A DNA stretch of 64,000 nucleotides from Chitinivibrionales bacterium (GCA_038247415.1 JBBRUX010000013.1:1-64000), one strand, 5' to 3'. Positions 1 through 64,000 are shown, counted from the first letter of the stretch. The notes: generated by a model not told the origin, from the sequence alone. Program-made: numbers and translations.

Positions 1-38
1 ATGTTCACCTCTTGAACATTAATAAGTATACAATCGGC

Positions 39-986
39 TCAGCGTTTACGCAACTTGTTTACTCCAAATGGGTTACTAAGATCTTTTAAACACGATTTTC
101 CCTGAAAAACGTCGTTTGCTTCCATATGTTTGCCTAGAGCATTTAAAGCATCTTGCTTGCTTGTACTCCAGAGGGGGGCAACCAACCCATTGGCAACAGA
201 TGCTGATGCCATAAGTCTATGAATATGTTGATCGGGGCGCATAACTTCGATGCACTTTGAGAGTATTTGTGCATAATCCAAAAGATTGAGTACCTCAAAC
301 GTGCCAGTTCGATACTCTTCACACAAAGGCGTACCTTCTATAACCATAAGCTGGTGAAATTTAACGCCCTGAACGGGCAACTGAGCAAGCTGCTTGGCTG
401 TTGCGAGCATCATTTCCTCGGTTTCCCCGGGAAGCCCTAAAATTATATGCGCTGCTGTTTCGATTCCCCTCGTATGAAGATGTTCTACGGTTTCGCAAAA
501 TTGACTAAACGTATGTCCACGGCGAATGCGTAGCAAGGTACTATCATGTGAAGACTGAAGGCCAAGTTCGACACACAAATAGGTACGAGCATGAACATCT
601 GCACAATAATCATAAATATCTGGGGAAAAGCAATCTGGGCGGGTTCCCACAGAAAGCCCTACAACATCGGGATGATTAATTATTGGTTCGTAGAGATTTT
701 TCAGAACATTGACAGATGCGTAGGTATTTGAATAAGGCTGGAAATAGCCAATAAATTTGCGGAATCGTTTCTTTGATTGCTCAATACCGCTCTCAAGTTG
801 AGCTAGTACCGTGTCGCGAGTAGCGGAAACAGGGCTAAAAGAAGCATTGCTGCAAAAGACGCACCCAAGGGCACCCGAGGTGCCATCACGATTAGGACAC
901 GTAAAACCACCATTGAGGGGAATTGTGCGTATCGGCTCTCCAAACTTTTTTTCGATAAAGGCGCGATACGATGAATAATGCTGCAT
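39..986 (-). CDS. TIGR01212-like (YhcC/YtqA) radical SAM protein
   Basis: GFTCPNRDG...GCVFC motif, YFQPYSNTY, GTRPDC, ELGLQS, HIILGLPGE. Confidence 0.9.
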   Translation of the reverse strand: MQHYSSYRAFIEKKFGEPIRTIPLNGGFTCPNRDGTSGALGCVFCSNASFSPVSATRDTVLAQLESGIEQSKKRFRKFIGYFQPYSNTYASVNVLKNLYEPIINHPDVVGLSVGTRPDCFSPDIYDYCADVHARTYLCVELGLQSSHDSTLLRIRRGHTFSQFCETVEHLHTRGIETAAHIILGLPGETEEMMLATAKQLAQLPVQGVKFHQLMVIEGTPLCEEYRTGTFEVLNLLDYAQILSKCIEVMRPDQHIHRLMASASVANGLVAPLWSTSKQDALNALGKHMEANDVFQGKSCLKDLSNPFGVNKLRKR

Positions 987-1010
987 TCATCCTCAATATC
1001 TTAGTATGTG

Positions 1011-2078
1011 CTACTTTTTTCCTTTTGCACGAAGCTTGGCAGCAGCCTTGAAATCGGGCTCGGTATTATCCGTTGGGGCTAAATCACTCAGGTCGCTAGA
1101 AACGTTCAGGTTGCCGACATCCATATGCCCAACTGTGCCGGTGTCTTCATCCCTTTTCATCTTTTGCATTTCGTCGTGCGGGGACGTTGCGGTTGACGTT
1201 GAAGTTGAAGATGACTTGGTATTTTTATATTTATCGGGATTATCTATTTTATCGATTCTCTTTTGTAAACTTTCCTTTTGCAAAACATCATCGGCATACA
1301 CCAAAGCGCTCTGATAGATTTTCTTTGCGTCGTTTTTGTTGCCCATCTCCTCAAGCATGCTTCCTAAATCATCGTAGCATTCGAGAAGTGCCGGGGTAAT
1401 GGCGATAGCTGCCCTAAAATTCTTTTCTGCAAGATCATACTTTTTTTCCTGTTTCCAATTAATCTTGCCCAATTCATGCAATGCATCGGCATTATTGGCA
1501 TCTGCATCAATTACTGCTTGCAAATACGCTTTTGCTTCTGGGGATCGTTCTTTAGTAACAAGCAAGCGGGCCAGGTTGACAGCAGCAGGCCCATTTTTAC
1601 TATCGATAGATAAAATTTCTTTGTATTGCGAAATAGCTTCGTTGGCTTTATTGACATTGAAATACATTGAGGCTAAATTGAGCCGCGCTGAAATATTTTG
1701 CGGCTCGAGATTTATCGCACGAGTAAACGCCTCAATTGCCCGTCCGTTTTCATTAGTATTTTGATACGCAACTCCCATATTGGCCCATACTGCGCCACTG
1801 CTTGGGTTCATTCCAGAAGCTTTGCGCAATTCTTCTAAAGCATTCTGATTTCGCCCAGAATTAAGATAGGCGAACCCAAGATTAAATTGCGCCTCGAAAT
1901 TGGATGGGTCGCGCATGAGAACTTTTTTAAAAGTTGGGATTGCCTGTGCGTAGGCCCCATTACGAAGAAGATCTTGTCCTGCGCTCATGAGATCTTCTGT
2001 TGATTGTGCGCGAGGCAGGCAGAATAAGCCCGCTACAAGAAGCGACAATACCAAACGATGAGTACACACCTGACGCAT
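1011..2078 (-). CDS. Exported tetratricopeptide-repeat protein
   Basis: Signal-peptide-like N-terminus from MRQV (AAGGAG upstream); multiple TPR units (AQFNLGFAY, VWANMGVAY, ARLNLASMY). Confidence 0.85.
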   Translation of the reverse strand: MRQVCTHRLVLSLLVAGLFCLPRAQSTEDLMSAGQDLLRNGAYAQAIPTFKKVLMRDPSNFEAQFNLGFAYLNSGRNQNALEELRKASGMNPSSGAVWANMGVAYQNTNENGRAIEAFTRAINLEPQNISARLNLASMYFNVNKANEAISQYKEILSIDSKNGPAAVNLARLLVTKERSPEAKAYLQAVIDADANNADALHELGKINWKQEKKYDLAEKNFRAAIAITPALLECYDDLGSMLEEMGNKNDAKKIYQSALVYADDVLQKESLQKRIDKIDNPDKYKNTKSSSTSTSTATSPHDEMQKMKRDEDTGTVGHMDVGNLNVSSDLSDLAPTDNTEPDFKAAAKLRAKGKK

Positions 2079-2251
2079 ACAATCTCCTTTGCCTGACACC
2101 TTCAGGGCTTGGAATTCGATTGGGGCATTGTGGCAATTTACTATTACTATATATATAAATTATATCAGGACGCAAAATCTGCAACAAAACCCTGTAATTC
2201 ATGGTATTGATCTTTTTCTTACGATTTTTTTGTAAAATATTGTTTTTTTTC

Positions 2252-2279
2252 TAAAGCACATACCGATTCGTGCCGATAG
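2252..2279 (+). promoter_or_regulatory. Sigma28 (FliA/SigD)-type promoter of flagellin, distal
   Basis: TAAA-N16-GCCGATAG upstream of flagellin; matches the sigma28 consensus. Confidence 0.8.
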
Positions 2280-2366
2280 ATAAGATAGGAGATACTTTGA
2301 TGTTGCTATAAAGACAGTTTCATTATGTCTTTTTAGAGAAAAGTACTTAAATATTCTAGTAAAAAT

Positions 2367-2393
2367 TCAAGTGACTCTTTGTTTTGTCGATGA
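2367..2393 (+). promoter_or_regulatory. Second, proximal sigma28-like promoter
   Basis: TCAA-N15-GTCGATGA, a degenerate match. Confidence 0.5.
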
Positions 2394-2427
2394 TTTAAAG
2401 AGGGGGATCTCTAAAAAAGTATCCCTT

Positions 2428-2550
2428 TAGCCACAAGGACGCTTGGCTAGCGTAGAGGAACCATACTACTACTAATAATAGTATGTGTTTCAATACATTT
2501 TTCGCCCTTTTTAAACGAAGGGCACACTCAAACCCCAACAAGGACGTTGG
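2428..2550 (+). promoter_or_regulatory. Two CsrA-type GGA-loop hairpins in the flagellin leader
   Basis: TAGCCA-CAAGGACGCT-TGGCTA (2428-2449) and CCAAC-AAGGAC-GTTGG (2535-2550); the second covers the SD, 3 nt before the ATG. Confidence 0.7.
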
Positions 2551-2553
2551 CTT

Positions 2554-3720
2554 ATGAGAATCAATCATAATATTGCGGCCATGGTCACCCAGGGTTCACT
2601 CTTTACCGTGAATCGTGACCTTGGAAAGTCTATCCAGAAATTATCTACAGGATTGCGCATCAATGCCGCTGGAGATGACGCTGCTGGATTGGGCGTATCT
2701 GAAAACCTTCGCAAACAAGTTCGTGGTATGGGCCAAGCATCTAAGAATGCGCAAGATGCCATTTCGCTGCTCAATGTTGCTGATGGAGCTCTTGGTGAAC
2801 AATCGACAATACTGCAACGTATGCGTGAACTTGTCATCCAAGCCAAAAACGATACCTATACCTCTACTGAACGTGGGTATATGGGGCGAGAGTTCTCTGC
2901 CCTTAAAGATGAATTAGATCGAATAGCTGCGGTAACCAATTTTAATGGTATGCGCATTTTTGCCAATCCCGACGCCGATGGGGAGGTTGGAATATACTCG
3001 TCTACATTTAGAGGTGGTCCTCCGCATAGAACCCAATTTTCCAATGATGTTTTTACAAACGCTAACGACTCTGTTTTTGGGGCAGCGGATACATCCTCAT
3101 CTACCCATTTCAACATGATGATTGGCGCGAACTATACAGCAACAGATGCTGCAGCCACTATCAGTAACCGTGAAGCCTGGAACCCCAATGCAGAAAATAT
3201 GATCACCATTCAGTTTGGTCAAATGAATGCACGTGGTATTTTAAGCAAAAACCCAGGGGCTATAGAAACTATCGATCCTGATCATATCGTAGATGATTTT
3301 AGTTGGGATCCCACCAATGATATTGGCGACATGGTAATAGATGTTATGACTGGTGTGGGCACTGCAACAGCTAAAAACAAACTTGACCTCTACCTCGACC
3401 TTATTGACGGGGGAGAAAATGTTGACCCGCTTCTGAACACAGCGCTTTACAATGGTGATCAAAACATCACTGGCCTAGAACGCATCAGTACCATGCGCGC
3501 TAAGATTGGTGCTATGGTAAATCGTTTGGAACATACGGTAACAAACCTCCAGAACTCAATAAATAACACACAAGCGGCCGAATCGGTTATTCGGGATGCA
3601 GATTTTGCTCAAGAATCTGCAACTTTTACTCGGAATCAAATTCTAACTCAATCGGCAACTTCAATGCTTTCACAAGCAAACATGGTATCCCAGGGAGTTC
3701 TCTCGCTCTTACAGCGATAA
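2554..3720 (+). CDS. fliC: Flagellin
   Basis: MRINHNI..., KLSTGLRINAAGDDAAGL, LQRMRELVIQA; C-terminal RAKIGAMVNRLEH...IRDADFAQE...QANMVSQGVLSLL. Confidence 0.97.
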   Translation: MRINHNIAAMVTQGSLFTVNRDLGKSIQKLSTGLRINAAGDDAAGLGVSENLRKQVRGMGQASKNAQDAISLLNVADGALGEQSTILQRMRELVIQAKNDTYTSTERGYMGREFSALKDELDRIAAVTNFNGMRIFANPDADGEVGIYSSTFRGGPPHRTQFSNDVFTNANDSVFGAADTSSSTHFNMMIGANYTATDAAATISNREAWNPNAENMITIQFGQMNARGILSKNPGAIETIDPDHIVDDFSWDPTNDIGDMVIDVMTGVGTATAKNKLDLYLDLIDGGENVDPLLNTALYNGDQNITGLERISTMRAKIGAMVNRLEHTVTNLQNSINNTQAAESVIRDADFAQESATFTRNQILTQSATSMLSQANMVSQGVLSLLQR

Positions 3721-3742
3721 GCGCAGGTATACTTAATTTTTT

Positions 3743-3783
3743 AGAGCTGTACCCCTCGTGGGTATGGCTCTTTTGTATTTTTT
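3743..3783 (+). terminator. Intrinsic terminator after flagellin
   Basis: AGAGCTGTACCC-ctcgt-GGGTATGGCTCT stem (two G-U pairs) followed by TTTGTATTTTTT. Confidence 0.7.
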
Positions 3784-3787
3784 ATAT

Positions 3788-4624
3788 ATGCTAACATTTT
3801 CAATTGGATCGCTCAATTTTCTGATCGAAGGAAATATTCCCAACGAAGCGTATTTGGCGCTTGATCCTTGGGTAAATACTATACCCAGCGCACATTGGAC
3901 AATTTCTGTTAAAACCGGGGATATCCCCTTAATACCCCCAGAATCTCTTTCTCAACGGGGCGATTTCTGGTATTTTGAAAATGATTATGCCCATGGATTT
4001 TTATGCCAATTGCTATTCTGTTCGATTTCAATACCCGATAAAACCATTAGCATGTGGCCACTTCAAAACGAATCCCCCCTCTTAGCTCTTTCTGAAATTA
4101 TTAAGCATGCCGTTTCTATTGCAGCCCTTGAAGCTGGCGGATTTCTTTTTCATAGTTCTGCCTTATACCGACCTGGGTATGGTGCGTGCGGTTTTTTTGG
4201 TGGATCTGGTGTGGGCAAATCTACCATTCACAAACTTTTACAGCCCTCATGGTTGCCGCTTCATGACGAATTCAATGTAATTTTAAGAAATAGCACTACG
4301 TACTCTATCTATTCGACGCCTTTATCGGGAAGAGGTGTTTTTTCGGATTGCAAACCGTATGATGCTCCACTTAGACGCTGTTTTAGACTTAAAAAAGGTG
4401 TTGCAAACAATCTCGATTCGTTACATAAAAGTGAATATACCCTCGTGCTGGCCAAAGAAGTTGTACTATTGCCCTCAGATAATAACCAAGGAGCACTGTT
4501 TTTAGATACTATCGCATCATTTACATTAGCCATTCCAGCAGATGACCTTACTGTTGCAAAAAACGATCGTTTTGAACCGTGGTTTTCATCTTTGATTTTA
4601 GGAGAAGCCCAGCCATGTATATAA
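3788..4624 (+). CDS. HprK-related P-loop kinase (RiPP-cassette type)
   Basis: GGFLFHSSAL...GGSGVGKST...LHDEFNVI...YSTPLSG: the H-x-S, Walker A and DD/DE layout of HprK-like kinases; start placed at ATG 3788, after the terminator. Confidence 0.7.
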   Translation: MLTFSIGSLNFLIEGNIPNEAYLALDPWVNTIPSAHWTISVKTGDIPLIPPESLSQRGDFWYFENDYAHGFLCQLLFCSISIPDKTISMWPLQNESPLLALSEIIKHAVSIAALEAGGFLFHSSALYRPGYGACGFFGGSGVGKSTIHKLLQPSWLPLHDEFNVILRNSTTYSIYSTPLSGRGVFSDCKPYDAPLRRCFRLKKGVANNLDSLHKSEYTLVLAKEVVLLPSDNNQGALFLDTIASFTLAIPADDLTVAKNDRFEPWFSSLILGEAQPCI

Positions 4625-4884
4625 CAACTGCAAACCTTTCAATGAGAACCATTGAAGATGAAAACTTTATTCTTAATCGTGCAGATTCGGTATTACATGC
4701 TCTTAACCCAACCGCAGCACTCATGTGGGATGCTATTCAAAACCAAAACACCCCACATGAAATTGCTCAAAAAATTGTGGACACCTTTGAAGTATCTTTT
4801 GAAGAAGCACTGAGTGACACCCGAACATTTTTATCTGAGTGCGAAAAAAAAGGTCTGATCTCATTTACAGAAACACCCTTATGA
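4615..4884 (+). CDS. PqqD-family RiPP recognition element (RRE)
   Basis: About 89 aa; LNPTAALMWDAI...EIAQKIVDTFEVSFEEALSDTRTFLSECEKKGLI; AGGAG before ATG 4615. Confidence 0.9.
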   Translation: MYITTANLSMRTIEDENFILNRADSVLHALNPTAALMWDAIQNQNTPHEIAQKIVDTFEVSFEEALSDTRTFLSECEKKGLISFTETPL

Positions 4885-6032
4885 ATTCAAGCTCTTTACG
4901 GGAAAGATTTGAAAATCTTGGAGCACAAAGCCGCCCCGTATATGGCTCTATCGAAATTACCAACACCTGCAATGCGCACTGTCGATACTGCTATATCGAT
5001 TCGGAATCGGCCCAACCCGAACTTTCAGGCGCCACGTGGATACAAATTATTGACAAACTCTACGATAGCGGCGTTATGTTTTTGCATATTACAGGTGGGG
5101 AGGTTTTTTTACACCCCGAAGTTTTAAAAATCCTTGACTATGCTTGTAGCAAGGACTTTTTTCATATTAAAATTTTTACAAATGGCACATGCCTGCAACC
5201 GGAACATTTCGATTTTCTCGGTGCTCATGCAAAATTCATTACCTATATTCAAGTATCCATTTTCTCCCACCACGCAAAAATTCATGACGAGTATACCGGA
5301 GTGCCAGGGGGCCTGGATTCAATCATCAAAACTGCAGCACGATTGCAAAGTTTTGGCATTAGAACCATTGCTATGTACAACCTCCTCCCATCCAATATTG
5401 ACGAAATGAACCAAGCAAAATCATGGTTACAATCCAACGGATTAGAAGTGTACTTTGGCCTGCTCAAAATCAAGCCATTTAAAGAGCGCTACTCCCCAGA
5501 AAACCAGGTAGCGCAGACGCCCGAATTCTTGAAAACATTTTTTTCCCACTCTGGACCGCAATTCAGGGATGACCATAGAAATCTTTATAATAATCGAAAT
5601 GCCAATGGCAATAAGGCGGCTCTTCTTTGCAAAGAAATGGCACTTTCCATAACTGTCGATGCGCACGGGGACCTCTACCCCTGCAATACATTTAGGAAAA
5701 AATCATTTGGATCGATTTTTGACAAACGTCCATTGCAAACAATCCTTGCTGAAAGCACCCCTCGCGCCCATTTAGTAGCAATGACTCATGGCTCTATTGC
5801 CAAATGCGCCCAGTGCGAGCATTTTGGATTTTGTGCAATTTGCCCAGCTCTCATGAATGATGAGGACGAAGCCATGGTTAACCCACCAACACTAGCCTGC
5901 GCCATTGCAGAAACTGTCAAAGAAATTGCCACAACACCTTACGAACGAACACCCCTCGCCAGTCAAAACACATCTCTGCCAGATGCACAAGCAATCTGTA
6001 AAGGAGCATCTCATGACATTGGCTCGAACTAA
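4881..6032 (+). CDS. Radical SAM/SPASM domain peptide maturase
   Basis: CNAHCRYC, TGGE, FTNG; SPASM C...ITVDAHGDLYPC...CAQCEHFGFCAICP...C; ATGA overlap with the RRE stop. Confidence 0.9.
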   Translation: MNSSSLRERFENLGAQSRPVYGSIEITNTCNAHCRYCYIDSESAQPELSGATWIQIIDKLYDSGVMFLHITGGEVFLHPEVLKILDYACSKDFFHIKIFTNGTCLQPEHFDFLGAHAKFITYIQVSIFSHHAKIHDEYTGVPGGLDSIIKTAARLQSFGIRTIAMYNLLPSNIDEMNQAKSWLQSNGLEVYFGLLKIKPFKERYSPENQVAQTPEFLKTFFSHSGPQFRDDHRNLYNNRNANGNKAALLCKEMALSITVDAHGDLYPCNTFRKKSFGSIFDKRPLQTILAESTPRAHLVAMTHGSIAKCAQCEHFGFCAICPALMNDEDEAMVNPPTLACAIAETVKEIATTPYERTPLASQNTSLPDAQAICKGASHDIGSN

Positions 6033-6396
6033 TGCTCTTTCAGATTTTTTATTTGATACACCATCATGCCATGTGGTTTTAGGCACATCGATGCTGCCTG
6101 CATTATGTCATAGGGAAAAGGTACCCCTCATACGCCATACGAATCTCTTTCCTGGCAAATGTTATGCGTTTGTTTTAAATGGCACGGTCATTGTACATCG
6201 ATTAATTGCGCTCAGCAAAAACCAATGCCTATTTTCTGGAGATAACACACGACGTTTTGAGAATGTGCCACGCACAGATATAGTTGCTCAAGTAGATATG
6301 CGGGAATCCTTCATATATATTTGGATACTTGTTCATTTAAAGTACCTTCATGCATTATTTTTAACATTTGTTAAAAATAAAAACCCTCTCTTCTAA
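6013..6396 (+). CDS. S24/S26-family peptidase
   Basis: GTSMLPAL (catalytic Ser), VIVHRLI, FSGDN; AAGGAG before ATG 6013. Confidence 0.7.
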   Translation: MTLARTNALSDFLFDTPSCHVVLGTSMLPALCHREKVPLIRHTNLFPGKCYAFVLNGTVIVHRLIALSKNQCLFSGDNTRRFENVPRTDIVAQVDMRESFIYIWILVHLKYLHALFLTFVKNKNPLF

Positions 6397-6424
6397 AAAC
6401 TGATTGCCAACAGGAGTGATACCT

Positions 6425-6586
6425 TTGAAAAGAATCTATGAAAAACCTCTTATTATATCCGAATCCATTTCGCTTCATTCACTTCGTGCTGCCCAATGCT
6501 GCATCAAAGTTAACCTGACAGCTGTCCTTGGTCCCGCCAATGGCGTTTGCCACTGCGCTTGTCCGACCTTGCTACCGTCACAATAA
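6425..6586 (+). CDS. Putative RiPP precursor peptide, 53 aa, 5 Cys
   Basis: AGGAG (6412-6416) then TTG 6425; MKRIYEKPLIISESISLHSLRAAQCCIKVNLTAVLGPANGVCHCACPTLLPSQ; YxxP leader motif; last gene of the RRE/rSAM operon. Confidence 0.7.
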   Translation: MKRIYEKPLIISESISLHSLRAAQCCIKVNLTAVLGPANGVCHCACPTLLPSQ

Positions 6587-7399
6587 TAAAAGCTCTATCA
6601 ACCGCTTGATTCTTTGCCTTATAAGTGCAATCGGCTGTCGAACACAAGGGGCTTCGTATGCTAATCTTCGCAGCACATACGGCATTTCCTGATACCATCC
6701 GCGCTGATACATCCATGCAAGAAAAATGCTGTGCCGAGCTTTGGAAGGAATACATGCATCTGCATTTTTTATTTTTTCGTAAAGTAGTACTACAAAACAC
6801 GCAAACTTATAGATGCCGGCTTTCCTAATACGATTCCAGAATTCCTGCCACGAAAATCCAGACAGAGTAGAAATCAATGCTATTTCATCGGCGAGTGTTT
6901 CAGAAATTTCAAAAGGTACATGAACGAGCGCATGACAGACAAGAATACAGAGAGCATCTACTGGATCTAATGCATACTCAGAACCATTCTGATGTTTCGC
7001 TCTTTCAAAAAGATTCTGCGTTTTAATGAGAAATCTTTCCGGATAATTAAGTTGTGTATGAAGCTCTACACAAACCCACCCTTCTGCAACAGGAATAAAA
7101 AAACTCCGCTCAAAAGACCAGATATTTGGTTTTTCAATAGTTTCTGGAATATTCAGTAATGCGTTGGAGGCCCGATGAAAATCTTCAGGATTAACAAGAA
7201 TATCGATGTCAACCATTTTTCTATTTTTCAATCGACCTGCTAATTTACATTGTATAAGGAAAGCACCCTTGATTGGCAAATATTTTATTCTGTTTTTAAA
7301 AAACGAAGTATGCAAAATATCAAGAACATCGGCATAAATGATCTGCCGTGCCACCCACGAAGAATTTTTGGATACTATTGATTGTTCGAACTGTTTCAT
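6578..7399 (-). CDS. Nucleotidyltransferase family protein (NTP_transf_5-like)
   Basis: LPIKGAFL...RKMVDIDILV...VELHTQL...LVCHALVH. Confidence 0.8.
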   Translation of the reverse strand: MKQFEQSIVSKNSSWVARQIIYADVLDILHTSFFKNRIKYLPIKGAFLIQCKLAGRLKNRKMVDIDILVNPEDFHRASNALLNIPETIEKPNIWSFERSFFIPVAEGWVCVELHTQLNYPERFLIKTQNLFERAKHQNGSEYALDPVDALCILVCHALVHVPFEISETLADEIALISTLSGFSWQEFWNRIRKAGIYKFACFVVLLYEKIKNADACIPSKARHSIFLAWMYQRGWYQEMPYVLRRLAYEAPCVRQPIALIRQRIKRLIELLLL

Positions 7400-8583
7400 A
7401 TAAAAGCCTTAGTGCGCTCTGCAAGCTTATCGCACAGCGGAATTATCAACACACAGAAAAAGAGCATGCAATATTGTGAATACCAAACAATACCGTACCC
7501 TCCGCTTGCTTGCGAGAGCACGGCAAGAATTATCCACGGTATTCCCTGTATGAGCGTGCATGAAATTAACAAAGACGACAGGGATTCCTTGAGATTTACA
7601 ATTTGCCATATCATAACAATAAGTCCTGCTACGCACGCGATAGCCGCAGCATGTAAAGATCCATCCATGGAAGAATTCAGTTTAGAGAATATATGAAATG
7701 GGGAAACAGAAAAATCTTGACCCATAAATGCAGGCGCTATGAAAAATATTATAGAAAAAACTAAAATCCCTCCGTAGATGATGAGCCATCTCCGAGGCAA
7801 AAAAAAGCGCGAATATGCTAGTATGAGCGGGACCAATACTATAAAATTTATTCGTGATGAACAGGCGATTCCGCACATCAGGAAGGAAACGATTACCAAA
7901 ATTCTATTAGATTGTGCATGCTTAAGAACTGCGCTCAAAATTATAAGGGCACAGAAAACATAAAGACCATTTGCCAACAAATCGTCTCCAGTACAAAGCG
8001 CGCGTAAAATAGGAACAGCCGCTAATGCACTACCGATTGCTAGAATAATTCTGCTATCCGCTTTTCCTTTGCGTAACAATAATAGCACTATCGTGACAAA
8101 AATCCAGAAACTATTCTGCAGTTCAATATGATTGCTCAGAACAAAGGGGGCTGCAATAAGAAGTGCCCCAGGAAGTGGGGAAAGAGCATTTCCCAGATAC
8201 GTTTTTTGATTATACGGATTCTCTCCACGCAATAAAGAGTGACCCCCAGCTACAAGCGCATCATCACGATCACATCCGCCATGAATTCCAATTTGTCCAG
8301 AAGGATAAAAAACAAGGGGAACAATAACGAGAGCACTACCCAGCAAAACCCAGAGCGTACTAGCTACTGCCCGATGTCTGATAATTGTTTGGATCACTTT
8401 TACATGGACGCACGTGATTGCAAGAGCCAAACTTGTTCCCACCGCAAAGCATACTAATCCTGGCAGCTGGAAATACTTTACAATTTGTTGTGCAGAAACC
8501 AGAACAATGCCAGAAACAAGAAGCCACAATTCCCCCATACCCGCTCTGCGAAAATAAGAAAGAAAAAAACGTGGCATGTTCAC
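7396..8583 (-). CDS. Polytopic membrane protein, possibly a GT-C glycosyltransferase
   Basis: About 10 hydrophobic segments; DRDDAL...LLRGENPY...PLPGALL loop resembles GT-C enzymes. Confidence 0.5.
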   Translation of the reverse strand: MNMPRFFLSYFRRAGMGELWLLVSGIVLVSAQQIVKYFQLPGLVCFAVGTSLALAITCVHVKVIQTIIRHRAVASTLWVLLGSALVIVPLVFYPSGQIGIHGGCDRDDALVAGGHSLLRGENPYNQKTYLGNALSPLPGALLIAAPFVLSNHIELQNSFWIFVTIVLLLLRKGKADSRIILAIGSALAAVPILRALCTGDDLLANGLYVFCALIILSAVLKHAQSNRILVIVSFLMCGIACSSRINFIVLVPLILAYSRFFLPRRWLIIYGGILVFSIIFFIAPAFMGQDFSVSPFHIFSKLNSSMDGSLHAAAIACVAGLIVMIWQIVNLKESLSSLLISCTLIQGIPWIILAVLSQASGGYGIVWYSQYCMLFFCVLIIPLCDKLAERTKAFI

Positions 8584-8885
8584 GTGGAATAATCCGTTGA
8601 TACTTCTGGAAAGTTTTCTTTTTGCACTTGTTTAATAATGCGATAAATATGCACTGTTGAAATACGATACTGTTTGGAAATTTGCGCAATAGCCAAACCG
8701 GATTTTGAAAGCCTGGCAATCTCCTGATTGCGCTTTTCGTTCCTCTTAGAAACTGGCGCTATGCCATATTTAATGCGCAATCGGTGTATCTGCTGTCGTG
8801 GAATACCAAACAGCGCTCCTACCGAAGCATCGGTAGGATATCGCTTTTGCAGCTTGAGTAGTTGATCTTTAGAAATGCGGGGCAT
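8580..8885 (-). CDS. Small basic helix-turn-helix DNA-binding protein
   Basis: Two HTH-like segments (VGALFGIPRQQIHRLR; IAQISKQYRISTVHIYRII). Confidence 0.6.
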   Translation of the reverse strand: MPRISKDQLLKLQKRYPTDASVGALFGIPRQQIHRLRIKYGIAPVSKRNEKRNQEIARLSKSGLAIAQISKQYRISTVHIYRIIKQVQKENFPEVSTDYST

Positions 8886-8922
8886 AGACGCCTATCTTTA
8901 GTCAACACAATCTGATTAATCA

Positions 8923-9915
8923 TTATTTTTTAGACAAAAGCTTTTCCCACCAAGCCCGATTATTACAATACCACTCAACCGTTGATGCAATCCCTTTCTC
9001 AAATGTCATGGCAGGCTCCCATCCAAGATCTTGTTTGATCTTAGAAGCATCGATAGCATAGCGTCTGTCGTGCCCTGCGCGATCTGCAACATAGTTAATA
9101 AGCGATTCTGGTTTGCCAAGTAATGATAGAATCTTTTTAACTATGGTAATATTGGGCATTTCGTTATTGCCGCCTATATTATAAACATCTCCAACCGTTC
9201 CTTTTTGCAGCACGGTATGGATTGCGTTACAATGATCTGTTACATATAGCCAATCACGAACGTACATTCCATCGCCGTATAGAGGAAGATCTTTATTCGA
9301 TAGAGCATTAAAAATGATTACAGGAATTAACTTTTCGGGAAACTGGTAAGGGCCATAATTATTTGAGCAGCGAGTTATCATTGCCGGAAAACCAAATGTA
9401 TGCACATATGCTCGCACAATAAGATCGGACCCTGCTTTAGAAGATGAATAGGGACTATTAGGAGCAAGCGGGGTAGTTTCACGAAAAAAATCGGTTGGGC
9501 CCAAAGATCCGTAGACCTCATCGGTTGACACATGAACAAACCGCTTGCCGTCAAATGATCCTTGCCATGCTTTTTTTGCTACATCAAGCAAAATCTGAGT
9601 ACCCAGCACATTTGTTGTTATAAAAATTTCCGGCCCAGTTATAGACCGATCTACGTGCGATTCGGCAGCAAAATGAACAACGCCATCAATCGCATATTCT
9701 GAAAAAATCTTTTCAACAAGAGGCCGGTCGATTATGGAACCCTTTACAAACACATATCTTGGATCATTATCAATTGCTGCTAAGTTTTCTATATTTCCTG
9801 CATAGGTTAATGCATCAAGATTTATAATCCGGGTTGTGTCGGCGCTTGCCAAACGGGTTAAAATATAATTTGATCCTATAAAACCAGCTCCCCCAGTGAC
9901 CAATAGATTCTTCAT
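8923..9915 (-). CDS. rfbB: dTDP-glucose 4,6-dehydratase
   Basis: LVTGGAGFIGSN, DALTYAGN, HFAAESHVDRSI, STDEVYG, YSSSKA, HDRRYAID. Confidence 0.97.
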   Translation of the reverse strand: MKNLLVTGGAGFIGSNYILTRLASADTTRIINLDALTYAGNIENLAAIDNDPRYVFVKGSIIDRPLVEKIFSEYAIDGVVHFAAESHVDRSITGPEIFITTNVLGTQILLDVAKKAWQGSFDGKRFVHVSTDEVYGSLGPTDFFRETTPLAPNSPYSSSKAGSDLIVRAYVHTFGFPAMITRCSNNYGPYQFPEKLIPVIIFNALSNKDLPLYGDGMYVRDWLYVTDHCNAIHTVLQKGTVGDVYNIGGNNEMPNITIVKKILSLLGKPESLINYVADRAGHDRRYAIDASKIKQDLGWEPAMTFEKGIASTVEWYCNNRAWWEKLLSKK

Positions 9916-10793
9916 TACTGTATCCTTTCAGCTTTTAAAAGTGTTTCTGCAACGTAGTCAGCAAATGCTGATTCCCATGGTCGCATAGTATTATGACCTA
10001 ATTTCTTGAGTTCTTGATTTTCGAGCACGCTATTCGCTGGGCGCGGTGCAGGTCTGATAAATTCCTGCGTAGTGCAGGGGCTCACGACTACCGGTATGTT
10101 ATACGCTTTTACAATAGCCTTTGCAAAATCATACCACGTACAGGCACCTTCGTTCGTGCAATGAAATAATCCTGAATCATTTTTATCGAGACACATAATA
10201 ATTTGTTTGCACACGTCAACAGTATAGGTTGGTGTACCATGCTGATCGTTTACAACCCGAAGCTCTGTCCGGTCTTGGGCCTTTTGGAGTGCAATGGTAC
10301 GGATGGTTTTTGCGAAATTATTTCCACGACTTCCGTAGAGCCACGCGATCCGGAAAATACTGTAGCTACAGCCCGATTGGATGAGCTCTTTTTCGCCAGC
10401 ATACTTAGATTCGCCATACACCGATTGTGGATTGGGTTGATCAATCTCAATGTAGGGTTCTTTTTTATTTCCATCAAAAATATAATCGGTACTAATATGC
10501 ACGATATGCACCGCTCGTGCTTGTGCTACTTTTCCTAAAACGCCTACACCTTGCGCATTAACTGCAAACGCTGCATCGCGTTCTGTTTCGCATTTATCAA
10601 CAGCTGTATATGCCGCGCAATTAATTACAATTTGGGGGGAATAGCGATCAAAAGCATCAACGACACTTTGCATAGAGACAATGTCTATGTCTGGAAAATC
10701 CATTCCCGATACTGTATATCGATCGGTGGGAAAATGGTGCATCATATCTGCACCAAGCTGGCCATTACAGCCAATAATCAAAACATCTCTCAT
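9915..10793 (-). CDS. rfbD: dTDP-4-dehydrorhamnose reductase
   Basis: GCNGQLG, NCAAYTAVDKCE, HISTDYIFDG, YGESK, DQHGTPT, PAPRPANSVL. Confidence 0.95.
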   Translation of the reverse strand: MRDVLIIGCNGQLGADMMHHFPTDRYTVSGMDFPDIDIVSMQSVVDAFDRYSPQIVINCAAYTAVDKCETERDAAFAVNAQGVGVLGKVAQARAVHIVHISTDYIFDGNKKEPYIEIDQPNPQSVYGESKYAGEKELIQSGCSYSIFRIAWLYGSRGNNFAKTIRTIALQKAQDRTELRVVNDQHGTPTYTVDVCKQIIMCLDKNDSGLFHCTNEGACTWYDFAKAIVKAYNIPVVVSPCTTQEFIRPAPRPANSVLENQELKKLGHNTMRPWESAFADYVAETLLKAERIQ

Positions 10794-12364
10794 GGTGTCT
10801 CCTCGGCTACCAGAAGGTTTTTGCATTGCTCCAGGTCTGCCTCAAATAATGAAAATCCATGCACAGTCACCTCAGTGCCCGGAAGTCGGACACTTTTAAG
10901 CGCCCAACTTTTACGACTATTAAATCGAGAAAAATTTGAAACGATATCGGGAACGGTCATATTAGTTTCTACTCCTGTTACCAGTTGTTTAGCAAACATT
11001 GTAGTAACTACAAGCCCTCCTGTTCGAACGCGATCAAAGAGAGCTTTCAGCAGAAGGACTTGACGATCTTCACAGTCTTTCCAACCGGAAATTAGTGGCC
11101 GTATAAAAATAGCTGCTTGTTCGCCATTAATTTTTTGTGGTCCCCGCTTTAATTTAAGATATGCTGCGGCTTTATCATCGACGTCAACAGTAACTCCCCC
11201 AATTGCGGTAATAATCCGAATCATCTGATTTTTTGTCAGTATAGAATAGCGCGGGACACGGGCATTCATGATACGCTCAACCATGGTGGACGCAAAAACT
11301 GGTCCGCCAGAGAGCAATGCCCCATCAAGTGTTTCGACGCCCTGCACAAAGCGATCGACCGTTGTTGCATGGGGAACATTGACAATATACGTTTTTCCTT
11401 GCTCAAATTGAACACTCACAAAATAAAACGTCATGGGTATGCCCACAAAAAGCATATTAAACGGCATGGTTCTTACCATGTAAGCAGTTTTTTCTTTGGT
11501 AAGTTGCGAAAACTTTTCGTTTGGGTTGACATCACGCGTTAAAGATCGAACCTGAATCGGTCGGCCGTCAGCAAAAACAATAGCACTTTGTCCCGCTATA
11601 ATATTGAGGGCATCTCCATTGGGTCTTTCGATAAGCAGCAAACCCTCTATATTATGAATCGTGACATCGGAATATCGAACGTCAACAAGAAAATCGCCGC
11701 CTCCACCGCCCACAGTAATGTTACCCTGCGGTGTAGCAATTTTGTACACTTCCCCTTTAGATGCATACGACAACTTATACCAGCAAATCCCCGATTTTTG
11801 ACTCAGCCTTCTCGCAATTTTATTTCCAAGAGGAGTTCCAAGATTATTTATTGTCAACTCAGATACTTCATCGATGTCGATCCGCGAAAAGGTATTAAGC
11901 GTAATTTCTGCTTGACCTTTAACTTCGGTTATTATTCGATCTCCATCAGATAATGCCATTCCCTCGGAAGCACTTTTTGTTCTGCCATCCGATGCAATAA
12001 CCGATAGATCTCCATAGTAAAACTCCAATCTCCCACTACCCGCATCTGGTTTAAGCGCAACTGGCTTTGCAAGCGTTCCAACATTAATTGATTGATCGGG
12101 TGTAATGGCAGATGCTAAAAAATAGCGCGTTAAATCGGAGGTCGAGCGCACGCCAGCCTTTCGTAGCACTTCAAAATTTGTTGATTCTTCTGGAACCCGA
12201 TACACCCCGGGATGTTCTACATTGCCCTCTACCGTAACCAGGCACGTATTCTTTTGCGAATTCTCGAAATGATCGGACAGATTGCGCACGATTCCATAGC
12301 CGATAGTACCGACCATAAGAGCATACACACAGTATCGGCCTATTGTATAAGGTGAACGAGCCAT
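10790..12364 (-). CDS. Membrane-anchored SLBB + FecR-like + LCP (LytR-CpsA-Psr)-like fusion
   Basis: N-terminal TM; VEGNVEHPGVY (SLBB); GDRIIT...QAEITL (FecR-like); AIGGVTVDV...NGEQAAIFIR...DRQ...VETNMT (LCP-like). Confidence 0.65.
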   Translation of the reverse strand: MARSPYTIGRYCVYALMVGTIGYGIVRNLSDHFENSQKNTCLVTVEGNVEHPGVYRVPEESTNFEVLRKAGVRSTSDLTRYFLASAITPDQSINVGTLAKPVALKPDAGSGRLEFYYGDLSVIASDGRTKSASEGMALSDGDRIITEVKGQAEITLNTFSRIDIDEVSELTINNLGTPLGNKIARRLSQKSGICWYKLSYASKGEVYKIATPQGNITVGGGGGDFLVDVRYSDVTIHNIEGLLLIERPNGDALNIIAGQSAIVFADGRPIQVRSLTRDVNPNEKFSQLTKEKTAYMVRTMPFNMLFVGIPMTFYFVSVQFEQGKTYIVNVPHATTVDRFVQGVETLDGALLSGGPVFASTMVERIMNARVPRYSILTKNQMIRIITAIGGVTVDVDDKAAAYLKLKRGPQKINGEQAAIFIRPLISGWKDCEDRQVLLLKALFDRVRTGGLVVTTMFAKQLVTGVETNMTVPDIVSNFSRFNSRKSWALKSVRLPGTEVTVHGFSLFEADLEQCKNLLVAEETP

Positions 12365-12368
12365 AGCG

Positions 12369-15300
12369 CTATTCTCCGTTTGCCAATGCATGTTTTTCGG
12401 CAACGATACGCCACATTGCATTGGTATACTTCCATAATTGCGTATACACAAGGCGAACCGTATCCGACGATGAAGGAAAAGATATATACACTTGACAGTT
12501 TACAACTGAATCATTTCGCTGCGCTGGTTGTACCGAATCGACCACGACGTTTGCTGATTTTTGCGACGAAAAAAGAATGCTATCCCGCATTTCGTAGGAC
12601 CATGCAGCGTAATCTCCTCGCGGATACGAAAAATCCGCGGTATCATACATCTGTAAAAATGAAGCTACATCTTGTGCTGCCCATGCTTGTTGCCACAGAT
12701 CGATACTATCTTTAATGCCCTGGGATATCTCCTCGTGTGCTGTTGGTTGGACTGTTGAATCGGGGGAAGCATACGTACCCAATGCTTGATTATTAGAGCT
12801 TACCGCTGGACCAACATACGCAATTTCAGCAGGGATCGTAACGGCATGCTTGGGAAGTACTGTTGGAATCACCACAAACACACCTGTCAATAATAACCCT
12901 AAAATCCAAAACATTGGCCTTCGCAAAAGCCCCTTGACAAACAAAGACACCACCCCTACATAGCGGGGCACCGCAAGCCGAAAATCGGAAAGATGCGTTC
13001 TAATCTGAGATTCAACAGCAAGCCCCCACTCACGCATTGTCGAACGCGAAGATGGGTCTTCTTCGTAATCGTAGGTATATTTATACGCATAATAGCGATA
13101 ATAACCATAATAATAAGGATAGTACCCACGGGAATGAGATATCCCATTAAGGATAGTACCAATAACATTAGAATTCAATTGCTTCAATTGTGCTTTCGCC
13201 TGTTGTGCTGCACGAATGGGAGTCCAGAGCGTTCGTGACACCATAAGAACAGCATCCATACGGGGAGCCATAGCTAGGGCGTCGGATACAGGGAGCAGCG
13301 CAGGTGAATCGAATATGACTAAATCAGCACGCTTTTTAAATTCTTCTATCAACTCATCAAAGCGTGGCGTTCCAAGGAGTTCGGTAGGATTTATCGGACG
13401 ATCCCCTGCTGTAACAACTTTTAAATTTTCTTGACGCGCTGGTTTTAATGCCGATGCGACATCGATTGTACCAAGCAGCAATTCGGCAAGTCCCCCTTCT
13501 TTGGGAATAGACAAAACAGAATGAAGCTGTGGCCTTCGTAAATCGCCATCTATGAGGATCACTTTTTTGCCATCTGCTGCAAAACTAATAGCTAGGTTAA
13601 TAGCAATAGTAGTTTTCCCTTCACCTTTAACGGGACTGCAAAAAATAAGCGTCTTGATTTTATGGATAACAAGTAGATGCTTAATTGACGCTCGCAAAGC
13701 TCTAAATGGTTCTAGTCGGGTTTTGCCTACCTCCGATTCAAAGTCGAGGACAACATTTTCCCCCTCAATCTGTGGAATCATTCCTAACAAGGGAACTTCT
13801 AGCAGCCGCTCCACATCCTTGGGATCTTTAATTGTTTGATCGAGGTACTCTAAGAGGAACGCTAAAGCAACGCCTAAAATAAGGCCCACAATAAAGCCAA
13901 CAAAGAGCTGAGTTGATTTTGCCGTCGTGATGGCACCTGTGGGTGTTGGTGCCAGTTCAAGAATTTTAAGATCACTTTCTTGCGAATCTCGCTTTATTTT
14001 TGCTTTTTCATATTGTGTTTGCAAGAGAGAGAGAGCTGCAATAAGTGATTCTGTTTCTCTTTGTAACGTGATATACTGTTGCTCGGTAGCGGGAAGTTTT
14101 ACTTTCTGATCATCGAGACCGATTTTGAGTTTTTCCTGTGCCGCAAGCTTCGCATCGAGTGTTGCTTTTTCTATGGTTAGGCTCACGATACTCTGAATGA
14201 GATTTTCCCGAATTGGATTTTTGGTAAGCGTTTTAGACCGGATGGTTTTAGAAACCTCAGAACTAAGAATCTCTCGCATTTTCTCGATTTGCTTTTTGAC
14301 CATTTGTACTTTAAAATGATCGGGGCCGTATTCTGCTAATAATGTATTAAGCTGAAATTCAAGATCGGCGAGCTGATTCTGATAGGGATTACTATAGGTA
14401 ACCGATTGGACAACACTGATATCCTGTTCGTTAATTTCTCGTTTGATAGAGACAAATCGCTGTTTATTATCGATCAGCGCAAGCTGAGATGATTGCACAG
14501 CCTGGTCTATCTCGTTATACCTGCCTTCAACTGCCGAAGCTCCTCTGGATAATTCAACAATATGATTATCTTCTTTAAAACGTCTAAAGGTATCTTCTCG
14601 ATCTTTAAGATCGGCCTTAACTTTTGCGATTTGGTCTTCGAATTTAACAATCATACGCGTAATATCTTGAGCATTCACTTCTTGAATATGAGCAAGATAC
14701 GATTGACACAAGGTATTTACAACATCGCGCGCAATCTCAGGACTGCCATGTTTATAATACACTTCTATAATGTTGTTGGTCTCGGTCCCGGTCGTCCCCC
14801 GCTCTATGGTAAGACCACCAGGAATTGCCTCAGGTGCAATTTTATTATCCAAACTTTCTGAAACGCGTCGTAGAACTTCATGGTTTGTTGCAAGCAAATC
14901 CAGATGCGTGCTTATTTTTTTCTCGGTTGAACCCCATATATCCCAAGGAATAGAGTTTTCGCCCATAAGCTCCTGATACCCAGGAGTAAACAGAAGCCTT
15001 GCATGTGCCTTATAATATTTTGCAGCTGTAAAATACCCATGCATCGAGATTGCTCCACCAATAAGCAAAGCAAGGATAATAAGAACTTTACGTCTTAAGA
15101 GTACACTTAAATAGCGATAGATATCGAATGCATCTTCATCCTGATCGGCTGCTAAAAACGTATCTCCCGATCCCGGCGGCACAGGAGTGCCTGTGCCCCG
15201 TACCATCTGCGCTTGTGCGACTTCAACCGATTCCTTGAGTGGGGGATCTTCAAAGGGCGGAATATCCGCTCTGCTGGATGACTTGGAATCTTGCACATGC

Positions 15301-15548
15301 TCGTTGTTATAGGAAGGTGGAGCTACAAAAGTTTCTGATGCAACAAAGTGCTCTGTTTTTTCAGAGCGTTCATACAAACGTCGCGCGATTGGCGAATGTG
15401 GCCTACTCGGGGGATTTTCTTGAATGGGGGCATCGATAGGGCTTGGCGCTAAAGACGATAGCTCTGTAGTAGGCGAGGAACTTTGAGCAGGTCCAAGCTT
15501 ACGAACAATATCGCCAAGGCGAAATTTCTTTTTAGGAGGCTCTTCCAT
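12369..15548 (-). CDS. Wzc-like polysaccharide co-polymerase/BY-kinase with C-terminal extension
   Basis: Wzz TM, coiled coil, second TM, GEGKTT, DGDLRRP, DSPALL, Tyr cluster YYPYYYGYYRYYAYKYTY; then an additional TM and an NTF2-like domain. Confidence 0.88.
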   Translation of the reverse strand: MEEPPKKKFRLGDIVRKLGPAQSSSPTTELSSLAPSPIDAPIQENPPSRPHSPIARRLYERSEKTEHFVASETFVAPPSYNNEHVQDSKSSSRADIPPFEDPPLKESVEVAQAQMVRGTGTPVPPGSGDTFLAADQDEDAFDIYRYLSVLLRRKVLIILALLIGGAISMHGYFTAAKYYKAHARLLFTPGYQELMGENSIPWDIWGSTEKKISTHLDLLATNHEVLRRVSESLDNKIAPEAIPGGLTIERGTTGTETNNIIEVYYKHGSPEIARDVVNTLCQSYLAHIQEVNAQDITRMIVKFEDQIAKVKADLKDREDTFRRFKEDNHIVELSRGASAVEGRYNEIDQAVQSSQLALIDNKQRFVSIKREINEQDISVVQSVTYSNPYQNQLADLEFQLNTLLAEYGPDHFKVQMVKKQIEKMREILSSEVSKTIRSKTLTKNPIRENLIQSIVSLTIEKATLDAKLAAQEKLKIGLDDQKVKLPATEQQYITLQRETESLIAALSLLQTQYEKAKIKRDSQESDLKILELAPTPTGAITTAKSTQLFVGFIVGLILGVALAFLLEYLDQTIKDPKDVERLLEVPLLGMIPQIEGENVVLDFESEVGKTRLEPFRALRASIKHLLVIHKIKTLIFCSPVKGEGKTTIAINLAISFAADGKKVILIDGDLRRPQLHSVLSIPKEGGLAELLLGTIDVASALKPARQENLKVVTAGDRPINPTELLGTPRFDELIEEFKKRADLVIFDSPALLPVSDALAMAPRMDAVLMVSRTLWTPIRAAQQAKAQLKQLNSNVIGTILNGISHSRGYYPYYYGYYRYYAYKYTYDYEEDPSSRSTMREWGLAVESQIRTHLSDFRLAVPRYVGVVSLFVKGLLRRPMFWILGLLLTGVFVVIPTVLPKHAVTIPAEIAYVGPAVSSNNQALGTYASPDSTVQPTAHEEISQGIKDSIDLWQQAWAAQDVASFLQMYDTADFSYPRGDYAAWSYEMRDSILFSSQKSANVVVDSVQPAQRNDSVVNCQVYISFPSSSDTVRLVYTQLWKYTNAMWRIVAEKHALANGE

Positions 15549-16399
15549 TATGCATTGGTCCGTAGATCATCTATGATAACTGCAACATCTTCATGCGATA
15601 GCTCGGAAAGATTTTGCGCAAATCCATAGTTAAGCGCTAATTTGCACAATCGATTGATCTCACGAGGAATACCCCCCGTTGCCCGAAAAATCGCTTCGAA
15701 TGCCGATGACGTAAATGGGCCAGCGTGAATACTTCCAGCGATACGCAATCGGTGTTGGATATATTTGCACGTATTATTAAAATCGAGATTATTAAGATGA
15801 AAACGCAAAAAGATACGCTGATCAACTTGACGTAAAATGCGAATATTTTCTCGGAGTTCTGGTTGACCAATAAGAAAAATAGTAAGGTAGGTTTGTGTCT
15901 CGGAAGAAATATTGGTAAGATTTTTTATCTCATCGAGAACCTTAGATTCAATTTGTTGTGCTTCATCAAATATTAGCACTAAATGACGTTTATCTTCGTA
16001 TACCAAGGTTTCTACTATCTTTTTAAACAGCGCCATAAGCATAAATGAATCGCCGCGGCGTGGTGCATCGAAGGAGGCGGATAAACCAATACGGGCATCT
16101 CTGAAGGTAATACGACGACAAATATCAAAAAGTAAATCGGAAAAAGAGAAATTAGAATTTTCGAAACTTATTACTTCAAAATCATGACGTGGTAAAGAAG
16201 AACACACCACATTTTTGGTAATAGTCTTTCCAGAACCAACTTCTCCGGTAAGTAAACCCATATTCATAGAGCGATCGTTCACCACATAGAGCATGCGATC
16301 GAGAGCTTCTCTATGATCATCGCTCTCAAAGAAAAAGCGCGTATCCCCAAGCTCTTCGAAGGGTTTATCGCGTAAATTCCAGTATTTGATATATCCCAT
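15548..16399 (-). CDS. ExeA/XrtA-associated AAA ATPase
   Basis: Y.KYWNLRDKPF, TGEVGSGKT, IFDEAQ, IGQPEL, YIQHRLRIAG, GIPREINRLC. Confidence 0.85.
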   Translation of the reverse strand: MGYIKYWNLRDKPFEELGDTRFFFESDDHREALDRMLYVVNDRSMNMGLLTGEVGSGKTITKNVVCSSLPRHDFEVISFENSNFSFSDLLFDICRRITFRDARIGLSASFDAPRRGDSFMLMALFKKIVETLVYEDKRHLVLIFDEAQQIESKVLDEIKNLTNISSETQTYLTIFLIGQPELRENIRILRQVDQRIFLRFHLNNLDFNNTCKYIQHRLRIAGSIHAGPFTSSAFEAIFRATGGIPREINRLCKLALNYGFAQNLSELSHEDVAVIIDDLRTNA

Positions 16400-16410
16400 A
16401 GGTACCTGCT

Positions 16411-17370
16411 TTATCGCGTGAGTGCAATAAGATTGTTGACAATAACAGAATAGCACTCCATGACTGCCGATGCTTTGCGCCCACTCACCAAAGGAACGCC
16501 GTCATTTCCAGATTCACGAACCTCATGGGACCAGGGAAGATACCCAATATACTGGGCCGAAATTCCAAGGTAGGTCGCAACGGTCTCGATGAAACGCTTG
16601 GTTCGATTTATATCATCCTGATGCCGTGCCATATTGACAACAACAAATGGCCTACGCTTTAAAAGCCAGCTTCGCGCACTATCCGCCGCTGCTGCATCTG
16701 TTCTGCGCAGTGCCACAATGCAATCGTTCATTGTTGCAAATTCTCCTGTAGAAAGTGGCGCTCCAAATTTACTGATAATAGCAACTGCTGCAGGCTGATG
16801 TATAAACAGTGCTTGTAATCCACACACAATGCCATTCTTTAGATAGCAATATGCATTTTCTAGCGATACCGTTTGCCCGTCGGTAACTACGATCGCATAC
16901 GGTGAAATACCGTAAAAATCGGCGACATGAGATCCGGTTCCAGCGCCAAGATCAACAAGTATGTAATCTGCAATCAAGTTCTGTATCGATGCAATAAGTT
17001 TCTGCTTGGTTAAGCTATCTGGAGTAGTAGCTGCCAAGACATCACTAGCACCACTAATAAGCCACATCCCAGGAATTTTGGTTGCAACTTGACACGAAGC
17101 AAGGTTTGTTTGAGTGCCAAGAATGAAATCTTGCAGTCCTATACGTGGTCTTTTCGCTCCTACAAACAAATGAAGATTGGCGCCTCCAAAATCGGCATCC
17201 ACAAGCCCTGCAGATCCAGTTTTTTTAGCAAGCATCGTAGCAATATTTGCTGCAAGGGTGCTTTTGCCAATGCCACCTTTTCCACCACCAACAGATAGTA
17301 TAACGGGTTGTTTCATGGATTGACTTATTGTGTGCTCTGGCACTGCTGCCAGAGTATTATCGGCTGCCAA
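16411..17370 (-). CDS. MinD/FlhG(FleN)-family ATPase
   Basis: Deviant Walker A GGGKGGIGKST, VDADFGGANLH, VDLGAG. Confidence 0.8.
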   Translation of the reverse strand: MAADNTLAAVPEHTISQSMKQPVILSVGGGKGGIGKSTLAANIATMLAKKTGSAGLVDADFGGANLHLFVGAKRPRIGLQDFILGTQTNLASCQVATKIPGMWLISGASDVLAATTPDSLTKQKLIASIQNLIADYILVDLGAGTGSHVADFYGISPYAIVVTDGQTVSLENAYCYLKNGIVCGLQALFIHQPAAVAIISKFGAPLSTGEFATMNDCIVALRRTDAAAADSARSWLLKRRPFVVVNMARHQDDINRTKRFIETVATYLGISAQYIGYLPWSHEVRESGNDGVPLVSGRKASAVMECYSVIVNNLIALTR

Positions 17371-18034
17371 GACTCATGATTGTCAAATACAAGCCCAGCG
17401 AAACACTGATAACACCCAAAACTGTTGAAATCATTGCCCACGGTATCGAAAACGAGGTTGGAACATACAACGTATCCCCAGGATACAGAACCCACCGTTT
17501 ATTATCTCGGCGACTTTCGGTTCCCCAAAAGCCAACCATCGGGATTTGAACTACATTACCATCGGCACGGATAATTTTAATTGACTTAACTTTTGTATTG
17601 GTCAAACCGCCTGCCAAAATAATTGCCTTCATGACATCGATAGGCTCGTAAATTTCGAATTCGCCAGTACGACCAACAGCACCTATTATATAAACACGAT
17701 TCGAATAATATGCCTCTATGGATACCGAAACAACAGGATTGTTGACGTAGGAAGCAAGCTTGCCCTGCATAATTTTGACAAGCTGCGCACAGGAAAGAGA
17801 TGCAACATCAAGCTCGCCAATAACCGGATAGTTGATACGACCATCAGGGCGTATCTTGTGCCTACCAGAAAATTCGGGATGCTCAACAACCGAAACAGAG
17901 ATTACGTCACCTGGCTTAAGTATGTATTCTTCGGCTTGTGAATAGGCACTTTTAGGCACAAAACAAAGCGCCCCAAGCACGAGAGCCCAGTTGATATAAC
18001 GTATCAGTAAAGTGCTCGCTAAAAAACGCTGCAA
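17357..18034 (-). CDS. Polysaccharide export protein (Poly_export + SLBB, OPX/Wza-like)
   Basis: YILKPGDVISVSV, IRPDGRINYPVIGEL, VYIIGAV, LYPGDTLYVP, hydrophobic C-terminal helix. Confidence 0.88.
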   Translation of the reverse strand: MQRFLASTLLIRYINWALVLGALCFVPKSAYSQAEEYILKPGDVISVSVVEHPEFSGRHKIRPDGRINYPVIGELDVASLSCAQLVKIMQGKLASYVNNPVVSVSIEAYYSNRVYIIGAVGRTGEFEIYEPIDVMKAIILAGGLTNTKVKSIKIIRADGNVVQIPMVGFWGTESRRDNKRWVLYPGDTLYVPTSFSIPWAMISTVLGVISVSLGLYLTIMSLGSR

Positions 18035-18225
18035 ACAGATGCTCCCTGGTGATACTCCTGCTACTTACAGCAGCGTGAGAATCGCATTAATAAATATTTA
18101 TTGTATACCACTATAATATAAATCAGTTAGACGCATTTCAAAGAAGTTTTGCTTCTTTTCTAATACTCCCGTTACAGCGTGTGAACATACTTCGCATTAA
18201 TCGTTTCTCATTTGCTAAAAATTCT

Positions 18226-21000
18226 CTAAAAAAGGCAGGTCAGGTGCAAGCCCCCCATGGGTGCTGTATAAGTATCGGTGCTGCCTGTTGTTTGATCTGC
18301 ACTTTTTTCGTATCGAATTAAAAGTCCCAGCGACATTTTGGGATTAAAATTGTACTTCGCCTCGGTTTCTACTGCGTAAAATCTGGTTACTGTAGTAGCA
18401 TTCGTGCCCGAATCGCTTACTTCTGAATCGGCCTTGTGAGAATATTCGCCATTTACATCCAATGACAAAACTCTCGGAATAACGTAAAATGTCGAATAAT
18501 CCGCGATTTTATACGAGAGTCCTGAGAATGAATTTCTATTCTGGTGCTTTGTAGCAATTCGACCAGAAATTCTATTTTTAAAGATTTTTTTAACACGAAA
18601 AGAGGATCGAGCAGAAATCTGATGTTGAATTCCATCTCCGAGATTTTGCTGCGTTGCATCTGCATATGCGGTAAGATCATTATTAAAGAGAACCTGATAT
18701 TTAATGCTATAATCTGAATTATTTTCGAATTTTTGCTTGGCTTCTAAACCAATTTGGTTATCAAATTGTTGCGTTGTTAATTTTTGAATCGCTTCGACCG
18801 AGTCCCCTTGCGGGATATAATTCTCACGTGTTAAACTGTTTTCAAATGATCCCGTATACTCAAGCGATAAAGCTGGCACTCGTCCCTTCTGCGTAAGTTC
18901 GCCGCTTGCCGATAGCGTGTTACGATCTACAGGAGATCCAGTCCCCTGCTCTAAATCAAATACCTGTGATTTTGATCTTCGCTCATACGAATAATTAACC
19001 GTAGCAGAAATATCTTCGGTAACCTGTTTGTCATCTGCAAGAGCAATAACCCTGCGATCTGGTTCTAAATATGGATTTCCTGCCGAAAAGTAGCGAGGCC
19101 CAATGGTTGTGTATGATCCACTGAGGGCATGGCCTTTATAGGTTCCCACGGCATTAAACGAGAGCGCGTAATTTTTTCCAGTACCTATCGATCCAAACAC
19201 CGAGGGTATTGCTTTGTTTACTTGAGGATTATACCAAGCGATTGCATTTGCCTCATCGATACTGCTTGTATCCAGAGTATCATGATTGCCCATATCGATT
19301 TCTCCGGTAAGAGCAAGAGCTCCTCCCAAAAGATTAACAGTAGCATCGATACATCCGGTTTGTGCGCGTACCGGCAATGGCGCTAATGGATCGGTAATGA
19401 CTTTTCTAAAAATTGGATTGTGCGTCTGATCGCGCGAAATAATCCCTTTAACATTGATAGTAGTAAAAAGGTTTGGCTTAATTGCAAGCCCGGCTACATA
19501 GGTTATTTGTTGACGCAAAGACATTCCAGAATCTACCGTATTGTTATATATTGACAAATCGTGATCTCCGGTATCCTTGGCTACTTCTGTTTCTCCTCCA
19601 GAAAGCTTAAATGACAACAAATTAGAACCGCGACCGATAGGCATAAATTCTCCGGAATACTGTAACCCGGTAATTTTTCGACCAGCAATAGAGGTCTCGG
19701 ATCCATTCTCGAAAAAGTCCCCAAGCACAAGGTGCTGCGCCTGGTAATTAGCAGAGAGATTAACCATGTTCTTTTTAACATGGAGAGGAAGATCTACCCA
19801 TTGATTTCCATATAAGTCAACCAGAAGATTGATATCAGCATTCTGCTGACGGCCGCTGGTAAAAATTTGCAGCTCGGGTTGAAATCCGTCTATAGCCGCC
19901 GGGCCCTCGGGGTATCGTGTTTGCAAAGAACCATCGGGATTGGATGAAGTGGCTTTATAATAGCGAAATCCGGTGGTAACATTACCCATGAAGCTTACGG
20001 TTTGTTCACGCTGTGCTGCAAGGGCCGAAAATCCTGGAGTAAATCCATCTGCAAGAGAAATTGCTCCATTTGACTTTGGGAGAGCAAGTGTATGAACTGG
20101 TTCTGGCGGCTTAGCGAGCACTTCAAATTTTTCGGGCGTTTCTACCGAAGCATCTACAAGATTATCATACACCATTTCCAAAAGCTTTTTGGGCCAAGCC
20201 CGTTGCGTCACAACCCCTTTGCCATTGTGTATAATATCGGCGCCAATAATTGCAATACGCGATTGTTCTGCAGCTACCACCCCTGTCCCATTACCTTTAA
20301 TCACACCACCCATAAGCGTAAGATCGCTTTGGGAAGCGCACACAAGAGCCGTTGTATTATCGAATATCTTTAAACTCTCTGCCTTTACAACTGCGCCAGC
20401 AAGGAGGAGGAGCGCTTGCACATGCCCTTTGTAAAACGAACTTCTTTGAATGCTAACTTCGGCATTGCGAACAACAAGTCCGCACAGCGAATTCGCCCTA
20501 AATTCGCACCCGTCAAACGATGCAGAGCCATTTTCTACATACACACCATAATTTGCATGCTCAATAACACACCCTTCAAAAACAGACCGGGCTTTAGACC
20601 GACAATAAATTCGATCCCAGTCCCATGGATCGGGGTCTTTTTTTGCAGAGCGGATTACTACAGGATCGGTACTCGTTCCATTGACAAGCATTTGTCCAAA
20701 AACAGTAATGGTAGAGTACTTTCCGCCCACAAAGATTCTGCACCCAGAGCCAAAGATTAGTTTTTCTCCCGATGGAACAATAATGCTGCCCTCGATCAAA
20801 TAAGGGCCATTTTCTTTTGTAAAATTCCCAAACAATAAACCTGCCGGAATAATTGTCTGATAGACTGTTGGCACAGAATCAGCTTCTTTAGCAATCATGC
20901 TGACAAACTTGGTTTCAAGAGCCATACCCGTTGAAGCCATCATTACAATGATGCCCCAGACATATACCACTTGGAACCACGCCCGCGTACCTTTATACAT
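18226..21000 (-). CDS. Exported right-handed beta-helix protein with probable C-terminal outer-membrane beta-barrel
   Basis: Signal peptide; PYLIEGSIIVPSG...PVVIRS...WDWDRI followed by beta-helix coils; amphipathic beta strands and terminal Phe. Confidence 0.6.
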   Translation of the reverse strand: MYKGTRAWFQVVYVWGIIVMMASTGMALETKFVSMIAKEADSVPTVYQTIIPAGLLFGNFTKENGPYLIEGSIIVPSGEKLIFGSGCRIFVGGKYSTITVFGQMLVNGTSTDPVVIRSAKKDPDPWDWDRIYCRSKARSVFEGCVIEHANYGVYVENGSASFDGCEFRANSLCGLVVRNAEVSIQRSSFYKGHVQALLLLAGAVVKAESLKIFDNTTALVCASQSDLTLMGGVIKGNGTGVVAAEQSRIAIIGADIIHNGKGVVTQRAWPKKLLEMVYDNLVDASVETPEKFEVLAKPPEPVHTLALPKSNGAISLADGFTPGFSALAAQREQTVSFMGNVTTGFRYYKATSSNPDGSLQTRYPEGPAAIDGFQPELQIFTSGRQQNADINLLVDLYGNQWVDLPLHVKKNMVNLSANYQAQHLVLGDFFENGSETSIAGRKITGLQYSGEFMPIGRGSNLLSFKLSGGETEVAKDTGDHDLSIYNNTVDSGMSLRQQITYVAGLAIKPNLFTTINVKGIISRDQTHNPIFRKVITDPLAPLPVRAQTGCIDATVNLLGGALALTGEIDMGNHDTLDTSSIDEANAIAWYNPQVNKAIPSVFGSIGTGKNYALSFNAVGTYKGHALSGSYTTIGPRYFSAGNPYLEPDRRVIALADDKQVTEDISATVNYSYERRSKSQVFDLEQGTGSPVDRNTLSASGELTQKGRVPALSLEYTGSFENSLTRENYIPQGDSVEAIQKLTTQQFDNQIGLEAKQKFENNSDYSIKYQVLFNNDLTAYADATQQNLGDGIQHQISARSSFRVKKIFKNRISGRIATKHQNRNSFSGLSYKIADYSTFYVIPRVLSLDVNGEYSHKADSEVSDSGTNATTVTRFYAVETEAKYNFNPKMSLGLLIRYEKSADQTTGSTDTYTAPMGGLHLTCLF

Positions 21001-21048
21001 GCAATTCCCCTTATTAAAGACTTACTTCATAACGCACGATACAGTTTT

Positions 21049-21624
21049 TTACCAGGCTTCACCTGTTGGTGTGCTCACCACAAACGTGGGCGAACCCTTG
21101 CTCTTAGTAGCAACTTCCCCAACAAGAAATACACGTTCACCTACACTCGATAAAAAGCCCGCATACACTTTATTTTCTAACGGAAGAATTTCTAATGCTT
21201 CGCTCTTCGACCGACATACCATCTCGCCATTAACAAAGCGCATATACACTGAAGCTGTGCTATCATATATAACTACACATAAACCTCGGCTCTTGATATG
21301 TGCCGTTCCGTTGACAAGACTAAAAATCAAAGTATCGGGATGTCTGTGCTGCAAAACAACTATTGTATTTTCAGATACTTGGGCCCATCCTTGATCCCAA
21401 GCAATCCGAATTCCAGACTCCGCTTTGGTGCTTATGCAATCACCTTGTTTAATAACGCTGCCCACAGAGAGCGCCTTTACCTGTGGAGCTCCCTTATGAC
21501 TCCCAGTCACCACACCAACAATCGACTTTACAAATATGTCTTGAGCATGTGTAAGAGTCCATCCCGCAAGGAGCCAAGTGATTGCTTTTATAAGAAGTTT
21601 GTACCTGCAAAAAAACCTCTTCAT
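21049..21624 (-). CDS. Exported FecR-like domain protein
   Basis: Signal peptide; VGSVIKQGDCISTKAESGIRI...VSENT...LVNG. Confidence 0.55.
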   Translation of the reverse strand: MKRFFCRYKLLIKAITWLLAGWTLTHAQDIFVKSIVGVVTGSHKGAPQVKALSVGSVIKQGDCISTKAESGIRIAWDQGWAQVSENTIVVLQHRHPDTLIFSLVNGTAHIKSRGLCVVIYDSTASVYMRFVNGEMVCRSKSEALEILPLENKVYAGFLSSVGERVFLVGEVATKSKGSPTFVVSTPTGEAW

Positions 21625-21778
21625 CCACCTAACTCCTCAGTTCACAGAGAGATACCAATCTGTTTATTCTACTATCAGTGGTTTAAAAGGGTCAACATAA
21701 CCCTGCTCATGACCACGGAGTGCAGATATATATTTTTATCCAGATTATCCCGAATCATTATTAGCTTAAGGTACAATC

Positions 21779-22253
21779 ATGAATTTTCTGCTTATAGGTA
21801 TTTTTGTTCTTGGATATGCGTTTATCGCCTTTGAATCACCTTTAAAGATTAATAAAGCTGCTATTGTTTTGCTAACTGCGGGCATTCTTTGGACATTGCT
21901 ATCATTTTCCCATTCCGGCCACGAGACCACGCTTCATGCGCTGGATCGATGGACGCATAACAACGCAAAACATTATTTCTGAAACCTTTTTGCCTCCGCT
22001 GGCCTGCCTTATTGTGCCTTTAGCGCTTGCCACATTTTTATGTAGGCCTGGGTCAGTTATGCTCTCCCGGGAAGTCCAACCACTTGTCACGATGACTTCC
22101 CATCAGAACACACAATCGGATGGGCCGTTGCCACTCATACTTCTTATCCTCGGCATTGGGGTACTCCTTATGGTTCCTGTTTTCAAGGCGCTGACAGGAC
22201 TTCCTCCCTATATTGGTATAGTGTGCGGGCTTGGAATTTTTTTGGTATTGTAA
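21779..22253 (+). pseudogene. nhaD: NhaD-type Na+/H+ antiporter remnant
   Basis: N-terminal IFVLGYAFIAFESPLKINKAA joined, in another frame, to WIDGRITT...FLPPLACLIVPL and LLMVPVFKALTGLPPYIG; the middle and C-terminus are missing. Confidence 0.7.
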
Positions 22254-22328
22254 ACTAATAGTGCCCTTGGCATTGTGCGGATATATAGCAGGTGCACTCG
22301 TTTTTATAGCAATGAAGTAGCCGCCTGC

Positions 22329-24011
22329 TTACACAAGAAGATCGGCCAGCGTTTGACTTAACTCAGATAAATTAAAAGGCTTTTGAATAAATCCAGCTAT
22401 ACCTCGCGAAATTATCTTTTGCGTATCGGATGCAAGATTATACCCTGTTGCCATGCATATAACCACATTCGGATTAATTTTTTTAAGAGCAGTAACGCAC
22501 TCGTAGCCACTCATCTGTGGCATATTCATATCGATGATAACCAGATTGATTTCATGACAATGTTCGGAATACCATGAAACAGCCTTCGATGGATTTCCTT
22601 CTATATGCGGAGTATACCCGAGCTCTTTGAGCATTGCATTGACAACTTTCAAAATCAGATCGTCGTCATCAACAACCAAAATATTTCCAGTGCCTCTCAC
22701 AATAGCACCGCCTAAATAGGCCAAACCTTGCTTTTGTGGCTCTACAAGCGGCAACAAAAGCGAAAATGTAGTACCTTTAGAAACCTGACTATCGACCTCA
22801 ATAAGACCATTATGGCTTTTTATTGTTCCGTAAACGCTTGCCAGCCCTAAACCCGTACCTTTTCCTGGTGGCTTTGTAGTAAAAAAGGGCTCAAATGCTC
22901 GGGCGAGCGTGGCACTATCCATACCGCAGCCAGTATCGCTTACCCCAATGCGAACATAGCGGGTTACCTTAGCCGACCCAGAAGCAGAATCTGATCCTAC
23001 TAGTTCAGAGCTAAAAGTAAGGGTTCCACCTTGCGCCATTGCATCTCTCGCATTAACTGCAAGATTAAGCATTACATTTTGCAATTGGCCAAAATCTCCT
23101 AAAACTTTTATCTCTGTTTCATACAGTCGCTCAACAATTTTAATACGACGATCTATCGTGTGTGTCAATAATTTTACAACACTGCTTATAATCTGGTTTA
23201 TATCAACGGGTGCAAAGGCAACGGGGGTTTTTCTAGCAAAAGCCAGAAGTTGACCCGTGAGATCTTCTGCACGTTTGGCAGTATCTATAATCATGGCTAA
23301 GTTATCGCGCAAGCGGGGATCTGCAGCGCCATATTTACGCTCCAGCAATTGTGCAATTCCTAAAATTCCGCCAAGCATATTATTAAAATCGTGCGCAACA
23401 CCTCCAGCTAATTGACCAAATGCTTCCATTTTTTGAGCTTGGTGAAGCTGCTCATTTGATGCTTTGAGATCTTCTTCCGATTTTTTTTGAGCCGTAATAT
23501 CGTGGGAAATTCCCCACGTGCCAACAATTGTCCCAGTATTGTCGATAAGAGGCATTTTACTTGTTTGCGCCCAGGTGATGTGCCCATCGGGATATGTTTC
23601 TTTTTCTTGTAAATCGAGGATCGGCTTTCCAGTTTGAATAATCCTCTTTTCATCTGCAAGAGCCGCTTGCGCATGTTCGTGTGCAAAAAAATCGGAATCG
23701 GCTTTGCCAATAACTTTATTCGCGTCGGTTGTACCAGCGATAAGCATTGCCAATCTACTGCTCACTAATGTAAATCGTGATTGTAAATCTTTAAAATAGA
23801 TTGAATCGGGTGACTGCTCAAGAATAGATTCGAGATAAAAGGCAGCCAATGGCAAAGATTCTGGGTTTATTTTAGATAGCCTGGAACTACTAAATTCGTC
23901 TGATTTCCCGGTTTGTTCTGCCAGAATAGGCGCATCTAGTTTATTAGAAATAGGTGGTATTTCATCATCAAGCAAATTATTTTTTTTCCGAAAACTGTCA
24001 AATAATCCCAT
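22329..24011 (-). CDS. Cytoplasmic PAS hybrid histidine kinase/response regulator
   Basis: PAS (DSIYFKDLQSRF), GVAHDFNN, NLAVNARDAM, PFFTTK...GTGLGL, receiver domain ILVVDD...DMNMP...QKPF; no TM. Confidence 0.93.
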   Translation of the reverse strand: MGLFDSFRKKNNLLDDEIPPISNKLDAPILAEQTGKSDEFSSSRLSKINPESLPLAAFYLESILEQSPDSIYFKDLQSRFTLVSSRLAMLIAGTTDANKVIGKADSDFFAHEHAQAALADEKRIIQTGKPILDLQEKETYPDGHITWAQTSKMPLIDNTGTIVGTWGISHDITAQKKSEEDLKASNEQLHQAQKMEAFGQLAGGVAHDFNNMLGGILGIAQLLERKYGAADPRLRDNLAMIIDTAKRAEDLTGQLLAFARKTPVAFAPVDINQIISSVVKLLTHTIDRRIKIVERLYETEIKVLGDFGQLQNVMLNLAVNARDAMAQGGTLTFSSELVGSDSASGSAKVTRYVRIGVSDTGCGMDSATLARAFEPFFTTKPPGKGTGLGLASVYGTIKSHNGLIEVDSQVSKGTTFSLLLPLVEPQKQGLAYLGGAIVRGTGNILVVDDDDLILKVVNAMLKELGYTPHIEGNPSKAVSWYSEHCHEINLVIIDMNMPQMSGYECVTALKKINPNVVICMATGYNLASDTQKIISRGIAGFIQKPFNLSELSQTLADLLV

Positions 24012-24043
24012 GATACTTCCAATTTGAAAAAGTGCTCTGTGTC

Positions 24044-27000
24044 TTATCGTATTGTTATAAAACTACTGTCTATTTTCTGAGAATAATAGCACAAACGTAT
24101 CCAATCTTGGCTCATTGCTTTTCGCATTACAATGGCTTCATCCATTACCCCAGAAAAATAGAGGGGGTTCCCTGGGTCGGCATTGCTACCAAGCGAAAAT
24201 TTTTCATTAGCATTTGTAAAAGACAACGTCCCAAGAGGAACAAAATCTCCTAATTGCGTTGTACCCCCGGATATTTTAACTACATTTCCATCGAGAAAAC
24301 ATGTAAGGCTGCGCGTTGTTTGATTGACAACCCACGTAACAACATGCCAGTTCGTGTCGGGTGAATACCAATTAGAGGCATATTCATTCCAGAGCCTCGA
24401 TGCCCCTAGGTTTAAACTGTACCTGAGTTTCCCGAAAACTACCTGTATAAAGGTTTTATACCCAGATTGCGTCTCATAGTCGCATTTGCTTACTAGAGAA
24501 CCCTCTTGAGCAGGATTGGAGCTCAATTTATACCATGTAGAAAAAGTATAATTTCCATTTTTAAAATTTAAGCTCCCATTTGAGGGTATTCCCATAGTAA
24601 TATCCTGTGAGCTTCCATTAAACGACCGCGCAGTACCAATGGCGCCAACCACGGCAGGAGGGCCATTGAGCGTTCCATTGTTTTTGTAAATGGTTGCATC
24701 TGTTGCATTTGCCCCAAGATGCCATACACCCGCAAACCCTGTGGCGGTATCGAATACAAGAGCCCCATCGGCACGATTTCCACTCCGGTCTTCTCTCCAC
24801 TCTGCAGTAATATATTGTGTATCGCAATTGGCAAGAATCGTATCTACAAGGACCCAACAAATCCCACTATGTGACACAGTATCCCATTTCTCTACTTCGT
24901 AAGGCAGTTCGGTTCCATTCTTCTTTGTAAATACTAAACCTCCTCGCGCAAGCGATGCATTTGCAAGAATAGTAGTATCGACTCGAACTAAAAGCGGAAA
25001 TTTATAAAGAGCAGAGGTAACATTTGCCCCAGTGGGCGTAGTATTGAAAAAGAGCTTTTTTGCCACGGGTGTAGTAGCTTGTTCAGTTACATAAATACGC
25101 ATAGAATCTTTATTGCCTGCAGCATCCTCTACCCGAAAAATAATTGCAGTTGCCTGCCTTGAATACTTTGTTCTGTCAAGTACGGCATAAAAGGTTTTCT
25201 GGGTGCCTATTTCTTTTTGAGTGAGTACCCCATTACTAAACATACTTATGATAAATTGTTCACCAGTTACAGAATCGGGATCTGTAATTGTGGCAATAAT
25301 AGTATCAAACGCTGTTTGAGCCGACAAAAGGAGGGTATCACCAGTGAGTCTTTGGCTTGTGGATTGCAAAGATAATGTAGGTGGCCGGTTAAACTCTGGC
25401 AAACAAGTAACAGTATAAGGAACAAGCACTTGTTCGTATCCGTCAAAAAGAGTTAGAGTAAACGATTGCCTGCCAGTATCGGTTACTGCTGGCATAAACC
25501 AAAAAATAGAATCGTCGTTTATCCCCCATGTGCCTTTACAGGTAAGCGACACAGTGCTGACAACCACTACATCAAAATCGGGATCTGCAATCCTAAACGT
25601 GTCGGAAAACATGCTCGAAACTTTAGTTGTTGGCGATTCCAAAAGATTGTAAATCTGAGGCTTAGCATTTTTATAAATAGTATAAAACTGCTGAGCACTT
25701 TTTCCAACTTTATCGGTGACAATAATCGACAAAGGATTACCCAGACTCTTATGCTTGAGCGGCATAGTGTATTTCCATACATATTTTTGAGTATCCGGAA
25801 AGGCAGTCACACCATTTATAGAAACTTTTTCTACACCGCTGCCTTCGTCAAACGCCAATACTTTAATACGTGCGCTGTCAGAATCTTCGTAGGTTAGAAT
25901 GTTTGCTGGGTGGGAATTTATGGTAACGTCTATAATAGCTGGCGAAATGGTGTCTGCAAAGCCAGGCGAATACAGTATAGTGCGCTGTAAAGACACCTGT
26001 GCTTTAGAGATTGAATCGGTTGCAATTACTAAAATATTATTATTCCCTTGCCGCATAGTAACAAAAACACTAAAAAGCGCACTCCCTACCCCTCGGGCCA
26101 CAAAAGGCAATCCCATACTATCGTTAACAATTACAACCATATTCATAGAGAGATTTTGGTGAGCAAAATCACGAACTACCCCAAAGAGTGTTGTTGAAAA
26201 AGCAGAACTGTTTGATGTATCGGTTGAAGGCGAAATAATGCTTAAGCTATAAGGAACAGCATTAGCGGCAAGGCTATCATACCGTACACATAAGATTAAG
26301 GTATCAGCATTAAGGAATCTGTCAACCGCAGCAATCTGTAGCCGAAAAGGAGAAATCTTCGTTTGAGCAATAATATTGGTACATATATACGTATAAACAT
26401 CAGGACTAACTGGGTTCGCTTGAATTCCGTTAAAAGAAACGTATGCCACGGAATTAGAATTTGCATCGGTGATGCGGAAAGCAATAGGCACAGTATCACT
26501 TGATGTCCCAATAGTATCACCATGTGCGTATTCGATAGGGGGACTAATACGCTCGATATGGGGCGGGGTTTCATCACGAGCACTGCACACAAAAGGTAGT
26601 TTTGGAGAAATGAATTTTTCACGAGAATCTGAAACCCATACATAGCCAAGAGTATCTGTAGTACTTGCAGAATAGAGCGCCTCCTGCAAAGCGAAAGAGG
26701 AGACAATGAGCATATGAGATCCTATTTGCCAATGATAAAGAACATCCTTATCTTTAACGGAATCGGATGAAAATGTTACCTTTGTTCCATTTTCAACATC
26801 TATTGGACTCTGGTACAAAGGAGAAATTGCTTTAATCCAAATTACATCTGATAGTATTTCCCCATTTTTTCGGTAGGTAGAAAGTGCTATTTTTGATAAG
26901 CCTGTGTCTACGAGCGAAAAATTTATTTTAAAAGTAGGAGATGACAATCGCACAAGAGAGTCCATTGCAAACGAAAAATGGGTTCCCAGCCGGCTATTAG

Positions 27001-27235
27001 GAATAGCTACAACACACGAATCTACAAGCTGGGGCAATGCCACAACACAACTGAGCGTTTCTCGAGAAAAAATTTCTACGCTACCTTTGGCCCCCATTTC
27101 AAATGTTTGAGCAACCACATGAATTCTTGCGCGGGAATAATCTGAAAAAGGAGAATACGGCGATTGACATCGTATAAGTACGCCTGCAAGCATCACCAGA
27201 ACAATGTATCCGCCACTAATCAAAAGTTTTTTCAT
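24044..27235 (-). CDS. Large lipoprotein with Ig-like repeats, DUF2341-like and LamG domains (paralog B)
   Basis: Lipoprotein-like signal ending in IRC; FPLLVRVD...LPYEVEKWD...WVLVDTI, GVWHL, FSGVMDE...DWIRLCY. Confidence 0.7.
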   Translation of the reverse strand: MKKLLISGGYIVLVMLAGVLIRCQSPYSPFSDYSRARIHVVAQTFEMGAKGSVEIFSRETLSCVVALPQLVDSCVVAIPNSRLGTHFSFAMDSLVRLSSPTFKINFSLVDTGLSKIALSTYRKNGEILSDVIWIKAISPLYQSPIDVENGTKVTFSSDSVKDKDVLYHWQIGSHMLIVSSFALQEALYSASTTDTLGYVWVSDSREKFISPKLPFVCSARDETPPHIERISPPIEYAHGDTIGTSSDTVPIAFRITDANSNSVAYVSFNGIQANPVSPDVYTYICTNIIAQTKISPFRLQIAAVDRFLNADTLILCVRYDSLAANAVPYSLSIISPSTDTSNSSAFSTTLFGVVRDFAHQNLSMNMVVIVNDSMGLPFVARGVGSALFSVFVTMRQGNNNILVIATDSISKAQVSLQRTILYSPGFADTISPAIIDVTINSHPANILTYEDSDSARIKVLAFDEGSGVEKVSINGVTAFPDTQKYVWKYTMPLKHKSLGNPLSIIVTDKVGKSAQQFYTIYKNAKPQIYNLLESPTTKVSSMFSDTFRIADPDFDVVVVSTVSLTCKGTWGINDDSIFWFMPAVTDTGRQSFTLTLFDGYEQVLVPYTVTCLPEFNRPPTLSLQSTSQRLTGDTLLLSAQTAFDTIIATITDPDSVTGEQFIISMFSNGVLTQKEIGTQKTFYAVLDRTKYSRQATAIIFRVEDAAGNKDSMRIYVTEQATTPVAKKLFFNTTPTGANVTSALYKFPLLVRVDTTILANASLARGGLVFTKKNGTELPYEVEKWDTVSHSGICWVLVDTILANCDTQYITAEWREDRSGNRADGALVFDTATGFAGVWHLGANATDATIYKNNGTLNGPPAVVGAIGTARSFNGSSQDITMGIPSNGSLNFKNGNYTFSTWYKLSSNPAQEGSLVSKCDYETQSGYKTFIQVVFGKLRYSLNLGASRLWNEYASNWYSPDTNWHVVTWVVNQTTRSLTCFLDGNVVKISGGTTQLGDFVPLGTLSFTNANEKFSLGSNADPGNPLYFSGVMDEAIVMRKAMSQDWIRLCYYSQKIDSSFITIR

Positions 27236-27269
27236 TTTTTTACCATAGTACGCATTGCGTTTTCTTTGG

Positions 27270-30200
27270 CTATTTAAAAGTAGCATACAGAGACCAAGAT
27301 CCCGTTGACGATTGATCCATATTCGGTGCTATTTGAGGAAATGACCCATACTTCATTGTGCACCATCTCCTAATGCCCGAAGCACCGCTAGAAGCACCAA
27401 AACTAAGCCTTCCATCACTCTGCTGCATATAGAGCCAATATCTCCCTGCTGCGAGAACTTGAGGGTTAGTTACCAGAAGAGCGTTCCAGCCTGTACTTGG
27501 AGAATTTTCTCTTGTTTCTGCTGCCAAGGTTCCAGGTACCCCATTGGGGCCATCAGCAGCATACAAGGCTAACCTCATTTTTCCTAATGCCGCAGTAATA
27601 TAGACCGATAAAGACACTGGGGAGGCAGCAACAGGAAGAAACATTTGTTGACCAAATAGCAATCCATTATTTCCGCCATCGGTTTGTGGGTAATGAGTAA
27701 GCGTATCTCCAATTTTAAAAGAAACTCCTGTACTAATCACTGGTTTTGTAAACATTCCAAATCGCGGGGTTTCGGATTGATTCGCATACGTTAATGCTAT
27801 CCAATCGGCATTGCGTTGGTTAAGACTTATTGTAAATTCGTCGATCGTTCCCTTAAAATAGCGCTCATTTGTTCCCGGACGACCTAACCGCAATGCAGTG
27901 TTCCAATTTGATCTCCCTGCTTGTGCTCCTTTTGAGACACCCTGCAACACTCCATCGAGGTAGAAAGAAGCTTCTGGTTGTGTTGATGCATTACGCATTA
28001 CAACACTTCCCAGATGCCACTGATTTACTCCATATAAGGGAACCTCGACAACGGCATTTGTTGGACCGTGGGATTCTGGATTATACCCATAATTAAAAAT
28101 ATACGAAGCAACATCATTATACGTGACAGCGCCAATTTGAGATATTGACATATGCATTTCATGCGATTCAGGCATGTCCTGATCTCCCCAGCCGTTGCAA
28201 GAAGCATTTCCTTCCCAAAAGATATGTGAAGCTTTGGTACTATTTTCTACTTTGAACCATGCAGATACCGTAAACTCGTTTGCAAATTTTAATGATGAGT
28301 CTGGTGTTTGAATATAAGTATCGACTCCATTAAAATAACGACCTTTGCCTATAATGCCATTTGTATCCTTGGTACCGAAGTTTTGAGCGTTCAAATGATT
28401 GAGAGACACATCTGAAAGGGTACCATCTTCAGAACTTAAATGCCACACGCCTCTATGCCCCGAAGCATCAAATACTTTTTGACTAGAGGCCACAATGGGA
28501 ACAGGCCATTGCATTGTAATTGATTGATCTGGATCATAAGAGACAACCGTATCCAGCAGCACCCAAACTTCTGCCCTGCGCGATAGGACATTCCATCGTT
28601 CGATCTCGAAGGGGAGAACTTTACCATTCTTATTGGTAAACTTAATAGCCCCTTGTGCTATTTTAGAAAAATCTAAAACAGATTCATCCAAACGCACCAA
28701 GAGCGGAAAAGACACCACAGGAGCATTAAGTGTCACACCAATTGGACCGGTTGGACAATAAATGGCAAGTGCATTAAGCGTAGACGCCGAAGGGTAATTA
28801 ATTAAAAGCGATACCGTATCGGAATTGTTAAAGCGATCTGTTACAACAATGCGAATAGAGCCCTGGGCACTCGAATCGGTACTCATCGCCAAAGCCTTAA
28901 ACATTTGATCAGACTCTGATGACTCAAATGTAAATCCATTATTTTGCGTTATTGCAACCTTATAGGGTCCGGCTAAAGGATCGTGACCATTAAGAATAGT
29001 GCACTCTAGCGTATTAGGACCGCGCGATGGAACAGCCCAAACACCACTCGCAATAGATCCTGACAAAGATGACACTTGTAAGGTGCATGCCTGCGCCGTT
29101 TGCGTTAAAACTTGAAATGATGTAATATATTCTGGACCAGAACCAAAGCCATCAGAATATTCTAGATCTAATATATACTCTTTTCCTGCCTGCGCAGCTG
29201 TGGGCATCCATCGTAGCACTCCTTTATCAAGAGTCATTCCATCGGGAATTATTTTTTTATATATAAACATTTGATCATTCTCTGCATCGGCTACCAAAAT
29301 CGAATCGACATACAATATACCTGCACGAACAAGCGACGTCTGCGACAACCCTTTGTAAATAACCGGCGGAGTGTTTTGGTATACCTGCCAAGTTCGGGTT
29401 GCAACTTTTCCAGCATGATCTCTTGCTCGCACGGTAATAGCAGTTCCAGAAATCGAATGAATAAGAGGAACTGTATCAATCCAAACATAGGGGATCGAAT
29501 CAAGCGCTCTAACCTGCTTATTATTTATAAATAGAGAATCTATCCCACTTTGTTCATCAAAGGCAATGATGCGCACCGGAAGAGCAAATTCCTTTACTAT
29601 CAATCCATTTAAATTCTGATTATTGCTTGTTGCTTCTAAAATTTGTGGGGGTATTGTATCAGCACTTATTATATCGCCATTCCATTGAATTAAGGTGCTC
29701 TTTGCGGCAATCTCAATTCCCATATTTGTAAGAGCACTAAGCCTTAACGACGCAACTTTTGTTGAAAGCTTAACCGACCACCAATACGTTGCAACACATC
29801 CACCCACGGTGGGAGCAAATGCATTATACAGAGAATCGTTCACCGTAAGTCGCACATTTACTTCAGACGTATCACATGTTAGCCTGCTCAGTCGTGCAAT
29901 GACGATCTGGTCGGTATTGCTTGTTATCAGAGGACTCTGCGAGGGCGATACAAATTCGAGTTGATATTTTTGCGAGGAGGGAACAGATTGAGAATAGACA
30001 AGATAATACGTTGAAAGTGCCATATTACCATAGCGATCTACTGCAGAAATCGTTACTTTAAGCGGCTGCGCAGATGTAAATCCTGTTACCGAAGAAAATA
30101 TGCGAGTATATATTGAATCGTTGCTAACATTGTCAAACTTGCTATTATTGATGGCAGCACTTGACACCGCTCCAACACCCCTATCGACAATTACTGCCTG

Positions 30201-30947
30201 CAATGAAAATATGGAATCTCCCATAGTTATGGTATCTCCATGCACAAGAAGCAATGACGACCCATACAGATTTATAAACGGTGCATCATGATCAACCAAA
30301 GAAAACGCAAAAGGCACCGATGGACTCTCATGCTCTCCGCGTAAATCGGTAACCGATAAGGCTCCAACTCCAACCGTATCCATAATTCCTTTGATCATTC
30401 CATCAAACCGAGGGAATACGGTACGAATATTCGCGCTATTGGCACCAAAGCGCCAAACATAATACACATCATTATCGTCCACAGAGTCTGTTGCAAAATG
30501 TGCAACGCTTCCCTGTTGTCCTATTAATGGCGAAGGGCGAAGAGGCGATAAAAATGTAACGGGAATTTTTTCGATAGGCTTATCCCCATTATGCCGAAAA
30601 CTAATTATACTCATTGCAGTATCTTGCGGAGTAAATACCGATATGCGTTGATAATAGACAGAGTCGGCAAAGGGAGCCCTCAGAATCATGGTATCCCCAA
30701 AACGATTATGCGGTACCACTATATACACAGAGTCAAGAAGAGCAGAAACAGAAATAACCAGCTGAATGGTATAGGTTGAATAAATGCGGAGATTATTGGC
30801 AGCAACTCCACTGCCAAATACCGGTGTAACCACATGCGCTTTGGCATTACCCATATCAGAAAATGGATTATATTCTCGTGCACAATGCATGGCAATGCAT
30901 ATACCAATAAGCAGGACAACTATACCAATGATACTTTTGAGTCGCAT
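27270..30947 (-). CDS. Large lipoprotein with Ig-like repeats, DUF2341-like, LamG and an extra C-terminal beta-sandwich (paralog A)
   Basis: Signal ending in MHC; FPLLVRLD...LPFEIERWN...VWVLLD, GVWHL, FKGTIDEF...DWIALTYANQ. Confidence 0.7.
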   Translation of the reverse strand: MRLKSIIGIVVLLIGICIAMHCAREYNPFSDMGNAKAHVVTPVFGSGVAANNLRIYSTYTIQLVISVSALLDSVYIVVPHNRFGDTMILRAPFADSVYYQRISVFTPQDTAMSIISFRHNGDKPIEKIPVTFLSPLRPSPLIGQQGSVAHFATDSVDDNDVYYVWRFGANSANIRTVFPRFDGMIKGIMDTVGVGALSVTDLRGEHESPSVPFAFSLVDHDAPFINLYGSSLLLVHGDTITMGDSIFSLQAVIVDRGVGAVSSAAINNSKFDNVSNDSIYTRIFSSVTGFTSAQPLKVTISAVDRYGNMALSTYYLVYSQSVPSSQKYQLEFVSPSQSPLITSNTDQIVIARLSRLTCDTSEVNVRLTVNDSLYNAFAPTVGGCVATYWWSVKLSTKVASLRLSALTNMGIEIAAKSTLIQWNGDIISADTIPPQILEATSNNQNLNGLIVKEFALPVRIIAFDEQSGIDSLFINNKQVRALDSIPYVWIDTVPLIHSISGTAITVRARDHAGKVATRTWQVYQNTPPVIYKGLSQTSLVRAGILYVDSILVADAENDQMFIYKKIIPDGMTLDKGVLRWMPTAAQAGKEYILDLEYSDGFGSGPEYITSFQVLTQTAQACTLQVSSLSGSIASGVWAVPSRGPNTLECTILNGHDPLAGPYKVAITQNNGFTFESSESDQMFKALAMSTDSSAQGSIRIVVTDRFNNSDTVSLLINYPSASTLNALAIYCPTGPIGVTLNAPVVSFPLLVRLDESVLDFSKIAQGAIKFTNKNGKVLPFEIERWNVLSRRAEVWVLLDTVVSYDPDQSITMQWPVPIVASSQKVFDASGHRGVWHLSSEDGTLSDVSLNHLNAQNFGTKDTNGIIGKGRYFNGVDTYIQTPDSSLKFANEFTVSAWFKVENSTKASHIFWEGNASCNGWGDQDMPESHEMHMSISQIGAVTYNDVASYIFNYGYNPESHGPTNAVVEVPLYGVNQWHLGSVVMRNASTQPEASFYLDGVLQGVSKGAQAGRSNWNTALRLGRPGTNERYFKGTIDEFTISLNQRNADWIALTYANQSETPRFGMFTKPVISTGVSFKIGDTLTHYPQTDGGNNGLLFGQQMFLPVAASPVSLSVYITAALGKMRLALYAADGPNGVPGTLAAETRENSPSTGWNALLVTNPQVLAAGRYWLYMQQSDGRLSFGASSGASGIRRWCTMKYGSFPQIAPNMDQSSTGSWSLYATFK

Positions 30948-30958
30948 GCTTCAATCCC

Positions 30959-31927
30959 TTAAAATGTAAACGATGCAACAAGGCCTGATGCGCCAATAAG
31001 CGCCCCAGCTATTGATCCAACAAATGCTGCAACATCAACATTTTTGGATGAAAGCGCATTTTCAAAATCTTTTTGCGAATGGGTCACTAAATTGCTCGAT
31101 GGCCCCGTAACCTCGGTATTCTGCAATTCCTTAATTCGACGCATATCATTGCCAAGAAAAACATTTGCTGCAACTGTCAAGCTTACCGATCCCACTAAAA
31201 CACCAAGCCCACCATAGCGAAAAACTGCCCGCTTCTTTGCTTGAGGATCTGCCAAAAGATGAATTGGAACGCCTTCACTGCGCGCATCATCAACCGTTAC
31301 AGCATAAGAAAAAGGCAGTGCAGTAACCCCTTGCTTGATACCATCGATGGTGCAATCGGCTCGTCCATTTTGAGCAAAGGTAACTCCATCAAGGCGAATA
31401 TATCGCGTAAGTGAATTTATTCCAAAAACCGAATAGCGTATTGTACAGTTTGCAAATGATGTTGCAACGCCATTTTCGTGTATGTAAATGCCATTCCAAT
31501 CGTAGGGATTGGCTATCATCTGGGCGCCACTGCTATAGTACTTATCAAACTCCGAAGAAAACACTATCGGTTTTTGGAGCGACCCTTCAACAATCAGGGT
31601 GCCCTCGACATGGAGCCCGGTAAAATTCTTAAAAAGGATTACCGCCCCAGGGGCAATGGTCACTTTTGATCCTGCTGGAACATAGACATCTGCGGTGACA
31701 AGGTAGGGTCGAGAAAGTGCGGGGAGTACGCTTGGTAAATTACCACTGATTGTCTCGAAATTGCTACTTTCCGAGATTGAATTGCCATTGGATTTATCGA
31801 GAATTATTTGTGCTTGCGTTAATGTCAACAATGATGCGGCAACAATCGCCGAGAATGTCTTAAACGCTAACGTTCTAACGATTCTCTTTCGCATCTTGGA
31901 TAACACCTTTAAATTAGCGACTTGCAT
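30959..31927 (-). CDS. Exported short beta-helix protein with C-terminal hydrophobic segments
   Basis: PYLVTADVYVPAG...PIVFSS...YDWNGIY; C-terminus ends in FTF. Confidence 0.55.
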   Translation of the reverse strand: MQVANLKVLSKMRKRIVRTLAFKTFSAIVAASLLTLTQAQIILDKSNGNSISESSNFETISGNLPSVLPALSRPYLVTADVYVPAGSKVTIAPGAVILFKNFTGLHVEGTLIVEGSLQKPIVFSSEFDKYYSSGAQMIANPYDWNGIYIHENGVATSFANCTIRYSVFGINSLTRYIRLDGVTFAQNGRADCTIDGIKQGVTALPFSYAVTVDDARSEGVPIHLLADPQAKKRAVFRYGGLGVLVGSVSLTVAANVFLGNDMRRIKELQNTEVTGPSSNLVTHSQKDFENALSSKNVDVAAFVGSIAGALIGASGLVASFTF

Positions 31928-33695
31928 TATTCATCCCAATCCTTTGCATTTCGGTAAGTGCCTTTTTGAAATAGCTATGATTTGTATTAGAGCGCATAAC
32001 ACTTTTCAGTTCATACCAAGAATCCATCGCTTTTCGTTTGCTTTCTTCATTTATATTCTGGTCAAACATCCGACTTGAACAGAGTGCCTTGAGATAGAGA
32101 TATTCCACGCGCGCACTTTCGGCATCGAGATATCGTGCTGAAGCAGAGAGCGATAGTTCTAACATGCGCAATGCCGATAATGTTTCGTTTTTAGAATATG
32201 CTAGTGCAGCTTTTTTAAGAAAGAATTCAGCATCATCAATTACCGTTCCATTCAGAACCTTTGACAATTCTTCGTTTTTACCTAATGCAAACAGACTTCT
32301 CATATACAAAATTCGAGCCTGATCCGATGCCGCATTTTCTTTTGATAACAACTCATAGACCTGTATTGCACTTTGATACCGGTTATTTGCAACTTCTTTT
32401 GAAAGAATTGCAATTTCGTCTGTTAATCCATACCGCGTTCTAAGGTCATCAAGATAATTTTGCACCGGTGTGGGCTTAACGCTCGGGCGCGTAACGTGAA
32501 TTGGGTTTACTTTAGATTCTGTACTTTTTTTCGATTTTTGATTTACACTAGGCGAAGCAATCGGTGCAGTAATAGATTGGGTGACTATCACAGGAGCAGG
32601 AGGCTGTACTTTTTTGGGAGCTGGTTGCATTAAAAAGCCAACAGTAATGCCTACCGCAATTACGAATAAAACAATGGAAGCAATAATTCTCTTTTTTTTA
32701 TAGAAGAGCGATCGGGTATGAATAGCGAACACGGTGTTTTCACTACTCATTGCCATAAACTGATGCGTAACATGTTCTGGGGTATCGGGTGTTAAATCTG
32801 CATGTATTTGAATTAGTTCATTGAGCATTTTATTCGCATCGGCAAACCTTTTATTCATCTCAAATTTCATGCACTTATGAACAAGCCGTTTAAGGCGGGG
32901 CGGAATTTTAATAACAAACATGTCCAGTGGCATAAACTCATTATCTGTCTTACATTTCATGAGCTTTGCTATATTTGTTTGAGGGAATGCTTTTTGTCCT
33001 GTAATAGCCTCGTATAAAACTGCACCAAATGTATACAAATCGGATTGTGGAGCTATGTTTTTTCCATCAAGCTGTTCTGGCGCTAGGTATTGCATAGTTC
33101 CCATTATAGCGCCATCGGTTGTCATAAGAGAATCATCGACCGGGCGGGCAATTCCAAAATCCATAAGTTTTACACGGCCATCAGCCGAAAACATTATGTT
33201 GCTTGGCTTAAGATCTCGATGAATAACGCCTTTATGCTTTTTGCCATAAATAAGATATTCTTTACTATGCGCATAGTTAAGCGCCCTGCATATGCATATC
33301 CCGAGCGCAGTTACAACCGGCAAGGGCAGCGCACCTCTTTGCAAAAGCACATCGGCCATGGTAAGGCCATCGATATATTCCATCTCAATAAAATCGAGTC
33401 CATTCCATTCGCCAACCGAATGAATTTCGATAATATTTGGATGCGAAAGAGCTGCGGTTATTTTAATTTCTGTTTGAAAACGAGCAATTGCATCTGAAGC
33501 GAGGTTAGGGAGCATAAGCTTGACAGCCCGATGTTTTTCCATCTGGGCATTCCAAATCTTATATACATGGGCCATGCCCCCTCTGCCCAAAAGCTCGGAA
33601 ATAACACCCGACCCGAGCTCGATGTTTCTGGTGCCATCGGGTAAAATTACCGGGGAGGAAAGCTTGATAGATCCAAGATTAAAACCCTGTTGCAT
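31914..33695 (-). CDS. Membrane Ser/Thr (Hanks-type) protein kinase
   Basis: LGRGGMAHVY, AVKLM, HRDLKPSN, DFGIAR, YLAPE; TM followed by a helical periplasmic domain. Confidence 0.93.
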   Translation of the reverse strand: MQQGFNLGSIKLSSPVILPDGTRNIELGSGVISELLGRGGMAHVYKIWNAQMEKHRAVKLMLPNLASDAIARFQTEIKITAALSHPNIIEIHSVGEWNGLDFIEMEYIDGLTMADVLLQRGALPLPVVTALGICICRALNYAHSKEYLIYGKKHKGVIHRDLKPSNIMFSADGRVKLMDFGIARPVDDSLMTTDGAIMGTMQYLAPEQLDGKNIAPQSDLYTFGAVLYEAITGQKAFPQTNIAKLMKCKTDNEFMPLDMFVIKIPPRLKRLVHKCMKFEMNKRFADANKMLNELIQIHADLTPDTPEHVTHQFMAMSSENTVFAIHTRSLFYKKKRIIASIVLFVIAVGITVGFLMQPAPKKVQPPAPVIVTQSITAPIASPSVNQKSKKSTESKVNPIHVTRPSVKPTPVQNYLDDLRTRYGLTDEIAILSKEVANNRYQSAIQVYELLSKENAASDQARILYMRSLFALGKNEELSKVLNGTVIDDAEFFLKKAALAYSKNETLSALRMLELSLSASARYLDAESARVEYLYLKALCSSRMFDQNINEESKRKAMDSWYELKSVMRSNTNHSYFKKALTEMQRIGMNNASR

Positions 33696-33951
33696 GGGAT
33701 TTCCTTCATCGAGTCTTTAAAAATCATGACTATACTCATATTGATGGTATATATATCTTTACTATTTTATCATCTCAGAGCGCTCAATGCAACAATTCAT
33801 CCGCGTGGAGAAGTATTTAAAACTGGGGAACAGAAATAGAGTCGAGATATGTTTTGAATTAGAATAACGCGTAGCGAGGATTATTAATGGCATGCCCTTT
33901 TCGCTCATGCAAGGCATGCCACGTTTGATCAAGTTTTTGCGATTGAAAAAC

Positions 33952-35100
33952 CTATGAGCGAGAAGCAAACATTTTTGCAGCAGCCGTCATTTCTCTAGGG
34001 ATATCAAGCTTTTGCGTACATTTGGAAACACAGGCTCCACAGCTAGAACACGCATCTGCTCGCATTCCTGGAACCCACGATAAAGTGCCAATGCTGGTAT
34101 AGAGCTGCTCAGCTTCTTTAGATAATCCTAAAAACCGTTCATGATAGATGGCTTCCATCACCTTTGGAATATTGACCTCCGAGGGACACGGCATACAATA
34201 TCCGCAGCTCGTACAAAAATGAGTGTTTGTTGGCGAAAGTTTTGCAACAAGGGCCTCAATTCCTGCAATAATTTCTGGAGCTAAAGGCTCGGAAGCTCCC
34301 GATGCAATCGTTGCATCGACATCGGAAACCTTTGAAATTCCTGAAATAATGGTGTCGACCGATGGGTTTGACAGCACATACCTGATTGCCATGTCAGAAA
34401 GGTTTCGGCTTCCCGACTGCTTCACAAGATCTGCAAAAACAGGTGATTCTTCGGTAAGCTTACCGCCTCCAACTGGGTTCATCACAATGGTTCCAATGCC
34501 CTTTGATTTTGCCTTGTCAAGAACTGGAGCATACGTTCTGTTAAGGATGTTATACGTTAGCAGAATAATTTCACACCAGTCCATTTCATCAATAAAATCA
34601 AGCAAGTCCAAAACAGGGGCATGCGATGTAATACCAATGTGCCCCACAAGCCCCCGGCTTTTCGCCGAGCGGATTCCATCTACAAAGCCACCTTTAACAA
34701 CAGCTTGTTCATAGCAGCCTCTATCGGGAATATTCCAGACCTGATAAAAATCCAGATAGTTAACATCAAGCCTTTTCATTGAATCCTCAATTCGTCGCAC
34801 CACAGAGTCCATTGACGCATCGTCGGTAGGATCGATCTTGGTGATCCAGGGAGACCATTTTGTTGACAAAATAACCTTTTCTCGATAGCCATTTTTAAGC
34901 GCTTTCCCAAGCTTAATTTCCGAGTCGCCATACCCCCTGCTCGTATCGATATATTTCATCCCATTGTCAATGGCATAGCGTATCAAGGCAATTGCCTCAT
35001 CTTCATCGGCGGGCAAACGCATTGCTCCAATATTGACACGAGGAATAGTGAATCCGCTACGAGCTCCAAAAGGAATCTGCTTAAGGGAATTTTGATGCAT
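33952..35100 (-). CDS. Aldo/keto reductase with C-terminal 4Fe-4S domain
   Basis: GAMRLP, IDTSRGYGDSE, LSTK; CTSCGYCMPCP and CSSCGACVSKCTQ. Confidence 0.9.
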   Translation of the reverse strand: MHQNSLKQIPFGARSGFTIPRVNIGAMRLPADEDEAIALIRYAIDNGMKYIDTSRGYGDSEIKLGKALKNGYREKVILSTKWSPWITKIDPTDDASMDSVVRRIEDSMKRLDVNYLDFYQVWNIPDRGCYEQAVVKGGFVDGIRSAKSRGLVGHIGITSHAPVLDLLDFIDEMDWCEIILLTYNILNRTYAPVLDKAKSKGIGTIVMNPVGGGKLTEESPVFADLVKQSGSRNLSDMAIRYVLSNPSVDTIISGISKVSDVDATIASGASEPLAPEIIAGIEALVAKLSPTNTHFCTSCGYCMPCPSEVNIPKVMEAIYHERFLGLSKEAEQLYTSIGTLSWVPGMRADACSSCGACVSKCTQKLDIPREMTAAAKMFASRS

Positions 35101-35342
35101 TGTTTCTCTCCGGCATAATTGTGAAAAACCTTACGTGAAGGAATTTAGGTAAAATAATGATTGTGCAGTCTAAAAAAGTGATTTGCCATAAAATCGAATG
35201 AAAGTTAGCCTGATTTTCTAAATCTCTAGAAATATGAAGGATAAAGATCTATACAAATCAACAACTTATATCATAATTAATTTTTATTTTATTAAAAAAT
35301 AGAAAATAGCAAACTGCTCATAAATGTGGTATATTATAACCT

Positions 35343-36233
35343 ATGAATGCCACTAAAGATATCTTTATATTCTCCGATTATCGACTTTTTCTTAAAGAAT
35401 ACTATACTGTTCATAAAAAGATCATTAAAGGATTTACGCTGGCAATAATGGCTGAATTAGCTGGTTTTTCGTCTCCCAGTTTTATTAAGCATGTTATTGA
35501 TGGCAAACGAAATCTGACAAAAGAAAGTACCATAAAAATCTCACGGGCACTTCGCTTGTCAAAACCATCAGCAGCATACTTTGAGGCCCTTGTTTTTTTT
35601 AATCAAAGCACAAAACTCGACGAAAAGCTTCATTTTTTGCATCAGCTCGATCAACTCAGACCTAAAAATGCACCCCATGTACTTGGTTCAGATCAATACC
35701 GATATCTCGATAAATGGTATCATCCCGCAATCCGCGAACTCGTTGATCTGCCTGGTTTTGTAGAAAATCCTCAGGAAATTGCACGTAATTTTATAGTTCC
35801 TCTCAAATCCGACGAAGTCTCTAAAGCGCTGCTCTTTTTAGAAGAAAACGGATTTATTCATCGCGCCGCGAAAGGCAAGCTTACCCGCGCAGAAAAAACC
35901 ATTGGCGTTTACGCAACCGAACACAGCACCATCATGAATACAGCAATGCGTCAATTTCACCGATCCATGCTAAAATTTGCAGAACGCGCAACGGTAAATC
36001 TTCCCGTGGATATCCGGTCTATCAGTAATACAACGCTATCACTATCTCCTAAAGCTTATGCATCAGCCATTCGGCGTATAGAAAGCTTGCGGCTGGAACT
36101 GCTGGAAATTGCCAAAACCGACACCGACTCCAATCGTATCTATCACTTGACAACTGCACTTTTCCCGCTCACTCATTGTAGCAATACCGCAGAACCATCA
36201 GAAGAAATTTCTGTTGCAGAGGAGTTCGCATGA
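35343..36233 (+). CDS. TIGR02147-family protein (HTH + DUF4423-like)
   Basis: IFIFSDYRLFLKEYY...AGFSSPSF...GKRNL...YFEALVFFNQ...WYHPAIREL...LFPL. Confidence 0.85.
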   Translation: MNATKDIFIFSDYRLFLKEYYTVHKKIIKGFTLAIMAELAGFSSPSFIKHVIDGKRNLTKESTIKISRALRLSKPSAAYFEALVFFNQSTKLDEKLHFLHQLDQLRPKNAPHVLGSDQYRYLDKWYHPAIRELVDLPGFVENPQEIARNFIVPLKSDEVSKALLFLEENGFIHRAAKGKLTRAEKTIGVYATEHSTIMNTAMRQFHRSMLKFAERATVNLPVDIRSISNTTLSLSPKAYASAIRRIESLRLELLEIAKTDTDSNRIYHLTTALFPLTHCSNTAEPSEEISVAEEFA

Positions 36234-36925
36234 AAACGCTTCTGCTTCAGATCCTTAGCTTGTGCGCCCTTATAGGGTGTGGTTCATCAGGGAATCTGGC
36301 TGGTGGCGGAACCGATGTGGGAAATGCTAAAGTATTTGGGTGTATTGTTGATTCGACCAATGTTGGCGTAAGCGGAGCACGCGTTCGACTGTATGCTTTT
36401 ATGCATGATCCCTATGTCAACGCCAATGGGTTGCAAGGCGCACTCGCCCAGACCACCACAAATGCAAAAGGTGAATTTTGCTTTGATACAATCGATACTG
36501 GCACCTATACTATTATTGCCGAGGAAAGCGCATATGGGCTCAAAGCAATCCATTACGATCTCGTGATAACCCCAAACAATGTCAACAATAACGATTCCAT
36601 TTGTCTTTCCGAGGATACTCTAAAGCAATTGGGTACCCTCAAGATTGAAATAGAAATGACACTTCCGGTCGGAGGCTATCTGGCAATTCCCGGAACCGAT
36701 TACCTTCACTGGATTACTTCAGAAGAATTGCATAAACAGGAATTTATTCTTGATTCAATCCCTGCTGGAAAAATCCCATCTCTTTATTATCGAATTTCGG
36801 ACACATCATCGCTTGTGATGCGAGCTGCATCAAATGTAGAAGTGGAAGCATCGGGAATTGTTGAAGTAGAATTTGAATCTTTAACATCAGTGCGGTATGA
36901 AACATGTTTTCGCGAACGATATTAA
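36230..36925 (+). CDS. Lipoprotein with carboxypeptidase-regulatory-like domain
   Basis: LIGC lipobox, LAGGGTDVGN, TTTNAKGEF...GTYTI; ATGA overlap with the TIGR02147 gene. Confidence 0.65.
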   Translation: MKTLLLQILSLCALIGCGSSGNLAGGGTDVGNAKVFGCIVDSTNVGVSGARVRLYAFMHDPYVNANGLQGALAQTTTNAKGEFCFDTIDTGTYTIIAEESAYGLKAIHYDLVITPNNVNNNDSICLSEDTLKQLGTLKIEIEMTLPVGGYLAIPGTDYLHWITSEELHKQEFILDSIPAGKIPSLYYRISDTSSLVMRAASNVEVEASGIVEVEFESLTSVRYETCFRERY

Positions 36926-37026
36926 ATACAACCCTCTGGTTGCAGCACATGCCAACTGCGTAACCAATCTGTTCTTGTAAATAGCTATTCCTGAAGAAAA
37001 TGGTGCTATACATCACATGGTTATTA

Positions 37027-38160
37027 TCATTGAATGCAGCTTCCTCCATTAATTTCAAAAACTTTGCTTATTGAGCCTCCTTTAAGTTCATAGATATCAT
37101 AAAATTCTGCTTCAACAAACGACCTTCGCCCAATCCAAAAACACTGACCAGCTATTGAAAAAGTACCAAGCCCTTGCATTATTGGCGTTTTTAATCCTTC
37201 GCAATTATCAACCACACAGTCAACATCTTTAAGCATCGATCCTGCTCCATTGCTATTTACAATAAATCCAGAATACGTTATCACATCTGCGCAGTCGATA
37301 TTCTCTTTTTTAAGCAGATGCGGATATCTCTTAACAACATGAAATCGATAGAGGGGCTGCGACTGCGCCGACACTGCAACAGAAAAGAGATCTATACTGG
37401 TAGAAACAAATTCCCTATCGCCACGCGCCAAAGGAAACCCGCTAGAGCGAACAAACCCTTTGCCAGACCCTATCCGTTTTGCCAATTCAGCAATTTTAGA
37501 TTCTTCAAGCATTCCAAAATGAGTCACAATCATATCCTTGTATTGCGCATATTCCTCAGAAGACCGTACAATAGCGCTTTCGCAAGCAAATGAAAGCCCC
37601 GCAGCATTAGTAGCCAAGCCTTTAAAGGGCCGAACTTTAAGGCTTTGCCTATGAACTGCCTTATCGCGAGGAGTTTTTGAAGTGAGATAGGCCCAGTTAG
37701 CACTGCACTGCGCATCGATTTTAATCAGCTTATCGAGGGTAACAGAACCAGTACTGCCTCCCATCGCATACTTCATCGACTGTGGAAAGGTCTGAACGAC
37801 TGCCGGCTTATATGCATCTGTAAAGCTATCAGGTTTTGACCAGATTGCATTAAACGATCCTTTTGCGAAACTACACAGGGGAAGAATAACAAAATCGTTA
37901 TCGATGGCACATATATAAGCGGGGGTTTCTAGGACTGGCGCAGGAGCCTTAACCTTGACGGAAGTACTCTTTGATTTTGTAGGAGCTTTTGCAGGTGCAG
38001 CCCCAAATCCTGGTGCGGTAATACCTAGACAAACAATACCAGCAACAAGTAGCGCGCTATGCTTTGTCGAATTAATTGCTGCTTTTTGAAAGCCCGTTAG
38101 GGCGCCTAAATAATGATCCAACAACACGATTGTTTCCTTGTTTGTTAGGGTGTTTATCAA
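37027..38160 (-). CDS. Hypothetical exported protein
   Basis: 377-aa ORF with a signal-like hydrophobic segment and Pro/Lys linker; start uncertain. Confidence 0.55.
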   Translation of the reverse strand: MINTLTNKETIVLLDHYLGALTGFQKAAINSTKHSALLVAGIVCLGITAPGFGAAPAKAPTKSKSTSVKVKAPAPVLETPAYICAIDNDFVILPLCSFAKGSFNAIWSKPDSFTDAYKPAVVQTFPQSMKYAMGGSTGSVTLDKLIKIDAQCSANWAYLTSKTPRDKAVHRQSLKVRPFKGLATNAAGLSFACESAIVRSSEEYAQYKDMIVTHFGMLEESKIAELAKRIGSGKGFVRSSGFPLARGDREFVSTSIDLFSVAVSAQSQPLYRFHVVKRYPHLLKKENIDCADVITYSGFIVNSNGAGSMLKDVDCVVDNCEGLKTPIMQGLGTFSIAGQCFWIGRRSFVEAEFYDIYELKGGSISKVFEINGGSCIQ

Positions 38161-38236
38161 TTTTAAGAGTTGCTAAAAATACATTTCGAATAGTGATCAA
38201 CAAAATTACGATGTTGCTTTCAGTCAAAAAAAATGC

Positions 38237-39121
38237 CTAGCGTTTAATAAGCCGATAGTTTTTAAAGCCGCCAACCTGGTTTCCGCCAAAAAGGTGCTTT
38301 TCGATCCAAGATAATAGGCGATATTTGAAACGGTCATGTTTAAAACCACTTCGTATTGTGCCAGTATAATCTAATTCCAAAGCCCATGAAAAATTGCCAA
38401 TCCATTCTTTCATCACAGCCGGAGGGGAATCTCGAAATTTTTCTAAATACTTCAGAGGCCCGTAATTGAATGGTTTTTCTTCTACCGGCACAGGAGTCCC
38501 CCAAAAAGTATCTAATGTTTGCTTCTTTTTCTGCATATACAGTGGAGGACGAACCCAGCCATAATGATAAACCTCAGCTTGTACAGAAGCAACCTCTATT
38601 TTTTCGCCGTTTTTGCGAAACGACTGAGCATCTCCCCATGACGTAATACTGCGATGATTGCGTACCACGCGAATTTCTTTGGGATACCACGCATGGCTGC
38701 GATGATAATGATCATAGTCTCCCCAAAAATGCTTGTAGTCGAAAAGTAAGCCATCTATGCGGGTATCATCATTAAGCTCAACACATCGATTGCGAACAGC
38801 TTCAAGATATTTTTCATGCACCACTTCATCGGCTTGCAGATAAAAGCACCAATCTCCTATGCATGCATCAAGCGCGATATTTGTTTGTTTACTGAGGATA
38901 GCACCTTTTTCATACGTTGATTGTGCCCAATCGGTATCGATTATTTTGATTTTAGGATCCCCGATATTCTCTACAATCAAGCGAGTCGTGTCGTCTGAAT
39001 CACCCTTACCAATAGCTATAACAAACTCATCACAAATCGGAAGTATAGAAAGGATAGATTCTTTAAGCGGATAATATAAAGAACCTATATTTCGTGCAAA
39101 AGAAAAACCGCTTATTTTCAT
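38237..39121 (-). CDS. Glycosyltransferase family 2-like
   Basis: KISGFSFARN...YPLKESILSILPICDEF, YLQADEV, YHYGWVRPP. Confidence 0.85.
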   Translation of the reverse strand: MKISGFSFARNIGSLYYPLKESILSILPICDEFVIAIGKGDSDDTTRLIVENIGDPKIKIIDTDWAQSTYEKGAILSKQTNIALDACIGDWCFYLQADEVVHEKYLEAVRNRCVELNDDTRIDGLLFDYKHFWGDYDHYHRSHAWYPKEIRVVRNHRSITSWGDAQSFRKNGEKIEVASVQAEVYHYGWVRPPLYMQKKKQTLDTFWGTPVPVEEKPFNYGPLKYLEKFRDSPPAVMKEWIGNFSWALELDYTGTIRSGFKHDRFKYRLLSWIEKHLFGGNQVGGFKNYRLIKR

Positions 39122-40149
39122 GCGAGACCCTTTTCTATCGAAGCAATCTGTTGCGAAAATGCTGAATATGCATCATCCACGCTTATATCTGCTACCGAAG
39201 CGCCTGGGGCAGCAACAAGTTCTAACGAAGGCGTCTTGTATGCTTTCCACCGAAGGAAATTTTCTCCTGCATCGGGGTACAATCCCGTAACGGGAATTGA
39301 AAAGGCAGCTGCTACATGCAAAAGCGAAGTGTCTGGTGTGAAAAAGGCTTTCATTTCCGATATGGCTGCCACTATCGTAAGAAAATCTGATTGAGGAAAT
39401 ACAAGCACCTGCTCACATTGTTTTCCTAAATCACGTACCCATGCACGGTGCTCCCCTGTTGCAAATAGAACAATTCGGATATGGGGAAATTGACGAATAA
39501 CTTTTTCGATCAAATTCTGATACTTTTTAAATGGCCACTGACGTGAAGGCTGTCCTGCACTGCAATTGATTCCTATCATAGGCTTGGTTTGAGCCGTGCA
39601 TCCAAGAATCTCATTTGCTTTTTGATGTAATTGGGGAGTTAAGCCGATTTGATAGGTGGCCATATATTTGTCAAGATCAATAGACAAAGCTGATTCAACC
39701 AGTTTTTGATTTCTCTTAACAATATGTATTCCATCTGGGTGACTAATCCGGTTAAAACATCCTAGTCGCTTTGTCTTATGCATGCCTGCTATCCTGCAAG
39801 ATTTACTACGACTAAACCGCGCAATAATCGACATTGTTGTGCTATTGCCTGGAGTAGTATCTATAACCCAATCATATTGATTTGCACGAATTGCAAAAAT
39901 CAATTTTATAATTGATAAAAATGAATTAAATCGGACCGAAAATATTTTTTGGATATGCACATTGTGGCGTATCACAATTTCATTGTATACGCTCGCTGCA
40001 ACAGCTATTTCAATGTTTGGATTGTACTCTTTAAGTGCCTTCAAGATCGGCGTTAAAACAATCATGTCCCCCAATTTTCCGGGGCGTAAAAAAAGAATGC
40101 GCTCGCCCTGGCAATTTGTCTTAGGCAGATGAGTCTTATTTTTTTTCAT
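39118..40149 (-). CDS. Glycosyltransferase family 9
   Basis: KLGDMIVLTP, RQWP, TPDTSLLHVAAAF. Confidence 0.88.
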   Translation of the reverse strand: MKKNKTHLPKTNCQGERILFLRPGKLGDMIVLTPILKALKEYNPNIEIAVAASVYNEIVIRHNVHIQKIFSVRFNSFLSIIKLIFAIRANQYDWVIDTTPGNSTTMSIIARFSRSKSCRIAGMHKTKRLGCFNRISHPDGIHIVKRNQKLVESALSIDLDKYMATYQIGLTPQLHQKANEILGCTAQTKPMIGINCSAGQPSRQWPFKKYQNLIEKVIRQFPHIRIVLFATGEHRAWVRDLGKQCEQVLVFPQSDFLTIVAAISEMKAFFTPDTSLLHVAAAFSIPVTGLYPDAGENFLRWKAYKTPSLELVAAPGASVADISVDDAYSAFSQQIASIEKGLA

Positions 40150-41170
40150 CTGTCAAACCTTTGCGAAGAACCTGGAGCACATCGTGTGGGGTTATAGTTC
40201 GAATGCATCGGCACAGTTCATTTTTTTGGCATTTTTTGCAATGGCTTTCTCCTTTGACAAGAAATACTGCAGATGCACCGAGAGGGGCCCAACGTGCAGG
40301 ATTGATAGGTGTAATGGGAGGAAATAATCCCACTGCAACTTTTCCAAACCAGGCAGCGCAATGCAGCGGTCCCGTGGAAGCGCTTATGAATGCGTCAACC
40401 GCTTTAAGATACTCTAAAAAGGCATCCAGATCCATTGCTCCTACCCTATCTTCAACTTCTGGAAACGCATCCAGTAAAGGCTGAATCTCAGTTTTTTCGG
40501 ATGCTACCCCCGTAATAGCAACATGATATCCATTATCCAAGAGTAGTGGCATGAGCTTCATGAAATTCTCAATCCCCCATTCTCGGCTTGATCCTTTTGA
40601 TTTTGGGTGCACCACCACAACAGGTTTTTTCTTTTCGATGCAAGCTGTTGCGGCCCCCGGTTTAAGAGGCATGTACTGTTCGATAATTTCTTTGCGAGTT
40701 GGAACCATTAGGTCCCACGTAGATTTAAGAAGAAAAAAATTGAGTTCACTCTCATGCAGGTTTGACTTTTTGCGTGAGAAAGAAACTCTCTTATTACATG
40801 TGAGCCAATGGTACCACCGGTGTGATGTCCCAATTCGATGCTTTATTCTAGCTTTTTTAGCTAAAAATGCTAAGCTCTTATTGGGCTTAACATGAATTAT
40901 CGTATCATATCGCTGCAAAGAATCTATCATCAGGGTTGTATTGTCGGGATCCCAAAGAAGAATTTCATCGACACAAGGAGATTGATTTACAACTGCACGG
41001 GTATACGATCTGCACAAAAAGCCAATCTTGCACTGCGGGAACTGCTTTTTAAGATACGCAGCAAGAGGGAGCGTTACAACAACATCCCCTATGCCATCGG
41101 TACGACTAATGAGAATACTTTGAGGATGGCTTTTATGTGGGCTTTTTGGTAAGTTCACGAAGTTTCGCAT
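40136..41170 (-). CDS. Glycosyltransferase family 9
   Basis: SRTDGIGDVVVTLP, HPKSKGSSREW, ASTGPLHCAA. Confidence 0.9.
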   Translation of the reverse strand: MRNFVNLPKSPHKSHPQSILISRTDGIGDVVVTLPLAAYLKKQFPQCKIGFLCRSYTRAVVNQSPCVDEILLWDPDNTTLMIDSLQRYDTIIHVKPNKSLAFLAKKARIKHRIGTSHRWYHWLTCNKRVSFSRKKSNLHESELNFFLLKSTWDLMVPTRKEIIEQYMPLKPGAATACIEKKKPVVVVHPKSKGSSREWGIENFMKLMPLLLDNGYHVAITGVASEKTEIQPLLDAFPEVEDRVGAMDLDAFLEYLKAVDAFISASTGPLHCAAWFGKVAVGLFPPITPINPARWAPLGASAVFLVKGESHCKKCQKNELCRCIRTITPHDVLQVLRKGLTDEKK

Positions 41171-41894
41171 ATTTTAGAAATGTGGCAAACGACGAAATGA
41201 GGGCTATAACAAAGCCATGGTATCCGTCCAAAAAGCCCTGTTTAAGAAAAAAATCATTAGCAAACTTCCACAGAGAGCGCATGATAACAGAAAACATCGC
41301 TGATTTCTTTCCCCTTTCGCACGCTGATTGAGCAGTAAGATTAGTAAATGCATTTGCCTGCGCAACATGCTGCGCTATAGAGTCATATGAATAATGCTCT
41401 ATATCCCCGTCAAGCCGACTTGTTTTTGATCCACTTGCAAGGACCACTTCTTCATGAATCAAGGCATGGTTCCAAAGCCCTTTAGTTTTATCCCAAAGGC
41501 GCAGTTTTCTATCGGGGTACCATCCCCCATGACGAATCCATGTACCACAATAATTAGTTAAGCGATTACAAACAAATCCGTCTGAGTCACTACTATTTTT
41601 TATATTCTTAATTGACTTAATTAGTTCTGGCGACAACACTTCATCTGCATCAAGTGATACAATCCATTTGTTTTTAGCAAGACTTATCCCAAAATTTTTC
41701 TGTTGCCCATAACCATCAAAAACACGCTCTACAAATTTTACTTGTGAATATGCAGTGCAAAGAGCTTTTGTTGCATCTGTGGAGAAAGAATCCACAACGA
41801 TGATTTCATCCGCAACAGTAAGCACCGATTGGATACAGCGCTTAATATCCGATTCTTCGTTATGCGTAATAATTACTGCTGAAACAGGATCCAT
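41133..41894 (-). CDS. GT2 LPS beta-glucosyltransferase (KdtX/WaaE-like)
   Basis: SAVIITHNEE, VDSFSTDAT, LDADE, GWYPD, GFLDGYHG. Confidence 0.9.
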   Translation of the reverse strand: MDPVSAVIITHNEESDIKRCIQSVLTVADEIIVVDSFSTDATKALCTAYSQVKFVERVFDGYGQQKNFGISLAKNKWIVSLDADEVLSPELIKSIKNIKNSSDSDGFVCNRLTNYCGTWIRHGGWYPDRKLRLWDKTKGLWNHALIHEEVVLASGSKTSRLDGDIEHYSYDSIAQHVAQANAFTNLTAQSACERGKKSAMFSVIMRSLWKFANDFFLKQGFLDGYHGFVIALISSFATFLKYAKLRELTKKPT

Positions 41895-42005
41895 TTAATT
41901 AGGCTTTCTTCGGTTTCCTAAAAAGATTGTGGCTATAAATAATTCTAGAAAGTAAGAAAATACATACTATTTTCTTTAAAGACCCATTTTACCATCTAGG
42001 AATAT

Positions 42006-43061
42006 ATGAATAAGCTCTCCCTTAAAATTGCAAAATATTACTGGACCTATCTCGATTCGCTATGCCATCGATTAAAAAAGACCTCTACCGCATCAAACAA
42101 AATACTCTTGTGCCGATCGGATGGCCTTGGTGACTTTTTTTTGCTGGTTCCATTTCTACAGCAACTTACTCTGCGTAATTATTCAATAGTCTGCGCTGGC
42201 CCAGCTCTTAATAAGGAAATTATTGATTATCTCTCGCTTAACGTTGAATACATCTCTCAGGAAAACCACTCCGTGAAAGCATTTATGGCAACCATGGAGC
42301 GCATTAATCAGCATACATATGCGTATGCCTTTAATCTGAGTATGAATATCTGGGGCGGGTTTATCGTCAACCAATCTCGCGCGGTCCGCAAAATTGGTCT
42401 TTTGCAAGAGCGCGAGCAGTACGTTTACAAAGGAGCCAGTCTCTTTTACCATAAAACTTTTTCGTATCCTGCACACACTCACTCATTTACGGTGCTCAAC
42501 ACTCTCTTTGCCGACACCCTTACGATTGCGCCCATTATCCCCACAATCTCAAAAAGCTCCACATCTCAAGGGACAATACTCTTACACCCCTTTGCCCGAT
42601 GGAAACCTCGTCAATGGCCCCATTTTGATGCATTTGCAAGAAAACTCATTGACAATGGACATACCATAGCTATTTTGGGGACCACGCAGGAGTGCTCTTT
42701 ACATTCATGGGTTGAAACGATCGCGGAAAATACCAACTGCACCGTTATTGCCGCTCAAAACATATCAGACCTTTTAAAAGTGATCGATTCCTGTTCTGTA
42801 TTTATCGGGAACGATTCCGGACCAGCCCACTACGCTGCCCTCATTGGAAAACCCACACTTGTTGTTTGGGGCCCCGGATTTCTAGAACGAATTCAACCGC
42901 TTGGGCCAAAAGTTACAATATGCAGTATCCCCATTGCGTGCAGACCATGCAGGCAGAAAGGGAATGTTTGCAGCAAGGGAATTAATAGCTGTTTAGAAGA
43001 TTTGACTGTAGAGAAGGTGTGGGAGGCGTTTAGGGATGTGGAGATGGAATCAAATCTTTAA
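42006..43061 (+). CDS. Glycosyltransferase family 9
   Basis: DGLGDF, HPFARWKPRQWP, GNDSGPAHYAA. Confidence 0.85.
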   Translation: MNKLSLKIAKYYWTYLDSLCHRLKKTSTASNKILLCRSDGLGDFFLLVPFLQQLTLRNYSIVCAGPALNKEIIDYLSLNVEYISQENHSVKAFMATMERINQHTYAYAFNLSMNIWGGFIVNQSRAVRKIGLLQEREQYVYKGASLFYHKTFSYPAHTHSFTVLNTLFADTLTIAPIIPTISKSSTSQGTILLHPFARWKPRQWPHFDAFARKLIDNGHTIAILGTTQECSLHSWVETIAENTNCTVIAAQNISDLLKVIDSCSVFIGNDSGPAHYAALIGKPTLVVWGPGFLERIQPLGPKVTICSIPIACRPCRQKGNVCSKGINSCLEDLTVEKVWEAFRDVEMESNL

Positions 43062-43146
43062 GTTAAGAGATTTTTAAAACATTAGCGTTTGTATTTAATT
43101 TGAAAGTCGAAAAGCCAAAAGATCAAATCTCCTCAACAATATTCAT

Positions 43147-43866
43147 TTAGCTGCTTTTATTTGCTTTATGCTGTTCCTTTATGCTTGACTTATAATATCC
43201 AAATTTAGAGCCCTGGAAAGTAATCATCGGATGCGACCAATACACATTGAGCTTTAGCATTGGCTGCAAATAGTTTAATTCCCAGTCGATTGGCAAGTGA
43301 AATGGAAAACCATTTTGAACCAGAGCTTGTGCAGCTCGAGCTGAGACCATATACGAATCGGTAAATCTGCTCTGACTTTTCTTGTTTTTAAAAATGTATT
43401 TTTTGCCAAGTATATTTTGAATTCTGTCATATCCTGTCATCGGAGCTGGTCTTCGGCCACATCCTTTTCCAAAATAAAATATATCACAATCTGTGGGTAA
43501 TTCGGCTGTAAAGCAATTAAAAAGCTGTTTAAAGTGTTTTTTAAAAATTACATCATCTTCAAATATAACAGCATTCGCAACTCCACTAGACACGATGCGG
43601 CGATAACACTCAAAATGCTGCAAGGTTACCTCAATCTCAGCTTTACTCAGCGTGCTGGTCTGTTTTACTCCATATTTAGAAAAATCAGTAGCATTGCGCT
43701 GAGCAAGCGCTTCCTGCGATGCATCATACACTTCATTCATTGTATAGAGCGAGATATCGTGTTCCGTTACCCATTCGATGTCATTAAACCCAAGCTCTGC
43801 AAAAGCCGATTCGAGATAGACTCGTCTTTCTTTTAATGGCGTGTAATGACAGATAAAGGTTTTTAT
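43147..43866 (-). CDS. Glycosyltransferase family 25-like, apparent ATA start
   Basis: The frame extends 42 codons upstream of ATG 43740 (IKTFICHYTPLKERR...); IFEDDV, TDSYMVS, PIDWELN. Confidence 0.75.
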   Translation of the reverse strand: MKTFICHYTPLKERRVYLESAFAELGFNDIEWVTEHDISLYTMNEVYDASQEALAQRNATDFSKYGVKQTSTLSKAEIEVTLQHFECYRRIVSSGVANAVIFEDDVIFKKHFKQLFNCFTAELPTDCDIFYFGKGCGRRPAPMTGYDRIQNILGKKYIFKNKKSQSRFTDSYMVSARAAQALVQNGFPFHLPIDWELNYLQPMLKLNVYWSHPMITFQGSKFGYYKSSIKEQHKANKSS

Positions 43867-43947
43867 GGGGAATCCTTAACTAAGTAAAAGTTTCAGATTT
43901 AGTAAAAAATGCTTAACAAACATCAGTACCCACCATATATTTTTAAC

Positions 43948-45120
43948 CTAGCTGCTCTTTCTAACCTTTTCTAAAGCCTTCATATATCCCGCATAAGTAA
44001 GTTCAGCTGTCCGTTTCCACGAATACTCCCCAGCTCTTTTTAATCCTTTTTCCCTTAACTCAATTCTCAATTCTGCATTATCAATAAGCTTAATCATCCC
44101 ATCCCTCATTGAGTCAAAATCATACGGATCGACCATGATGGCAGCGCCGTCGGCAATTTCTGTCATTGAGCTTGTTCGCGAAGTTGCAACGGGACAACCG
44201 CAGGCCATTGCCTCTATAATAGGCAATCCAAAACCTTCAAAAAAAGAATAGAAAACAAAACCATGCGCATTGTTATAAAAATTTACAAGATCGTTATTTT
44301 CAACATTGGTGAGAATTGGCATTCTCGCTTTAAATTTCGATTGTTCATGGGCTGATAAAAATGAATCGGTATACGGTGATTTGCTTACCTGTCCTATAAA
44401 AACGAGCTGAAATTCAGGATATCGTTCTGCAATTGATTCAAATATTCTAAGCATGCCAAGAATATTTTTGCGATCCTGAAGCTGACCAACATACAGCAAA
44501 TAAGGCCGATTAGTTTCAAGCAAACCGTACTTTTTAAGAAAAACGCGATTCCTTTCTCGTACACAAAAGCTTGGATGAGCAGCCAAAGGAACTGTCATTG
44601 TTTTAGAAGCTGCATCCGGATAGTATGTTTCAATTTCTGATTGTGTGAATTTAGAATCTGCAAATATCGCTTGTGATTTTCTCATGACAATAGCCATTAG
44701 ACTTTTGAATTTATCACGTGATTTTTGTGAAACCCAATCATTTATCTTTAAGGGAATTAAATCATGCACAGTTGTGACAACCCTTGGCAAGCGTTCTGGA
44801 AAAAATGTCGGAACTGTCGAATGAAATAAATTATATTGACTAGCAGCAATTCTTTCGAACCCATACGATATAGCATTGTTCAATGACATGACGCCTTTTC
44901 CTAAAAGCAATGGATTAGGAAGAGTGTTTTTAATGACAATATTCGGATTTTCTCCACACAGTTGCAGACATACTTTTTTTTTCATCCAATAAGTTAATAA
45001 CTGAAATTCATCGTGGGGATAAGACTCTCCCAAGGCATTTATAAGTTCAGTACCATAGGTTTTAATTCCACATACCGGGAGACAGCCTAGTGCATAGGCA
45101 TCAAATGCTACACGCATCAT
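43948..45120 (-). CDS. Glycosyltransferase family 4 (MtfB-like)
   Basis: TVHDLIP, RKNI, EGFGLPIIEAMACG. Confidence 0.9.
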   Translation of the reverse strand: MMRVAFDAYALGCLPVCGIKTYGTELINALGESYPHDEFQLLTYWMKKKVCLQLCGENPNIVIKNTLPNPLLLGKGVMSLNNAISYGFERIAASQYNLFHSTVPTFFPERLPRVVTTVHDLIPLKINDWVSQKSRDKFKSLMAIVMRKSQAIFADSKFTQSEIETYYPDAASKTMTVPLAAHPSFCVRERNRVFLKKYGLLETNRPYLLYVGQLQDRKNILGMLRIFESIAERYPEFQLVFIGQVSKSPYTDSFLSAHEQSKFKARMPILTNVENNDLVNFYNNAHGFVFYSFFEGFGLPIIEAMACGCPVATSRTSSMTEIADGAAIMVDPYDFDSMRDGMIKLIDNAELRIELREKGLKRAGEYSWKRTAELTYAGYMKALEKVRKSS

Positions 45121-46306
45121 TATTGCATTCCTGTTCTAATACTTTTTGATAGCCATTATATGTTAGTTCTGCAGTACGCTTCCATGAATATTCTGCTGCC
45201 CGAAGCAAACCGTTTTCCTGAATTTGCAAGCGCGCACTTTTATCAAGAATTAATGTTTGCATCCCATGGTTTATTGATTCTTGACTATAGGGATCTATCA
45301 TAAAAGCTGCTCCTCGAGCTATTTCACTCATAGAACTTGTATCCGATGCAACAACAGGGCATCCGCATGCCATCGCTTCTATTATTGGCAATCCAAAACC
45401 CTCGAAATAGGAACAATATGCCATGCCAAGGGCATTGTTATAAAAATGCACAAGATCATTATTTGATACATTAGAAATTATTTTGATTCGATTCGAATAT
45501 GGAGATGTTGCGATGTGATTGAGCACAGTATTTACATATTCACTCTGCCGAAAGCTTCCAATAAAATAATAGTGAAGGTCCGGCATTGTATGAGCAACAG
45601 ATTCAAATGCTTTGATCATTGAAAGTGGGTTTTTGCGCTGGTGAATTTCGCCCACCGTTACAAGATACGGTCTTTCTATTTCGTCAATTCCAAACTTCCT
45701 TAAAAACAAACGGCTCGGTTCTTTGACACTAAACATCGGATCTGCTGCAAGCGGGGCAACAACCGTCTTCTGCTCAGCTCCCGGAAAAAATTGGGCTATT
45801 TCTTTTTTTGTAAATTCGGAACTTGCGAATAACAGAATCGACTTGTGGATTATCAAATGTATGCGATTTCGGAAATCTTTTTTTACATGGTCTGAAACCC
45901 ATGGCTCTTCGTGCAAAGCAATCAGATCATGAATTGTCGTAATAACGCGCGGCATTGCTGAAGGAAAATTGATAGGATTAGTACAATGAAATAAGTCACA
46001 CGATCGTGCAATCTGCTTTTCAAATATCGAATGCCCAGCCTTCACCAACCATTTTAATTGCTTCCCAAGAATTTTTGCATGTGGCAACATGCTCTTGACG
46101 GTAAATACAGATGAATTATTGAAGATTGCTTGTGTTCTTTTTTTTCTTCGCCAATATGAAATCAGCTGCCATTGATCTTGTGGTGCAAGTTCTGCCAATG
46201 CTTTAATAATTTCGATAGTATAGGTTCTATTTCCATTCCCTCCCGAAGTTTCAAGATTATAGGTATCAAAAGCTATTTTCATATAGAACACCCATCTTAG
46301 ATGCAT
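45101..46306 (-). CDS. Glycosyltransferase family 4 (MtfB-like)
   Basis: TIHDLIA, RKNP, EGFGLPIIEAMACG. Confidence 0.9.
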   Translation of the reverse strand: MHLRWVFYMKIAFDTYNLETSGGNGNRTYTIEIIKALAELAPQDQWQLISYWRRKKRTQAIFNNSSVFTVKSMLPHAKILGKQLKWLVKAGHSIFEKQIARSCDLFHCTNPINFPSAMPRVITTIHDLIALHEEPWVSDHVKKDFRNRIHLIIHKSILLFASSEFTKKEIAQFFPGAEQKTVVAPLAADPMFSVKEPSRLFLRKFGIDEIERPYLVTVGEIHQRKNPLSMIKAFESVAHTMPDLHYYFIGSFRQSEYVNTVLNHIATSPYSNRIKIISNVSNNDLVHFYNNALGMAYCSYFEGFGLPIIEAMACGCPVVASDTSSMSEIARGAAFMIDPYSQESINHGMQTLILDKSARLQIQENGLLRAAEYSWKRTAELTYNGYQKVLEQECNNDACSI

Positions 46307-46420
46307 GATTTAAATTTACCAACGAAAGTTAGACAAAAGAAAATAATTTTTGGCCATTTTATATAAAACAAGTATTTTCTTTATAGATTTTTCTTTTGAC
46401 CCTACAAATAAAGGTTTTCA

Positions 46421-47572
46421 ATGAAAATTGGCTTTGATCCTGTTCAACTAGGCGGCAATTTTGGTAACAGCACGTACACTACCGAGCTTGTGAAATCCTT
46501 AGCTCAACAATTTCCAGAGAATCAGTATCTTATTCCAACCTACCTCGAACGAGGAAAGATATCGCAATCCATCTTTAAAGGACAGCCATCCGTTGGTATT
46601 TTGCCGATTATCCCCAATCCAAAAATGCTCGGAAATCCTTTTAAGAAAAAGCTTACCGCCCTTGGTAAGTCAATCGAACTTAAGACTGCAAAAAAGCATT
46701 ACGACCTTTACCATTGCACGAACCCACTTCTTTTCAACGATTGCGGAAAGCCCTCAATAATTACGATTCACGACTTGATCCCCATGATTAATGAACCTAG
46801 CTGGGCGGACTCACGAGAAAGAAATTTCTATCGGGAGAACTGTGCAGATATATTAAAAAAATGCACAAAGATTATCGCAGACTCAGAATACACTAAAAAG
46901 GTTCTCATTGAATTTTTTCCTTGGTCAGCAGACAGGATTGTAGCAATACCCCTTTCTGCTGCTCCACAATTTACTAAAAGACAATGCACGCGCAATTCAC
47001 TTGATAAATACCCATTTTTCAATTCAGGCAAATCCTTTATCCTCTCAGTTGGCGTTTTCTCAGAACGAAAAAATATTCCCTTTTTACTCGATTCATTTGT
47101 GGCATTGCCAAAAAGCCTGCGCGAAGGAATAAACATTGTTCTCACTGGAAACAGGCCTAAAAACAAACTGTACCCGCCAATTCTTGCGCGCATTAAGAAA
47201 AACAACCTTGAAAAACAGGTCTTTCTTGTGCATAACATACCTCAGGAAGACTTAATAGCCCTTTACAACAATGCACTATGTCTCGTATTTCCATCTCTCT
47301 ATGAAGGATTCGGGCTGCCTCTTTTGGAAGCTATGTCATGCGGTTGCCCAGTGATTTCATCAAACGCTACCTCATTGCCCGAAGTTGGCGAAGATGCCGC
47401 GCTTTATTTTGACCCTCGTTCGCAAGAATCATGTTCCTCTGTTCTAGAAAAACTCATTGCAAGTAAAGAAATACAAAAGACAATGGCAGAAAAAGGCTTA
47501 CAACAAGCAGAAAAATTTTCCTGGCACGAAACAGCCAAATTTACATTCAAAACCTATAGAGATCTTTTTTAA
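46421..47572 (+). CDS. Glycosyltransferase family 4 (MtfB-like)
   Basis: TIHDLIP, ERKNI, PSLYEGFGLPLLEAMSCG. Confidence 0.9.
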   Translation: MKIGFDPVQLGGNFGNSTYTTELVKSLAQQFPENQYLIPTYLERGKISQSIFKGQPSVGILPIIPNPKMLGNPFKKKLTALGKSIELKTAKKHYDLYHCTNPLLFNDCGKPSIITIHDLIPMINEPSWADSRERNFYRENCADILKKCTKIIADSEYTKKVLIEFFPWSADRIVAIPLSAAPQFTKRQCTRNSLDKYPFFNSGKSFILSVGVFSERKNIPFLLDSFVALPKSLREGINIVLTGNRPKNKLYPPILARIKKNNLEKQVFLVHNIPQEDLIALYNNALCLVFPSLYEGFGLPLLEAMSCGCPVISSNATSLPEVGEDAALYFDPRSQESCSSVLEKLIASKEIQKTMAEKGLQQAEKFSWHETAKFTFKTYRDLF

Positions 47573-47621
47573 GCTCGGGTCTGCCAGACATTACATCAAA
47601 CACAACTCAGATTTCTACAAA

Positions 47622-48419
47622 TCAATAATCTTTCTTATATACAGCCAACGTTGTATTCGATACATGATAAATTGGTAGTGCTGTAGAAATTTCATGCAAA
47701 TATCTGCAGACTCCTTCTGTAGGTAGGCAATTCAAAAGATAATCATGCCACAAGACTATTCCCCCAGGCTTTAGCATTTTAAAAGCTTTCTCGGAGTCAC
47801 TCTTTACATAGGAATATGCATGAGAACCATCAATAAATATCAGATCGCATTTGTTGTGATATTTTGTTTCATCAAAAGTTTTACTATCCCCAAAAATTTG
47901 TGTGATTTTCGGCTCCACATCTGTTCCTGAATAAACAAATGTCTCAAATGCGGATTCTCTCAACGCAAAACTGATTGCCTCTTTTGAATCGTATTTTTTA
48001 TTTGTATACTTCTCAACTTGATGAGGTGATAAAGTAATGGTGATAATGTGGGCATCCTGAGGAGAATTTCTCGCCATGTGATGCGTAGTTTTGCCCGTAC
48101 AAGTACCAAATTCGAATATAAAACTAGAATACTTTGACAATACTGAAATAATCCAAGCCTCCGAATCGCTTGTGCCCCCTGCTAAATTTGGCGTTCTATG
48201 AATAAACGATGCTTCACATTCAACTGAATATCCGAGATTACTTTGGGTGAAACAACTATGCACCTTTTCCAATACTATCTCTTGAATACGCGGGACGTTT
48301 GCAATCTTGGTTTTTCCAGAAAACCGATGTACTTTTTTTCGGTATCGGATAAATAGATTAAGTAGCACCCCAGATAAGAGCAAAAGCAACCCATTTGTTA
48401 CCCAGAGATATACCATCAC
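47622..48419 (-). CDS. Class I SAM-dependent methyltransferase with N-terminal TM
   Basis: FEFGTCTG, DLIFIDGSHAYSYVKSD, LKPGGIVLWHDY. Confidence 0.85.
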   Translation of the reverse strand: MMVYLWVTNGLLLLLSGVLLNLFIRYRKKVHRFSGKTKIANVPRIQEIVLEKVHSCFTQSNLGYSVECEASFIHRTPNLAGGTSDSEAWIISVLSKYSSFIFEFGTCTGKTTHHMARNSPQDAHIITITLSPHQVEKYTNKKYDSKEAISFALRESAFETFVYSGTDVEPKITQIFGDSKTFDETKYHNKCDLIFIDGSHAYSYVKSDSEKAFKMLKPGGIVLWHDYLLNCLPTEGVCRYLHEISTALPIYHVSNTTLAVYKKDY

Positions 48420-48483
48420 ACCGTTTTCCTTTTAAATATTGTAATGAAGCACTACCATAGTAACTTTATTTGAAAATTATCGT

Positions 48484-49155
48484 TTACAAACTATGAACCA
48501 TTGGTAATAACAATCGCTTAACAGCCCTTACAGGTGACATGTTTCCTTTTTGCCAATCACCTTTCCACGTCGAGACCATTTGATTATAAACCGGATCGGG
48601 CAGAGAAACACCGCGCATTGCAAAATTTTTTTTAAAATGAAGATAGCCAGCATCTGCAATGCTCTGAGCTTCCTTTAAATGATCAAGATAATAGGTGATT
48701 TTAGAAACAAGATCCGACAAATATTTTTTGCATTCAACATAATGAACCTCTGGCATTAGACCGCAATCTGCAAATGTAATTTCAGCAAGACTTTGAACGA
48801 TACAGAGCGATCTACATGAAAGACTTTCAAACAATCTAAATGTTAACGGGTTAAACCCATGTAATACCAGCGAAATTTTAGTATCTCCAAGAACCTGGAA
48901 ATATTTTTTCTGATCAAGTGTTAGTACTAATAAAGAGGCATCTAAATCTTGCATTTCGATTGACGTTTTAATAATGCCGCCCACAAGAGGCACCTGTGCC
49001 GTATTGAGGCATTTAAGGGCCTCTATACGACTAAATGGTCCGCGCCCTGTTGCAGCCCCATAAAAGCTTAGAGGAATCGTTCGTGTACACATCCATCTTC
49101 TTGATAAAAAGCTACTCTCGTAAATCTTAATACTCGCTCTTTCCCCAGCACACAA
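48484..49155 (-). CDS. Glycosyltransferase C-terminal (CgeB/Glyco_trans_1_2-like) domain protein, possibly N-truncated
   Basis: TFRLFESL, HYVEC...DLVSKITYYL...IADAG. Confidence 0.5.
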   Translation of the reverse strand: MCAGERASIKIYESSFLSRRWMCTRTIPLSFYGAATGRGPFSRIEALKCLNTAQVPLVGGIIKTSIEMQDLDASLLVLTLDQKKYFQVLGDTKISLVLHGFNPLTFRLFESLSCRSLCIVQSLAEITFADCGLMPEVHYVECKKYLSDLVSKITYYLDHLKEAQSIADAGYLHFKKNFAMRGVSLPDPVYNQMVSTWKGDWQKGNMSPVRAVKRLLLPMVHSL

Positions 49156-49236
49156 TTTTCTGATAACAAATACACACTTCGAAAATTTCTAAAAGACGAT
49201 AAACGCCCGATCAACCCTCGCAGAATCACCCTTACA

Positions 49237-50340
49237 CTACATTCCCTCCACAAGCGCCCGAATTTCTTTTTCGCTCTCGTCAATCATCTGTTCCATACTG
49301 AATTTTCTTGTCACGGTCTGATAGCCCGCCTCGCCAAGACGCTGCATATCTGTAGGATCTGCTATCAATGCTGCCGTTTTTTCGGCAAGCATGGTGATAT
49401 TCTCGAAGGGAATTAGTATCCCATTCTCTCCCTCAGCGATTACCTCATATACTCCCGATATGTCAAATGAAACGACAGGCTTTTTTGCAGCCATTGCCTC
49501 AAGCATGGTATTGGGGATACCTTCGGAACGAGACGTTAGCCAGAAGAGATCTGCGGCCTGCACAAAATCTGGAATGTCGGATCGGAACCCGGCAAAAATA
49601 ACGTGCTCAGAAACGTTGTTTTCTTGTGCCAACTTTTCAAGCTCTCCGGCATCTCCACCGCCAACCAGAACAAGTTTTGCGCGCAGATTTTCCTTAATAA
49701 GAAGCGCCATTGCTTTGATGGCGTAATCAAATCCTTTTTGCGGAGCAAGCCTTCCAATACCCATAATACAAATGTCAGATTCTTGTAAACCAATGACGTG
49801 TCGCGCATTTATTCGTAGTGTATCGGAAAGTGCACTAGGTTGAACGCCAACATACACAACACGACATTTTTTTTTGTCGAATTGCGGGGTTAATGCCAAT
49901 ACATCGATAATCATTTTTGTCACCACGAATACCCTGTCAAAGAAGTAGCAAAAAGCAATTTTATTGCGCAGATTATGCAGGGGGCGATCGATTCCGAACA
50001 TGCCAATAACCCTGGTTTGCCACCCTGCTTTTGCTGCGAGACCAGCAAGCACATATTCCCTCTGTTTAGAAGGCATAACAACCTGAATATTCTTAAACAG
50101 AAAAAAGAACCACAAGTGCACAAGTGTGAGAATATCAACATTATTTGCATAAGGAGATTTTACAAAACAAACATTGCCGTGTTGTTTATGAGAATCGAAA
50201 AGATTTCCCTTGCATCCAAAGTACACACTATGCCCCCGCGCAGCCAAGCCGTATGCGGTAAAAAGGGCCCACTTTTCGGTACCTCCCCACTCCCGAGCAG
50301 AATTTATTATCATGATTTTGAGCGGTTTTGAAATATTCAT
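49237..50340 (-). CDS. Glycosyltransferase family 4
   Basis: WGGTEKW, GRLAPQKG, SRSEGIPNTMLEAMA. Confidence 0.9.
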   Translation of the reverse strand: MNISKPLKIMIINSAREWGGTEKWALFTAYGLAARGHSVYFGCKGNLFDSHKQHGNVCFVKSPYANNVDILTLVHLWFFFLFKNIQVVMPSKQREYVLAGLAAKAGWQTRVIGMFGIDRPLHNLRNKIAFCYFFDRVFVVTKMIIDVLALTPQFDKKKCRVVYVGVQPSALSDTLRINARHVIGLQESDICIMGIGRLAPQKGFDYAIKAMALLIKENLRAKLVLVGGGDAGELEKLAQENNVSEHVIFAGFRSDIPDFVQAADLFWLTSRSEGIPNTMLEAMAAKKPVVSFDISGVYEVIAEGENGILIPFENITMLAEKTAALIADPTDMQRLGEAGYQTVTRKFSMEQMIDESEKEIRALVEGM

Positions 50341-50358
50341 AGCGTATTTATAATTCCA

Positions 50359-51453
50359 TCATACTGGTTTGCAAAAAAGAGTTTCTACCGAATCAACCAT
50401 TGCGTTATTGGTAAAGGATTGTTTCACGCGCTGCAATCCTGCATTTCCAATATGGGCCCTCAGATCAGGATCACCAAGAACTTTCAGAATTTTTTCTGCA
50501 AGCGCCTGCGCGTTTTTAATTGGGACAACATACCCAGTTTCACCGTCACAAATTATTTCGTGAGTTCCACCGGCATCGGCTGCAATAACCGCAGTTCCAA
50601 CAGCCATTGCTTCCAAAACAACATTAGGGAGACCTTCGTCAACCGAACTAAGCACAAAACAATCTGCCGAATACATGAGCTCTTGTAAATTATTATGGTG
50701 ACCAGGAAAATGGACAAATCCGCCAACCCCAAACTCCGCAGCCAGTTTTTTATAAGGCGCCTGGTCTCCCGCGCCAGCAATGATTACGTGTGCTGGGATT
50801 TTTTTAGAATGAACGATTGACAGTGCTTCGATAAGATATTCAAATCCCTTTTGGTAAAACAAGCTACCTGCAGCAAAGATCAGAGGTTGTTGTGCGCTTG
50901 TGCACAGCATGAGAAGTGCACCACGATTCATACGCGCTGTGTCGGGAAACTCAACCCCATTATGAACAACATCAATTCTATTTTGGTCAAGCCATTTGAA
51001 CTGTTTGAATTGATCTTTAATATACTGTGCTGGTGAAATAATGCGATCAACAATGTATCGATATGCCATTCTGTAGCGCCACTTTTCATACATGAGACAC
51101 AAGCCTTTGCGGACGTAAATCAATGGCACTCCCGCTATTTTTGCCGCGATACCTCCAAGCCTAACATCCTTTTCGAAATTGCAGCAGAGAACATCGGGCT
51201 TATGATGTTTAAAGTACACAATCAGGGGAATTATTATGCGCAGATCAAAATCTCCATGAATTGGCATTTCTTTAATTGACAGACCACGGGCATGCGCCTT
51301 GGAAAGCCATAGCGCTTTTTTTTTGCCGATACAGGTAATCGTATGACCCCGCCCAGCCAAACCTGCGGCTGCATTTACCATCCACTTTTCTCCACCCCGC
51401 CACACATCGGCGCCAATGGAGTTCATAAAAACTATCTTTTTTGAAGTTGACAT
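50359..51453 (-). CDS. Glycosyltransferase family 4
   Basis: WRGGEKW, QKGFEYL, EGLPNVVLEAMA. Confidence 0.9.
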   Translation of the reverse strand: MSTSKKIVFMNSIGADVWRGGEKWMVNAAAGLAGRGHTITCIGKKKALWLSKAHARGLSIKEMPIHGDFDLRIIIPLIVYFKHHKPDVLCCNFEKDVRLGGIAAKIAGVPLIYVRKGLCLMYEKWRYRMAYRYIVDRIISPAQYIKDQFKQFKWLDQNRIDVVHNGVEFPDTARMNRGALLMLCTSAQQPLIFAAGSLFYQKGFEYLIEALSIVHSKKIPAHVIIAGAGDQAPYKKLAAEFGVGGFVHFPGHHNNLQELMYSADCFVLSSVDEGLPNVVLEAMAVGTAVIAADAGGTHEIICDGETGYVVPIKNAQALAEKILKVLGDPDLRAHIGNAGLQRVKQSFTNNAMVDSVETLFCKPV

Positions 51454-51458
51454 ATATG

Positions 51459-52409
51459 TTACCTTATGATCTCTTCTGCAAAAGTTCTAATAGCTACCGC
51501 AGAGAGTGATTTCATGCATTTATATTTGTCAACAAGAGGGCATACACGTTTAAAGCAGGGCGAGCAGTCAACATTCGCGTGTGCTATGCGCACCTTATTT
51601 CCCAAAGGTCGCGTCCAAGCAGGAGATGTAGATCCAAAGATACCAACAACTGGTGTTCCAACATACGCTGCAACATGCATAAGCCCAGAATCGTTAGAGA
51701 TCACCACGCGCGCCTCCGCAAGAATCTTAATTGCTTCATCCAACGATGTTTTTCCAACAAGGCAATTAATTCTTGCTGGGTCAATATTGGCCAAAGCTTC
51801 TCCCAGTTCACAATCCTTGGCATCGCCAAGTATCGTGAATTTTGCTTTGCTCCACAGTGTAAGTAGTTCTGCATATCCCGTCCATTGCTTTGCAGGTCCA
51901 TACGCTGCCCCAATGCAGATTACTACTGAATTGGTTTGTGTGCTATCAATAAGGCGTGAACTACCATTCGCATCGGGAGGAGAAATAAAAGGAATGCCCA
52001 GCACCTGTGAATATTCATACGTTACGTGATTTTGGCGGGTCAAACCCTTTGGCGAAATTGATTCTGTCAACAAAAGATCCCTCAGTTGCCCACGCACACC
52101 CCGTCGTACCGAAATAGTCGACAAAAACCCGAGCCACGCAGCAGAGAAAGACCTGGGCAGGATATATAATTCATCGCACGTATGTGCACGTATCTCACGG
52201 AGGCTTGTGCGAAATGCTGATTGCGGATGCTTTACAAAACTCACGATGGGAAGGGTTGAAATAGACCGGGCAAGAAGCTCGAGTTTTTTTGGCACAATAA
52301 GAATGACACTACACGTATCATGAGCACCTTTTTGATTGACAACAGAAAGCGCCATCACGAAATCGCCGATCCAATTTGGCATGAGTATGGCAATTTTTTT
52401 CATAGACAA
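51459..52409 (-). CDS. waaF: Lipopolysaccharide heptosyltransferase II
   Basis: PNWIGDFVM, GAAYGPAKQW, SNDSGLMHVAA, FGSTSP, CSPCFKRVCP. Confidence 0.88.
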   Translation of the reverse strand: MSMKKIAILMPNWIGDFVMALSVVNQKGAHDTCSVILIVPKKLELLARSISTLPIVSFVKHPQSAFRTSLREIRAHTCDELYILPRSFSAAWLGFLSTISVRRGVRGQLRDLLLTESISPKGLTRQNHVTYEYSQVLGIPFISPPDANGSSRLIDSTQTNSVVICIGAAYGPAKQWTGYAELLTLWSKAKFTILGDAKDCELGEALANIDPARINCLVGKTSLDEAIKILAEARVVISNDSGLMHVAAYVGTPVVGIFGSTSPAWTRPLGNKVRIAHANVDCSPCFKRVCPLVDKYKCMKSLSAVAIRTFAEEIIR

Positions 52410-52593
52410 TTTAGTAAATCCATACGAAACATTTCGATCGATATTTTTGGCCCTTTAATCGTTTCCATCAGCACTCCACATCCATAAAACCGTATGATTT
52501 CTAGAATGCCAACCTACTTTTTTCCTGAAAATACACGCCGACAGAAATATCATTGCCAGAAGCAAAACCAACACTTTTGCCGCGAATATCGTA

Positions 52594-52986
52594 TTACATG
52601 GTAATCCTTGTTTCTGATTCGGTTCGCCGTGCAACCGTAACAACATGCTTTGTTGCAGAAAGCCCTGTGGCCAGCGAGTAGGTATCGATACTCGGTTTTG
52701 CAATAAAGTACTTGGTAAAAACTCCATCAACGAAAACGTTATATGCACTGGAATCGGCTTGCTCATGCAAAAGCACCGAACAGCTCGTTCCGGTAAATGA
52801 TACATCGAAATAAACGCCATTCCAATTGAAGCGGATCGCATCGGGATTAGTAGCATCTGTTCGCCCACCGATATTCACCGATGGATCTGCGGGAGAAACG
52901 CTTACGAAAGCACTTACCGGAAGAATGCAGAGACTAATAATCACACTAATTTTATGCAAACCACCAAGCAGCACATGATTGCGCAT
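52594..52986 (-). pseudogene. Truncated carbohydrate esterase family 2 (N-terminal jelly-roll domain only)
   Basis: Signal peptide + GRT...FNWNG...FTGT...VFVDG...LATGL...HVVTVARRTE, then a stop; no SGNH (GDS) domain follows. Confidence 0.55.
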
Positions 52987-53181
52987 TGGAAATCTCCTTC
53001 TGATTGTAATTGATCCTCGAAAGTATACAGCCTCTAAACTAGCATCACTATTTGCTACGAACAAGCTACCTAATTGCTTACAATTTAATCCTGTCTAAAA
53101 TAGATCCCGCATTAAAATCGATTTATTCTTGTGATACCGTAATAAAGAATGTATCTTTAACTTTCAATTTGGGGCAACGAC

Positions 53182-53205
53182 AACGGGCTTTTTGGCCCGT
53201 TTTTC
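53182..53205 (+). promoter_or_regulatory. rimP leader attenuator-like hairpin
   Basis: AACGGGC-TTTTTG-GCCCGTT followed by T's, about 70 nt upstream of rimP. Confidence 0.6.
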
Positions 53206-53271
53206 ATATCAGGCCTGTTGTGTTGTTTAATAAGGCCTTCTTTTTAAATATACTGATTATGGAGTGATCCG

Positions 53272-53730
53272 ATGTCATCACTTGAGCATATTACACCAAT
53301 TCTCGAAGCCAAACTGGCTGCAATGGGCTACGATTTATTTGATCTCAAATATGTGAATGCCGGGCCACGATCTGTGCTACGGGTGTGTATCGATAAACCA
53401 GGTGGTATTAGTGTTACCGACTGCGAGAATGTATCAAGCACATTGTCAACCATTCTTGACCTCGAAAACTTTTCTGTGCAGCACTACACGCTCGAAGTTT
53501 CGTCGCCGGGGCTTGATAGGCCTCTTATTCGAGCAAAGGATTTTGCCCGTGTTATAGGACAAACTATAAAGCTCGTTCTTAAATCTGAAGCCGAACACCC
53601 CGTAAAAACGCTTGTTGGCCTTCTCAAAGCAGTTGAAAATGAATCTGTCATTCTGGAAATCGATACGCAAGCAACTACCTTTTTGTTAACCGATGTTGCT
53701 CACGGCAAAGTAGAAATAACTTTTTCATAA
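53272..53730 (+). CDS. rimP: Ribosome maturation factor RimP
   Basis: LRVCIDKPGG...DCE, YTLEVSSPGLDRPL. Confidence 0.95.
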   Translation: MSSLEHITPILEAKLAAMGYDLFDLKYVNAGPRSVLRVCIDKPGGISVTDCENVSSTLSTILDLENFSVQHYTLEVSSPGLDRPLIRAKDFARVIGQTIKLVLKSEAEHPVKTLVGLLKAVENESVILEIDTQATTFLLTDVAHGKVEITFS

Positions 53731-53758
53731 ACCGGTTCGTGCCAAAGGATCTTTTATC

Positions 53759-54928
53759 ATGAAGAAAAAAATTAAGAGCGAAGATGTGCGTGGGCTCGAC
53801 ATTGCAGCAGCCATTTCCAGTGTCAACAAAGAGAAGAGCATAAGTGTAGACCTTGTGCTGGATTGTCTTAAAGACGCATTGGCCACTGCAGCAAAGCGCT
53901 ACCTTGGCCGACCAGTTCATGTAGAAGTTAAAGTCGACCGTGAAAAAGGAATCATTGAAGTTTTTACCCAACAGATCGTTGTTGACAATATCGAAGTTCT
54001 CGAAGACGAAGAAAAGCAAATCAGGCTCACCGATGCAAAAGCCATCGACCCAGAACTTGAAATCGGCGACGAACTCATGCAAGACCTCGATATCGCACTG
54101 TTTGGCCGCAATGCCATAAGTTCTGCAAAACAAATTATCATGCAGCGTGTACGCGAAGCAGAACGGGACAGGATCTTTGCAGATTATTCCGAACGTCTGG
54201 GCGAATTGGTAACCGGCACCGTTCAACAAATCGATAAAGGTAATGTGCTTGTCAACCTGGGTCGAACCGAAGCGATTATGCCCTACCGCGAACAGATCCG
54301 TCGCGAACGCTATCGCCAGGGCGATACTATCAGAGCATCGATTCTCGAAGTCAAAGACAACGCAAAAGGCCCTCAGGTTATTGTTTCCCGCACCTCTCCA
54401 GAATTTCTTGCACGGCTTTTTGAAATTGAAGTTCCAGAAATTTTTGATAAAACAGTCAAGATTGTCAAAGTTGTTCGAGATCCAGGCCACCGATCTAAAA
54501 TTGCGGTAACAACAACCGACGAACGCGTTGACCCTGTTGGAGCATGCGTTGGTATGCGTGGTAACCGCGTACAGGCCATTGTTCGCGAACTCTCAAATGA
54601 ACGTATCGATATCATCAATTGGACCACAGAGCTTTCGCTTCTGGTTCGTCGTGTTTTTTCTCCTGCAGAGGTCAAGCGCGTCCATCCTGTTGGCGAGAAA
54701 AAAGTAATTGTACTTATTAAAGAAGAAGACCTTGCTCAAGCCATTGGCAAAGAAGGTCAGAATATTCGTTTAGCAAGCCGCCTTATCGACAAAGAAATCG
54801 ATGTGTATGGCGACGAAGAATTTGGTGCAATGAGCGATGAAGACAAAGCAGCAGCTCTGGGCGAACCGCTTATCGTATCTGCCGAATCTGGCGAAGAAAC
54901 AGTTGCAACAGAGGAGTCTATCTCGTAA
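53759..54928 (+). CDS. nusA: Transcription factor NusA
   Basis: FGRNAISSAKQ, EVPEI, DPVGACVGMRG, AIGKEGQNIRLA. Confidence 0.97.
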   Translation: MKKKIKSEDVRGLDIAAAISSVNKEKSISVDLVLDCLKDALATAAKRYLGRPVHVEVKVDREKGIIEVFTQQIVVDNIEVLEDEEKQIRLTDAKAIDPELEIGDELMQDLDIALFGRNAISSAKQIIMQRVREAERDRIFADYSERLGELVTGTVQQIDKGNVLVNLGRTEAIMPYREQIRRERYRQGDTIRASILEVKDNAKGPQVIVSRTSPEFLARLFEIEVPEIFDKTVKIVKVVRDPGHRSKIAVTTTDERVDPVGACVGMRGNRVQAIVRELSNERIDIINWTTELSLLVRRVFSPAEVKRVHPVGEKKVIVLIKEEDLAQAIGKEGQNIRLASRLIDKEIDVYGDEEFGAMSDEDKAAALGEPLIVSAESGEETVATEESIS

Positions 54929-54991
54929 CTTTTAGGGTTTATGCTCATGTACGAATAGGCAATTCATTTCCTCTTAATCAAAGGTTTACAC

Positions 54992-57499
54992 ATGGCTAAA
55001 GAGAAAGTATACAAGCTGGCTCAGGAGTTTAAGGTCTCTAGCGAGGCATTGGTGCAGCTATTGCGTACCATGGGCATTCCTGTCAAAAGCCATATGAGTA
55101 CTGTTGACGAAACTCTGCGCGATGAAATCAAGCGCAAATTCGAGACAGAACGCGCCGAAATTAAAAAAGAATACGATCGCAAAAAACTCCTCCTTGCTAA
55201 AAAAAGAGAAGAAAGTGCGCCCGTTCCCGAGAAAAAAGAAGAACCGCCAAAACAAGAGACCCACGCGCCAGCAGCGAACGGTGCTCCAGCATCACAGCCG
55301 CATACACCACATCCTCATTCGCCGCATAGCTCCTCGGGACCCGTGCCATCTCCTCAACCTTATAGGCCATCGTTTGCGCCACCAAGCAACCAGCCGCAAG
55401 CAGCACCGGGAGCGCCTCGTCCTGCATACGAAGGCTCACGACCAATTCGACGTACCAGCCAAACCTACGATAGTTCTTCGCTGCGGGTCGGGTTCATTAA
55501 TGGCCCTGTTGCAGCAGTTGCTTCTACGGTAACATCGGAACGTCCCGAAAAATCTGCTGAGGGTACTAATTCTTTTCATAAAGGAAAGAAGAAGGGAAAC
55601 AAGAAAAAGACTACTCGTCCTGAAGTTGACGCATTTGAGCTGAAAAATAATGTCAAAAAGACCCTTGCTAAAATTGGCGCAGGGTCGACACGCAAAAAGT
55701 ATAAAAAAGATAGCTCGGCTCCCGACGAAGAAGATACAGAAGAGAAAAAGAACCTGAATGTTTCTGAGTTTGTTACCGCAGCTGAATTTGCCAACATGAT
55801 TCAACAGCCGATTGCACAGGTTATTGCAAAATGCCTTGAACTCGGTCTGTTTGTAACAATCAATCATCGCCTCGACTTCGAAACTATCGAACTTCTTGCC
55901 GATGAATTTGGGTTTGCAGCGAGCCTCATGGATGAATACGCTGCAGAAGAAGAAGAACCAAGCACCGAAGAAAATATTGGCACCCTAGAACCTCGCGCAC
56001 CCATTGTTACTATTATGGGTCACGTCGACCATGGAAAAACTTCATTACTGGATTATGTCCGCAAAACAAATGTTATTGCCGGTGAAGCTGGTGGCATTAC
56101 ACAGCATATTGCTGCCTACGAAATTCATACCCCCCGCGGACCCGTTACATTTCTTGACACTCCCGGTCACGAAGCCTTTACCGCTATGCGTGCCCGTGGA
56201 TCTCAGGTAACAGACGTTATTGTTCTCGTTGTGGCGGCCGATTCTGGTGTTATGCCGCAAACCAAAGAAGCTATCGATCATGCGCGTGCTGCAAACGTGC
56301 CTATTGTTGTGGCAATCAATAAAATAGATCTTCCTGTTGCCAACCCCGAAAAAGTCAAGTCGGAACTTGCTAATTTCGGCGTTGTCGTAGAAGAATACGG
56401 TGGGCATGTTGCTTGTGTTGAAATTTCTGCACGCACCGGGCTTGGAATGGACAAGCTTTTAGAACGGCTTGCCCTCGAAACCGAAATGCTCGAACTCAAA
56501 GCCTCTAAATCGGGTACTGCATCGGGAGTTATTGTCGAGTCGGAACTCGATAAAGGCAAAGGCTCCATTGCAACAGTTCTTATACAAAAAGGAACCCTTC
56601 GTAAAGGCGATTCGTTCATTACAGGTATCCATTTTGGCCGTGTCCGTGATTTATACAACGAACGTGGACAATCTGTTGATTCTGCTGGTCCTTCTCAGCC
56701 TGTTGTTGTGCTTGGTCTTTCTGGAACACCCCAGGCAGGAGATTCCTTTAAGGTTGTAGGCGAAGAAAAAGATGCTCGCGAAATTAGTGCTCGCAGAAGA
56801 CTTGCACAAAAAGAACGCGAAATGCGTCGCATTGGCTCGGTATCACTCGATCATTTGTACGAGCAGATCAAAGCGGGTAAAGTCCAGTCGCTTAACCTTA
56901 TTATTAAGGGCGACGTAGATGGCTCTGTTGAGGCTCTTGCCGAAGCGTGTTCAAAATTTAGTAACGAAGAAATTCGTGTTAATGTAATCCATAAGAGTGT
57001 GGGTGCCATTAAAGAAGCCGATATTATGCTCGCTGCTGCAAGTAAAGCAATTATCATTGGTTTCCACCTAAGCCCCAACACAAAAATTCGTGAATTAGCG
57101 CGTCGTGAAGGCGTTGACATTCGCACATTTAGAATCATCTATGAAGCCATCGATGCCATTAAAAAATCGATGGAAGGTATGCTTGCACCAGAAATCAAGG
57201 AAAACATTACTGCAACGGTTGAAATTCGTGCAGTCTTTAAAATCACAAAGGTTGGTATGGTTGCTGGCTGTATGGTTCAAAGCGGCACGGTTCATCGTGG
57301 ATCCAAAGCACGACTTATCCGTGAGGACATCGAAATTATCGACACAAAAATTGGAACGCTTCGTCGTGAAAAAGATGATGCCCGTGAAGTTGCAGCCGGA
57401 TACGAATGCGGCATAACACTCGATCAATTTACCGACTACAAAGAAGGTGATCGCATCGAAGTATACGAAGAAGTTAAAATTGCAAGAAAGCTGAGCTGA
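54992..57499 (+). CDS. infB: Translation initiation factor IF-2
   Basis: MGHVDHGKTSLLD, DTPGHEAFTAMRARG, NKID, GYECG. Confidence 0.98.
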   Translation: MAKEKVYKLAQEFKVSSEALVQLLRTMGIPVKSHMSTVDETLRDEIKRKFETERAEIKKEYDRKKLLLAKKREESAPVPEKKEEPPKQETHAPAANGAPASQPHTPHPHSPHSSSGPVPSPQPYRPSFAPPSNQPQAAPGAPRPAYEGSRPIRRTSQTYDSSSLRVGFINGPVAAVASTVTSERPEKSAEGTNSFHKGKKKGNKKKTTRPEVDAFELKNNVKKTLAKIGAGSTRKKYKKDSSAPDEEDTEEKKNLNVSEFVTAAEFANMIQQPIAQVIAKCLELGLFVTINHRLDFETIELLADEFGFAASLMDEYAAEEEEPSTEENIGTLEPRAPIVTIMGHVDHGKTSLLDYVRKTNVIAGEAGGITQHIAAYEIHTPRGPVTFLDTPGHEAFTAMRARGSQVTDVIVLVVAADSGVMPQTKEAIDHARAANVPIVVAINKIDLPVANPEKVKSELANFGVVVEEYGGHVACVEISARTGLGMDKLLERLALETEMLELKASKSGTASGVIVESELDKGKGSIATVLIQKGTLRKGDSFITGIHFGRVRDLYNERGQSVDSAGPSQPVVVLGLSGTPQAGDSFKVVGEEKDAREISARRRLAQKEREMRRIGSVSLDHLYEQIKAGKVQSLNLIIKGDVDGSVEALAEACSKFSNEEIRVNVIHKSVGAIKEADIMLAAASKAIIIGFHLSPNTKIRELARREGVDIRTFRIIYEAIDAIKKSMEGMLAPEIKENITATVEIRAVFKITKVGMVAGCMVQSGTVHRGSKARLIREDIEIIDTKIGTLRREKDDAREVAAGYECGITLDQFTDYKEGDRIEVYEEVKIARKLS

Positions 57500-57506
57500 T
57501 TGTACT

Positions 57507-57866
57507 ATGCCGGCATCTCCTTTTCATAAAGAGCGCGTTATAGAGCAACTACGACGCGAAATTGGTATGGTGATTCAAAACGACATCAGAGATCCTCGTA
57601 TTCCGTCGGTTGTGACGATTTCCGAGATTCGACTTTCTGATGATCAGCACAATGCAACCATACTGATAAGCGTATTTGGAGAAGAAGAGACTAAACAGCC
57701 AGCTGTTGATGCGCTCAACCATGCAGCTCCTTTTATTCAAAAAGTTGTTGCTGGTCATGTTAAACTCAAAAACTTTCCGCGTTTCCTTTTTAAAATCGAT
57801 ACCGGGGTGGTATACGGTCAGCGGATTGAACAACTGCTCAAAGAAGTAAAAGATGACTTGGCCTGA
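57507..57866 (+). CDS. rbfA: Ribosome-binding factor A
   Basis: IRDPRI, position after infB, PRFLFKID. Confidence 0.93.
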   Translation: MPASPFHKERVIEQLRREIGMVIQNDIRDPRIPSVVTISEIRLSDDQHNATILISVFGEEETKQPAVDALNHAAPFIQKVVAGHVKLKNFPRFLFKIDTGVVYGQRIEQLLKEVKDDLA

Positions 57867-58815
57867 ACTTGATGCGCTTTTTCGCGCCAACCAAACGTAT
57901 CTCATTACCTCGCATCGATCTCTCGATGGAGATTCTGTTGGATCCCAAGTATCCCTTGCCTGGTACCTTCGCCAGCTTGGCAAATCGGTAGTTCTGTATA
58001 ATGCCGATCCCGTCCCAGAAAAATTTCGCTTTCTGCAAGGAGCTAGCGATATTGTCAATGTGCAACACCCAGGATTTTTCGATGTACTTATAGTGCTCGA
58101 TTGTAGCAACCCAGATCGCCTTGGCTGGGACAACATCCTTTCTATTGCAAAAACATGTGTCAACATAGACCACCATCGGGACAATGGCAGATTTGGCAAT
58201 CACAATTTTGTTGATATTGGCGCCGCTGCAACCGGTGAAATTTTAGCCGATTTTCTTCATACGGTGTATGGCACCCTGCCACAAACAACTGCCGAAGCGC
58301 TCTATACGGCCATCATGTCTGATACCGGCGGATTCCGTTTTAGCAACACAAACGATACCGTGCTGCAAGCATGCTCAAGGCTCGCCTTAGAAGGTGCACA
58401 ACCGCACGAACTCTATCGCAAAATTTACGAAACAAAAAGCGTAAACGCATTAAAGCTGTGGGCACAAATCTGGAATACGCTCTCGTTCTATTTCGATGGC
58501 AAACTCTGCGTTCTTTCGCTTAATTTGCCCCTCATCGAACAGATGGGTGCCGTCTACGGAGACACCGAAGGTGCTGCCGATGTTACGGTTCAGGCGCTTG
58601 GTGTTGAAGTTGGCATTTTTATTAAGTACAAAGATAACGAGGCTCATTTTTCGCTCCGATCGCAAGGTCGTGTTGATGTTGGTCGCATGGCTCAAAAAAT
58701 TAAGGGCGGTGGCGGGCATAGTTGTGCAGCAGGATGCACCATGTACCTTCCCTACGAAGAAGCGCATGCTACAATGTTAGAGCTTATTAAAGAAGAGCTG
58801 GATACACTTTCGTGA
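57853..58815 (+). CDS. nrnA: DHH/DHHA1 oligoribonuclease/pAp phosphatase
   Basis: H..LDGDSVGS, IDHH, DTGGFRF, SLRS, GGGH..AAG. Confidence 0.9.
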   Translation: MTWPELDALFRANQTYLITSHRSLDGDSVGSQVSLAWYLRQLGKSVVLYNADPVPEKFRFLQGASDIVNVQHPGFFDVLIVLDCSNPDRLGWDNILSIAKTCVNIDHHRDNGRFGNHNFVDIGAAATGEILADFLHTVYGTLPQTTAEALYTAIMSDTGGFRFSNTNDTVLQACSRLALEGAQPHELYRKIYETKSVNALKLWAQIWNTLSFYFDGKLCVLSLNLPLIEQMGAVYGDTEGAADVTVQALGVEVGIFIKYKDNEAHFSLRSQGRVDVGRMAQKIKGGGGHSCAAGCTMYLPYEEAHATMLELIKEELDTLS

Positions 58816-59735
58816 ATGGATTTGTCCTGATCGATAAGCCAATTGGCCCCACATCGTTTGACATGGTAAAAAAGATTAAGCACATTTACCAAGAAAAAAG
58901 AGTTGGGCATGCAGGAACCCTGGACCCTCTTGCATCAGGTTTGCTCGTAATTGCTCTGGGTAACGCAACGCGACTTCTCCCCTTCTTGCCCGACGAACCA
59001 AAAGCCTATACCTTCACCGTTTACTTTGGAAAATCAACTACTACATTCGATGCAGAAGGTGAGATTACAGACACCGGCGGTACCATGCCTTCTCTGCTCG
59101 AGTTGACTAGTGCGATACAGGGTTTGACAGGAGAAATCGAGCAAACACCTCCACACTTTTCGGCAATCAAGGTGAATGGAAAACGCGCCTACGACCTTGC
59201 ACGCGCAGGAGCAGACTTTTCGCTTGAGTCTCGCACAATTACTATTCACACACTGTCCGTCGAATCGATAGAGCAATCCTGTCAAAGCGCTCAATTCAAG
59301 GTAACCTGCTCTTCGGGAACCTATGTTCGATCTCTCGCAGTATCTATTGCAGAAGCGTGCGATACTATTGGCCATGTAACAAAGCTTCGTCGAACAGCAA
59401 TCGGTATATTTGATGTTGCATCTGCACTATCATTCGATTCTCTTATGGCAGACACTCCCGCTGAACCGCTCTCAGCTTTTTCGATCTTTGGAAGCAGAAA
59501 CGCGTTTTTTCCCAGTGTTTGTGAAATACAGGATCTTATGCACGGTCGTTCCATTGCACATTCCGCTTGTATTACGGTCGACATTTCAACAAAAAATTCA
59601 AGTGTTGGATCTCATTTTTTTGCTTTTGATACTCGTAAAAATCTTCTTGCTGTCCTTAAACAATCGAGCGACGAAACAAGTCGGTTGCAGCCCATTCGTG
59701 TTTTTCAAAATCAACCTACTCAGGCCGTTTCTTAA
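58812..59735 (+). CDS. truB: tRNA pseudouridine(55) synthase
   Basis: GHAGTLDPLASG, SAIKVNGKRAYDLAR, CSSGTYVRSL. Confidence 0.96.
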   Translation: MNGFVLIDKPIGPTSFDMVKKIKHIYQEKRVGHAGTLDPLASGLLVIALGNATRLLPFLPDEPKAYTFTVYFGKSTTTFDAEGEITDTGGTMPSLLELTSAIQGLTGEIEQTPPHFSAIKVNGKRAYDLARAGADFSLESRTITIHTLSVESIEQSCQSAQFKVTCSSGTYVRSLAVSIAEACDTIGHVTKLRRTAIGIFDVASALSFDSLMADTPAEPLSAFSIFGSRNAFFPSVCEIQDLMHGRSIAHSACITVDISTKNSSVGSHFFAFDTRKNLLAVLKQSSDETSRLQPIRVFQNQPTQAVS

Positions 59736-59759
59736 TTTGATATAAGGTGCTTTACTACA

Positions 59760-60719
59760 ATGCGTATTCTTTTTGATCCGACCTCTATTCCAGAAATACA
59801 AAAAAGTGTTGTCACCATTGGCAACTTCGATGGAGTCCATAGAGGCCATATCTCATTGATACATAAAGTAATAGAACGAGCACATACTCACAAAGCAGTC
59901 TCGGTTGCCATTACATTTGAGCCGCATACCCGACTGGTTCTAGGAAACGAGCCAATGGCTCTTTTAACAACGTTTAAAGAAAAATGCCTTCTCTTAGAAC
60001 ACACTGGCCTCGATTACCTTATATGTATATCATTTTCAAAAGCGTTTGCCTCAAAAACTCACGAAGAATTTCTCTCCGACACGCTTCTTGGAACCCTCAA
60101 AGCATGTGAAATAGTCGTTGGATCGAATCATAGTTTTGGCAAAAACAAATCGGGAGACGAGAACTTTTTGCAGAATGCCATGAGCAGAATGCATTTTAAT
60201 CTATTTGTCGCAGACCTAGAAAGCTCTTTTGGAGCACTGGTGTCTTCAACAACTATTCGCCAGGCTATTATAACTGGTGATATGGCACATGCAATAGAGC
60301 TGTTGAGTCACCCCTATCTGCTTATCGCAGAGCGGATAGCAGGGCTTGGAATTGCACGGACAATGGGTTTCCCGACCGTCAATTTTGCGTATCCTCCCGC
60401 TGTTAAAGTTCTTCCACCGCCGGGGGTGTATGCAGCAGAACTGCTTTTTAAGGGAACTGTTCAGTTTGGCGCTTTTTACATGGGCGATTGCCCTACATTT
60501 GAAGGCCGCACTGCTCACGGAGAGTTTCATTCTTTACAATATAAAGAACCTCTCCCCAATGTTTCAGAAGAAGGGTGTATTGTAATGCATTCTTTTATTC
60601 GACCCGATGAGAAATTTGATAACCCGGCGCTTTTGACCGCCCAAATTGCAAAAGATATTACTAGTATAACAACCTTTTTTTCACAGGAGAAAAAAAATGC
60701 CGATCAGCAAAGAGCGTAA
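59760..60719 (+). CDS. ribF: Riboflavin kinase/FAD synthetase
   Basis: [37 protein letters not shown]. Confidence 0.92.
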
Positions 60720-60966
60720 GCAAGAATTAGTTCTAACCTATGGCACAAACGAAAAAGACACTGGGAAAACAGATGTCCAGATCGCCATCTTAACAAACGA
60801 AATCAACTCGCTTACCGAACATCTCAAGCGCGAAACCAAAGATCATCACACACGCTATGGTCTTCTTAAAAAGGTTGGTGCTCGTCGCTCGCTACTGGAC
60901 TATCTTCGTAAAAAAGATATCGAAAACTATCGTTCGCTTATCAAGAAGCTTGGAATCAGAAAGTAA
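60697..60966 (+). CDS. rpsO: 30S ribosomal protein S15
   Basis: [29 protein letters not shown]. Confidence 0.97.
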
Positions 60967-61028
60967 TTGGATTGCCGGAGTAACCGGCCCATATCGATTG
61001 TGTTTTTCTAGAGAGGTAATGGATCTTA

Positions 61029-63119
61029 ATGGCCTATCAAACAGTAGAAACTACCGTTGGCGGAATCAAGGTTTCTATCGAAACAGGAAGACTTGCCAAA
61101 CAGGCCGGTGGAGCTGCAGTATGTCGCATGGGCGATACCATGGTGTTGGCAACTGTATGCGGAGGAGCTGCGCGCCTCGATAGCGATTTTTTCCCACTCA
61201 CCGTAGAGTTTGTTGCAAAAGCGTATGCAGCCGGAAAAATCCCTGGTGGCTTTTTTAAGCGTGAAGGTAAACCTACCGAAAAAGAAATTCTATCTGCCCG
61301 CCTAATCGACCGCCCTATTCGTCCGCTTTTTCCCGAAGGCTTTAATCGCGAAGTACAGCTTATTACAACGGTGATTTCTGCCGACGAAAAATATGATGCC
61401 GACATAGTAGGAATTATCGCTGCTTCTGCTGCACTTTCAATTTCAGATCTTCCATTTCAAGGACCAATTGCCGGTATTCGCATTGGCATGATTGATGGAC
61501 AACTCAAGGTAATTCCAACGCTTCAAGAAACCGAAGCAGGAAGCCTCGATCTTGTTGTTGCTGGTTCTGCCGACTCAATCATGATGGTTGAAGGTGGCGC
61601 TTGGGAAGTTTCCGAAGATGTCCTTCTTGAGGCAATTACTCTTGCCCACGAAGAAATCAAAAAGCTTATTGCCATTCAAACAGAACTTATGGCAAAAGTT
61701 GGTGTTGCTGCTAAACAGTTTACACCTCCCGTGCGCGACACAGAAGTATTCGATGCTGTGCATGAATTTCTCAAAGATCGCATCCACGACATTAGCTATA
61801 ACGGTCACAAAAAGACCCGTTACGATGGCATCGATGCATTGCATGCAGAAACAAAAGCAGCGTTTGCAGAACGCTTCCCCGAAAAAGAAGCCACTATTTC
61901 TGCTGCGTTCCACGAAGCTGAACGCGTGGATATCCGCACTACGATTCTTGATACGGGCGTTCGTATTGGTGGCCGTGATTGCGATACCGTACGACCAATT
62001 ACGGTTGAACTTGACATTCTTCCTCGTGCTCACGGAACAGCGCTCTTTACACGTGGAGAAACACAGGCAATGGTTGTTGCAACCCTTGGCACAAAACTCG
62101 ACGAACAGCGCATCGACAATCTTCAAGGCGAATATCATAAGTCTTATATGCTTCATTACAATTTCCCTCCGTATTCGGTTGGCGAATGTAAACGCATTGG
62201 CTCTATTGGTCGCCGCGAAATTGGTCATGGGCACCTTGCAGAACGGTCGCTCTCGCCTGTGCTTCCTTCCGAAAAAAGTTTTCCTTATACAATTCGCCTT
62301 GTATCAGAAATTCTCGAATCTAATGGATCCTCATCTATGGCATCGGTGTGTGGTGGCTCATTAGCGCTTATGGCTGCTGGTGTACCAATTAAAACCCACG
62401 TTGCAGGTGTGGCCATGGGTCTTATTAAAGAAGGTGATCGCATTGCAGTTCTTACCGATATCCTTGGCACCGAAGATCACTTAGGCGACATGGATTTTAA
62501 AGTAACCGGAACGCGCGATGGTATTACTGCTATACAAATGGATATCAAGATCAATGGTATCACAACCGATATCATGCGTACTGCTTTGGAAAAAGCCAAA
62601 ACAGCTCGTTTGCATGTTATTGGCATTATGGAGCAGGCATTACCCGCTTCACGCAAGGTTATAAGCGAATTCGCTCCCCAAATTTTCACCATGAAAATCG
62701 ACAAGGAAAAAATTCGCGATCTTATTGGACCTGGCGGAAAAATCGTTCGTGAAATTCAGGAAACAACTCAGGCAACCATCAATATTTCCGATGATGGTAC
62801 TGTCAATGTCTTTGCAACAGGGAAAGCCGCTCGCGACGCTGCAGTTGCCCGTATCAAGGCAATTGTAATCGATCCCGAAGTTGGCGATATCTTTGAAGGC
62901 AAAGTTAAAACAGTCACCGACTTTGGTGCCTTTGTAGAGTTTTTGCCTGGCAAAGACGGCTTGGTGCACATTTCTGAACTCGACAACAAGCGTGTTGAGA
63001 AAACCGACGATGTGTGCGCTGTTGGTGATATCATGCGCGTTAAGCTCATTGGTTTCGACCGTTTTGGCAAAGTCAAGCTGAGCCGCAAGGCACTCCTTGA
63101 TCCGCCGCCTGCTGCTTAA
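61029..63119 (+). CDS. pnp: Polyribonucleotide nucleotidyltransferase
   Basis: FFPLTV, RLIDRPIRPLF, RREIGHG, SNGSSSMAS, GDMDFKV, KH and S1 domains. Confidence 0.98.
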   Translation: MAYQTVETTVGGIKVSIETGRLAKQAGGAAVCRMGDTMVLATVCGGAARLDSDFFPLTVEFVAKAYAAGKIPGGFFKREGKPTEKEILSARLIDRPIRPLFPEGFNREVQLITTVISADEKYDADIVGIIAASAALSISDLPFQGPIAGIRIGMIDGQLKVIPTLQETEAGSLDLVVAGSADSIMMVEGGAWEVSEDVLLEAITLAHEEIKKLIAIQTELMAKVGVAAKQFTPPVRDTEVFDAVHEFLKDRIHDISYNGHKKTRYDGIDALHAETKAAFAERFPEKEATISAAFHEAERVDIRTTILDTGVRIGGRDCDTVRPITVELDILPRAHGTALFTRGETQAMVVATLGTKLDEQRIDNLQGEYHKSYMLHYNFPPYSVGECKRIGSIGRREIGHGHLAERSLSPVLPSEKSFPYTIRLVSEILESNGSSSMASVCGGSLALMAAGVPIKTHVAGVAMGLIKEGDRIAVLTDILGTEDHLGDMDFKVTGTRDGITAIQMDIKINGITTDIMRTALEKAKTARLHVIGIMEQALPASRKVISEFAPQIFTMKIDKEKIRDLIGPGGKIVREIQETTQATINISDDGTVNVFATGKAARDAAVARIKAIVIDPEVGDIFEGKVKTVTDFGAFVEFLPGKDGLVHISELDNKRVEKTDDVCAVGDIMRVKLIGFDRFGKVKLSRKALLDPPPAA

Positions 63120-63141
63120 TGGCCTTTGTTTGTGATACTAT

Positions 63142-63182
63142 GCCGTTTTGAAACAACCCTGTTTCAAAACGGCTTTTTTTTT
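63142..63182 (+). terminator. Intrinsic terminator after pnp
   Basis: Perfect 14-bp stem GCCGTTTTGAAACA-accc-TGTTTCAAAACGGC + T9. Confidence 0.92.
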
Positions 63183-63203
63183 AATTAAACCGAAAGTAAT
63201 GCT

Positions 63204-64000
63204 ATGAGCATGCCCTCTACACCTCCTTTTTCGGAGATCTTTACGTCTTGGGAACCACTTTTTTTTATTGCTGGTCCCTGTGTTATAGAATCCGAAGAAT
63301 TATGCTTCACTATTGCGAATGCTCTGGCACAAGCCGCGCAAAAACATTCAATTACCATTATATTCAAAGCTTCCTACGACAAAGCGAATAGAACATCGGT
63401 TACCTCTTTTCGGGGTATGGGAATGCACGAAGGACTTGCGATTCTCGATAAGATCCGCGCAAAAACTGGGCTTCCTATCATTACCGACATTCATACCGCA
63501 CACGAAGCAGAAGCCGCTGGCCAAGTTGTTGACATAATACAAATTCCTGCATTCTTATGCCGTCAAACAGACCTTTTGGTTGCAGCAGGACAAACCGGTA
63601 AAATTGTCAATATTAAAAAAGGGCAATTTGCCGCCCCTGCCGACATGCGCTTTGCACTGGATAAAACAGATGCCCCGTGCATGCTTACCGAACGAGGAAC
63701 TTTTTTTGGATATAACCGGCTGGTTGTCGATTACCCCGGAATGATTGAAATGCAGGCACTGGGTGTACCTGTTATTTTTGATGCCACGCATAGCGTACAA
63801 AAACCCGGTGGCGGGTCTGGCTGTTCTTCTGGCGATAGAACTTTGGCAATCCCACTGGCTCGCGCTGCAGCAGCCATAGGTGTTGATGGGCTCTTCTTTG
63901 AAGTACATCCCAATCCCGAAAGTGCCCTCTGCGATCGCGATAATACTGTGGCCCTGGATTCTTTCATACAAGAGCTACCCCGCCTCTTAGCCCTTAAACA
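63204..64000 (+). CDS. kdsA: KDO-8-phosphate synthase (partial, runs off the window; absent from the ORF track)
   Basis: Manual translation: IAGPCVIES, FKASYDKANRTS, QIPAFLCRQTDL, NIKKGQF, FDATHSVQKPG. Confidence 0.95.
   Translation, partial: MSMPSTPPFSEIFTSWEPLFFIAGPCVIESEELCFTIANALAQAAQKHSITIIFKASYDKANRTSVTSFRGMGMHEGLAILDKIRAKTGLPIITDIHTAHEAEAAGQVVDIIQIPAFLCRQTDLLVAAGQTGKIVNIKKGQFAAPADMRFALDKTDAPCMLTERGTFFGYNRLVVDYPGMIEMQALGVPVIFDATHSVQKPGGGSGCSSGDRTLAIPLARAAAAIGVDGLFFEVHPNPESALCDRDNTVALDSFIQELPRLLALK

Follow-up and report, generated by a model that had tools for sequence, protein, structure and literature searches.

The stretch of DNA analysed here, a 64,000-nucleotide window from a Chitinivibrionales bacterium, carries between positions 3788 and 7399 a compact block of genes that an initial annotation had read as a complete RiPP cassette with a product of a type not known to be characterised from Fibrobacterota. 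The locus raises the question of whether these genes indeed belong to one peptide pathway and, if so, what kind of peptide they would make. Our analysis points, with a probability of roughly 0.7, to a RiPP cluster that is a hybrid between the phosphorylation toolkit of LPP and paeninodin-type systems and a radical SAM enzyme resembling the sactisynthases. To judge from the encoded proteins, the product is likely a thioether-cross-linked, phosphorylated peptide that is freed by a Ser/His peptidase, and it is possibly phosphoglycosylated.

Organization and conservation of the cassette

The block consists of five overlapping, co-oriented genes, encoding a PEPCK/HprK-fold kinase, a lasso-B1-type RRE, a radical SAM (rSAM)/SPASM enzyme, a Ser/His signal-peptidase-like protease and a 53-aa precursor, followed by a convergent NTP_transf_5 gene; all six were found at the positions given in the initial annotation. 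Together with their neighbours, the features are as follows:

2554..3720, plus strand, flagellin, long paralogue, 388 aa (Flagellin_N 1e-42, Flagellin_C 4.7e-24)
3743..3771, plus strand, terminator-like hairpin between flagellin stop and kinase start, 12 bp stem followed by a T-run
3788..4624, plus strand, predicted P-loop peptide kinase, PEPCK/HprK fold, ScmC-like, 278 aa (motifs, model, Foldseek, Atlas)
4615..4884, plus strand, stand-alone RRE, PqqD-like, lasso-B1 type, 89 aa (PF05402 4e-13)
4881..6032, plus strand, radical SAM/SPASM maturase (PF04055 9e-20, PF13186 7.9e-6)
6013..6396, plus strand, predicted leader peptidase, S26-like, archaeal/ER-type, Ser/His, 127 aa (alignment, profile, model)
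6412..6416, plus strand, AGGAG ribosome-binding site, read from the sequence, 8 nt before the TTG at 6425
6425..6586, plus strand, 53-aa precursor with TTG start (conserved ORF 3' of the peptidase gene)
6578..7399, minus strand, NTP_transf_5 nucleotidyltransferase-fold enzyme, convergent (PF14907 3.9e-20)
7396..8583, minus strand, polytopic membrane protein, 395 aa, cluster membership uncertain
8580..8885, minus strand, small HTH protein (HTH_23/Mor-like), candidate regulator (HTH_23 2.6e-8)

With the start codons of the cassette set from orthologue alignments, the RRE gene (start 4615) overlaps the kinase gene by 10 nt, the rSAM gene (start 4881) overlaps the RRE stop in an ATGA, the peptidase gene (start 6013) overlaps the rSAM gene by 20 nt, and the NTase gene (7399..6578, minus strand) runs 9 nt into the 3' end of the precursor gene. 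This arrangement is conserved over more than 50 loci, which rules out a chance assembly; the locus counts given here are drawn from related genomes and are not independent of each other. The distribution of the cassette is patchy, with strong kinase matches in 27 of approximately 81 genomes of the same order. Outside the order, kinase and peptidase genes form a pair with no flagellin present, and some of these loci add a PqqD, NTase or rSAM gene.

On the side facing away from the flagellin, the genes next to the cassette vary freely between loci. In the window this flank begins with the 395-aa membrane protein, which has no Pfam or NCBIfam match and no homologue in the other loci, and which the Atlas assigns to unnamed clusters (0.99) where 14% of the members give a weak hint of GT87. 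The adjacent HTH protein has homologues flanking the cassette in 7 of 16 loci of the first set, 2 of 8 of the second set and 4 metagenome loci. The scan of the genes from 39 to 12451 revealed no ABC transporter, so that an MsbA-like pump is missing; ABC-2-type genes, not of the MsbA type, were present in 4 of 17 loci, while the window and most of its relatives encode no exporter.

A conserved leader precedes a hypervariable, cysteine-bearing core

The reading of the block as a RiPP cassette is supported by a genuine precursor that is conserved among the related loci. Its ORF was present in all 23 genome loci that extend past the rSAM gene (15/15 in the first set, 8/8 in the second); of 30 metagenome loci, many of them on short contigs, 20 yielded it as well. 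The precursors share a leader of the form MKKxYEKPxI...LxA, followed by a core that bears cysteines and is otherwise hypervariable; Y5, P8 and C46 are invariant in the alignment. In the window, the leader is MKRIYEKPLIISES...SLRA, and the core contains Cys25, 26, 42, 44 and 46 as well as Ser52. Numbered from the Tyr, Y1 and P4 (YxxP) occur in 38 of 38 distinct precursors, K3 in 33, A18 in 23 and C20 in 26; the first Cys follows the Tyr by 19-22 residues in 34 of the 38, and 35 contain a C-x(0-3)-C motif.

We propose that the leader, with its YEKPxI motif and alternating hydrophobic stretch, would be held by the stand-alone RRE. The RRE had been called from the sequence as PqqD-like, which the PF05402 match confirms, and its profile places it with the B1-type proteins of lasso systems (TbiB1 1e-14, LppB [9x8z_B] 2.9e-9, PbaB1 3.2e-9, TfuB1 7.5e-9), whereas PqqD itself was matched at only 2.2e-3. 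Short, well-defined precursors and soluble enzymes should make the pathway easy to reconstitute.

The radical SAM/SPASM enzyme is closest to the sactisynthases

In genome and metagenome loci alike, the operon invariably includes the rSAM/SPASM gene, and both domains announced by the initial annotation were recovered at the values listed above. In the alignment, the CX3CX2C motif and seven SPASM cysteines are invariant, that is, all ten Fe-S cysteines. The nearest solved relatives are SkfB (5.8e-30), PqqE, SuiB and CteB (8.7e-15), and among NCBIfam models AlbA is the top match (2.2e-25), with PapB at 2.3e-14; SkfB and AlbA, the closest characterised relatives by profile, both form thioethers. 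With one radical-SAM and two auxiliary clusters, the enzyme would thus tie conserved cysteines to acceptor carbons as thioethers, probably using one or two cysteines right after the leader and the C-x(0-3)-C pair near the C-terminus. That the product contains Cys-to-carbon thioethers is suggested by the conservation of these cysteines.

SPASM enzymes catalyse many types of reaction, and the scores of the window's enzyme fall far below the cut-offs of every curated rSAM family matched (in bits, AlbA 89/850, GeoRSP 72.5/400, ScmE 66.9/400, PapB 53.3/340), so that it belongs to none of the curated maturase families AlbA, SkfB, StsB and PapB. Because of these low scores, it is conceivable that the same RiPP cluster carries out a different chemistry, such as epimerisation, C-C or C-O cross-linking or another Cys-independent change, with the cysteines serving another role, e.g. 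in disulfides or metal binding. We regard this as rather improbable, given that sactisynthases are the closest relatives by profile and that Cys alone is conserved in position within the core.

Kinase, nucleotidyltransferase and peptidase form a probable phosphorylation and release module

The label of an HprK-like kinase was at first weakly supported. In a single-sequence scan, there was no Pfam HprK match and the sole hit was ScmC at 3.1e-3 (16.9 bits, cut-off 125). The fold, by contrast, is clear from the structural model (pLDDT 90.4), which Foldseek matches to ATP-PEPCK (4.6e-7) and, at rank 50, to HprK/P (1knx, 2.8e-4). Orthologues share a conserved His122, a GxSGxGKS/T Walker A motif and an (N/G)D(E/D) motif, and the Atlas groups the window's kinase with PF27840 ScmC clusters (score 0.96). 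In one locus (L016), kinase and RRE are a single polypeptide. We therefore propose that the kinase, too, would be recruited by the RRE and would phosphorylate a serine of the precursor, as LppK and PadeK-type kinases are reported to do, in their case polyphosphorylating it (PMC13381572, PMC8498205).

The candidate phosphosite most likely lies near the C-terminus (Ser52 in the window). Of the 38 distinct precursors, 14 end in Ser and 24 have at least one Ser among their final three residues, against a background Ser content of the cores of 10.7%. This assignment may be wrong, however, because the last three residues of the other 14 precursors hold no Ser and the site reported for LPP is Ser3 of the core.

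The NTP_transf_5 gene, whose identity is borne out by the PF14907 match, is the sole copy in the genome; among the loci compared, 12 of 16 in the first set and 7 of 8 in the second carry it. The initial annotation had linked kinase and NTase to paeninodin-type clusters, and both are indeed of the kind used in paeninodin and pseudomycoidin clusters, but its suggestion that the NTase nucleotidylates the product does not fit the documented role of this type of enzyme, the addition of hexoses to the phosphate (PMC8498205). The window's enzyme may likewise lengthen the phosphate with a sugar; no activity was detected for LppN, the NTase of LPP (PMC13381572).

As for the protease, the proposed S24/S26 affiliation was weak in the Pfam scan of the single sequence, in which the Peptidase_S24 match stayed below threshold (17.9 bits, cut-off 23.3), while profile, residues and model fold identify it as S26-like. 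A profile built from 16 orthologues matches SEC11C (2.6e-4), SpsB (3.7e-4) and SEC11A (9.2e-4), and the fold of the model (pLDDT 90.8) matches LexA, SpsB and SEC11. The alignment shows S26, M27, P29, H62, R63 and D77 to be invariant, with HR where Ser/Lys peptidases have KR. This Ser/His/Asp set and the SEC11-like matches mirror LppS, a comparison drawn with the residues reported for that enzyme: LppS was shown to require S29, H68 and D93 and to cleave in an RRE-dependent manner (PMC13381572). In the cassette, the Ser/His(/Asp) enzyme would cut off the leader, probably around ...SLRA|AQCC.

The cassette combines features of several known systems

Among known systems, the LPP family of Bacillota comes closest, with clusters of the order lppA-K-B-S-D-N (Popov et al., Nat Commun 2026, PMC13381572), in which the kinase is reported to polyphosphorylate a core Ser and the Ser/His/Asp peptidase to cut the leader RRE-dependently. 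As far as that report describes it, LPP shares with the cassette the kinase, RRE, SpI-like peptidase and NTP-transferase, a YxxP leader continuing for about 12 more residues, and an association with glycan genes. The cassette accordingly has the HprK-like kinase fold and PF14907-type transferase, the archaeal-type SpI/SipW-like peptidase set (S26/H62/D77, SEC11C and SEC11A matches, fold) and, as the LppB match and the universal YxxP suggest, a discrete RRE paired with such a leader, although this RRE scores higher against TbiB1 than against LppB. The differences are equally clear. Radical SAM, rSAM and SPASM have no occurrence in the main text on LPP, whereas an rSAM/SPASM enzyme is invariant in the operon described here, which is at odds with a linear product made without a cross-linking enzyme. 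LPP has the MsbA-like pump that the cassette lacks, and its cores, long (45 aa in LppA) and with Ser3 of the core as phosphosite, are not said to be rich in Cys; the family is stated to be restricted to Bacillota, and flagella go unmentioned in its text. The initial view that no product of this type is known to be characterised from Fibrobacterota needs qualification, in that the module of kinase, RRE, SpI-like peptidase and NTase has been characterised in LPP. Presented in the 2026 report as a way to linear peptides that is confined to Bacillota (PMC13381572), the toolkit is found here, in the window and some 50 related loci, in another phylum and joined to a radical SAM cross-linking enzyme. 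This combination predicts a class of peptides that are both thioether-bridged and phosphorylated, of which we found no description in the literature.

With paeninodin and pseudomycoidin clusters, the cassette shares the B1-type RRE and the YxxP leader logic, and its relatives share their accessory sulfotransferase and GT2 genes; in those clusters, an HPr-kinase homologue is reported to phosphorylate a Ser at the precursor's C-terminus, with hexoses added to this phosphate by an NTase (PMC8498205, PMC7533575). Lasso clusters need an Asn-synthase-like macrolactam cyclase (C) and a transglutaminase-like B2 cysteine protease, in place of which the cassette has the rSAM/SPASM enzyme and the S26-like peptidase. 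In agreement with the initial annotation, no Asn_synthase domain was found on the window's contig (the four matches in the genome are all on other contigs), and a Pfam scan of the window's ORFs revealed no B2-like protease.

The SkfB, AlbA, CteB and PapB systems have in common with the cassette the rSAM core, the complete SPASM domain and a core peptide with Cys residues, and the CX3CX2C motif with two auxiliary clusters expected of sacti- and ranthipeptide enzymes is present here. The cassette's RRE is a separate protein of lasso-B1 type; in SkfB, AlbA and ranthipeptide systems, it is the enzyme's N-terminal domain. The leader presumably resembles the K-x-Y-x-x-P of sacti- and ranthipeptide leaders, and we know of no kinase, NTase or S26-like peptidase in those systems.

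SynChlorMet cassettes (TIGR04248-TIGR04251) likewise contain a ScmC-type kinase-like protein, a PqqD homologue and rSAM/SPASM enzymes, two of the latter as opposed to one; the cassette adds a defined precursor and the flagellin linkage. Scores against the SynChlorMet models lie well below their cut-offs (ScmC 16.9/125, ScmD 21.7/100, ScmE 66.9/400, ScmF 56.5/400 bits), and we do not assign the cassette to this group. The same phylum contains a two-rSAM cassette of the SynChlorMet kind, at L075, which includes an S24-like gene; a literature search returned no paper using the SynChlorMet name.

The cassette is linked to a dedicated flagellin

Just upstream of the block delimited in the initial annotation, and left out by it, lies a flagellin gene. 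Of 25 genome loci, 23 have a co-oriented flagellin directly before the cassette, as do 14 of the 15 metagenome loci that are informative, with adjacency and orientation kept over at least 7 families of the order. The linked flagellins of six genomes form one group (support 100/100) and are longer by about 100 residues, in which motifs are conserved; the cassette-linked flagellin is a separate paralogue. In the window, the two are divided by the hairpin at 3743..3771 (-17.9 kcal/mol); similar hairpins (≤ -13 kcal/mol, T-rich tail) were present in 10 of 30 loci, and in 12 none was found. Since the operon sits right behind the flagellin gene and the terminator looks leaky, peptide and flagellin are probably made together.

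Could the adjacency be a frozen accident of gene order, devoid of regulatory or functional meaning? No mechanism is known that would tie RiPP and flagellin to each other, the cassette stands without flagellin at L026 among the genome loci and at L096 among the metagenome loci, and in some loci a hairpin terminator stands between them. We nevertheless consider an accident unlikely, if a serious contender, for the adjacency persists in at least 7 families despite the patchy occurrence of the cassette, the other flank varies freely, and the flagellin is a distinct paralogue.

A reading in which kinase, NTase and glycan-type enzymes act on the flagellin itself, making the locus mainly a flagellin-modification island, would account for the near-invariant linkage to one paralogue with an extra conserved outer domain. 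It could also draw on the GT2, sulfotransferase, methyltransferase and ABC-2 genes of the relatives, on two genes 5' of the flagellin in 8-9 of 16 first-set loci, one for a divergent TPR protein and one resembling a cytidylyltransferase gene, and on rmlB and rmlD nearby in the window. It appears very improbable, however, given that the RRE and the conserved YxxP leader indicate a small peptide as substrate, that kinase and RRE are fused in L016, that the homologous module modifies a peptide precursor in LPP and lasso systems as reported, and that the kinase-peptidase pair occurs without flagellin outside the order.

Returning to a RiPP pathway with a modified peptide as its product, it is tempting to speculate that this peptide is a functional partner of its long flagellin rather than a free-standing antibiotic or signal, a suggestion that we make tentatively and hold to be doubtful. 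Possible forms are a phospho(glyco)peptide decorating or capping the filaments that this paralogue builds, a carrier or primer of flagellin glycans, or cargo of flagellar export, the last of which would explain why most clusters lack an exporter of their own. The attachment to one specialised flagellin across a whole bacterial order provides a testable hint at the biological role of the module.

Gene order and conservation of the cassette

The ORF listing for positions 1-12000 revealed a string of overlapping, co-oriented genes directly behind the flagellin gene, with start codons refined by aligning orthologues.

Features of the cassette and its upstream flank
2554-3720, plus strand: flagellin, immediately 5' of the cassette
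3743-3771: terminator-like hairpin in the gap from the flagellin stop codon to the kinase start codon, with a 12 bp stem and a T-run behind it
3788-4624, plus strand: kinase, from the ORF listing, start set by orthologue alignment
4615-4884, plus strand: RRE, overlapping the kinase by 10 nt; Pfam PqqD, 4e-13
4881-6032, plus strand: rSAM/SPASM, ATGA overlap with the RRE stop; Pfam Radical_SAM, 9e-20, and SPASM, 7.9e-6
6013-6396, plus strand: S26-like peptidase, overlapping the rSAM gene by 20 nt
6425-6586, plus strand: precursor of 53 codons, TTG start, AGGAG 8 nt upstream
7399-6578, minus strand: NTP_transf_5 nucleotidyltransferase (NTase), convergent, overlapping the precursor 3' end by 9 nt; Pfam, 3.9e-20

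The initial annotation had read this locus as a complete RiPP-like cassette that lacks a lasso cyclase, and this reading holds at the bioinformatic level: the ORF listing, domain matches and predicted folds confirm all six genes, and a domain search found no Asn_synthase domain on the window's contig. The NTase and the kinase are each single-copy in the window's genome.

Searching genome contigs with a single rSAM protein yielded one relative only, distant and truncated. A protein-level rSAM search of 41 related genomes gave matches at E ≤ 1e-40 in 17, the window's own genome among them, and the 16 foreign loci of these genomes were retrieved as a first set. Kinase, RRE and rSAM occur in identical order in all 16, and each of the 15 loci that reach past the rSAM gene continues with an S26-like gene and then a small ORF, the element whose conservation the initial annotation had singled out for checking. 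A kinase profile was then run phylum-wide, with a match at E ≤ 1e-5 in 138 of the 296 genomes searched; the 27 strong matches (E ≤ 1e-36) all fall within the window's order. This search also supplied a second set of eight loci from another family, with the full gene order in 8/8. Finally, scanning metagenomes with the rSAM alignment returned 78 loci. The best 30 (L083-L112) were analysed and share this architecture as far as their contigs reach; the other 48 are weaker, mostly partial rSAM matches.

Predicted functions of the cassette enzymes

The kinase has no Pfam HprK match, and among NCBIfam families it matches only ScmC, of the SynChlorMet cassette, at 3.1e-3. In an alignment of 17 orthologues, a His, a GxSGxGKS/T P-loop and an (N/G)D(E/D) motif are conserved. 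Because a profile search against PDB sequences yielded P-loop and PEPCK matches only and no HprK, a fold comparison was required: the AlphaFold model (pLDDT 90.4) is closest to ATP-dependent PEP carboxykinases (best 4.6e-7), with HprK/P (1knx) at rank 50 (2.8e-4), and the Atlas groups the protein with ScmC clusters (score 0.96). The motifs, the fold matches and this placement together indicate a PEPCK/HprK-fold P-loop kinase, the type named HprK-like in the RiPP literature. At one first-set locus, L016, a single gene encodes both kinase and RRE as a 374-aa fusion.

The peptidase scores under the Pfam S24 cut-off. Across 16 orthologues, Ser26, Met27, Pro29, His62, Arg63 and Asp77 are invariant, so that HR stands where Ser/Lys peptidases have KR. 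Its profile finds human SEC11C (2.6e-4), S. aureus SpsB and SEC11A as the best solved matches, and its model (pLDDT 90.8) matches the folds of LexA, SpsB and SEC11, which marks it as a Ser/His enzyme similar to archaeal or ER-type signal peptidases.

In the rSAM alignment, the CX3CX2C motif and seven SPASM cysteines are all invariant, which implies three Fe-S clusters. The closest solved relatives are SkfB (5.8e-30), PqqE, SuiB and CteB, and the top NCBIfam match is AlbA (2.2e-25), with all NCBIfam matches far under the family cut-offs. The RRE profile matches the lasso B1 proteins TbiB1 (1e-14), LppB (9x8z_B, 2.9e-9), PbaB1 (9x90_B, 3.2e-9) and TfuB1, and PqqD itself at only 2.2e-3; the identities of 9x8z and 9x90 as LppB and PbaB1 were checked in the main text of PMC13381572. 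A predicted complex built from the RRE and precursor alignments scored 0.37, against 0.43 for a control in which chain 1 was an unrelated protein.

A conserved leader and a variable, Cys-rich core

We compared 38 distinct precursor sequences, leaving out the frameshifted copy of the metagenome locus L112, where the rSAM and precursor genes are each broken across reading frames, through either decay of the copy or sequencing error. Numbered from the Tyr, the leader reads M-K-K-x-Y1-E2-K3-P4-x-I6...L16-x-A18, with Y1 and P4 present in 38/38 sequences, K3 in 33, A18 in 23 and C20 in 26. The first Cys lies 19-22 residues past the Tyr in 34 of the 38; the 15-25 residues after this region are hypervariable, and a C-x(0-3)-C motif close to the C-terminus is found in 35. 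Ser is the final residue in 14/38 precursors and is among the last three residues in 24/38, against a core Ser content of 10.7%; the binomial P of 2e-5 is overstated because the sequences are related. A profile of the precursors gave only chance matches in the PDB (E > 4). A conserved leader joined to a variable Cys core is the signature of a RiPP precursor, and YxxP is the motif that lasso-type RREs recognise (PMC13381572, main text). Another metagenome locus, L107, carries two different precursor genes (7385-7666 and 8254-8595), one on either side of the NTase gene.

Relation to linear polyphosphorylated peptides

In lasso precursors such as paeninodin, the C-terminal Ser is phosphorylated by HPr-kinase homologues, and in pseudomycoidin the nucleotidyltransferase PsmN puts one or two hexoses on that phosphate (PMC8498205). 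A closer parallel is the linear polyphosphorylated peptide (LPP) family, whose main description (PMC13381572) gives as core genes a precursor, the HprK kinase LppK, the RRE LppB, the archaeal-type signal-peptidase homologue LppS, the MsbA-like pump LppD and the NTP-transferase LppN. According to the same text, the LPP leader carries the motif YxxPxVLxHQxIxFETxxS, LppS requires S29, H68 and D93 and cleaves in an RRE-dependent manner, core Ser3 is polyphosphorylated, and no activity was detected for LppN. The clusters sit in capsule loci, and the authors call the family Bacillota-restricted.

The cassette is a variant of the recently characterised LPP kind: the window encodes an LPP-like module that has gained a sactisynthase-like rSAM/SPASM enzyme together with a Cys-rich core, and the LPP pump is missing. 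No exporter was found in the window, nor in the majority of its relatives. Such a pathway would involve RRE-guided thioether formation and phosphorylation of a serine of the peptide, at an uncertain site, possibly followed by phosphoglycosylation by the NTase. The Ser/His peptidase would remove the leader in an RRE-dependent manner close to the conserved L-x-A, a motif that, in our reading, would fit the -3/-1 small-residue rule at the putative cleavage site, predicted near A22/A23 of the window's precursor. The main text of PMC13381572 makes no mention of radical SAM, SPASM, flagella or Fibrobacter, and our literature search, for that paper confined to the main text, found no paper describing a RiPP cluster that holds both an rSAM enzyme and an HprK-like kinase.

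Linkage to a specialised flagellin

The cassette's most unusual feature is that, throughout the order, it is inherited together with a specialised flagellin paralogue. In 23 of 25 genome loci, the window included, the gene immediately 5' of the cassette encodes a flagellin and is co-oriented with it. Of the other two, L008 has a contig that stops 300 nt beyond the kinase, and L026 has a GT2 gene in this position. Among the 15 metagenome loci that offer 1.3 kb or more 5' of the kinase, 14 show the same arrangement (exception, L096), some of these contigs being mutual duplicates. The window's genome has seven Flagellin_N matches. A tree was built for 30 flagellins, drawn from six genomes in four families, after removal of eight rows (five FlgL-like, three truncated); in it the six cassette-linked flagellins group together on a long stem with 100/100 support. 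They measure 378-403 aa, against 283-302 aa for the non-linked paralogues, and have about 100 additional central residues with motifs conserved among them.

Behind the flagellin stop, 10 of 30 loci have a strong hairpin with a T-rich tail, and none was found in 12 of 30. The simplest reading of the linkage is that a leaky terminator allows co-expression. A direct functional tie between the cassette and either the filament or flagellar export is possible, though unsupported, and our literature search found no paper tying RiPPs to flagellin.

Upstream of the linked flagellin, 9/16 first-set loci encode, in divergent orientation, a protein of ~700-925 aa whose only Pfam domains are N-terminal TPR repeats, accompanied in 8 of those 9 by a ~160-aa cytidylyltransferase-like protein (for example, L013:2-2664 and 2875-3405, minus strand; equivalents in L014-L017, L019, L022, L025 and L027). 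These two proteins may be a flagellin-modification pair. The window's own TPR gene (1011-2099) was considered as a homologue of the relatives' ~888-aa TPR gene and rejected, as the two clustered apart. Upstream of it, an unrelated radical SAM protein with Radical_SAM_C (39-986, minus strand) lies outside the cassette.

Variable surroundings and kinase modules elsewhere

Beyond the NTase, relatives carry accessory genes: a GT2 glycosyltransferase (4 loci), a sulfotransferase (3), a methyltransferase (1, L013), an ABC-2 permease with ATPase (4), a second NTase (3) or a ~600-aa NTase fusion (3). A polytopic membrane protein of 395 aa (7396-8583, minus strand) overlaps the NTase start by 4 nt in the window; it has no family match and is absent from the other loci, and the Atlas places it in unnamed clusters (0.99) with a weak GT87 (GT-C) lead. 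The small HTH protein that follows (8580-8885) recurs in 7/16 first-set, 2/8 second-set and 4 metagenome loci. Just past it lie rmlB-like and rmlD-like dTDP-sugar genes and a LytR_cpsA_psr protein (8923-10826 and 10790-12451, minus strand), the rml labels coming from the sequences and one phmmer match. The cassette thus has glycan-synthesis genes on its border, a trait it shares with LPP clusters.

In six of the eight loci examined outside the order (L075, L078-L082), the kinase has an S24-like gene as its partner, joined in some by PqqD, NTase or rSAM, and none of the eight modules adjoins flagellin. Family f13, the largest in the phylum sample, has a weak kinase-profile match in 92/151 genomes. 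Such weak matches across the phylum were considered as possible genuine HprK/P; L081 (G163:C7), the sole f13 locus examined, instead has kinase-like, S24-like and PqqD genes beside a type III glutamine synthetase, with rSAM and NTase absent within the 5.5 kb retrieved. L075 (G244:C12), also in this phylum, has a SynChlorMet-like cassette in which a PqqD gene stands between two rSAM/SPASM genes, and kinase-like, S24-like and methyltransferase genes are divergent from them. At three of the eight loci, ScmC-like kinase modules form part of polysaccharide loci that also carry GT1, GT4, Wzy, DegT, PIG-L or carbamoyltransferase genes: the kinase alone in L074, with PqqD and NTase in L077, and with NTase and an S24-like peptidase in L079. 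This setting echoes the capsule-locus context described for LPP in the main text of PMC13381572.
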